From positions 1 through 38,909 of IMG/VR virus record IMGVR_UViG_2630968766_000008: a stretch of DNA of 38,909 bases. One strand, written 5' to 3'. The position numbers were made by a program, and so were the translations under genes. Below are positions 1-38,909 of this stretch, in pieces. A model generated the notes under the pieces. The model made no database searches and had not been told where the DNA came from. It worked only from the letters and a program-made list of their open reading frames with translations. How positions within the stretch are numbered: the first letter of the stretch is position 1; each line of letters begins with the position of its first letter. The DNA comes from a virus (taxonomy: Duplodnaviria; Heunggongvirae; Uroviricota; Caudoviricetes).

Positions 1-1119
1 TCAAATAACCAACTTAACCCATTCCTGACCTCGAGTATCGTTATAGCGATCGGTGGTTGCCTGGACTTTATGTCCTAGTAATGTTTTTGTATCGATACCC
101 TGTGCACGGTACAGCCGTTCTGATAGAGAGCGTTGTTCATGAAATGTTGGCGGAGTTTTTCCTGCTGGTGGAATTATCCCAGCCAGATCCCGTGCTTTGG
201 CAAAGTAGTCGCTCAGGTTGTCTTTACTCATCGGCTTCGGTTGTTTCTGGTGCCGACTATGGATTAGATATGGACTTAATATTCTGTCTCGGCACCCATC
301 AATAACTTCTTTTAACGTTATCCCAATGGCATCACAGCGTAGTGTAAGCGGTAACGCCAGACGCATTCCGGTTTTTCCCTGGGTGATATGCAAGTGTTCG
401 TTCCACACATCTGAAAAACGCATGTGGCAAATGTCATCACGGCGCTGACCAGTAACAATCGCAAGAAGCATTGCGTTACGGATAAAGTGTTTTTCAGGCG
501 TTGCATTGTAAATTTTTTGCCAGTCTTCCATGGTGAGCCTGGCTCTGGTTACTTTAGGGATCGGTTTACGGGTAGCCTCCGGAGGATTCCATCCAGGAGG
601 AACTTCCCCTGCATGCTGTGCTTCTTTATAAATATCAACCCATAATCCACGATTTACTCTCGCTGTGCTGACCATGTCTTTATCCAGCCACTCATCCAGT
701 ATTAATGCAAAGTCTCTTACTTCCAGTTCTTTCAATGGGTGGTTTCCCAGACGGGAAACCAGGTATGCAGCCATTCGGGTTTTTTCTTTGTGAGTTGTAG
801 CTGCAATATCTCCATTTTTCAGTCGCGTGTCCTGTATTTTCAGATATCGATCAACCCATGCCTTTAATCTGATACCCCGACGTTTTGTTGCTGACGGACT
901 TTCATCAATTTTGCGCATGAAATATTCAGCTTCTGCTGCAGCTATTCGCTGATTGGCTGTGGAAGCTATTTTTTCTGCCTTACCTTTGTCTGTTCCGAGT
1001 CCGTGAAATTTTCCAGTCACAGGATTTTTATACTGGTAGTAAACTCTGCCAGTTCTGCGATCAAACTTTTCGTAAAGACCGGCTACGTCAGTGCTGTTTT
1101 TTCGTGGCCTCGGTGACAT
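1..1119 (-). CDS. int: Phage integrase, tyrosine recombinase (lambda Int family)
   Basis: 372-aa ORF whose stop codon is at positions 1-3; C-terminal region has the R...HxxR...Y catalytic layout typical of tyrosine recombinases (..HMRFSDV.., ..LLGHK.., ..TTDRYND..). Sits at the prophage edge next to an Xis-like gene. Confidence 0.9.
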   Translation of the reverse strand: MSPRPRKNSTDVAGLYEKFDRRTGRVYYQYKNPVTGKFHGLGTDKGKAEKIASTANQRIAAAEAEYFMRKIDESPSATKRRGIRLKAWVDRYLKIQDTRLKNGDIAATTHKEKTRMAAYLVSRLGNHPLKELEVRDFALILDEWLDKDMVSTARVNRGLWVDIYKEAQHAGEVPPGWNPPEATRKPIPKVTRARLTMEDWQKIYNATPEKHFIRNAMLLAIVTGQRRDDICHMRFSDVWNEHLHITQGKTGMRLALPLTLRCDAIGITLKEVIDGCRDRILSPYLIHSRHQKQPKPMSKDNLSDYFAKARDLAGIIPPAGKTPPTFHEQRSLSERLYRAQGIDTKTLLGHKVQATTDRYNDTRGQEWVKLVI

Positions 1120-1366
1120 GAGTTAAAATCTCCTTCAGTGCATCATCATCGCCAGTATGAATTTCCGGCGCAATTCCCGTTTCACCAGGCCCAACAAATA
1201 CTGCTCGGCGATCTATCAGCCAACGCCCACGAATTTTTTGTGGCCTTGGAACGATGTATCCTAGTTTTCCGTATTTCACCAGGGTAGTGTTTGTTATTGG
1301 GAGACTGAACCGTTTTGGTTTCCACTCGTCGAGCGTTATCAGGTACTGTTCGCTCATGGCTATCAC
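1088..1366 (-). CDS. xis: Excisionase (Xis-like DNA-binding protein)
   Basis: 92-aa ORF immediately upstream of and overlapping int by 32 nt; small basic protein with YLITLDEW...GRWLIDRRAV motif resembling phage excisionase/AlpA-type HTH. Start could be the second Met (1357). Confidence 0.7.
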   Translation of the reverse strand: MIAMSEQYLITLDEWKPKRFSLPITNTTLVKYGKLGYIVPRPQKIRGRWLIDRRAVFVGPGETGIAPEIHTGDDDALKEILTHVTEATKKQH

Positions 1367-1418
1367 TCCGGAACGCGCCAGTTGCAGAATATCAACGACA
1401 ACTGGCGACGGTTGAACA

Positions 1419-3860
1419 TTAAAAATCAGCCTGACTCGGGATCAGTTTTTGCCAGATAACTGAAACGTATTTTGCCTGGTAACGAGCGTCATCAAGTGCA
1501 TTATGGCGCTCACCTTCGAATGGGATAGCAGTTCTGGCATCGAAGTCTATGGCTTTCCCCAGCTCAACGATTGTGCGTACATCGCGATCGTTGCAGTAGC
1601 GCCACGGGCAGGGGATACCCTGTCGTTCGTATGAACGGCGTAAAATCACGTTGTCGAAGTTGGCCCCATTACCCCAGACCTGAACAAAAAATTCACCGGA
1701 GTTTTCGTCGATAAATTCCCGCAATTGCAGTAGTGCATCATCTAACGGGATTTCATCGGTCATAATGGCAGACTGCGCTTCACGTGATTGCTTTAGCCAC
1801 CATTTAATGACGTCACGATCAATGACTCCGCCAGCAGTATCCAGATCGATGGTCTTGCTAAATTCCGGTCCCATATCTCCGGTTTGTGGATCGAAAAATA
1901 TTGCGCCTATTGAGATAATCGGGGCATCTGGATTTTTTCCCATGGTTTCAAGGTCGATCATCAGATGAATCCCCGCTCTGCTGGTGGATGTGAGCTTATG
2001 ATGACCATTCACCTTAATTAAGGGATCTGTCGCCTCGCCAGTTTTATTATCGCTGGCGTGATGCTGATTGCCGCCAGGGTTCTCCTTGTGTGGATGTTCA
2101 GCGCCTTCCATTTCCTCCGGATCATTTTCCTGAACTTCAACCTGATTCTCTTCATCGAATGTTTCCTGGTATGTTGCGTCGCCCATCACCGCGCCACAAT
2201 CAGGGCAGTTGCCGCCACCGCTCTGACCGCAGGCGGTGCAGACTTTTTCCGGTTCCTGTTGCGCTACTGGTTCGGATTGTTTCGTTTCTGGCTCGTTTTG
2301 TAACGCATTTGGGCTGTTTTGTTCCGCTTTTTGGTCGTTCCGTTCCGATTCATGCTGGTTCTGGTTCACAGAATCGCGAGTCTGGATCCCCTTGACCCAT
2401 TTCGGATCATTAGGGTCGCTAATCCCCTCAACAAATTCACCACGCGATACAGCAAGTAACTTATCGGCGTCAGGCTGGCTGATATTGGCTGCCTGCATAA
2501 TTTTGTTTACTTCGTCAGCGGTGACTTTTACTTGGTTAGCGGAACTCACCTGCGACTGAGCATCCAGCGACTGCGCGTTCTGGCAATGTTCAGTTGTATC
2601 CGGTTCCATTGTTTCAGTTGTTGCCTGTTCACCTGCCATTGCGTCAGATGGTTGTGGTTTTTCTTCTTCTGTTTCACGCTCAGTAACCACCTCGCGGTTA
2701 ATTTCTTCCAGGATATCTTTTTCCGGCGTATGCCGGGCAGCTGTGAGAGTTTCCTTGCTGGGGTTCTCGTGATCAGTTTCTGTCAAATAGGCGTTGATAT
2801 ACCCCTGAAGGCGTCCCGGGTAGTGATAAAATTCAGGGTGTGCACTTCGGATAAGTGCAAAAATAGCGGCGCGGGAATAGTCCAGAATACCCGGGGTTGC
2901 ACGAAGTGCTGCGGACCATTCTTTGAACGGACTTTCTTTTTTCAGGACTACTTCTTTTGCGCGACGATAAACGCTGCCCGGAATTTCATAAATATTAAAA
3001 TCCATCGGAAGTGTGGCTGCTGCAATCTCCACATCCAGTGTGTCGAGGGTGTGTACTAAATTCGGATTGCGATCGGTTTTGTTCCCACCGCCAGCATTAG
3101 CACCGGAAGCCGTGCGGGTGATGCGTGAAACACGATTTCCTTTCATCCACTCTTTTGTCAGCAGACCCCGATCAGTGTAGTCAGCGTCCAGGTATGCTTC
3201 GAAAAAAGCAGTTATTAGTCCCAGGTCTGAATTACCAGGATTAGGGAAAACTTTGTCAGTGTCACGAACCAGTTTGTGGAGGTCGCGAATCTCCAGCGAG
3301 TCGAGCAGACTGGTTTTATGCGAAATAGCAAGGGCAGTAACAGCCGGTAGTTCTTCAGCCCGTGCAATGTGTAATGCCTGGAGTTCGTCGCGTGAAACGT
3401 GCGTTACTGGTTTTTCGCTGCCGTGTTGAGCAAGCCAACGAATGGGCAGTTCCTGACCGGAGACAGGCAGAAGCATGCTCTCCTCAATCTCAGTCATGTC
3501 TTCGCCGTTGATGTTGGTATTGTCAGTGCTGGCTGGTTTGTCCTGAACAGAGGGGGAAGGGCCGATAAATGTCATTGTGATGCCATCTTTCCCGCCTTTT
3601 TCATAGCGGTTGCAGAATTCAGTATCAAACACGCCTTCTGGCGGAAGGTCGTCAACAACGGGCAAATTGACGCGGACGGGTTTTTTAAAGTCGTCTTCAT
3701 CATAATCGTTGTCATCCATTGCGGTAATGCAGCGGGAGATTGCAACAGATAATTTTTTTGCTGTAGTCCAGTAAAAACCACCTTTAATTCCCAGGCGTTT
3801 TCTTACTTTGTCATTTTTTGCTTCGCAATATAGTGCAAATTCTTCTTTATCAGTGCTCAT
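1419..3860 (-). CDS. Large early-left protein with C-terminal DnaQ-like (DEDDh) 3'-5' exonuclease domain; sits where the ydfE remnant lies in Qin
   Basis: 813-aa ORF. C-terminal ~180 aa carry exonuclease motifs (MIDLETMG, ...WGNGANFD..., H..ALDDARYQAKY). A central CTACG..CPDCG cysteine pair suggests a zinc knuckle. Follows ydfD in the dic operon. Confidence 0.65.
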   Translation of the reverse strand: MSTDKEEFALYCEAKNDKVRKRLGIKGGFYWTTAKKLSVAISRCITAMDDNDYDEDDFKKPVRVNLPVVDDLPPEGVFDTEFCNRYEKGGKDGITMTFIGPSPSVQDKPASTDNTNINGEDMTEIEESMLLPVSGQELPIRWLAQHGSEKPVTHVSRDELQALHIARAEELPAVTALAISHKTSLLDSLEIRDLHKLVRDTDKVFPNPGNSDLGLITAFFEAYLDADYTDRGLLTKEWMKGNRVSRITRTASGANAGGGNKTDRNPNLVHTLDTLDVEIAAATLPMDFNIYEIPGSVYRRAKEVVLKKESPFKEWSAALRATPGILDYSRAAIFALIRSAHPEFYHYPGRLQGYINAYLTETDHENPSKETLTAARHTPEKDILEEINREVVTERETEEEKPQPSDAMAGEQATTETMEPDTTEHCQNAQSLDAQSQVSSANQVKVTADEVNKIMQAANISQPDADKLLAVSRGEFVEGISDPNDPKWVKGIQTRDSVNQNQHESERNDQKAEQNSPNALQNEPETKQSEPVAQQEPEKVCTACGQSGGGNCPDCGAVMGDATYQETFDEENQVEVQENDPEEMEGAEHPHKENPGGNQHHASDNKTGEATDPLIKVNGHHKLTSTSRAGIHLMIDLETMGKNPDAPIISIGAIFFDPQTGDMGPEFSKTIDLDTAGGVIDRDVIKWWLKQSREAQSAIMTDEIPLDDALLQLREFIDENSGEFFVQVWGNGANFDNVILRRSYERQGIPCPWRYCNDRDVRTIVELGKAIDFDARTAIPFEGERHNALDDARYQAKYVSVIWQKLIPSQADF

Positions 3861-3953
3861 TATTGGTAAACCTCATCACAGATTTAAGGGTGAACAAATC
3901 TCTGCCATTGCTGACATATAAGAATGAAACTGGATATTTATTACGGTGCTGTT

Positions 3954-4145
3954 TTAAAATCCTGCCGGGATTTCGTTATTATCCTGGTGAATAACTTTAT
4001 CGACCGGATAACAGTTGCCTGGAATTTTCTGTTCGGTTGCTGCTGCCATACATTCCTGCATTGTTCTGTGAACACTGACTGCAATATCAACTGGCTCTCC
4101 GGAAACAAGAAAAACCGTCAGAATAAGTGCAAATACTGGATTCAT
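3954..4145 (-). CDS. ydfD: YdfD-like small lysis protein (63 aa) with N-terminal hydrophobic helix
   Basis: 63-aa ORF (MNPVFALILTVFLVSG...) whose ATG overlaps the dicB stop as ATGA, the same arrangement as dicB-ydfD in the E. coli Qin prophage; size matches YdfD from memory. Confidence 0.6.
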   Translation of the reverse strand: MNPVFALILTVFLVSGEPVDIAVSVHRTMQECMAAATEQKIPGNCYPVDKVIHQDNNEIPAGF

Positions 4146-4330
4146 TGTGCACATCCTTTTGGCATCAGACGTAAACGGGCCAGCATTGAAACAATGCATA
4201 CTTTATTTAATAACTCCCGTTCGTGTTTTCTTTTGTTAATGGCATCTTCAGTAAATACAGGATTACTGATAGTGACACCAATTTCAAAACAACCTTCAGA
4301 CGTATTAACGTTTGGTAATAACGTTTTCAT
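4142..4330 (-). CDS. dicB: Cell division inhibitor DicB (MinC-activating)
   Basis: 62-aa ORF MKTLLPNVNTSEGCFEIGVTISNPVFTEDAINKRKHERELLNKVCIVSMLARLRLMPKGCAQ, nearly identical to my recollection of E. coli K-12 DicB; GAGGG Shine-Dalgarno 8 nt upstream; immediately downstream of the dicF sRNA. Confidence 0.8.
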   Translation of the reverse strand: MKTLLPNVNTSEGCFEIGVTISNPVFTEDAINKRKHERELLNKVCIVSMLARLRLMPKGCAQ

Positions 4331-4499
4331 TATCGCGCCCTCAACAATGAGTTTTGTGATGCGGTGCCTGGTGCCTCCAGGTGACGTTAACCAGTTAACA
4401 ATTAACGCCGGATACAGAGAATCCACCCATAACACTGTTTTTGGTTTTAACTGTTCCGCGTGCGCTTAGCCGCATTCACCGCATCACAAAATTCACTTT

Positions 4500-4557
4500 A
4501 AAAAGGGCGGCAGAGCAGTCACGGAGTAAAACTGATACCGCCAAACGTCACCAGAAA
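4500..4557 (-). ncRNA. dicF: DicF small RNA (ftsZ translational inhibitor) including its intrinsic terminator
   Basis: Reverse complement of 4500-4557 reads TTTCTGGTGACGTTTGGCGGTATCAGTTTTACTCCGTGACTGCTCTGCCGCCCTTTTT, which matches the DicF sequence as I recall it, ending in a GC-rich hairpin (GGCGG...CCGCC) plus U-run. Lies between ydfC and dicB as in Qin. Confidence 0.75.
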
Positions 4558-4898
4558 ATTGATAACAGAGGGCGTTGCAGCGGGGTTGTCACTTAAGCGT
4601 ATGGTCAACCTGACAACCCGGTGTCCTCAACGGGGGAAGGAATAACCCCGCCATACTTACCGCCGCGCCATTTCGCGGATTGCCACAACCGGAAGCGCAC
4701 GGTCGACGAAAATTTAACGACAGGCTATCTATGAACCAGCTACCTCGCCGTGCGCTTTCGCGTTATGGTCTGACTTTTCAGGGAAATATCCTTTCAGTAA
4801 ACTGTCAGTGCCGGATGCTCACCCGTGTCCGGCGCACGCACTCCACCTCACCCGTGGAGAACTCCTTAATTACCAACCTTAGCTTCGTTGGTTAGCTA

Positions 4899-5117
4899 TT
4901 AACGCGGGTATGTAATCATTCTGGCAATGCTTAATGCCGCTGCTTTTTCCAGCCTGGTGATATCCTGCTCCAGAGCGGACAGATTTTCAGCCTGCTTAGC
5001 CCTGGCTTCATTGGCCCATTTCAGATCCTGCGCTGCATTAATTTTCTGGCGCATCCACTCATAAAGTTCATCATCGGTATAGTCTGGCGCGATGATGACG
5101 GGTTCTCGTTTCTGCAT
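4899..5117 (-). CDS. ydfC: YdfC-like hypothetical protein (72 aa) of the dicB operon
   Basis: 72-aa ORF with strong AGGAG Shine-Dalgarno 5-6 nt upstream of ATG; size and position (upstream of dicF) match Qin ydfC. Confidence 0.55.
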   Translation of the reverse strand: MQKREPVIIAPDYTDDELYEWMRQKINAAQDLKWANEARAKQAENLSALEQDITRLEKAAALSIARMITYPR

Positions 5118-5188
5118 GTCGGCTCCTTGTGGTTAGCGTTGCCTGCTTTTAACCACGTCAGGCGAGGTGGTATCCTCTGAGGGGTCTG

Positions 5189-5545
5189 TTACTCGAGAGG
5201 AAATTGGTTATGAATACAATCAAGTTTTCTTGCCCAGAATGTGGTGGCGAAGTCTTTGACACATCCTTTAAACCGCAGGGCTCTGACAGTTTCGCGGGAG
5301 CCATCTGCAAAAATTGTGGTCACCTTGTAACTGAAGATGAGTCCTCGCAGTTCGATGACGAAATCGTTGACAATATCTTCGGTGCACTCACCAGAGACTT
5401 TCTGAAATAAAGACGCATACCGCTTAGTTACCGCTCTGATAACTCTTACCTGTCCGGCAATGGCGCTGATGTCAATATAAAGCGCCATTGCTGCTTCTTT
5501 GCCGATCCCGTGATGCCTTCCATTCTGATGTTTGACTTCGCCCAC
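5189..5545 (-). CDS. Hypothetical first gene of the leftward dicB operon (position of Qin ydfA/ydfB); start uncertain (GTG 5545 or ATG 5488)
   Basis: Open frame directly downstream of the leftward promoter; AGAGGA 7 nt before GTG. An antisense zinc-ribbon ORF on + (5210-5410) competes with it, so only one of the two is likely real. Confidence 0.3.
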   Translation of the reverse strand: MGEVKHQNGRHHGIGKEAAMALYIDISAIAGQVRVIRAVTKRYASLFQKVSGECTEDIVNDFVIELRGLIFSYKVTTIFADGSRETVRALRFKGCVKDFATTFWARKLDCIHNQFPLE

Positions 5546-5625
5546 TGAGAAATCCTCTGTTTCCCCTTAACGCCGGGTAGCGGAACTGTTTGCTGAGAAC
5601 ACCGTGCGGTGTCTTGATGGGTGGT

Positions 5626-5654
5626 AATTTAGTTTTCTCATGAATGTTGGTCAA
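5626..5654 (-). promoter_or_regulatory. Leftward early promoter (pL / dicB-operon promoter analogue) with operator repeat in the spacer
   Basis: On minus strand: TTGACC (5654-5649) - 17 nt - TAAATT (5631-5626); spacer contains TGAGAAAACT operator-like motif; a second copy TGAGAAAACTCA at 5665-5676. Confidence 0.5.
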
Positions 5655-5738
5655 GTATTTTTAATGAGAAAACTCAATATTTAATGCAAAATAAAGCCAA
5701 TACATTGAAATGTAAGGCTTTAAAATTTGTGAAGGGGG

Positions 5739-6146
5739 TTACTGATGTTTGTTACGTTTGCGAGCTTCTAGTAGCTCGGTGAATAGGCGATTAAAATTCT
5801 CAACGCGGGCACGGAGTTCGCTGATTTGTGCTTGCTGCTCTGATTTTGGAAGTGCGCGATACAATCGCAACATCTCCAACTCATCTTCCGATAAGTCTAA
5901 GGCGCTGTTGAGTGCAACTGGTGGATCTGGTGTTTTATCCTCGTCACCAAACAGTATCCAAGTTGGTGAACATTGCAATACCTCAGCCAGGCGATGCAAA
6001 TTTTGCCCGCGCGGGGCTGTATGGTCGCTTTCCCATAGTGAAATTGATGAGCCAGATACGCCAGCGGCTTTGCTTAAATCGTTTTGACTTAAACCAACCT
6101 GTTTGCGTCTTTCTCTAATTCGTTGACCTAAAGTTTTCTCGTTCAT
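5739..6146 (-). CDS. dicA: DicA-like repressor (XRE-family HTH, C2/cI analogue)
   Basis: 135-aa ORF; N-terminal HTH (QRIRERRKQVGLSQNDLSKAAGVSGSSISLWE) and conserved VLQCSPTWILFGDEDK segment as in E. coli DicA; divergent from Cro-like dicC. Confidence 0.85.
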   Translation of the reverse strand: MNEKTLGQRIRERRKQVGLSQNDLSKAAGVSGSSISLWESDHTAPRGQNLHRLAEVLQCSPTWILFGDEDKTPDPPVALNSALDLSEDELEMLRLYRALPKSEQQAQISELRARVENFNRLFTELLEARKRNKHQ

Positions 6147-6167
6147 ATTTAGATATCTTAATAACCC

Positions 6168-6209
6168 TTGACTTGAGATTCCTTGAGTGATTACTATTGA
6201 GAAAACTCA
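6168..6209 (+). promoter_or_regulatory. Rightward early promoter (pR analogue) with operator TGAGAAAACTCA
   Basis: TTGACT (6168-6173) - 17 nt - TTACTA/TACTAT, followed by palindromic-ended operator TGAGAAAACTCA at 6198-6209, the same 12-mer found twice left of dicA. Confidence 0.45.
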
Positions 6210-6223
6210 ACTTTGGAGGGGTG

Positions 6224-6451
6224 ATGTTTAAATCAGACGTAATTAATTTTTATGGGACGAAAGCCAAAGTAGCGAAAGCTGCTGGTGTTGATCCATCTGC
6301 TGTTTCTCAATGGGGGGAACTGGTTCCTGAAGGTCGCGCGATGCGCCTGCAAGAGGCATCCGGCGGGGAACTTCAGTACGACCCCAAAGTTTATGACGAA
6401 TATCGTAAGGCAAAGCGGGCGGGGCGGTTGAACAATGAAAATCACCCCTGA
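6224..6451 (+). CDS. dicC: DicC-like Cro-type regulator
   Basis: 75-aa ORF from ATG 6224 (GGAGG Shine-Dalgarno 5 nt upstream); sequence ...VPEGRAMRLQEASGGELQYDPKVYDEYRKAKRAGRL... resembles E. coli DicC; divergent to dicA. Confidence 0.75.
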   Translation: MFKSDVINFYGTKAKVAKAAGVDPSAVSQWGELVPEGRAMRLQEASGGELQYDPKVYDEYRKAKRAGRLNNENHP

Positions 6452-6986
6452 ACAGGTTTGTGAGGCTCTGGATGCCTGGGTATGTCGACCAGGAATGACA
6501 CAGGAGCAGGCGACGATATTAATCACGGAAGCATTCTGGGCTCTGAAAGAACGCCCGAACATCGATGTTCAACGCGTCACGTTTAATGATGGCGAGGTTG
6601 ATCAACGGGCGCTGGGCGTTAACCGGGTGAAGATATTCGAACGCTGGAAAGCTATCGACACCAGGGATAAGCGGGAAAAATTCACGGCGCTGATTCCGGC
6701 AATTATGGAGGCTATCCGGATCAGCGATTTCAGGTTGTATTGTGAAATTACTGACGGAAAAAGCATTACGTACATGATCGCCGGGTTAAACAAAGAATAT
6801 GGCGATGTGGTGGAGTCCGGGCTGCTTTTTGCGGATCCATCTGTTGTGGAACGTGAGACTGACGAGCTTATAGAAAAAGCTATTGCTTTCAAGCATGCGT
6901 ATCGTCAGCAATATCAATATTACTTTGCAGATAAACAAATGTCTGCCAGGGGTTCGTATGAGTATCGATGCACTACGATGGGCTAA
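6435..6986 (+). CDS. Hypothetical protein, possibly YdaT-family (occupies the cII position)
   Basis: 183-aa ORF directly after the Cro-like gene, overlapping it by 17 nt; assignment to the YdaT family is from positional analogy and vague motif memory only. Confidence 0.4.
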   Translation: MKITPEQVCEALDAWVCRPGMTQEQATILITEAFWALKERPNIDVQRVTFNDGEVDQRALGVNRVKIFERWKAIDTRDKREKFTALIPAIMEAIRISDFRLYCEITDGKSITYMIAGLNKEYGDVVESGLLFADPSVVERETDELIEKAIAFKHAYRQQYQYYFADKQMSARGSYEYRCTTMG

Positions 6987-7998
6987 AAAGGTGAAAACCG
7001 GCAGTTCATCCAGTAAGTCTGTATTGACCTGGCTTGCTGATATGTGCGGTGCCGATTTGTGTGCATACCCGTCTGTATCTGCACTGGCAGAAGTAACGGA
7101 ACTGAACAAAAAGACTGTGCAGGACAGCTTACGACACCTGATGGAGATTGGGTTAATTGTTGATACCGGTGAGAGAAAAGGCAGAACAAAGCAAATTGTG
7201 GTGTACCGACTTATCGGTGTAGAAGAAAGTGTTGCCGAGCCTGAATACACCCAAAAACGGGAGTCTTTAAAGGTGGGTAAAATTGGTGCTGTTAATAAAA
7301 ACAGTACCGAAAATGGTTATGTTTCAGCACAAAACAGACCCAAAAACGGAACTCTTAGCTGCATGGAAAATAACCAAAGACACCCAAATTTTCCATCAAA
7401 GACACCCAAAAACGGATCACGGAACCCAAAGGAACCCAAAGATCTAAACCCCACACATAACGCACGCGAGAGTGCTCCGACCAGTGAGCAGGAAGTTTTA
7501 TCGTTACAGGCAGCACCCCTTGTATTCCTGGATGGCCTGAGCGAACCCATCGGAAAATTTCCGATGACCGATAGCTGGTATCCGTCACGGGATTTTCGAC
7601 GACGGGCTGCGTTGTGGGGGATGGCTTTGCCGGAGACAGAATTTACACCTGCTGAACTTGCCGCCTTCCGGGACTACTGGGCAGCGGAGGGGAAAGTGTT
7701 TACGCAGATTCAGTGGGAGCAGAAATTCGCCCGTCACGTAAATCACGTCAGGGCGCAGGTTAAACCAGTCAGCAAGGGGGGGAGCCATGCAGCAGCACCA
7801 GGTGGCACCGCATCACGGGCAGTTCAGGAAATTCGGGCAGCACGTGAGCAGTGGGAACGTGAAAACGGATTTATCAGCGACGGAAACGGCGTGGAAGCTG
7901 TGGGAACTCATGGGGGATGTTTATTCGAACCGCTGGACCCAGAAGAACGGGGTCGCACCTTCGAAGCTCTGGATTGCACAGATTGGCGCGATGACTGA
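6958..7998 (+). CDS. Replication initiation protein (O-like N-terminal wHTH, DnaT-like C-terminal domain)
   Basis: ORF 6883-7998; likely start ATG 6958 (MSIDALRWAKKV...). N-terminus looks like a helix-turn-helix replication protein; C-terminal TDSWYPS...FTPAELAAFRDYW segment resembles the DnaT/primosomal domain fused to phage replication proteins. Confidence 0.6.
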   Translation: MSIDALRWAKKVKTGSSSSKSVLTWLADMCGADLCAYPSVSALAEVTELNKKTVQDSLRHLMEIGLIVDTGERKGRTKQIVVYRLIGVEESVAEPEYTQKRESLKVGKIGAVNKNSTENGYVSAQNRPKNGTLSCMENNQRHPNFPSKTPKNGSRNPKEPKDLNPTHNARESAPTSEQEVLSLQAAPLVFLDGLSEPIGKFPMTDSWYPSRDFRRRAALWGMALPETEFTPAELAAFRDYWAAEGKVFTQIQWEQKFARHVNHVRAQVKPVSKGGSHAAAPGGTASRAVQEIRAAREQWERENGFISDGNGVEAVGTHGGCLFEPLDPEERGRTFEALDCTDWRDD

Positions 7999-8452
7999 GC
8001 AGCAAATCCGACAGGTCTGCCGCCAGTGCATGGACCGCTGCCGGGCGGGTGAAACATGGCCTCCTGACCTGGCTGAGTTTGTGGCGTTGATTTCAGAAAG
8101 TGGAGCCAATCCATTCGGTCTGACGGTAGATGCCGTGATGGAAGAGTACCGCCGCTGGCGCAACGAGTCCTGGCGATACGACGGGAGCGATAAATACCCG
8201 TGGTCTCAGCCTGTGCTGTATCACATTTGCCTCGAGATGCGTTCAAAGGGGATTGAGCGCCAGATGACCGAAGGGGAATTAAAACGGCTTGCAGAACGGC
8301 AGCTGACGAAATGGGCAAAGCATGTTAGTAACGGCCTGAGCGTTCCGCCAGTCCGGCGACAACTGGAGGCACCCAAACGCCCGTCGGGGCCAACGCCAAT
8401 TGAGTTGCTGAAACAGGAATATGAACGCCGGAAAGCGGCTGGGTTTGTTTGA
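7787..8452 (+). CDS. Replication protein P-like (DnaB helicase loader); start uncertain (7787, 7910 or 7991)
   Basis: Segments WPPDLAEFVALI, YPWSQPVLYHICLEMRS, MTEGELKRLAERQL align by eye with lambda P (PSPGQFVAWC..., YPWKSNAHYWLV..., LTDAELRRKAADEL). ATG 7991 overlaps upstream stop as ATGACTGA. Confidence 0.55.
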   Translation: MQQHQVAPHHGQFRKFGQHVSSGNVKTDLSATETAWKLWELMGDVYSNRWTQKNGVAPSKLWIAQIGAMTEQQIRQVCRQCMDRCRAGETWPPDLAEFVALISESGANPFGLTVDAVMEEYRRWRNESWRYDGSDKYPWSQPVLYHICLEMRSKGIERQMTEGELKRLAERQLTKWAKHVSNGLSVPPVRRQLEAPKRPSGPTPIELLKQEYERRKAAGFV

Positions 8453-8484
8453 GTTGAGAAGTAATTTTTACCGGGAGGAAATTT

Positions 8485-9255
8485 ATGGAGACTGTTTTTG
8501 ACGCACTGAAAGCGATGGGAAAAGCCACGTCGGTAGAGCTGGCTGCGCGACTTGATATCAGTCGTGAAGAAGTGCTGAACGAACTATGGGAACTGAAAAA
8601 GGCTGGCTTCGTTGATAAAAGCGTATACACCTGGCGTGTGGCTGGCGAAGGTGAATCCGGGGTAGCCGAAGAGCAGCCAGCACAATCTGAAGTACAGGAT
8701 GTGCTAACCAGGGAGGTCGAACGAAAAGTTACCGCTGACATGATGATTGAGTTTATCGGTCAGGAGGGTGCTAAAACGTGTGAGGAACTGGCGGGTAAGT
8801 TCGGTGTCAGCACTCGCAAGGTTGCTTCCACGCTGGCGGTAGTAACCGCAACGGGGCGGCTGGCACGCGTAAACCAGAACGGTAAATTTCGCTACTGCAT
8901 GCCGGGCGAGAATTTACCAGCTGAGCCGAAAGCTGCACCGGTAACGAAAACGGCTGGTAAGGCATTTCCTCAGCCCGCAGGTGTTGCGTTACCAGTACAG
9001 GAGGCTGCAACACAGGAAGATATTAAAACAGAAACTGTGGCGGACATTGTGCAGTCGCTGCCATCGTTCACCGAAACGCGAGCGGATGACCTGATTTTAC
9101 CATCGCTGCATATGGCAAACCGCGAACTGCGTCGAGCGAAAAGTCATGTCCAGAAGTGGGAGCGTGTCTGCGCCGCGCTGCGTGAGCTGAACAGGCACCG
9201 GGATATTGTCCGACAGATTGTCGATTCTTCCCGCCGTGTTGTATCGGAAAAGTGA
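8485..9255 (+). CDS. Hypothetical protein with two winged-helix-like repeats
   Basis: 256-aa ORF with Shine-Dalgarno GGAGG; two repeats of a [16 protein letters not shown].../[16 protein letters not shown]... wHTH-like pattern. Confidence 0.5.
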
Positions 9256-9692
9256 TTGCCGGAGGCGCTTATGGCAAAAGTATTTACACAAGAAGAGCGG
9301 GAAAAATTAAAGGGCAGGTTGTTGAACTTGTACGCCAGAGTGGGCGCGAGACGTTACGACAACTGGAAGCTAAAACCGGGGCAACAAGATATCTGATGAG
9401 TGTTCTCGCAAGAGAGCTGGTTGCCAGTGGCGATGTATACAACTCTGGCTACGGGTTATTCCCGTCTGAACAGGCGCGTAAGGACTGGCAAAACGCCCGC
9501 AAAAAACTCTCGAGGGCAAAGCTGAAGAAAACATCTGTGGTTGATCCGGACCTTATCTGGTCGTTACCAGACGGAGAAATTCGCCGCTATGACAGGCGTC
9601 TGAACATAATCTGTCGCGAGTGCCGAAAGAGCGAAGCTATGCAGCGTGTACTGGCTTTCTATCAGGGTAATTTTCAGGAGGCGGTACTGTGA
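9252..9692 (+). CDS. Hypothetical wHTH-like protein (146 aa, GTG start overlapping upstream stop as GTGA); start uncertain
   Basis: N-terminal [32 protein letters not shown] repeats the wHTH pattern of the preceding gene, which supports this frame over a 41-aa alternative-frame ORF at 9271-9396. Confidence 0.45.
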
Positions 9693-9749
9693 GTGAAATT
9701 AGCTATCAGGCTTCAATTGCCGCTGGCATTCGCATCAAAGGAGAGGAGC

Positions 9750-10106
9750 ATGGAAATAAAACCAGAGGATGAGTTAAGCAATATCGTTTTATTTCCGATA
9801 AAAGAGGATGACCCTCGTAATCAGGTTAATTTTCTTTATGAGCCATCGGAAAGACCATATTGCCATCATGCTTCTGTCCGGGTTGACGAAAAAGAGCGTC
9901 AGGTCCGCTGTAAAATCTGCGGTGCAGTTGTGGAGCCATTTGACTGGATGCTCTCTGTGGCGAAAAGAGAAACCAGACTGGCAGATGATGTAAAACTATT
10001 GCGCCAGGAGGAACAGGAAAGGCGAAAAAATATAGAAAAGCTAATTCAGATTGAGCGTAATGCGAAAGCACGGATACGCAGGGTGACAAAATCCAGAACT
10101 GAATAA
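9750..10106 (+). CDS. Hypothetical zinc-ribbon protein with basic coiled C-terminus
   Basis: 118-aa from ATG 9750 with AAAGGAGAGGAG Shine-Dalgarno; CHH...CKICG cysteine/histidine cluster; K/R/E-rich C-terminal helix. Confidence 0.45.
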   Translation: MEIKPEDELSNIVLFPIKEDDPRNQVNFLYEPSERPYCHHASVRVDEKERQVRCKICGAVVEPFDWMLSVAKRETRLADDVKLLRQEEQERRKNIEKLIQIERNAKARIRRVTKSRTE

Positions 10107-10199
10107 TTAAATTTAGCACTGTTAAAAATTTAATCCTTAACCGGAGGGATTTCTGCACCCTCAGAACAGCAGGAGGCCACCCGAAAGGGTGGTAGTGAA

Positions 10200-10382
10200 A
10201 TGCGAAAGTTCAAAATAATTATTGAAACGGGAATAGCTGGTGGAGATTTTGAGGATGTATTCGAAGTGGACGATGACGCAACACCTGATGAAATTCATGA
10301 CGAAGCAAAAGAAATTTTCTTTAACTACTGCAATTACTCATATCACGAAATAAAAGACGAAGAGGAAGAACAAAATGGCTGA
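10200..10382 (+). CDS. Small highly acidic protein (60 aa)
   Basis: ORF rich in D/E (FEDVFEVDDDATPDEIHDEAKE...KDEEEEQNG); preceded by AGGAGG and a hairpin; stop overlaps next start. Confidence 0.35.
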   Translation: MRKFKIIIETGIAGGDFEDVFEVDDDATPDEIHDEAKEIFFNYCNYSYHEIKDEEEEQNG

Positions 10383-10551
10383 TTTTGGTTCAACTAAATA
10401 CAACGTCAGTTTTGAAGAATGGCATGAACTGTTAATGGACTATGCAGAGTTACGTGGTGGAAGTGCTGTTGATGCTGAAGCCTGGCGTGATGACTACGAA
10501 GCAGGAAAAACTCCGGTCGAAGCATATTGTGATGAGTGGGGCGATGATTGA
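10375..10551 (+). CDS. Small acidic protein (58 aa), translationally coupled to the previous ORF
   Basis: ATG overlaps upstream stop (ATGGCTGA); translation MADFGSTKYNVSFEEWHELLMDYAELRGGSAVDAEAWRDDYEAGKTPVEAYCDEWGDD; below the 60-aa cutoff of the supplied ORF track. Confidence 0.3.
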   Translation: MADFGSTKYNVSFEEWHELLMDYAELRGGSAVDAEAWRDDYEAGKTPVEAYCDEWGDD

Positions 10552-10736
10552 TTATGACCACAATTACCAGAGAACGACTGCTGGAAATGTTTGCGTGAAA
10601 AGGAGAGTTAAGTAAAATCGCCGCGGGTGCTTGAGGCTATCTGCCTCGGGCATGAACACCAACGGCAGATAGAGAAAAGCCCCAGTTAACATTACGCGTC
10701 CGGCAAGACGCTTAACATTAATCTGAGGCTCAATCT

Positions 10737-10949
10737 ATGAACGGCAAATCTAGGTTAGCCTCTTACGTGCCGAAAGGCAAGGAGAAGCAGGCTATGAAGC
10801 AGCAAAAGGCGATGTTAGTCGCCCTGATCGTCATCTGTATTACCGTCATTGTGACGGCACTGGTAACGAGGAAAGACCTCTGCGAGGTACGAATCCGAAC
10901 CGGCCAGACGGAGGTCGCTGTCTTCACAGCTTACGAACCTGAGGAGTAA
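10737..10949 (+). CDS. mok: Mok-like regulatory reading frame (in-frame N-terminal extension of hok)
   Basis: 70-aa ORF sharing stop with hok, as for mokC/hokC in E. coli K-12 (69/50 aa). Confidence 0.5.
   Translation: MNGKSRLASYVPKGKEKQAMKQQKAMLVALIVICITVIVTALVTRKDLCEVRIRTGQTEVAVFTAYEPEE
10794..10949 (+). CDS. hok: Hok/Gef family type I toxin (membrane-depolarising peptide)
   Basis: 51-aa MKQQKAMLVALIVICITVIVTALVTRKDLCEVRIRTGQTEVAVFTAYEPEE, very close to HokC/Gef; AAGGAGAAG Shine-Dalgarno; followed by strong intrinsic terminator. Confidence 0.85.
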   Translation: MKQQKAMLVALIVICITVIVTALVTRKDLCEVRIRTGQTEVAVFTAYEPEE

Positions 10950-11015
10950 GAGACCAGGCGAGGGAGAAATCCCTCGCCACCTCTGATGTGTCAGGCATCC
11001 TCAAAGCACCCGCAC

Positions 11016-11046
11016 TTAACCCGCTTCGGCGGGTTTTTGTTTTTAT
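11016..11046 (+). terminator. Rho-independent terminator after hok
   Basis: AACCCGCTTCGGCGGGTTTTTGTTTTT hairpin plus T-run. Confidence 0.65.
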
Positions 11047-11166
11047 TTTCAACGCGTTTGAAGTTTTAGATGGTGCCGGAATAGAATCAAAAATACTTAA
11101 GTAGCGCGCAGGGAGAAGAGGGATGGACCCCGAACAGGGGAGTGCTATTTATCTGGAAGGATTCTG

Positions 11167-11430
11167 TTGATGAAAATCGAAGAATTACGTGAAATTTTTA
11201 GTGAAGATGGCCTCTATACTGTGCGCGTTGAGAATGGCGCTATTGTCAGCCACTGCCGTATTAAATGTTTACAGTCTCAACAAAGGAAGAGTGGAGCTGC
11301 GTTAATTCATTTGGTGGATGGGCTTGTGACGGATGGTTTTATTTTGCGTGCAAATGAATTTGTCACATCGTTGCCGTCTCTGAAAGAAGCTGGGATTAAG
11401 GCTGGTTTTTCTGCTTTTGAAGATGAGTGA
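11167..11430 (+). CDS. Hypothetical small protein (Rem-like by position between hok and DUF968 gene)
   Basis: 87-aa ORF; synteny with Qin (hokD-rem-ydfU-quuQ) suggests a Rem counterpart, but sequence identity not verifiable from memory. Confidence 0.4.
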   Translation: MMKIEELREIFSEDGLYTVRVENGAIVSHCRIKCLQSQQRKSGAALIHLVDGLVTDGFILRANEFVTSLPSLKEAGIKAGFSAFEDE

Positions 11431-11496
11431 ATTCATCTACAATTCAGCGCAGGGCTGAACCCCTGTTGAGTAACACTGTGCCACCGGAGAAAGCCG

Positions 11497-11775
11497 ATGG
11501 CGCAAAATTCCAGACTACACAATTCTGATAATTCAGCCGTCTTTGCCAGCGGGCACGGGCGGCGTTCTCATGCATTCAAATCTGACTGGTTCCAGCACGA
11601 CCCATGCACTGAAGAACAGGCCGAATGGCTGATTCAGAACTACCGCAGGCGTGGGTACGAGTTTCAGAAAGACCTCAGTCTTGACTTCCGACATTGGATA
11701 ATCTCAGTCAGATTGCCTTACTCCGAACGCCAACCGCGTCCGTCCCGTACATTCCAGCAACGCATCTGGAGGTAA
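11497..11775 (+). CDS. Hypothetical protein (92 aa)
   Basis: GGAGAAAG Shine-Dalgarno 4 nt upstream of ATG; stop immediately precedes the DUF968 gene start. Confidence 0.45.
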   Translation: MAQNSRLHNSDNSAVFASGHGRRSHAFKSDWFQHDPCTEEQAEWLIQNYRRRGYEFQKDLSLDFRHWIISVRLPYSERQPRPSRTFQQRIWR

Positions 11776-11776
11776 C

Positions 11777-12832
11777 GTGCGGGTATTACTTCGACCTGTT
11801 CCGGTACCGGAACTCGGGCTGGTGGTCCTTAGGCCGGGCCGTGAATCCATGCAAGTATTTCATAACCCTCGAGTGCTGGTGGAGCCTGAACCGAAAAGCA
11901 TGCGCGGTCTGCCGTCCGGAGTCGTCCCTGCCGTTCGCCAGCCGCTGGCGGAGGATAAATCATTACTGCCATTTTTCAGCGATGAGCGGGTGATTCGTGC
12001 TGCTGGCGGCGCTGGGGCACTGTCTGACTGGCTGTTGCGTCATGTCAAATCCTGCCAGTGGCCTCATGGTGACTATCATCACAGTGAAATCGTCATACAT
12101 CGTTACGGTACCGGCGCGATGGTGTTGTGCTGGCACTGCGACAACCAGTTGCGTGACCAGACATCCGAATCACTCGGGCAACTTGCTCATCAAAACCTGT
12201 CAGCATGGATGATTGACGTCATACGCCATGCAATGAATGGCACGCAGGAGCGGGAATTGTCGCTGGCTGAATTATCCTGGTGGGCGGTCTGCAATCAGGT
12301 GGCGGACGCGCTTCCGGAGGCAGTATTACGTCGTTCTCTGGGGTTACGTGCGGAAAAAATCCGCTCCTTGTACCGCGAAAGCGACATCGTACCGGGAGAG
12401 CAGACCGCCACCAGCATACTGAAGCAGCGCACAAAAAATCTTGCGCCGTTGCCTCATGCCCACCAGCAAAACCCGCCACAGGAAAAGACGGTGGTCAGCA
12501 TTGCCGTTGATCCGGAGTCACCGGCTCAGTATCTCCAGCGCCAGAAACCACAACGGGAAGAGATGCCTGTATACACGCGTTGGGTAAAAACGCAGAAATG
12601 CATGACGTGCGGTAATCAGGCAGATGATCCGCATCACATCATTGGTCATGGACTGGGAGGGATGGGAACAAAGGCTGATGATTTGTTTGTTATTCCGCTG
12701 TGCCGTAAATGTCATAACGAACTGCACGCCGGGGTAAAAGATTTTGAAGAAAAACACGGCAGCCAGCTGTTGTTGCTGATTCGTTTTTTAATGCACGCGA
12801 GAAATTCGGGTGTCCTGAAGTGGAAAGCATGA
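11777..12832 (+). CDS. DUF968-family protein (YdfU-like) with C-terminal HNH-like Cys/His motif
   Basis: 351-aa ORF, GTG start after GGAGG; C-terminus CGNQADDPHHIIGHGLGG...CRKCHNELHAG; position upstream of rusA and Q matches ydfU in Qin-like prophages. Confidence 0.7.
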   Translation: MRVLLRPVPVPELGLVVLRPGRESMQVFHNPRVLVEPEPKSMRGLPSGVVPAVRQPLAEDKSLLPFFSDERVIRAAGGAGALSDWLLRHVKSCQWPHGDYHHSEIVIHRYGTGAMVLCWHCDNQLRDQTSESLGQLAHQNLSAWMIDVIRHAMNGTQERELSLAELSWWAVCNQVADALPEAVLRRSLGLRAEKIRSLYRESDIVPGEQTATSILKQRTKNLAPLPHAHQQNPPQEKTVVSIAVDPESPAQYLQRQKPQREEMPVYTRWVKTQKCMTCGNQADDPHHIIGHGLGGMGTKADDLFVIPLCRKCHNELHAGVKDFEEKHGSQLLLLIRFLMHARNSGVLKWKA

Positions 12833-13210
12833 ATGACTGAACGCATAGAATTTGTTTTGCCTTACCCGCCGACGGTGAATACCTACTGGCGACGTCATGG
12901 CAATACGTATTTCATCTCGGAGGCCGGAAAGCGTTATCGCCATGATGTGGCGCTAATTGTTCGCCAGCAGCGGTTGAAATTAAACCTGTCCGGAAGGCTG
13001 GCGATAAAGATTATTGCAGAGCCACCGGATAAGCGCCGTCGTGACCTGGACAATATCCTGAAAGCACCACTGGATGCGCTGACGCATGCCGGACTACTCA
13101 TAGACGACGAGCAGTTTGATGAAATTAATATTGTGCGCGGTCAGGTCGTTCCTGGTGGTCGGTTGGGCGTGAAGATTTACGAAATTACAGGTGATAACGA
13201 TGGCGCGTGA
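12833..13210 (+). CDS. rusA: Holliday junction resolvase RusA
   Basis: 125-aa ORF; [13 protein letters not shown]...[28 protein letters not shown] matches RusA motifs (LPWPPSNNRYY...PDRRRRDLDNLQKAAFDAL). Confidence 0.85.
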
Positions 13211-13586
13211 TATTCAGCAGGTTATGGAGCGGTGGGGAGCATGGGCTGCAAACAATCACGAAGATGTGTCATGGGCGTCAATAGCTGCTGGTTTTAAAGG
13301 ATTAATCCCGCCGAAAGTGAAATCACGCCCTCAGTGTTCTGATGATGATGCAATGATAATTTGTGGCTGTATGGCCCGGTTGAACAAGAAAAATCAGGAT
13401 TTGCACGATTTGTTGGTGGATTATTACGTAGGTGGAATGACTTTTATGGGGCTGGCACGAAAGCATGGGTGTTCGGATACCTGTATTGGCAAGCGCCTGC
13501 AGAAAGCGGAAGGGGTTATTGATGGCATGTTGATGATGCTTGATATCCGACTGGAGATGGACAGATACGTAGAACGAATCATGTAG
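13200..13586 (+). CDS. Late gene antiterminator Q (phage 82/21 type)
   Basis: [35 protein letters not shown]...[20 protein letters not shown]...[10 protein letters not shown] closely resembles Q82/QuuD-family antiterminators. Confidence 0.85.
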
Positions 13587-13590
13587 GAGC

Positions 13591-13620
13591 TTGACCAGAC
13601 ACATTGTCCGGGGCTATATT
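13591..13620 (+). promoter_or_regulatory. Late promoter pR' analogue (Q-modified)
   Basis: TTGACC (13591-13596) - 17/18 nt - TATATT (13615-13620) directly downstream of Q. Confidence 0.5.
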
Positions 13621-13682
13621 CCTCACGCGCCAGCAAAATCTGGCGTCGGGATTAGGAACCCCGGATTGAGACCGCGACAGAT

Positions 13683-13706
13683 ACACGCCGCGAGCGTGTT
13701 TTTTAT
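13683..13706 (+). terminator. tR'-like intrinsic terminator of the short late leader RNA
   Basis: ACACGCCGCGAGCGTGT hairpin followed by TTTTTTATT, ~80 nt downstream of the putative pR'. Confidence 0.5.
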
Positions 13707-13867
13707 TGTCGTATGCACGCGCACATCTGAATTATGGTGGGGCGTATGGGGGAGCTGAAAGGCTCGCCGGTTGGTTTCCCGGTAGTTCCTAACCCTGTAC
13801 GTCTCACCACCCGATGATTAGGAACCTGACGGTGGTGATAGTTTAGAAACCACTAGAGGGCGTCATT

Positions 13868-14431
13868 ATGACAACTCAAATCTCTGTTGAAACTCTCTCC
13901 CCGATCACCCATAACCAGATTCCTGTAATTACCACTGAACTTTTGGCGCAGCTTTATGGCACCGAAATTCTGAATATCCAGGTTAACTTCACCAGAAACA
14001 AAGAGCGTTTTGTCGCAGGAAAGCACTTTTTTAAAGCAGCGGGTGAGGAATTAAAAAAATTGCGACTTACTTTAAGTAAGTCACAAAATCCCATCTCTCC
14101 CAAAACCCGCTCCCTCATTCTCTGGACAGAACGAGGCGCAGCCCGTCACGCCAAAATGCTCGAGACCGATCAGGCGTGGGATGTGTTCGAAAAACTGGAA
14201 GACTGTTATTTCAGCCAGAAACAGCCACCAGCAGCACAAAACTCCCCCACCGAAAATGATGGATGCGCATTACTGATCCACTTCGATAAACACGGTCAGG
14301 TCGACTTCACGGAAAAAGTACCCGCCGATGCGATGGTATGCACTCTGGAACGGTTTAAATTTTATCTGGAACAACGCGGCTGGATCGTTGCCCGTAAAGA
14401 GCAGCTGGTGGAACGACTGATGCGGCTTTAA
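13868..14431 (+). CDS. ORF6N/antirepressor-like domain protein
   Basis: 187-aa ORF; N-terminal ~100 aa (ITTELLAQLYGTEILNIQVNFTRNKERFVAGKHFF...ILWTERGAARHAKML) resembles the ORF6N/KilA-N-type DNA-binding domain of phage antirepressors. Confidence 0.5.
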   Translation: MTTQISVETLSPITHNQIPVITTELLAQLYGTEILNIQVNFTRNKERFVAGKHFFKAAGEELKKLRLTLSKSQNPISPKTRSLILWTERGAARHAKMLETDQAWDVFEKLEDCYFSQKQPPAAQNSPTENDGCALLIHFDKHGQVDFTEKVPADAMVCTLERFKFYLEQRGWIVARKEQLVERLMRL

Positions 14432-14506
14432 AAATTTTCCCCGAACGCTTTACGATCGTAAAAAGTTGAATATCCTGTTAAGAGTGGTTACTACGCCACA
14501 CAGCTT

Positions 14507-14532
14507 AAACCCGCCGATGAGCGGGTTTTTTG
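14507..14532 (+). terminator. Rho-independent terminator
   Basis: AAACCCGCCGATGAGCGGGTTTTTTG. Confidence 0.55.
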
Positions 14533-14654
14533 TGCCCGAAAAGCGGTACAGGATGTTAAATGCGCTGGTGGTTGCGAATACAGGTCTTTCAGCTTGCTGG
14601 CTTTTTCGACAAGAGTTATTGGTATGTCACGTTAACCAGAAAAGGGAAAAAGAC

Positions 14655-14852
14655 ATGCTAAAACAGCAGGATATGACCGAAACTGCCAGAGTGGTATTTA
14701 ATGAATTAAGTGTCACCGAACCAGCGACCGTCGGGGAAATTGCGCAGAATACTTACCTTTCACGTGAACGCTGCCAGTTAATACTGACCCAGCTTGTTAT
14801 GGCGGGTCTGGCAGATTATCAGTTCGGTTGTTACAGACGCCTTCCGCAGTGA
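14655..14852 (+). CDS. Small winged-helix DNA-binding protein (65 aa)
   Basis: ATG 14655 with AGGGA upstream; ...ELSVTEPATVGEIAQNTYLSRERCQLILTQLVMAGL... HTH-like pattern; directly upstream of the methyltransferase. Confidence 0.4.
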   Translation: MLKQQDMTETARVVFNELSVTEPATVGEIAQNTYLSRERCQLILTQLVMAGLADYQFGCYRRLPQ

Positions 14853-15002
14853 AGGCTTTTTAATTTGTGGTAATGGGCGGCTGGTGGGTGTTAGCGGCAC
14901 CTGCCAGCCATCTGCTCATGCGTTGGGGTCACAAGCAAACCTCAGGCCCATCTGCTTTGCGCAAAAGCGGTATGAGCCTATCAGAGAAGCGCTTATTGAT
15001 CT

Positions 15003-16055
15003 ATGGCTAATACTGTAAAAATATCCAGTTGTGAGTTAATCAACGCTGATTGCCTGGAATTTATCCAGACCTTACCGGAAAACTCTGTCGATCTGATAGT
15101 CACAGACCCGCCATACTTTAAAGTGAAGCCCGAGAGCTGGGATAACCAGTGGAAGGGGGACGATGATTACCTGAAATGGCTCGACCAGTGTCTGGCGCAG
15201 TTCTGGCGGGTACTGAAGCCCGCCGGAAGTCTTTACCTGTTCTGTGGTCATCGCCTGGCATCTGACACCGAAATTATGATGCGTGAACGCTTTAATGTGC
15301 TGAATCACATTATCTGGGCGAAGCCGTCAGGACGCTGGAACAGGTGCAACAAGGAAAGCCTGCGGGCGTATTTCCCGGCAACAGAGCGCATTCTGTTTGC
15401 CGAACATTATCAGGGGCCATACCAGCCCAAAAATGACGGCTATGCGGCAAAAGAAAGGGAACTCAAACAGCACATAATGGCACCGCTGATATCGTATTTC
15501 AGGGATGCTCGTGCCGAACTGGGTATAACGGCAAAACAAATTGCCGAAGCCACAGGTAAGAAAAATATGGTTTCCCACTGGTTTGGTGCCAGTCAGTGGC
15601 AGTTGCCGAATGAGGCTGACTATCGGAAGTTACAGGCACTGTTTTCCCGTATAGCGGCAGAGAAGTTTCAGGAACAACAACTGGAACAACCACACCACCA
15701 GCTGGTGGCATCTTATGATTCACTGAATCGCAAATATTCTGAATTGCTGGATAAGTTTAAATCTCTCCGGCGCTATTTCTCCGTATCAGTCTCCGTGCCT
15801 TATACCGATGTCTGGATGCATAAACCCGTTCAGTTCTACCCGGGTAAACATCCGTGTGAGAAACCGGCGGATATGCTCAGGCAAATAATCAATGCCAGTA
15901 GTCGACCTGGTGATCTGGTTGCTGATTTTTTTATGGGATCCGGTTCCACAATAAAAGCAGCAATGGCGCTGGGGCGTCGGGCCTTAGGTGTTGAGCTTGA
16001 GTCAGAGCGGTTTAACCAGACGGTGAAAGAGGTAAGTGAACTGGTGGGGGAATAA
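15003..16055 (+). CDS. DNA methyltransferase (N6-adenine/N4-cytosine, DPPY catalytic motif)
   Basis: 350-aa ORF; motif IV VTDPPYF near N-terminus and SAM-binding FFMGSGSTIKAA near C-terminus (beta-class arrangement). Confidence 0.85.
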   Translation: MANTVKISSCELINADCLEFIQTLPENSVDLIVTDPPYFKVKPESWDNQWKGDDDYLKWLDQCLAQFWRVLKPAGSLYLFCGHRLASDTEIMMRERFNVLNHIIWAKPSGRWNRCNKESLRAYFPATERILFAEHYQGPYQPKNDGYAAKERELKQHIMAPLISYFRDARAELGITAKQIAEATGKKNMVSHWFGASQWQLPNEADYRKLQALFSRIAAEKFQEQQLEQPHHQLVASYDSLNRKYSELLDKFKSLRRYFSVSVSVPYTDVWMHKPVQFYPGKHPCEKPADMLRQIINASSRPGDLVADFFMGSGSTIKAAMALGRRALGVELESERFNQTVKEVSELVGE

Positions 16056-16105
16056 TTCTGGTGTCAGAGCTTTTATTCGCTAATTTTTTCACTGGGAGGC
16101 TATTT

Positions 16106-16363
16106 ATGCATTCACACCATCATCAAATATCTATGATCCCACTTACCATGAGTTCACCCATTAAAGGTTTTTCACTGTATGTAGAAAGCGAAGACATGGC
16201 TGTCGCTATAGCTGAGCTTGAAAATGCCTTATCACAGCTCAAGAATGGAGATAAGGCATTCAAAGAAAGTGGCACGCTGGTTGGTAACGTCAGAGCAAGT
16301 TATTGCTATCCTTACCGTCCTCATTGTGCCGCGAAAGGTCTTTATTGGGATGAAGGGGATTAA
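16106..16363 (+). CDS. Hypothetical protein (85 aa)
   Basis: ATG 16106 preceded by GGGAGG (7-nt spacer); stop overlaps the stop of the convergent minus-strand gene (TTAA). Confidence 0.35.
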   Translation: MHSHHHQISMIPLTMSSPIKGFSLYVESEDMAVAIAELENALSQLKNGDKAFKESGTLVGNVRASYCYPYRPHCAAKGLYWDEGD

Positions 16364-26115: not shown

Positions 26116-26456
26116 GAGAGACCACACTGTATTCACTGCTGTCTCAGTTGGCCGGAGGACAGGTTTATCCTTATGTGGTCCCGCTGACGGAGGGAAAGCC
26201 TGCGGTATCTCCGCCATGGCTGGTGTTTTCTGTGGTGTCTGACACGGCATCTGATGTGCTTGATGGTCAGGCTGAATCCAGAATTACCGTGCAGATCGAT
26301 GTCTGGGCAACAGTACCTGATGACGCAGATGATATCCGTGAGCAGGCGCTTGATGCGGTAAGGCAACTTGCACCCTCCGTTATTTCTAAAACTCAGGGTT
26401 ATGATCCTGATTCCCGTCTGAGCAGAGCCACGCTTGAATTTCAGGTAATAGCCTGA
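26112..26456 (+). CDS. Tail completion / tail terminator protein
   Basis: 114-aa ORF immediately before major tail protein gene. Confidence 0.6.
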   Translation: MRETTLYSLLSQLAGGQVYPYVVPLTEGKPAVSPPWLVFSVVSDTASDVLDGQAESRITVQIDVWATVPDDADDIREQALDAVRQLAPSVISKTQGYDPDSRLSRATLEFQVIA

Positions 26457-26475
26457 GATCGTTAATGATTTTACC

Positions 26476-26500
26476 CACCCGCCGCTGGCGGGTTTTTTTA
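26476..26500 (+). terminator. Hairpin terminator/attenuator
   Basis: CCCGCCGCTGGCGGGTTTTTTTATTTT. Confidence 0.5.
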
Positions 26501-26516
26501 TTTTCAGGAGACGAGT

Positions 26517-27221
26517 ATGTCCTCTAATTTTGAACGTTCTCAGCAGACCAAAGTCATGATCTCGTCTGCGCCGGTAACGGCAGAAACGCTGAGTTCTGCC
26601 AGTTTTCTTGAACTGAGCTGTACGATTAAAGAGGTGCAGTTTACCGCAGGACAAAAGCAGGATATTGATGTCACCACGCTGTGTTCTGTTGAGCAGGAAA
26701 ATATTAACGGCCTTGGTGCCGCGTCAGAGATTTCCATGTCAGGCAACTTTTACCTCAATGCTGCCCAGAACGCGTTGCGCAGTGCCTATGACAATGACAC
26801 CACGTATGGCTTTAAAGTTATTTTTCCGTCAGGCAACGGATTTACCTTTATGGCAGAGGTGCGTCAGCATACCTGGTCTGCAGGAACCAATGGTGTTGTG
26901 GCTGCAACGTTTTCCCTGCGTCTGAAAGGTAAACCTGTGCTGACGACAGAGCCGCTAAAAGTGAAGGTCGATTTAAACAGCACGCTGCAGGTTTCTGCCG
27001 GAGCGAAACTTGAAATGGCGGTTGAGGCTGCCGGTGGTGTGCCGCCTTATTCTTATGTCTGGAAGAAAGGTGGTTCTCCTGTTTCCGGACAGACGGCGGC
27101 AACGTTCAGTAAGGCATCCGCAGTATCCGGTGATGCGGGTGCATATACCTGCGAGATTTCTGATTCAGCAAGCCCGGTTAACAAGGTGACCTCCACTTCC
27201 TGCACTGTTACCGTCAGTTAA
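26517..27221 (+). CDS. V: Major tail protein V with C-terminal Ig-like domain
   Basis: 234-aa; C-terminal ~80 aa resemble a bacterial Ig-like decoration domain as in lambda gpV; followed by G/GT. Confidence 0.85.
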   Translation: MSSNFERSQQTKVMISSAPVTAETLSSASFLELSCTIKEVQFTAGQKQDIDVTTLCSVEQENINGLGAASEISMSGNFYLNAAQNALRSAYDNDTTYGFKVIFPSGNGFTFMAEVRQHTWSAGTNGVVAATFSLRLKGKPVLTTEPLKVKVDLNSTLQVSAGAKLEMAVEAAGGVPPYSYVWKKGGSPVSGQTAATFSKASAVSGDAGAYTCEISDSASPVNKVTSTSCTVTVS

Positions 27222-27607
27222 TGAGGATAGATGTGATGACTAAAAATATCCGTAATCTGGCACTGGCAACGATGTCGGGGTTTCGCCATAAAACTGTTGA
27301 TGTGCCTGAATGGGAAGGGGCAACGGTTGTATTACGGGAACCTTCTGCAGAAGCCTGGTTGCGCTGGCAGGAGATCGTTAAAGCAAAAGATGATGAGACA
27401 CCGTTATCCGTTGCGGAGCGCGCCCGCCGAAATCTGGAGGCAGATGTTGAACTGTTCATTGATGTTCTGTGTGATACCGGACTGCAACCTGTATTTTCAG
27501 AGGATGATCGTGAACAGGTGATTGCCGTGTATGGCCCGGTGCATGCGCGGCTTCTTCGGCAGTCTCTGGAACTGATCAGTGATGCCGGTGAGGTTAAAAA
27601 AAAGTAG
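27221..27607 (+). CDS. G: Tail assembly chaperone G
   Basis: 128-aa ORF ending ...GEVKKK* at an A-rich slippery run. Confidence 0.8.
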   Translation: MRIDVMTKNIRNLALATMSGFRHKTVDVPEWEGATVVLREPSAEAWLRWQEIVKAKDDETPLSVAERARRNLEADVELFIDVLCDTGLQPVFSEDDREQVIAVYGPVHARLLRQSLELISDAGEVKKK

Positions 27608-27909
27608 CGCTTCCGGGGATGCGTTTTCTGATGATGCTGGCGCTCAGGATGGGGCGCACATTGTCAGAGTTACGCCGGGAAATGTCTGCATCAGAAATCA
27701 TGATGTGGGCAGAATTTGACAGGTTCAGCCCGCTGGGTGACGAGCGGGCTGATATCCGGGCTGCCCAGATAGTTTCAGCTGTTTACGGTGCGCAGGGGGT
27801 CAAAGTGCCACTGAATGATGCGCTTCTTCAGTGGGAGAAGGAGCAGACAGAAGGCACCTCAGATCCATTTGCTGAGATTGAGAAGGCATTATTTGTTGCA
27901 GCTCGATGA
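27221..27909 (+). CDS. GT: Tail assembly chaperone GT fusion, made by -1 programmed ribosomal frameshift at A AAA AAG (27598-27604)
   Basis: The -1 frame is open from the slippery heptamer to 27909 (VALPGMRFLMMLAL...); conserved G/GT architecture upstream of the tape measure gene. Confidence 0.7.
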
Positions 27910-27966
27910 TCTTTTCACTTGACTGGATTATTATTCCCATTTTATTGAGAAAGTAAGGAAACATTG

Positions 27967-28308
27967 ATGGAATTTTTACTTATTTCAATAGTTTTGGGAC
28001 TAATTCCAGCTATTATTGCGAAAAGCAAAGGTCGCTCATTTTTAGGATGGTGGGTATATGGTGCGATGATCTTTATTGTTGCTCTGGTTCATTCGCTAGT
28101 AATCCAAAGAGATGAGAAGGCACATGAACAACAAATGGTAAGCAATGGCATGAAGAAATGCCCTTACTGTGCGGAGTTGATCAAAGAAGAGGCTATTAAA
28201 TGTAAGCATTGCGGTAGTGATTTAATTTGCAATGCAGATAGTTCCGTTTCACAAAAAACGGATGATGAATATCTTCAGGAAGCAAGGCGTAAGGCCGGAC
28301 TTCTTTAA
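27967..28308 (+). CDS. Membrane-anchored zinc-ribbon protein (moron between GT and tape measure)
   Basis: ATG 27967 after AGGAAA; two hydrophobic helices then CPYC...CKHCG zinc ribbon; AT-rich; own putative promoter (TTGACT 27918) and terminator. Confidence 0.55.
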
Positions 28309-28318
28309 AGAATACAAA

Positions 28319-28340
28319 AACCGCTTCGGCGGTTTTTTTT
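28319..28340 (+). terminator. Rho-independent terminator after the moron
   Basis: AAAACCGCTTCGGCGGTTTTTTTT. Confidence 0.6.
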
Positions 28341-28350
28341 CGTCCGGAGA

Positions 28351-31300
28351 ATGAGTGTGGCGACATTACGTGAACTGATTATTAAAATCTCGGCAAATTC
28401 CCGGTCATTCCAGTCAGAGATCTCCCGGGCTTCGCGTATGGGGCAGGATTACTACCGTACCATGCAGAACGGAGGCCGGCAGTCCGCTGCTGCATCCCGT
28501 GAAATGCGGCGTGCACTGGCAGAAGTGACGGATCAGATAAATACAGCTAAATCTTCGGCACTGAATATGGCGGGGGCATTTGCCGGAGCTTTTGCTACCG
28601 GTCATCTTATTTCTCTCGCCGATGAGTGGAATTCAGTAAATGCCCGTCTGAAGCAGGCTTCACAGTCCAGTGATGATTTTCAGGTATCACAACGTGAATT
28701 AATGGCAATCAGCCAGAGAACGGGAACGGCGTTTTCTGATAACGCCAGCCTTTTTGCCCGCTCTGCAGCTTCCATGCGGGAGTATGGCTACAGTTCTGAG
28801 GAGGTACTGAAAGTCACCGAGGCGATCTCCACGGGCCTGAAATTATCCGGTGCCAGTACAGCAGAAGCCAGTTCGGTGATCACGCAGTTCAGTCAGGCAC
28901 TGGCGCAGGGAGTGCTGCGCGGTGAAGAATTTAACTCTGTGAATGAGAACGGCGATCGTGTTATTCGTGCGCTGGCTGCGGGAATGGGTGTTGCCCGTAA
29001 AGATCTGAAGGCCATGGCGGATAACGGAAAACTGACCGCCGATAAGGTTGTTCCTGCACTGATTAGTCAGCTTGGGGCGTTGCGTGATGAATATGCAGCA
29101 ATGCCTGATACTGTTTCATCCTCTGCAACCAAAGTTGAAAACGCCTTTATGGCCTGGGTTGGTGGTGCGAACGAGGCAAGCGGAGTGACAAAGACACTCA
29201 CCGGGGTGTTGAATGGTGTTGCAGACAATATTGATACCGTGGCTGCTGCAGCTGGCGCACTGGTTGCCGTCGGGGTAGCCCGATATTTTGGCAATATGGC
29301 GTCGTCTGCTGGATCTGCAACTGCCGGATTAATTACTGCAGCCAGAAACGAAGTGGCTCTTGCTGAAGCGCAACTTCGGGGGACACAGATAGCAACCGCC
29401 AGGGCGCGTGCGGCGGTTTATCGTGCGCAACAGGCGGTTGTTGCTGCTCGCGGTACCGAAAGGCAGGCCGCAGCAGAAGCGAAGCTGACAGCTGCCCAGG
29501 CGTCACTTACCCGTAATATTGTGGCCAGAACAGCAGCACAGACAACGCTGAATAATGTTACGTCAGTGGGGAGCCGTTTGTTAAGTGGTGCGCTGGGGCT
29601 GGTTGGGGGTGTGCCGGGGCTTGTCATGCTGGGGGCCGCGGCCTGGTACACGATGTATCAGAATCAGGAGCAGGCCAGAGAATCAGCACGCCAGTATGCC
29701 GCAACAATCGACGAAATTCGCCAGAAAACGTCGGCAATGTCGCTTCCTGAAACGTCAGATAATGAAGAAAAGACGCGGCAGGCACTTGATGAGCAAAACA
29801 GGTTAATTGACGAGCAGAAAAGTAAGATTAAATCCTTACAGGAAAAAATTGCTGGCTATCAGTATGTGCTGGCAAACCCGGGCTGGACAACCGATAACGG
29901 TTTTATGATTAACCATATGACGTCGGTGAAAACTGTCACAGAAGGGCTTGCAGAAGCAACAAATCAACTGGCAGTTGAACAGTCTCGCCTCACTCAAATG
30001 CAGGGCAAAGCGCAATCTATTCAGGATGTGCTTGCCGGGCTGGAGGAGCGACGGGTGGCGTTGATCCGTCAACAGGCGGCGGAACAAAACAAAGCGTATC
30101 AGTCCCTGTTGATCATGAATGGGCAGCATACCGAGTTTAATCGTCTTCTCGGGCTTGGTAATGAATTACTTCAGCAGCGACAGGGGCTGGTGAATGCACC
30201 ATTACGGCTACCACAGGCAACCCTGGATGATAAACAGCAGACCGCACTGAATAACAGCGAGCGCGAACTGGCTCTGTCCCGCCTGAAGGGGGAAGCCCGT
30301 GAGCGTGCCCGACTGGGTTATGCTGCGGATGATCTCGGCTTTGTGGGAGAGGCGTATCAGACAGCCAGACAGAATTATATCAATAACTCACTGGATGCCT
30401 GGCGAAATAACCAGGCAAATAAACCCAAAGCGCATAAAAAGACCGAAGCGGAAAAAACAGAAGATATTTATAAACGGCTGATTAAACAGCAAAAAGAACA
30501 AATAGCACTGGCAGGGCAGAATACTGAACTGGCTAAGATGAAATATCAGGTCAGTCAGGGCGAATTATCAACCCTGTCAGAAGCGCAGAAAAAAACGCTT
30601 TTACAGAATGCGGCACTCATCGACCAGAAAAAGATTCGTGAGCAGCTTGCCGCGTATGAAAGCAGTCTGGCGGACAGTAATGCCAGCGCCCGGGCATCTG
30701 ACGACGCGCAGTTGCTGGGATATGGTGAAGGCTCACGGATGCGTGAACGACTCCAGGAAATGTGGAGTATCCGGCAGGCGTTTGAGCAGAAAAATAACGA
30801 GCTGCTGAGACAGTATCAGGCCGGAGAAATTGAAGAAGCCCTGTGGAAACAGGAGAAAGAACTGAATAAAAAATATCTGGAAGAGCGTCTCAGCGATCAG
30901 CAGGATTATTATGCAAAGGCTGATGCTTTACGCAGTAACTGGAATGCCGGACTCCAGGAGGGGCTGACGAACTGGGCAGACAGTGCCACTGATTATGCTT
31001 CGCAGGCGGCAGATGCTGTCGTTTCCACTATGGACGGGCTGGTATCAAATATTTCCGATGCACTGGCCGGAAATGTTGTGGACTGGAGAAACTGGGGGAG
31101 TTCAATTCTCCAGGAAGTTTCAAAAATTCTGATGAACGCTGCCATCGTTAACGGGCTGAAGTCACTTTCCAAAAGCATGTCCGGTGCCGGAGGATGGCTT
31201 GGTACAGTCGGCGACTGGCTGTCCGGTGCAGTGGCAAACGCAAAAGGTGGTGTTTATACATCGGCAAATCTGAGTGCTTACAGTAACACTATTGTGGATA

Positions 31301-31596
31301 CACCGACGTATTTTGCTTTTGCGAAAGGTGCCGGGTTGATGGGCGAGGCCGGGCCTGAAGCAATCATGCCACTGACACGGGCAGCGGACGGCTCTCTTGG
31401 GGTCAGGGCCATTGGAAATGTGAATGGTGGCGGTGGATTTGTTTATTCTCCCGTGTATCACATCAGCATTCAGAATCAAGGGAGCAATGGCGAGATAGAT
31501 GCGCGCTCAGCCAGGGGACTGGTGGATCTGATCGACAGCAGGGTTGTGTCAATTATGCAGTCATCACGTCGGGACGGAGGATTATGCAGTGCCTGA
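28351..31596 (+). CDS. H: Tail tape measure protein (lambda H-like)
   Basis: 1081-aa, Ala/Gln-rich coiled-coil protein in the canonical position between GT and M. Confidence 0.9.
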   Translation: MSVATLRELIIKISANSRSFQSEISRASRMGQDYYRTMQNGGRQSAAASREMRRALAEVTDQINTAKSSALNMAGAFAGAFATGHLISLADEWNSVNARLKQASQSSDDFQVSQRELMAISQRTGTAFSDNASLFARSAASMREYGYSSEEVLKVTEAISTGLKLSGASTAEASSVITQFSQALAQGVLRGEEFNSVNENGDRVIRALAAGMGVARKDLKAMADNGKLTADKVVPALISQLGALRDEYAAMPDTVSSSATKVENAFMAWVGGANEASGVTKTLTGVLNGVADNIDTVAAAAGALVAVGVARYFGNMASSAGSATAGLITAARNEVALAEAQLRGTQIATARARAAVYRAQQAVVAARGTERQAAAEAKLTAAQASLTRNIVARTAAQTTLNNVTSVGSRLLSGALGLVGGVPGLVMLGAAAWYTMYQNQEQARESARQYAATIDEIRQKTSAMSLPETSDNEEKTRQALDEQNRLIDEQKSKIKSLQEKIAGYQYVLANPGWTTDNGFMINHMTSVKTVTEGLAEATNQLAVEQSRLTQMQGKAQSIQDVLAGLEERRVALIRQQAAEQNKAYQSLLIMNGQHTEFNRLLGLGNELLQQRQGLVNAPLRLPQATLDDKQQTALNNSERELALSRLKGEARERARLGYAADDLGFVGEAYQTARQNYINNSLDAWRNNQANKPKAHKKTEAEKTEDIYKRLIKQQKEQIALAGQNTELAKMKYQVSQGELSTLSEAQKKTLLQNAALIDQKKIREQLAAYESSLADSNASARASDDAQLLGYGEGSRMRERLQEMWSIRQAFEQKNNELLRQYQAGEIEEALWKQEKELNKKYLEERLSDQQDYYAKADALRSNWNAGLQEGLTNWADSATDYASQAADAVVSTMDGLVSNISDALAGNVVDWRNWGSSILQEVSKILMNAAIVNGLKSLSKSMSGAGGWLGTVGDWLSGAVANAKGGVYTSANLSAYSNTIVDTPTYFAFAKGAGLMGEAGPEAIMPLTRAADGSLGVRAIGNVNGGGGFVYSPVYHISIQNQGSNGEIDARSARGLVDLIDSRVVSIMQSSRRDGGLCSA

Positions 31597-31930
31597 GTCT
31601 GAAGTTTTTAACTGGATCCCCCGCGAGGGGATGGAGACGACACGAAAGCCATCTGTTATTACGGTAAAGTTCGGTGACGGATATGAACAGCGACGGGCTG
31701 GTGGTCTGAATGCAGATCTGAAAACGTTTAAACCGGTATTTCGTGTCACGGATGAATATTCCCGTGCCGCGCTGGACAGTTTTTTATCCCGTCATGCCGG
31801 GGTTCGTGCTTTTTTGTGGCGTCCGCCAAAACACAACAGGACTGTCCGGGTTGTCTGCAGGGAGTGGAGCATTTCGGATAATGCCATGTATACCGATTTT
31901 AACTGTACCTTTGAAGAGGTCACTCACTGA
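31589..31930 (+). CDS. M: Minor tail protein M
   Basis: GTG 31589 after GGAGGA; ...VKFGDGYEQRRAGGLNADLKTF...FLWRPP... matches lambda M (VRFGDGYSQRAPAGLNANLKTY...FLWTPP). Confidence 0.8.
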   Translation: MPESEVFNWIPREGMETTRKPSVITVKFGDGYEQRRAGGLNADLKTFKPVFRVTDEYSRAALDSFLSRHAGVRAFLWRPPKHNRTVRVVCREWSISDNAMYTDFNCTFEEVTH

Positions 31931-32628
31931 TGCAGGATATACAGCAGGAAACACTCAATGAGTGCACTAAAACGGAGCAATCCGCGCTGGTCGTGCTCTG
32001 GGAAATTGATCTGACAGAGGTCGGCGGAGATCGTTATTTCTTCTGTAATGAGCAGAACGAAAAAGGTGAACCAGTCACCTGGCAGGGGCGGCAGTATCAG
32101 GCCTATCCCATTCAGGGAAGTGGATTTGAGATGAACGGCAAAGGAGCCAGTGCAAGGCCAACGCTGAAAGTCTCTAATCTGCACGGCATGGTCACCGGGA
32201 TGGCGGAAGACCTGCAGAGTCTGGTCGGCGGAACGGTGGTCAGGCGTAAGGTTTACGCCCGTTTTCTGGATGTGGTGAACTTCGTCAACGGAAACAGCGA
32301 AGCCGATCCGGAGCAGGAGGTGATCAGCCGCTGGCGCATCGAGCAGTGCAGCGAACTGAGCGCGGTGAGTGCCTCTTTTGTACTGTCCACGCCGACGGAA
32401 ACGGATGGTGCTGTTTTTCCGGGACGTACCATGCTGGCCAACACCTGCACCTGGACCTATCGCGGTGATGAGTGCGGTTATCACGGTCCGGCGGTTGCGG
32501 ATGAATATGACCAGCCGACGTCCGATATCACGAAGGATAAATGCAGCAAATGCCTGAGTGGTTGTAAGTTCCGCAATAACGTCGGCAACTTTGGCGGCTT
32601 CCTTTCCATTAACAAACTTTCGCAGTAA
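31930..32628 (+). CDS. L: Minor tail protein L
   Basis: 232-aa, near-identical to lambda L as recalled (MQDI.QETLNECT...CSKCLSGCKFRNNVGNFGGFLSINKLSQ). Confidence 0.9.
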   Translation: MQDIQQETLNECTKTEQSALVVLWEIDLTEVGGDRYFFCNEQNEKGEPVTWQGRQYQAYPIQGSGFEMNGKGASARPTLKVSNLHGMVTGMAEDLQSLVGGTVVRRKVYARFLDVVNFVNGNSEADPEQEVISRWRIEQCSELSAVSASFVLSTPTETDGAVFPGRTMLANTCTWTYRGDECGYHGPAVADEYDQPTSDITKDKCSKCLSGCKFRNNVGNFGGFLSINKLSQ

Positions 32629-32633
32629 ATCCC

Positions 32634-33377
32634 ATGACAGAGACAGAATCAGCGATTCTGGCGCACGCCCGGCGATGTGCGCCAGCGGAGTCGTGCGGCT
32701 TCGTGGTGAGAACGCCGGAAGGGGAAAGATATTTTCCCTGCGTGAATATCTCCGGTGAGCCGGAGGATTATTTCCGGATGTCGCCTGAGGACTGGCTGCA
32801 GGCAGAGATGCAGGGTGAGATTGTGGCGCTGGTCCACAGCCACCCCGGTGGTCTGCCCTGGCTGAGTGAGGCTGACCGGCGGCTGCAGGTGCAGAGTGAT
32901 TTGCCGTGGTGGCTGGTCTGCCGGGGTGAGATTCATAAATTCCGCTGTGTGCCGCATCTCACCGGGCGGCGCTTTGAGCACGGGGTGACGGACTGTTACA
33001 CGCTGTTCCGGGATGCTTACCATCTGGCGGGGATTGAGATGCCGGATTTTCATCGTGAGGATGACTGGTGGCGTCACGGTCAGAATCTCTATCTGGATAA
33101 TCTGGAGGCAACTGGGCTATATCAGGTGCCGTTGTCAGCGGCGCAGCCGGGCGATGTGCTGCTGTGCTGTTTTGGTTCATCGGTGCCGAATCATGCCGCT
33201 ATTTACTGCGGCGACGGCGAGCTGCTGAACCATATTCCTGAACAACTGAGCAAACGAGAGAGGTATACCGACAAATGGCAGCGACGCACACACTCCCTCT
33301 GGCGTCACCGGGCATGGCACGCATCTGCCTTTACGGGGATTTGCAACGATTTGGCCGCCGCATCGACCTTCGTGTGA
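32634..33377 (+). CDS. K: Tail tip assembly protein K (MPN/JAB plus NlpC/P60-like domains)
   Basis: MTETESAILAHARRCAPAESCGFVV...HSHPGG (JAB-type motif) and C-terminal Cys/His peptidase-like region; lambda K-like. Confidence 0.85.
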   Translation: MTETESAILAHARRCAPAESCGFVVRTPEGERYFPCVNISGEPEDYFRMSPEDWLQAEMQGEIVALVHSHPGGLPWLSEADRRLQVQSDLPWWLVCRGEIHKFRCVPHLTGRRFEHGVTDCYTLFRDAYHLAGIEMPDFHREDDWWRHGQNLYLDNLEATGLYQVPLSAAQPGDVLLCCFGSSVPNHAAIYCGDGELLNHIPEQLSKRERYTDKWQRRTHSLWRHRAWHASAFTGICNDLAAASTFV

Positions 33378-33922
33378 AAACGGGGGCCGAAGCCATCCGG
33401 GCGCTGGCCACACAGCTCCCGGCGTTTCGTCAGAAACTGAATGAGGGCTGGTATCAGGTGCGCATTGCCGGGCGTGATGCAGGCGAAAATGAATTATCTG
33501 CCCGTCTTAATGAGCCGCTGGCAAATGGTGCCGTGATCCACATCGTGCCGCGTCTGGCGGGAGCTAAAAGTGGCGGTGTGTTTCAGGTGGTGCTTGGGGC
33601 GGCGCTGATTGCGGTGGCATGGTGGAATCCTGTGAGTTGGCTGGGTGCCGCGGCTGTATCGGGCATGTATGCGGCAGGGGCCAGTATGATCCTGGGCGGA
33701 GTGGCGCAGATGCTGGCACCGAAAGCCAGGACGCCCACGGCAGCCAGTACAGATAACGGCAAACAGAACACGTATTTCTCCTCACTGGATAACATGGTTG
33801 CCCAGGGCAATGTTCTGCCGGTTCTGTACGGGGAAATGCGCGTGGGGTCACGCGTGGTTTCTCAGGAGATCAGCACGGCAGACGAAGGGGACGGTGGTCA
33901 GGTTGTGGTGATTGGTCGCTGA
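33275..33922 (+). CDS. I: Tail assembly protein I
   Basis: 215-aa, ubiquitin-like N-terminus and hydrophobic C-terminal half; ends ...TADEGDGGQVVVIGR; start may lie a little downstream, since 33275 overlaps K by 103 nt. Confidence 0.8.
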   Translation: MAATHTLPLASPGMARICLYGDLQRFGRRIDLRVKTGAEAIRALATQLPAFRQKLNEGWYQVRIAGRDAGENELSARLNEPLANGAVIHIVPRLAGAKSGGVFQVVLGAALIAVAWWNPVSWLGAAAVSGMYAAGASMILGGVAQMLAPKARTPTAASTDNGKQNTYFSSLDNMVAQGNVLPVLYGEMRVGSRVVSQEISTADEGDGGQVVVIGR

Positions 33923-33940
33923 TGCAAAATGTTTTATGTG

Positions 33941-33968
33941 AAACCGCCTGCGGGCGGTTTTGTCGTTT
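33941..33968 (+). terminator. Hairpin between I and J
   Basis: AAACCGCCTGCGGGCGGTTTTGTCGTTT. Confidence 0.4.
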
Positions 33969-33982
33969 ATGGAGCGTGAGGA

Positions 33983-36900
33983 ATGGGTAAAGGCAGCAGT
34001 AAGGGGCATACCCCGCGCGAAGCGAAGGACAACCTGAAATCATCCCAGATGCTGAGCGTGATAGACGCCATCAGTGAAGGGCCGATTGAAGGTCCGGTGG
34101 ACGGATTAAAAAGTGTGCTGCTGAACAGTACGCCAGTGCTGGACAGTGAGGGGAATACCAATATCTCCGGTGTCACGGTGGTGTTCCGGGCCGGTGAGCA
34201 GGAGCAGACACCGCCGGAGGGATTTGAATCCTCCGGCTCCGAGACGGTGCTGGGTACGGAAGTGAAGTACGACACGCCGATTACCCGGACCATCACGTCG
34301 GCAAACATCGACCGTCTGCGCTTTACCTTCGGTGTGCAGGCACTGGTGGAAACCACCTCAAAGGGTGACAGGAATCCGTCGGAAGTCCGTCTGCTGGTTC
34401 AGATACAGCGTAACGGTGGCTGGGTGACGGAAAAAGACATCACCATTAAGGGCAAAACCACCTCGCAGTATCTGGCCTCGGTGATGGTGGATAACCTGCC
34501 TCCGCGCCCGTTCAATATCCGGATGCGCAGGATGACACCGGACAGCACTACAGACCAGCTGCAGAACAAAACGCTCTGGTCGTCATACACCGAAATCATC
34601 GATGTGAAACAGTGCTACCCGAACACGGCACTGGTCGGCGTACAGGTGGACTCGGAGCAGTTCGGCAGCCAGCAGGTGAGTCGTAATTATCATCTTCGCG
34701 GGCGCATTCTGCAGGTGCCGTCGAACTATAACCCGCAGACGCGACAATACAGCGGTATCTGGGACGGAACGTTTAAGCCAGCATACAGCAATAACATGGC
34801 CTGGTGTCTGTGGGATATGCTGACCCATCCGCGCTACGGCATGGGGAAACGTCTTGGTGCGGCGGATGTGGACAAATGGGCGCTGTATGTCATCGGCCAG
34901 TACTGCGACCAGTCAGTGCCGGACGGCTTTGGCGGCACGGAGCCGCGCATCACCTGTAATGCGTACCTGACCACACAGCGCAAGGCGTGGGATGTGCTCA
35001 GTGATTTCTGCTCGGCGATGCGCTGTATGCCGGTATGGAACGGGCAGACGCTGACGTTCGTGCAGGACCGGCCATCGGATAAGGTGTGGACCTATAACCG
35101 CAGTAATGTGGTGATGCCGGAAGATGGCGCGCCGTTCCGCTACAGCTTCAGCGCCCTGAAGGACCGTCATAATGCCGTTGAGGTGAACTGGATTGACCCG
35201 GACAACGGCTGGGAGACGGCGACAGAGCTTGTTGAAGATACGCAGGCCATTGCCCGTTACGGTCGTAATGTCACGAAGATGGATGCCTTTGGCTGTACCA
35301 GCCGGGGGCAGGCACACCGCGCCGGGCTGTGGCTGATTAAAACGGAACTGCTGGAGACGCAGACCGTGGATTTCAGCGTGGGTGCTGAAGGGCTTCGCCA
35401 TGTACCGGGCGATGTCATTGAAATCTGCGATGATGACTATGCCGGTATCAGCACCGGTGGTCGCGTGCTGGCGGTGAACAGCCAGACCCGGACGCTGACG
35501 CTCGACCGTGAAATCACGCTGCCATCCTCCGGCACCACGCTGATAAGCCTGGTTGACGGTCAGGGTAATCCGGTCAGCGTGGAAGTTAAGTCCGTCACCG
35601 ACGGCGTGAAGGTGAAAGTGAGCCGTGTTCCTGACGGCGTTGCAGAATACAGCGTGTGGGGGCTGAAGCTACCGACGCTGCGCCAGCGCCTGTTCCGCTG
35701 TGTGAGTATCCGTGAGAATGACGACGGTACGTATGCCATCACCGCCGTGCAGCATGTACCGGCAAAAGAGGCCATCGTGGATAACGGGGCGCACTTTGAC
35801 GGCGACCAGAGCGGAACGGTAAACGGTGTCACGCCGCCAGCAGTACAGCACCTGACCGCCGAAGTCACCACAGACAGCGGGGAATATCAGGTGCTGGCGC
35901 GCTGGGACACGCCGAAGGTGGTGAAGGGCGTGAGCTTCCTGCTTCGCCTGACCGTGGCAGCGGATGACGGCAGTGAGCGGCTGGTCAGCACGGCCCGGAC
36001 GACGGAAACCACATACCGCTTCAGGCAACTGGCGCTGGGAAATTACAGGCTGACAGTCCGGGCGGCAAATGCCTGGGGGCAGCAGGGCGATCCGGCATCG
36101 GTATCGTTCCGGATTGCCGCACCGGCAGCGCCGTCGCGGATTGAGCTGACGCCGGGCTATTTTCAGATAACCGCCACGCCGCATCTTGCCGTTTATGACC
36201 CGACGGTACAGTTTGAATTCTGGTTCTCGGAAAAGCGGATTGCGGATATCAGGCAGGTTGAAACCACAGCCCGCTATCTTGGCACGGCGCTGTACTGGAT
36301 AGCTGCCAGTATCAATATCAAACCGGGCCATGATTATTATTTTTATATCCGCAGTGTGAACACCGTTGGCAAATCGGCATTTGTGGAGGCTGTTGGTCAG
36401 CCGAGTGATGATGCGTCCGGCTATCTGGATTTTTTCAAAGGAGAGATAGGGAAAACCCATCTGGCTCAGGAGCTGTGGACGCAGATTGATAACGGTCAGC
36501 TTGCGCCTGACCTGACTGAAATCAGGACGTCCATAACGGATGTCAGCAATGAAATAACACAGACCGTCAATAAGAAACTGGAAGACCAGAGTGCAGCGAT
36601 CCAGCAGATACAGAAGGTTCAGGTTGATACAAATAATAACCTGAACAGCATGTGGGCAGTGAAGCTGCAGCAGATGCAGGACGGACGCCTTTATATTGCG
36701 GGTATCGGTGCCGGTATTGAGAACACCCCCGACGGCATGCAGAGTCAGGTGCTGCTGGCTGCAGACCGGGTGGCATTTATTAACCCGGCGAATGGTAACA
36801 CCACTCCTGCACTGGTCACACAGGGCGGACAGACGTTTATTAATGAGGCGCTGATCAAGTTCCTTATTGCTCCCACGATTACCAGTGGTGGCAATCCTCC

Positions 36901-38909: not shown

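Follow-up and report, generated by a model that had tools for sequence, protein, structure and literature searches.

A probable P1/P7 immI-type antisense RNA module, counterpart of the Gifsy-1 isrK locus, between Q and an ORF6N antirepressor gene of an Escherichia coli lambdoid prophage

The window (the whole stretch of DNA that was analysed, 38,909 nucleotides) contains a gene for a 131-residue Q protein that matches Pfam PF06530 and is 80-83% identical to the Q proteins of 933W and VT2-Sakai. The gene whose ATG lies at 13868 encodes a protein with an ORF6N domain (Pfam, E = 2e-20); its full-length match to PHROG 2379 'anti-repressor' has E = 3e-90, and its identity with AnrP of the Salmonella prophage Gifsy-1 is 56% over 186 residues. 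Positions 13591-13867, which precede it, comprise a sigma-70 promoter, a terminated RNA of about 79 nt, a C4 antisense RNA and target sites before the ORF6N gene (Table 1); in an Rfam scan of the window, all three matches to this segment (isrK, c4-a1b1 and C4) exceeded their gathering scores. An earlier reading of the DNA, referred to here as the original prediction, had proposed that this segment controls cargo genes; the next gene downstream is indeed the apparent target, but it is an antirepressor homologue rather than generic cargo. ARAGORN detected neither tRNAs nor a tmRNA in the window, so the structured element does not represent the tRNA-like cargo that Stx phages carry. The leader of the module was present in 775 of 5426 complete E. 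coli genomes, in at most four copies per genome, and among the matches listed from these genomes none of 12 places had an annotated feature under the leader match.

Table 1. Features of the antirepressor cassette and of the late promoter that follows it (window coordinates).
Feature	Position	Strand	Sequence or basis
Sigma-70 promoter	13591..13620	+	-35 TTGACC (13591-13596), 18-nt spacer, -10 TATATT (13615-13620)
IsrK-like short terminated RNA (a1/b1 leader)	13627..13705	+	Rfam isrK, c4-a1b1, terminator
a1 target site	13651..13659	+	ATTAGGAAC, first direct copy, in loop of hairpin 2; complementary to 13785-13792
b1 target site	13668..13674	+	GAGACCG; pairs with b' loop using G-U wobbles
C4-type antisense RNA	13736..13811	+	Mature ends predicted from P1 C4 homology; Rfam match 13730-13814
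b' site	13772-13778	+	UGGUUUC, in loop of C4 hairpin 2
a' site	13785..13793	+	GTTCCTAA(C), inverted copy; single-stranded stretch 13785-13792 of C4
Precursor-only hairpin	13804..13838	+	TCACCACC (13804-13811) / GGTGGTGA (13831-13838), a2 in loop
a2 target site	13817..13825	+	ATTAGGAAC, second direct copy, 5 nt past predicted C4 3' end
b2 target site	13846..13852	+	GAAACCA; starts 29 nt after start of a2, spacing as in P1
ORF6N-domain antirepressor, 187 aa	13868..14431	+	Pfam, PHROG, AnrP identity
Late promoter PR' and early leader (context, outside module)	14449..14537	+	Similarity to VT2-Sakai PR'

The promoter begins 4 nt past the stop codon of Q and matches the consensus at 10 of 12 positions, as the original prediction of a near-consensus promoter in this place had it; it was the only sigma-70-like site in a scan of positions 12500-15500. 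Its -35 and -10 elements are conserved in VT2-Sakai, Gifsy-1 and P1, and it is the positional homologue of Gifsy-1 PisrK and of P1 P1c4 (formerly P51b); it looks constitutive and would initiate near 13627. The strong intrinsic terminator predicted about 80 nt further on is likewise present, with a G+C-rich stem at 13683-13699 (ACACGC/GCGTGT) followed by T6, and a transcript that started near 13627 and ended there would measure about 79 nt. This RNA matches the isrK model (RF01394) at 13627-13704 with 68.9 bits against a gathering score of 50, and the alignment includes both 5' hairpins of the model and the intrinsic terminator, whereas the match to c4-a1b1 (RF03163) at 13614-13667 lies barely above its threshold (47.9 bits against 46.7). 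The layout consists of hairpin 1 (13627-13646), hairpin 2 (13647-13663), which displays a1 in its loop, a single-stranded b1 and the terminator, and the context is that of IsrK, with a promoter of its own upstream, then a region resembling orf45/STnc1160 and an AnrP-like gene. Hairpin 1 shows compensatory changes among relatives in a 45-sequence alignment; folded alone, positions 13627-13706 were not significantly more stable than shuffled sequences (z = -1.24).

The C4 model (RF01695) matched positions 13730-13814 with 65.7 bits, against a gathering score of 45. The predicted fold has a 17-bp acceptor-like closing stem and two inner hairpins, with a minimum free energy of -42.3 kcal/mol (z = -3.64), and of the segments folded against shuffles only C4 and the whole leader stood out. 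The C4 stems covary among relatives in the 45-sequence alignment, and the candidate has the conserved 5' sequence, the acceptor-like stem and a 3' end in ...CCACC. The ends of P1 C4 were taken from the P1 annotation; the 5' end of P1 C4 is made by RNase P.

The segment also holds three copies of a short motif. The two direct repeats of ATTAGGAAC are both exact, as originally described; the inverted copy (GTTCCTAAC), also present, matches the motif at 8 of 9 positions. Within C4, the inverted copy constitutes a', and GUUCCUAA of a' can pair with UUAGGAAC at 13818-13825. A second triplet, b1/b'/b2, had been missed; here UGGUUUC of b' can pair with GAAACCA of b2, and b2 adjoins the Shine-Dalgarno sequence AGAGGG (13855-13860), ending 2 nt before it, so that the site abuts but does not overlap it. 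This is the arrangement of the C4 family: a' and b' are complementary to a2 and b2 downstream, with b2 by the ribosome-binding site, and the targets are duplicated (a1, b1) ahead of C4 on the same transcript. The position of a1 corresponds to that of P1 a1 and to the Gifsy-1 pairs G28:C162 and G31:C159, and a2 occupies the same position as P1 a2.

Predicted duplex energies indicate that a' pairs more strongly with a1 than with a2, and b' more strongly with b2 than with b1, a bias that is the same in the window, Gifsy-1 and P1; the b1:b' helix has a predicted duplex energy of -8.2 kcal/mol and 98.7% of alignment cells paired. These modelled energies fit a competition between the IsrK-type RNA and the mRNA for C4. 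Local duplex energies were used in place of RNAcofold, which yielded no energy gain for whole C4 with IsrK or with the mRNA leader because the algorithm cannot model loop-loop pairing.

The original prediction had also noted an 8-bp stem at 13804-13838 enclosing one copy of the motif, and this stem is present and conserved in relatives. It forms in the predicted fold of 13800-13880, a fold no more stable than that of shuffled sequence (z = -0.63); every E. coli module retains it (99.4% of cells paired), and it recurs with altered sequence in P1 (CCUGCCACC/GGGUAGCAGG) and phiP27 (CCGCCACC/GGUGGUGG). The 5' arm of the stem doubles as the 3' strand of the C4 closing stem and the two pairings compete, which confines the stem to precursor RNA that has not been processed. 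In that RNA it may present a2 in a loop, as a1 is presented in a hairpin loop, or it may compete with the C4 closing stem; by its position we infer a role in target display or in processing control.

A pattern scan of viral contigs returned 119 DNA stretches. Four of these were unrelated sequences that happened to match the search pattern and were left out, and with the window and VT2-Sakai added the set came to 117 modules. For 116 of these 117, a1 had the same sequence as a2, and a' was its reverse complement; the sites fell into six classes that change in concert at all three positions and represent only a few independent events because the E. coli modules are close relatives. Besides the class of this window (a1/a2 ATTAGGAAC, a' GTTCCTAA) and that of VT2-Sakai (a1/a2 ATTGGCGTC, a' ACGCCAA), these are ATTGGAACC with a' GTTCCAA, ATTCGAACC with a' GTTCGAA, ATTGAGACC with a' GTCTCAA and ATTGGCATC with a' ATGCCAA. 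The sequences flanking the a sites are nearly constant across all six classes.

Covarying pairs were counted on the 45-sequence alignment and compared with 500 shuffles and with controls in which the partners were slid along the alignment. In both the a1:a' and the a2:a' helix, both sides had changed in five of eight pairs, with 98.5% and 99.1% of cells paired, respectively; none of the 500 shuffles reached the observed covariation values, and sliding the partners by 1-3 columns reduced pairing to 31-44%. More distant relatives have swapped their b sites in concert too, and six distinct b-site sequences, each matched three ways, were found in the window, Gifsy-1, P1, APSE-7, a Yersinia phage and phiP27; in the last five, the equivalent of b2 overlaps the Shine-Dalgarno sequence or the start codon. 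Across the window as a whole ATTAGGAAC is not enriched, with 4 matches at no more than one mismatch where 6.7 were expected. The evidence against a chance recurrence here is that three copies are packed into 175 nt and, most of all, that they change together in related modules. The layout of the module, its complementary sites and their covariation are read directly from sequence data.

Cognate a'/a2 duplexes have predicted energies of -8 to -10 kcal/mol, and most non-cognate combinations are weaker than -4; neighbouring classes (GGAAC with and without an extra A; GGCGT and GGCAT) are predicted to cross-react at -6.9 to -8.5 kcal/mol. By analogy with P1/P7 heteroimmunity, the variable a site would set which C4 recognises which cassette.

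The C4 antisense RNA of the P1/P7 immI region, with its a1/b1 and a2/b2 targets, was reportedly described by Citron and Schuster in 1990 as controlling icd-ant. P1 immI has the same order of elements as the window (promoter, hairpin, a1 in a hairpin loop, b1, terminator-like hairpin, C4, a2, b2, antirepressor operon) and nearly all of the same spacings, including a2 just past the C4 3' end and b2 29 nt on. The 5' end of P1 C4 (GAAUUAUGGUGGGGCGU) is nearly identical to that of C4 in the window, and P1 also has a stem enclosing a2. The two loci differ in that the window lacks an icd gene, its first open reading frame being the antirepressor, of ORF6N rather than Ant1/2 type; in that the host of the module is a lambdoid prophage, with the cassette between Q and PR'; and in the sequences of the a and b sites. 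P1 has a terminator-like hairpin between b1 and c4, and the terminator after b1 is much stronger in the window, the isrK model scoring 68.9 bits here against 35 on P1.

The closest studied relative is the antQ-isrK-orf45/STnc1160-anrP-isrJ locus of Gifsy-1, which has the same layout directly after the stop codon of its Q gene, antQ. The promoter -10 element, IsrK, C4 and the stem sequences are very similar, and the antirepressor is also 187 residues long. The differences lie in the a class (UUGGCGU in Gifsy-1, AUUAGGAAC in the window), in the b class (CGGUGAU against GGUUUC), in the adjacent Q gene, which is of the Q82 type in Gifsy-1 and of the Q21/Q933W type here, and in 'orf45', which overlaps the anrP start codon in Gifsy-1, whereas its equivalent in the window has 27 codons and ends 50 nt upstream. 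In Gifsy-1, PisrK drives transcription of anrP, with the IsrK terminator ending the majority of transcripts (Hershko-Shalev et al. 2016, PMC4825925); RNA extending past it is translationally silent, anrP translation rises more than 100-fold when IsrK is provided in trans, and the pairs G28:C162 and G31:C159 were confirmed by compensatory mutants (PMC4825925). A stable processed RNA, STnc1160, arises downstream of IsrK from the C4 region (PMC4825925), and both IsrK and STnc1160 are highly transcribed in lysogens (PMC7067206). When Gifsy-1 is numbered from the IsrK start, G28 and G31 fall in a1 (UUGGCGU) and C159 and C162 in a' (ACGCCAA); IsrK is therefore the a1/b1 leader, and STnc1160/'orf45' the C4 homologue.

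The P4 CI RNA resembles the module in being a processed antisense RNA with complementary sites (seqA/seqC) upstream and downstream in one transcript. P4 CI differs in that it works through transcription termination and has replication genes under its control; no relationship to the module was seen in sequence or in Rfam. The authors of the Gifsy-1 study compare the isrK locus with P4 CI RNA, and in the accessible text of that article P1 C4 is unmentioned (PMC4825925).

From these comparisons we conclude, with a probability of roughly 85%, that positions 13591-13867 constitute a full P1/P7 immI-type module that forms the RNA control region of an antirepressor cassette and is the E. coli counterpart of the Gifsy-1 isrK locus. 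The segment is a previously unannotated but ordinary member of a known regulatory family that includes the P1 C4 antisense RNA and Salmonella IsrK. The ORF6N gene would accordingly be under control of the C4 module, in a scheme whose processing, antisense repression and decoy steps are drawn from P1/P7 and Gifsy-1. Transcription from the promoter at 13591 would start near 13627, and the terminator at 13683-13705 would release an IsrK-like RNA of about 79 nt bearing a1 and b1. Transcripts that read through would hold the C4-type RNA (approximately 13736-13811) and, beyond it, a2 and then b2, which abuts the antirepressor's ribosome-binding site. C4, presumably excised from the read-through transcript as in P1/P7 and Gifsy-1, would pair with a2 and b2 and block translation of the antirepressor, and the prophage would stay repressed. 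The terminated IsrK-like RNA, bearing the same sites, may act as a competitor or decoy for C4, and the same sites may also pair in cis within the precursor; in excess, the IsrK-like RNA would free the ribosome-binding site, the antirepressor would be made and the prophage would be induced.

Where the late promoter of this phage lies bears directly on how the segment is to be read. Positions 14449-14531 are 84% identical over 83 nt to PR' of VT2-Sakai, for which dRNA-seq in strain Sakai located the start site (PMC7547250); Sakai coordinates 1,266,203 to 1,266,460 were placed at positions 592-849 of the VT2-Sakai locus (L002) by aligning the reported 3' end to the terminator (PMC7547250). The homologue in the window has a -35 element TTTACG (14449-14454), a -10 element TATCCT (14471-14476), a putative start near 14483 and an early hairpin with a T run at 14511-14537, and it lies about 860 bp downstream of the 13591 promoter, just past the antirepressor gene. 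The PR' segment abuts Q in more than 350 phage records. In a comparison with Q933W, homology breaks off in the last Q codons and picks up again at the PR' -35 element, which marks the cassette (13587-14448) as inserted between the Q gene and PR'. The module directly follows this Q allele (97-99% identical) in 16 other loci, all with a PR'-like sequence downstream: just past the cassette in 14 (+682 to +884 from the C4 anchor), and in the remaining two further out, at +2836 in one and at +1676 in the other, where the match spans only 35 nt. Among loci with the module upstream of Q, nine have PR' no more than 48 nt past Q and two have it about 780 nt past Q; the other five yielded no PR' match, some of them being cut off too close to Q. 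The nin region, far away from Q, houses the cassette in VT2-Sakai and in 40 further loci; in VT2-Sakai, nin60 and ant flank the C4 module, which has its own conserved promoter, and a different promoter follows Q. Gifsy-1 places its cassette between Q and the late promoter in the same way, after an unrelated Q82-type Q, and the isrJ promoter and 5' region, just past anrP, match DNA adjoining Q in Klebsiella, Enterobacter and E. coli phages. A search for a late promoter in 16885-17110, just ahead of the holin gene, gave no convincing candidate, although a terminator-like hairpin is present at 17040-17062. A Trp_leader match in Rfam at 14461-14534 (19 bits, gathering score 41) reflected only the early hairpin of PR'.

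The original prediction had read the segment as a pR'-6S RNA-tR' unit, with 13591 as the late promoter pR', the 79-nt RNA as a 6S-like transcript and Q reading through position 13706 into the downstream genes. Lambdoid leaders of this kind (lambda 6S RNA; StxS, PMC7547250) do share a short terminated RNA and a constitutive promoter next to Q with the window, where the promoter starts 4 nt past the Q stop codon with a strong terminator some 80 nt on, and the adjacency of module and Q recurs in Gifsy-1; a promoter right after Q followed by an intrinsic terminator is, however, not specific to that family by itself. The unit at 13591 is not homologous to those leaders, the true member of the family being at 14449-14537, and no similarity was found between the 13591 promoter or leader and PR' of the Q933W family, although the Q proteins are 80-83% identical. 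Q-binding and pause elements that match the adjacent Q would be expected to pass on with the Q allele, but this promoter-terminator unit travels with the C4 cassette and in most loci is unlinked to Q, as in the nin region of VT2-Sakai, a phage with its own PR' after Q; since the cassette follows two unrelated Q families, it cannot carry a matching Q-binding element for both. Together with the clear PR' homologue downstream of the module here and in the 16 other loci, these observations make a late leader at 13591 very improbable. The 8-mer AAAATCTG occurs both in IsrK hairpin 1 and in the PR' spacer of VT2-Sakai; it was considered as a Q-binding site and dismissed because the window's own PR' lacks it. 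Q-modified polymerase loads downstream, at PR', and so never crosses the cassette. In Gifsy-1 the leader governs an antirepressor, and the antirepressor activates Q (PMC4825925); by analogy, cause and effect here probably run opposite to the first proposal, from the leader through the antirepressor to Q.

The repeats themselves had been taken as either regulator binding sites or RNA structure, and of these the second has held: the copies behave as RNA-RNA recognition sites, accompanied by a structured stem, and as RNA they covary. That they are DNA operators for a protein regulator, as three copies within 175 bp with one inverted might suggest, is scarcely credible, given that each copy occupies a hairpin loop or an unpaired stretch within RNA structures that covary, that every one is downstream of the transcription start, and that the inverted copy always changes so as to stay complementary, not identical. 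A more serious competitor is the model published for Gifsy-1, in which, as set out in the accessible text, the long transcript refolds in cis and translation is coupled through 'orf45', with no processed trans-acting repressor (PMC4825925). Applied here, the C4-like region would be part of a silent long mRNA that the IsrK-like RNA remodels, with a small upstream open reading frame coupling translation. This is the experimentally supported model for the closest studied homologue (PMC4825925), a1 and a' pair in cis when the whole leader is folded to minimum free energy, and co-expression of the STnc1160 region did not relieve IsrK toxicity in the experiments described there (PMC4825925). Against it stand the processed RNA that exists from this region in Salmonella (PMC4825925) and the fact that a2 and b2 are conserved beside the ribosome-binding site and covary with a' and b', exactly as an antisense model predicts. 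Furthermore, the upstream open reading frame in the window has 27 codons and stops 50 nt before the antirepressor ATG, and in E. coli modules generally it has 27-36 codons and ends 24-53 nt before the main ATG; because its length varies and it never overlaps the start codon, coupling is not a conserved feature, and the 'orf45' coupling model is unlikely to apply generally. Hfq binding and activation in trans by IsrK are, in the published account as available, known only for Salmonella (PMC4825925). We regard an exclusively cis-acting mechanism as unlikely for the E. coli module, and the cis-only and the trans-acting C4 models are not mutually exclusive.

The immI-type reading corrects an easy misannotation, in that a promoter and terminator right after Q are not necessarily a late leader, and it links two literatures by equating IsrK with the a1/b1 leader of P1 immI and STnc1160/'orf45' with C4. 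The module would control antirepressors able to trigger prophage induction, including in Stx phages, and its discrete target-site classes suggest rules for cross-talk between prophages. As a tentative and still somewhat doubtful extension, we propose that the terminated IsrK-type RNA is a dedicated C4 decoy, that the a-site classes form a largely orthogonal RNA 'address code' deciding which co-resident prophages repress or release each other's antirepressors, and that placement of the cassette between Q and PR' in two unrelated Q families reflects selection rather than accident. If this were true, the address code would act among co-resident lambdoid prophages in polylysogenic E. coli.

The late promoter that probably belongs with this Q, a 131-aa protein of the Q21/Q933W type, opens window segment 14449-14862, directly 3' of the cassette that carries the IsrK-like RNA, the C4 antisense RNA and the ORF6N antirepressor gene; the promoter found there is homologous to the PR' of Stx phages. 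Between PR' and the S21-type holin, window 15003-17062 contains three genes and one hairpin; two of the genes are listed in the table, and the third, a 100-aa ORF, has no matching family.

Features of the late region and other elements of the window
Feature	Position	Strand	Remark
PR' -35	14449		TTTACG
PR' -10	14471		TATCCT
PR' transcription start	near 14483		inferred
Early hairpin and T run of PR'	14511-14537
65-aa ORF, 3' of PR'	14655-14852		PHROG 331
Terminator-like hairpin after 65-aa ORF	14839-14862
N6/N4 DNA methylase gene	15003-16055
ORF	16360-16884	reverse	PHROG 5663
Terminator-like hairpin	17040-17062		directly 5' of holin gene
27-codon ORF	13735-13818		starts at conserved ATG within 5' strand of C4
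sok antitoxin RNA	10625-10799	+	Rfam gathering-level match, 107 bits
DicF RNA	4505-4556	-	Rfam gathering-level match, 76.7 bits

At the upstream junction (window 13560-13590), the homology of this Q allele with Q933W, the Q of phage 933W, stops; the C-terminal tail of Q933W, approximately 16 residues, is missing, and the stop codon of Q lies 4 nt before the -35 element of the cassette. In the Stx phage VT2-Sakai and in Gifsy-1 of Salmonella, too, the cassette starts right at the preceding gene's stop codon. Two loci with related modules, L069 and L085, have the C4 module upstream of Q, and there Q and a PR'-like sequence are separated by about 780 nt; another insert, distinct from the C4 module, appears to occupy the same Q/PR' junction.

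As in the window, the Gifsy-1 cassette is wedged between Q and PR'. The isrJ promoter and 5' part (positions 33390-33520 of the Gifsy-1 locus L124, minus strand), just past anrP, match DNA adjoining Q genes in phages of Klebsiella, Enterobacter and E. coli; this match suggests that the IsrJ sRNA is the terminated PR' leader belonging with AntQ, a Q of the Q82 type.

In phage P1, a hairpin that resembles a terminator and carries a T run lies between b1 and c4 (positions 283-312 of the P1 locus L123). The isrK model reaches 35 bits in this region, suggesting that P1 may also make a short a1/b1 RNA. The small ORF within the C4 region is 27 to 36 codons long among relatives; Gifsy-1 alone has 45 codons and an ATGA overlap. 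This ORF seems to be incidental to the RNA sequence and not conserved for coding. The sok and DicF matches sit elsewhere in the prophage, apart from the cassette.

One related module (L046, 7941-8205) is chimeric; its a1 and a' are of the GGAAC class, its a2 is ATTGGCGTC, and the downstream sequence also differs. The C4 of this module should not recognise its own target, which could be recognised by a co-resident C4 of the GGCGT class.

What the first reader, a model, noticed from the sequence alone, without database searches (positions are those of the whole stretch)
27910..28345. Self-contained moron inserted between tail chaperone GT and the tape measure gene
Lambda has no gene between T and H. 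Here a 114-aa protein with two transmembrane helices and a C-terminal CPYC...CKHCG zinc ribbon sits in an AT-rich island with its own promoter-like element (TTGACT at 27918) and a strong intrinsic terminator (28319-28340). A membrane-anchored zinc-ribbon protein expressed from a prophage is a good candidate for superinfection exclusion or another lysogen-benefit function.
Basis: partly seen in the sequence, partly recalled or inferred. Interest (0 to 1): 0.6.

Follow-up and report, generated by a model that had tools for sequence, protein, structure and literature searches.

The report
Membrane zinc-ribbon moron before tape measure
A small accessory gene for a membrane-anchored zinc-ribbon protein sits in the same slot of a phage tail operon where phage HK97 carries its classic "moron", and it most likely protects the lysogen against incoming phages, though that is untested.

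Summary
A 113-codon ORF (27967-28308) lies in a GC-poor 444-bp cassette (27875-28318) between tail chaperone T and the tape measure gene. It encodes two hydrophobic helices and a C4 zinc ribbon, and is under strong purifying selection (dN/dS 0.08).

The tail module is HK97-like, and HK97 carries its founding moron, gene 15, in this same slot. About 95% of 903 E. coli genomes with this junction lack the cassette. One carries a lipoprotein-like gene there instead.

Two details need correcting.
- The terminator hairpin is also present in empty sites and in HK97, so it belongs to the slot.
All 44 distinct upstream regions share xTGAxx-N17-TAxxxT; here that is ATGATC 27906-27911 and TATTAT 27929-27934.

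The protein family is large and uncharacterised. Its core aligns (99.5% probability) with "Imm_superinfect + zinc ribbon" proteins. One of these occupies the same chaperone/tape-measure slot in a Pseudomonas phage.

The best reading is a lysogen-expressed inner-membrane superinfection-exclusion protein that acts on incoming tape measure proteins. This is inferred, not shown.

The parts
27221..27607 (+). Tail assembly chaperone G (context). An A8 run at 27596-27603 sits just before its stop codon and is the likely -1 slip site for the G-T fusion.
   Evidence: Pfam Phage_TAC_1 at 2.8e-58. Sequence read. The T frame is -1 relative to G.
27619..27909 (+). T part of the G-T chaperone (context). Its last 11 codons (27875-27909) are part of the variable segment.
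   Evidence: Pfam Phage_tail_T at 1.6e-20. Identity to the empty-site phage ends at 27874.
27875..28318 (+). Variable cassette of 444 bp. It is replaced by 43 bp in empty-site relatives and is GC-poor.
27906..27911 (+). -35-like hexamer ATGATC, overlapping the T stop codon TGA at 27907-27909. Relatives have GTGAC(A/T) here.
   Evidence: xTGAxx-N17-TAxxxT occurs at -56 to -62 from the ATG in all 44 distinct upstream regions. The spacer is not conserved.
27929..27934 (+). -10-like hexamer TATTAT (5 of 6 matches). It is TAGGAT in most relatives and TATGAT in the 84% variant.
27919..27924 (+). It lies inside the spacer of the conserved element and is not conserved.
27955..27959 (+). Shine-Dalgarno AAGGA, 7 nt before the ATG.
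   Evidence: Sequence.
27967..28308 (+). 113-codon ORF encoding a transmembrane hairpin, a C4 zinc ribbon and a C-terminal helix.
   Evidence: dN/dS is 0.08.
27970..28101 (+). Codons for the two hydrophobic helices (residues 2-21 and 25-45) and the invariant KGRSF..WW.YG..A..H motif.
28150..28224 (+). Codons for the zinc ribbon, residues 62-86 ([24 protein letters not shown]). This is the most constrained part of the gene.
   Evidence: dN is 0.02 for residues 48-86. It aligns with the Imm_superinfect + zinc-ribbon family.
28316..28340 (+). Intrinsic-terminator-like hairpin and T run just before the tape measure start. It belongs to the slot, not to the cassette.
   Evidence: It is conserved in empty sites, in HK97 and downstream of a different cargo, with different stems in some lineages.
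28351..31596 (+). Tape measure protein, HK97 type (context, and the proposed class of target in incoming phages).
   Evidence: Pfam Phage_HK97_TLTM at 2.2e-95, TMP_3 and Tape_meas_lam_C.

Best explanation
This is a moron in the HK97 'gene 15' slot.

Shown at the sequence level:
- A GC-poor cassette lies between T and the tape measure gene.
- It carries a conserved sigma-70-like promoter footprint, with the -35 over the T stop codon and the -10 at 27929-27934.
- It has a Shine-Dalgarno sequence and a 113-codon ORF.
- The terminator hairpin that always precedes the tape measure gene in this tail lineage closes the unit.
- The product has a two-helix hydrophobic hairpin and a C4 zinc ribbon, so it is predicted to sit in the inner membrane.

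Inferred:
- The gene is transcribed from the repressed prophage.
- The protein excludes superinfecting phages at the DNA-entry step. It would interfere in the inner membrane with the conduit that the incoming phage's tape measure protein forms.
- T4 Imm was recently reported to act this way, and HK97 gp15 is proposed to.
- The zinc ribbon is most likely cytoplasmic, and the variable C-terminal tails may set partner specificity.
For: Slot and polymorphism:
- HK97 gp15 'moron product' plus a putative terminator lie between gp13/14 and the tape measure gene.
- gp15 is an inner-membrane exclusion protein whose effect depends on the tail of the incoming phage (PMC3594210).
- Empty alleles dominate, at about 859 of 903 E. 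coli genomes.
- The same slot holds a lipoprotein-like cargo in strain MEI7BO1-21.
- It holds a lipoprotein-like ORF plus a homologue of this gene in Pseudomonas phage D14C.

Real gene under selection:
- dN/dS is 0.08, against 0.10 for G and 0.39 for T.
- There are 1623 homologues and 407 clusters at E<=1e-30.
- All 80 best IMG/VR loci show the order major tail protein, G, T, this gene, tape measure.
- Its divergence tracks that of the flanking genes.

Promoter footprint: 44 of 44 distinct upstream regions carry it.

Link to superinfection-immunity proteins:
- The profile-profile match to the PF14373 + zinc-ribbon family has probability 99.55% and E=2e-23 over 90 columns.
- A member of that family, Pseudomonas phage YMC11/02/R656 gp65, sits between the tail chaperones and the tape measure gene.
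- Other members lie next to a CI-like repressor, an integrase or a prophage edge.
- T4 Imm (PF14373) binds the tape measure protein and blocks genome translocation (bioRxiv 10.64898/2026.03.06.709160).

Mobility: relatives of this gene also occupy other moron slots, namely L|K, K|I and after the tailspike.
Against: - There is no experimental datum on this family. PHROG 8436 has 'unknown function', and PADLOC and NCBIfam give nothing.
- The homology to the PF14373 fusion family is carried by the zinc ribbon. Hairpin-only profiles give 39.8% probability and align only helix 1. Pfam PF14373 does not hit this protein. T4 Imm itself gives 1-4%.
- There is no homology to gp15.
- Close relatives at 50-56% identity occur in Acidobacteria, Nitrospira, Bacillota and others in mixed chromosomal contexts. 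A more distant subfamily is paired with SPFH/Band 7 genes. This argues for a general membrane role.
- Topology is ambiguous: the basic KSKGRS loop and the zinc ribbon would lie on opposite sides of the membrane.
- The -35 in this window matches only 3 of 6 positions.
- The gene is co-oriented with the late operon, so expression only late in infection cannot be excluded.
Confidence: 0.45

Rival explanations
1. The gene is expressed in the lysogen, but it is not an entry blocker. It could be a membrane-acting abortive-infection or defence effector. It could instead modulate host membrane physiology, for example through SPFH/FtsH-type membrane quality control.
For: - The core is conserved at 50-56% identity across distant phyla, which suggests a universal membrane partner or an autonomous activity.
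- A related subfamily lies immediately downstream of SPFH/Band 7 genes in 6 of 7 loci tested from Nitrospirota, Thermodesulfovibrionia, Desulfobacterales and Ignavibacteriales.
- FtsH is nearby in 2 loci.
- A cytoplasmic zinc ribbon has no role in the known exclusion proteins.
Against: - No match to any PADLOC defence model.
- No partner gene is conserved in the enterobacterial loci.
- In enterics and Pseudomonas the gene is tied to tail operons, next to or near the tape measure gene. An entry-level function explains that placement more simply.
- The SPFH-linked proteins lack the WW.YG and H42 signature.
Confidence: 0.3
2. It functions in the lytic cycle. It would be made with the tail proteins from the late transcript, for example to shield the producing cell's membrane from its own tape measure protein or to stop progeny injecting into cells already infected.
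For: - The gene is always co-oriented with the tail operon and directly upstream of the tape measure gene in 87 loci.
- It has been linked to the tail module across genera for a long time.
- It has its own Shine-Dalgarno sequence and so would be translated from the late mRNA.
- The terminator would be read through by Q-modified polymerase (established lambdoid biology).
Against: - The gene is dispensable. Isolated phages such as PhiR49_2, Evi and phi467 have G 100%, T 91% and tape measure 98% identical and lack it. About 95% of E. coli copies of this tail module lack it.
- A decayed pseudogene exists in strain KY180.
- A conserved promoter footprint would be unnecessary for a gene expressed only late.
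- Homologues also sit outside tail operons.
Confidence: 0.15
3. It is a chance ORF or a decaying remnant with no function.
For: One lineage (KY180) has lost the first Cys-Pro of the ribbon and is not annotated as a gene.
Against: - dN/dS is 0.08, and dN is lower than in G and T in all three comparisons.
- 18 columns are invariant across 85 sequences.
- There are thousands of homologues.
Confidence: 0.02

Closest known systems
HK97 gene 15 moron (gp15 superinfection exclusion protein)
   Same: - Same slot: after the G/G-T chaperone genes and before an HK97-type tape measure gene.
- Followed by a terminator hairpin directly upstream of the tape measure start.
- Encodes a small hydrophobic protein, is GC-poor, and is present or absent among relatives.
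   Different: - No sequence relationship (BLASTP E=0.3; hhalign probability 0.2%).
- gp15 is 62 aa with one hydrophobic segment and no zinc ribbon.
'Imm_superinfect (PF14373) + Zn_ribbon_3' proteins, e.g. Pseudomonas phage YMC11/02/R656 gp65 ('immunity to superinfection')
   Same: - Same order of parts: an N-terminal membrane hairpin with an (L/I)PAIIA motif, then a CPYCAE.IK..AIKC..CG ribbon.
- Whole-core profile match at probability 99.55%.
- gp65 sits between the tail chaperones and the tape measure gene.
- Other members lie in prophage accessory positions.
   Different: - The hairpin here is about 10 residues shorter and does not match PF14373.
- The hairpin-only comparison is inconclusive at 39.8%.
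- None of these fusion proteins has been tested. Their name comes only from the Pfam domain.
T4 Imm (superinfection immunity protein)
   Same: - A small inner-membrane protein of a phage.
- Local motif resemblance: LPWFIALMRGSK against [12 protein letters not shown].
- It is reported to bind the tape measure protein and block genome translocation, which is the mechanism proposed here.
   Different: - Homology is not supported (probability 4.4% and 1.1%).
- It has no zinc ribbon.
- It is an early gene of a lytic phage, not a prophage moron.
Other tail-operon morons of lambdoid prophages (lambda lom/bor type, Cor-type lipoproteins)
   Same: - Accessory genes inserted between tail genes.
- This prophage also carries an Ail/Lom gene after J.
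- The same slot in another E. coli strain holds a lipoprotein-like cargo.
   Different: The proteins are unrelated and reside in the outer membrane or are lipoproteins.

Membership tests
Moron (as described by Cumby, Davidson and Maxwell 2012, PMC3594210, citing Juhala et al.) | Extra DNA between genes that are adjacent in related phages | tested here: met
   11 phages and about 859 E. coli genomes with 95-99% identical flanks lack about 400 bp here.
Moron (as described by Cumby, Davidson and Maxwell 2012, PMC3594210, citing Juhala et al.) | GC content different from surrounding genes | tested here: met
   GC is 0.36-0.41 against about 0.51-0.57 in the flanks.
Moron (as described by Cumby, Davidson and Maxwell 2012, PMC3594210, citing Juhala et al.) | Own promoter | tested here: inconclusive
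   A conserved xTGAxx-N17-TAxxxT footprint is present in 44 of 44 distinct upstream regions. In this window the -35 matches only 3 of 6 positions, the consensus scan does not call it, and no transcript data exist.
Moron (as described by Cumby, Davidson and Maxwell 2012, PMC3594210, citing Juhala et al.) | Own terminator | tested here: inconclusive
   A strong hairpin and T run follow the ORF. The same hairpin is present in empty sites and HK97, so it belongs to the slot.
Moron (as described by Cumby, Davidson and Maxwell 2012, PMC3594210, citing Juhala et al.) | Expressed from the repressed prophage | not testable with these tools
   Needs RNA or reporter data from a lysogen.
HK97 gp15 family | Sequence homology to gp15 | tested here: not met
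   BLASTP E=0.3. hhalign probability 0.2%.
Pfam PF14373 Imm_superinfect | Match to the family HMM above the gathering score | tested here: not met
   No hit at E<=1 for the whole protein, nor at E<=10 for ten N-terminal fragments of family members.
Pfam PF14373 Imm_superinfect | Profile-level homology of the membrane hairpin | tested here: inconclusive
   Hairpin-only profiles give probability 39.8% and E=3e-4, with helix 1 only aligned. Against T4 Imm profiles the probability is 1-4%. The whole core against the PF14373 + ribbon family gives 99.55%, driven by the ribbon.
Pfam PF13248 Zn_ribbon_3 | HMM match above the gathering score and four Cys ligands | tested here: met
   34.7 bits against a cut-off of 27. 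C65, C68, C79 and C82 are invariant in 85 sequences.
PHROG 8436 (unknown function) | Full-length HMM match | tested here: met
   E=2e-50, residues 1-111 against profile positions 1-108 of 110.
Known anti-phage defence systems (PADLOC-DB 2.0) | Match to any defence protein model | tested here: not met
   Only two weak partial hits to unrelated models (HEase E=0.0012, LmuB E=0.0067), both lying over the linker and zinc-ribbon region.
Superinfection exclusion proteins (functional class) | Blocks infection after adsorption, at DNA entry, when expressed alone | not testable with these tools
   Requires plating, adsorption and DNA-entry assays.

The most novel reading that the evidence does not exclude
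Proteins with a transmembrane hairpin and this CPYCAE-type zinc ribbon, together with their PF14373 + ribbon sisters, could form one very large, cross-phylum class of tape-measure-directed 'immunity' proteins.

Siphophages would keep them genetically linked to the tape measure gene, much as pore-forming colicins keep an immunity gene. The cytoplasmic zinc ribbon would add a step absent from Imm and gp15. It might capture the incoming tape measure C-terminus or the DNA end, or recruit a host factor such as FtsH or SPFH.
Probability: 0.2. Interest if true: 0.65.

Novelty: new variant of a known kind. Interest (0 to 1): 0.4.

Why it matters
If the protein does exclude phages, it would define a very common and so far unstudied family of entry blockers. 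I found 1623 homologues in the word-based search, 407 clusters at E<=1e-30, and members in many phyla.

It would also show that the slot between the tail chaperones and the tape measure gene is a conserved exchange point in Escherichia, Salmonella, Cronobacter, Enterobacter and Pseudomonas siphophages. Small envelope proteins are swapped in and out there.

This fits the recent report that T4 Imm acts on the tape measure protein. It also offers a simple system for asking how specificity between exclusion protein and tape measure is encoded: near-identical E. coli prophages with and without the gene.

If the protein has no phage phenotype, it is one more ordinary moron of unknown function.

Tried and rejected
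- Homology to HK97 gp15: none.
- Homology to T4 Imm, which I suspected from the motif LP..IA..RG: not supported with a single sequence or with a 12-sequence profile.
- Pfam domain for the membrane hairpin: none, even at E<=10 on ten fragments.
- PADLOC and NCBIfam: nothing meaningful.
- Fold searches of the AlphaFold model against PDB and BFVD: only generic RanBP2/NZF-type zinc ribbons and two unnamed viral 'zinc-ribbon' proteins.
- The terminator as part of the insert: rejected.
- Known RNA families in 27000-29000: none above threshold, only weak matches driven by the terminator.
- Literature on the RefSeq accessions WP_000394908 and WP_021543566: none. Literature on zinc-ribbon morons: none. 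The primary gp15 paper (PMC3430355) is not held.
- Membrane topology from charge bias: ambiguous. The loop carries a net charge of about +2.3. The C-terminal flank has 2.9 K+R and 3.8 D+E.
- A partner gene that would explain function: none in enterics. An SPFH neighbour appears only in a distant subfamily.

Full report
**What is in the window**

- The ORF runs from 27967 (ATG; an in-frame TTG lies at 27964) to 28308 on the + strand. An identical copy in E. coli SC516 is annotated as a 113-aa 'zinc ribbon domain-containing protein'.
- Upstream are the tail chaperone G (27221-27607, Phage_TAC_1) and the T reading frame (27619-27909, Phage_tail_T).
- Downstream is a 1081-aa tape measure protein of HK97 type (Phage_HK97_TLTM, 2.2e-95).
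- GC falls to 0.36-0.41 over 27800-28400, against about 0.51-0.57 on either side.
- The product has two hydrophobic segments.
- In an AlphaFold model (mean pLDDT 76) these are helices 2-21 and 25-45. A short helix 50-59 follows, then a zinc ribbon at 62-86, a disordered linker, and a C-terminal helix 99-109.
- The ribbon passes the Pfam Zn_ribbon_3 threshold.
- A hairpin with a T run at 28316-28340 folds at -12.2 kcal/mol, z = -3.6.

**Is it an insertion?**

- Eleven E. coli phages match the flanks at 97-99% but are about 400 bp shorter.
- Of 903 complete E. coli genomes that carry this junction, only 44 span the cassette. A search with the cassette alone finds it in 45 genomes, always between T and the tape measure gene.
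- Alignment with phage PhiR49_2 places the left breakpoint at 27874/27875, inside the last 11 codons of T. The right breakpoint is at 28318/28319.
- A 444-bp segment therefore replaces 43 bp.

**The slot is a known one**

- In HK97 the gene annotated 'Gp15, moron product', followed by a putative terminator, lies at this same position.
- Gene 15 is the element for which the word moron was first used. gp15 is an inner-membrane superinfection exclusion protein whose effect depends on the tail of the incoming phage (PMC3594210).
- The slot takes other cargo too. E. coli MEI7BO1-21 has a 113-aa ORF there that looks like a lipoprotein, beginning MRKSVVTLACLFFISAC.
- Pseudomonas phage D14C has a lipoprotein-like ORF plus a homologue of the present gene between T and its tape measure gene.

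**The terminator belongs to the slot**

- Bases 28319-28350 are 100% identical in the empty-site phages.
- A hairpin and T run directly upstream of the tape measure start is present in several settings:
  - the window itself
  - the 84% E. coli variant
  - Salmonella phage FSL SP-016
  - Cronobacter prophages, with a different stem (CCCCGC/GCGGGG)
  - HK97, with stem CCCGCT/AGCGGG
  - downstream of the lipoprotein-like cargo
- Whether empty sites are deletion scars or the ancestral state cannot be decided here.

**The promoter**

The scan does not call it, and it reads TTTACT in near-identical relatives.
- I compared the 85 nt upstream of the start codon in 87 loci with the arrangement T, this gene, tape measure.
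- All 44 distinct sequences carry xTGAxx-N17-TAxxxT at -56 to -62 from the ATG. The consensus is GTGAC(A/T)-N17-TAGGAT.
- The spacer is poorly conserved, at 0.1-0.8 bits in its middle.
- Six of the twelve hexamer positions were fixed by my search pattern. The informative results are that every sequence matches at the same place and that the unconstrained positions are also conserved.
- In the window the element is ATGATC (27906-27911, over the T stop codon) and TATTAT (27929-27934).
- In Cronobacter the -35 lies in the intergenic region, so coding constraint does not explain its conservation.
- This is a phylogenetic footprint of a sigma-70 promoter. It is not proof of transcription.

**The gene is real and old**

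- Between the window and the 84% E. coli variant, dN/dS is 0.08, against 0.10 for G and 0.39 for T. dN is 0.02 over residues 48-86.
- Across Salmonella, Cronobacter, Enterobacter and other prophages the protein is 61-70% identical, where G is 48-71% and T is 48-65% identical.
- All 80 best IMG/VR loci have the order major tail protein, G, T, this gene, tape measure.
- The gene has therefore travelled with this tail module for a long time and is also lost easily. One lineage (KY180) carries a decayed copy that lacks the first Cys-Pro.

**The wider family**

- A word-based search finds 1623 homologues.
- A profile search of 1.84 billion representatives finds 407 clusters at E<=1e-30 and 4312 at E<=1e-10.
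- The conserved core is residues 1-86, with invariant G11, P14, A18, K21, G22, F25, W28, W29, Y31, G32, A39, H42 and the four cysteines. C-terminal tails vary.
- In other enterics the core sits in other accessory positions:
  - between L and K in Edwardsiella
  - between K and I in Atlantibacter
  - after the tailspike at a prophage end in Enterobacter
  - in a small island in Pantoea
- Relatives at 50-56% identity occur in Bryobacteraceae, Nitrospira, Bacillota, Planctomycetes and others, in mixed contexts. Integrases are the commonest neighbour.
- A more distant subfamily lies directly downstream of an SPFH/Band 7 gene in 6 of 7 loci tested. It lacks the WW.YG/H42 signature.

**Relation to known exclusion proteins**

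- There is no relation to gp15.
- I suspected T4 Imm from a shared local motif, but profile comparison gives only 1-4% probability. PF14373 does not hit the protein or fragments of its relatives.
- A tblastn search of phage genomes did lead to Pseudomonas phage YMC11/02/R656.
- Between its tail chaperones (Phage_TAC_4, DUF1799) and its tape measure gene lies a 195-aa protein annotated 'immunity to superinfection'.
- This protein is PF14373 (1.6e-18) followed by the ribbon RPCPYCAEMIKCAAIKCRYCG.
- The same architecture has 611 homologues.
- Profile against profile, that family and the present one align over 90 columns with probability 99.55%, E=2e-23.
- With the ribbon removed, only helix 1 aligns, at 39.8%.
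- The ribbon is therefore homologous. The hairpin may be a shortened relative or a replacement.
- Three other members of the sister family lie next to a CI-like repressor, directly after an integrase, or at a prophage edge.

**Mechanism**

- A 2026 preprint reports that T4 Imm binds the T4 tape measure protein and blocks genome translocation. It notes that a similar action has been proposed for gp15 (10.64898/2026.03.06.709160).
- Given the slot, the predicted membrane location and the relation to PF14373-ribbon proteins, exclusion at the entry step is the reading I favour.
- In that reading the protein targets the tape-measure-dependent conduit of incoming phages. I put this at about 0.45.
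- None of it is shown for this family.
- Topology is unresolved. The basic KSKGRS loop argues for a cytoplasmic loop, while a four-cysteine ribbon argues for a cytoplasmic C-terminus. With two membrane spans both cannot be true.

**Rivals**

- A different lysogen function, such as a defence effector or a membrane-physiology role, is suggested by the cross-phylum conservation and the SPFH link. I give it 0.3.
- A late, lytic-cycle role is possible because the gene is always co-oriented with the operon. Its dispensability and the promoter footprint weaken this reading. I give it 0.15.
- A non-functional ORF is excluded by the selection data.

**Verdict**

- This is a genuine moron in the classic HK97 moron slot, carrying an uncharacterised but very widespread membrane zinc-ribbon protein.
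- It is a new variant of a known kind. It is moderately interesting as a testable candidate for a large new family of exclusion proteins.
- It is not surprising as a genome feature.

Noticed in passing
window 28316-28340; L001 about 3325-3350; L005 1399-1423; L184 about 1320-1345: A terminator-like hairpin directly upstream of the tape measure start is kept in this tail lineage whatever lies upstream: empty site, gp15, the zinc-ribbon gene or a lipoprotein-like gene. Stems differ between lineages. It may tune the ratio of chaperone to tape measure expression, or it may be the scar of repeated cargo exchange.
   Followed up: partly
L184 969-1310 (E. coli MEI7BO1-21): The same slot holds an unrelated 113-aa ORF with a lipoprotein-type signal (MRKSVVTLACLFFISAC...). 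It could be an exclusion candidate acting at the outer membrane or in the periplasm.
   Followed up: partly
L185 about 960-1340 (E. coli JNEC-KY180; also strain 2014C-3075): A copy of the cassette at 88% identity has a 6-bp deletion removing the first Cys-Pro of the ribbon, plus further changes, and is not annotated as a gene. It looks like a decaying pseudogene.
   Followed up: partly
L050, L061, L062, L063, L068, L073 (Nitrospirota, Thermodesulfovibrionia, Desulfobacterales, Ignavibacteriales): A distant subfamily of the hairpin-plus-ribbon protein is encoded immediately downstream of an SPFH/Band 7 gene on the same strand. This pairing resembles the known SPFH-NfeD gene pairs. FtsH is nearby in two loci.
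   Followed up: partly
L188 3512-4276 (Pseudomonas phage vB_PaeS-D14C): Between T and the tape measure gene are two unannotated ORFs: one lipoprotein-like (...LTAVLSGC...) and a 103-aa homologue of the zinc-ribbon protein. The record instead annotates a 58-aa ORF on the opposite strand.
   Followed up: partly
window 27596-27603: An A8 run just before the G stop codon, with T in the -1 frame. This is the expected programmed frameshift site that produces the G-T fusion.
   Followed up: no
window 26517-27221: The major tail protein carries a C-terminal immunoglobulin-like domain (Ig_2/Ig_3, residues about 154-233). A terminator-like hairpin lies just upstream of the gene at 26477-26493.
   Followed up: no
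L007 6001-9289 (Cronobacter): In one Cronobacter prophage the tape measure gene downstream of the zinc-ribbon gene is disrupted. The product called there hits Phage_HK97_TLTM together with the IMS, IMS_C and DUF4113 families. The zinc-ribbon gene itself is intact in this degraded prophage.
   Followed up: no
L027 2881-8993 (Yersinia massiliensis): About 5 kb lies between tail gene K and the zinc-ribbon homologue, and a further 0.7 kb before gene I. This suggests a larger multi-gene accessory island in the K|I slot.
   Followed up: no
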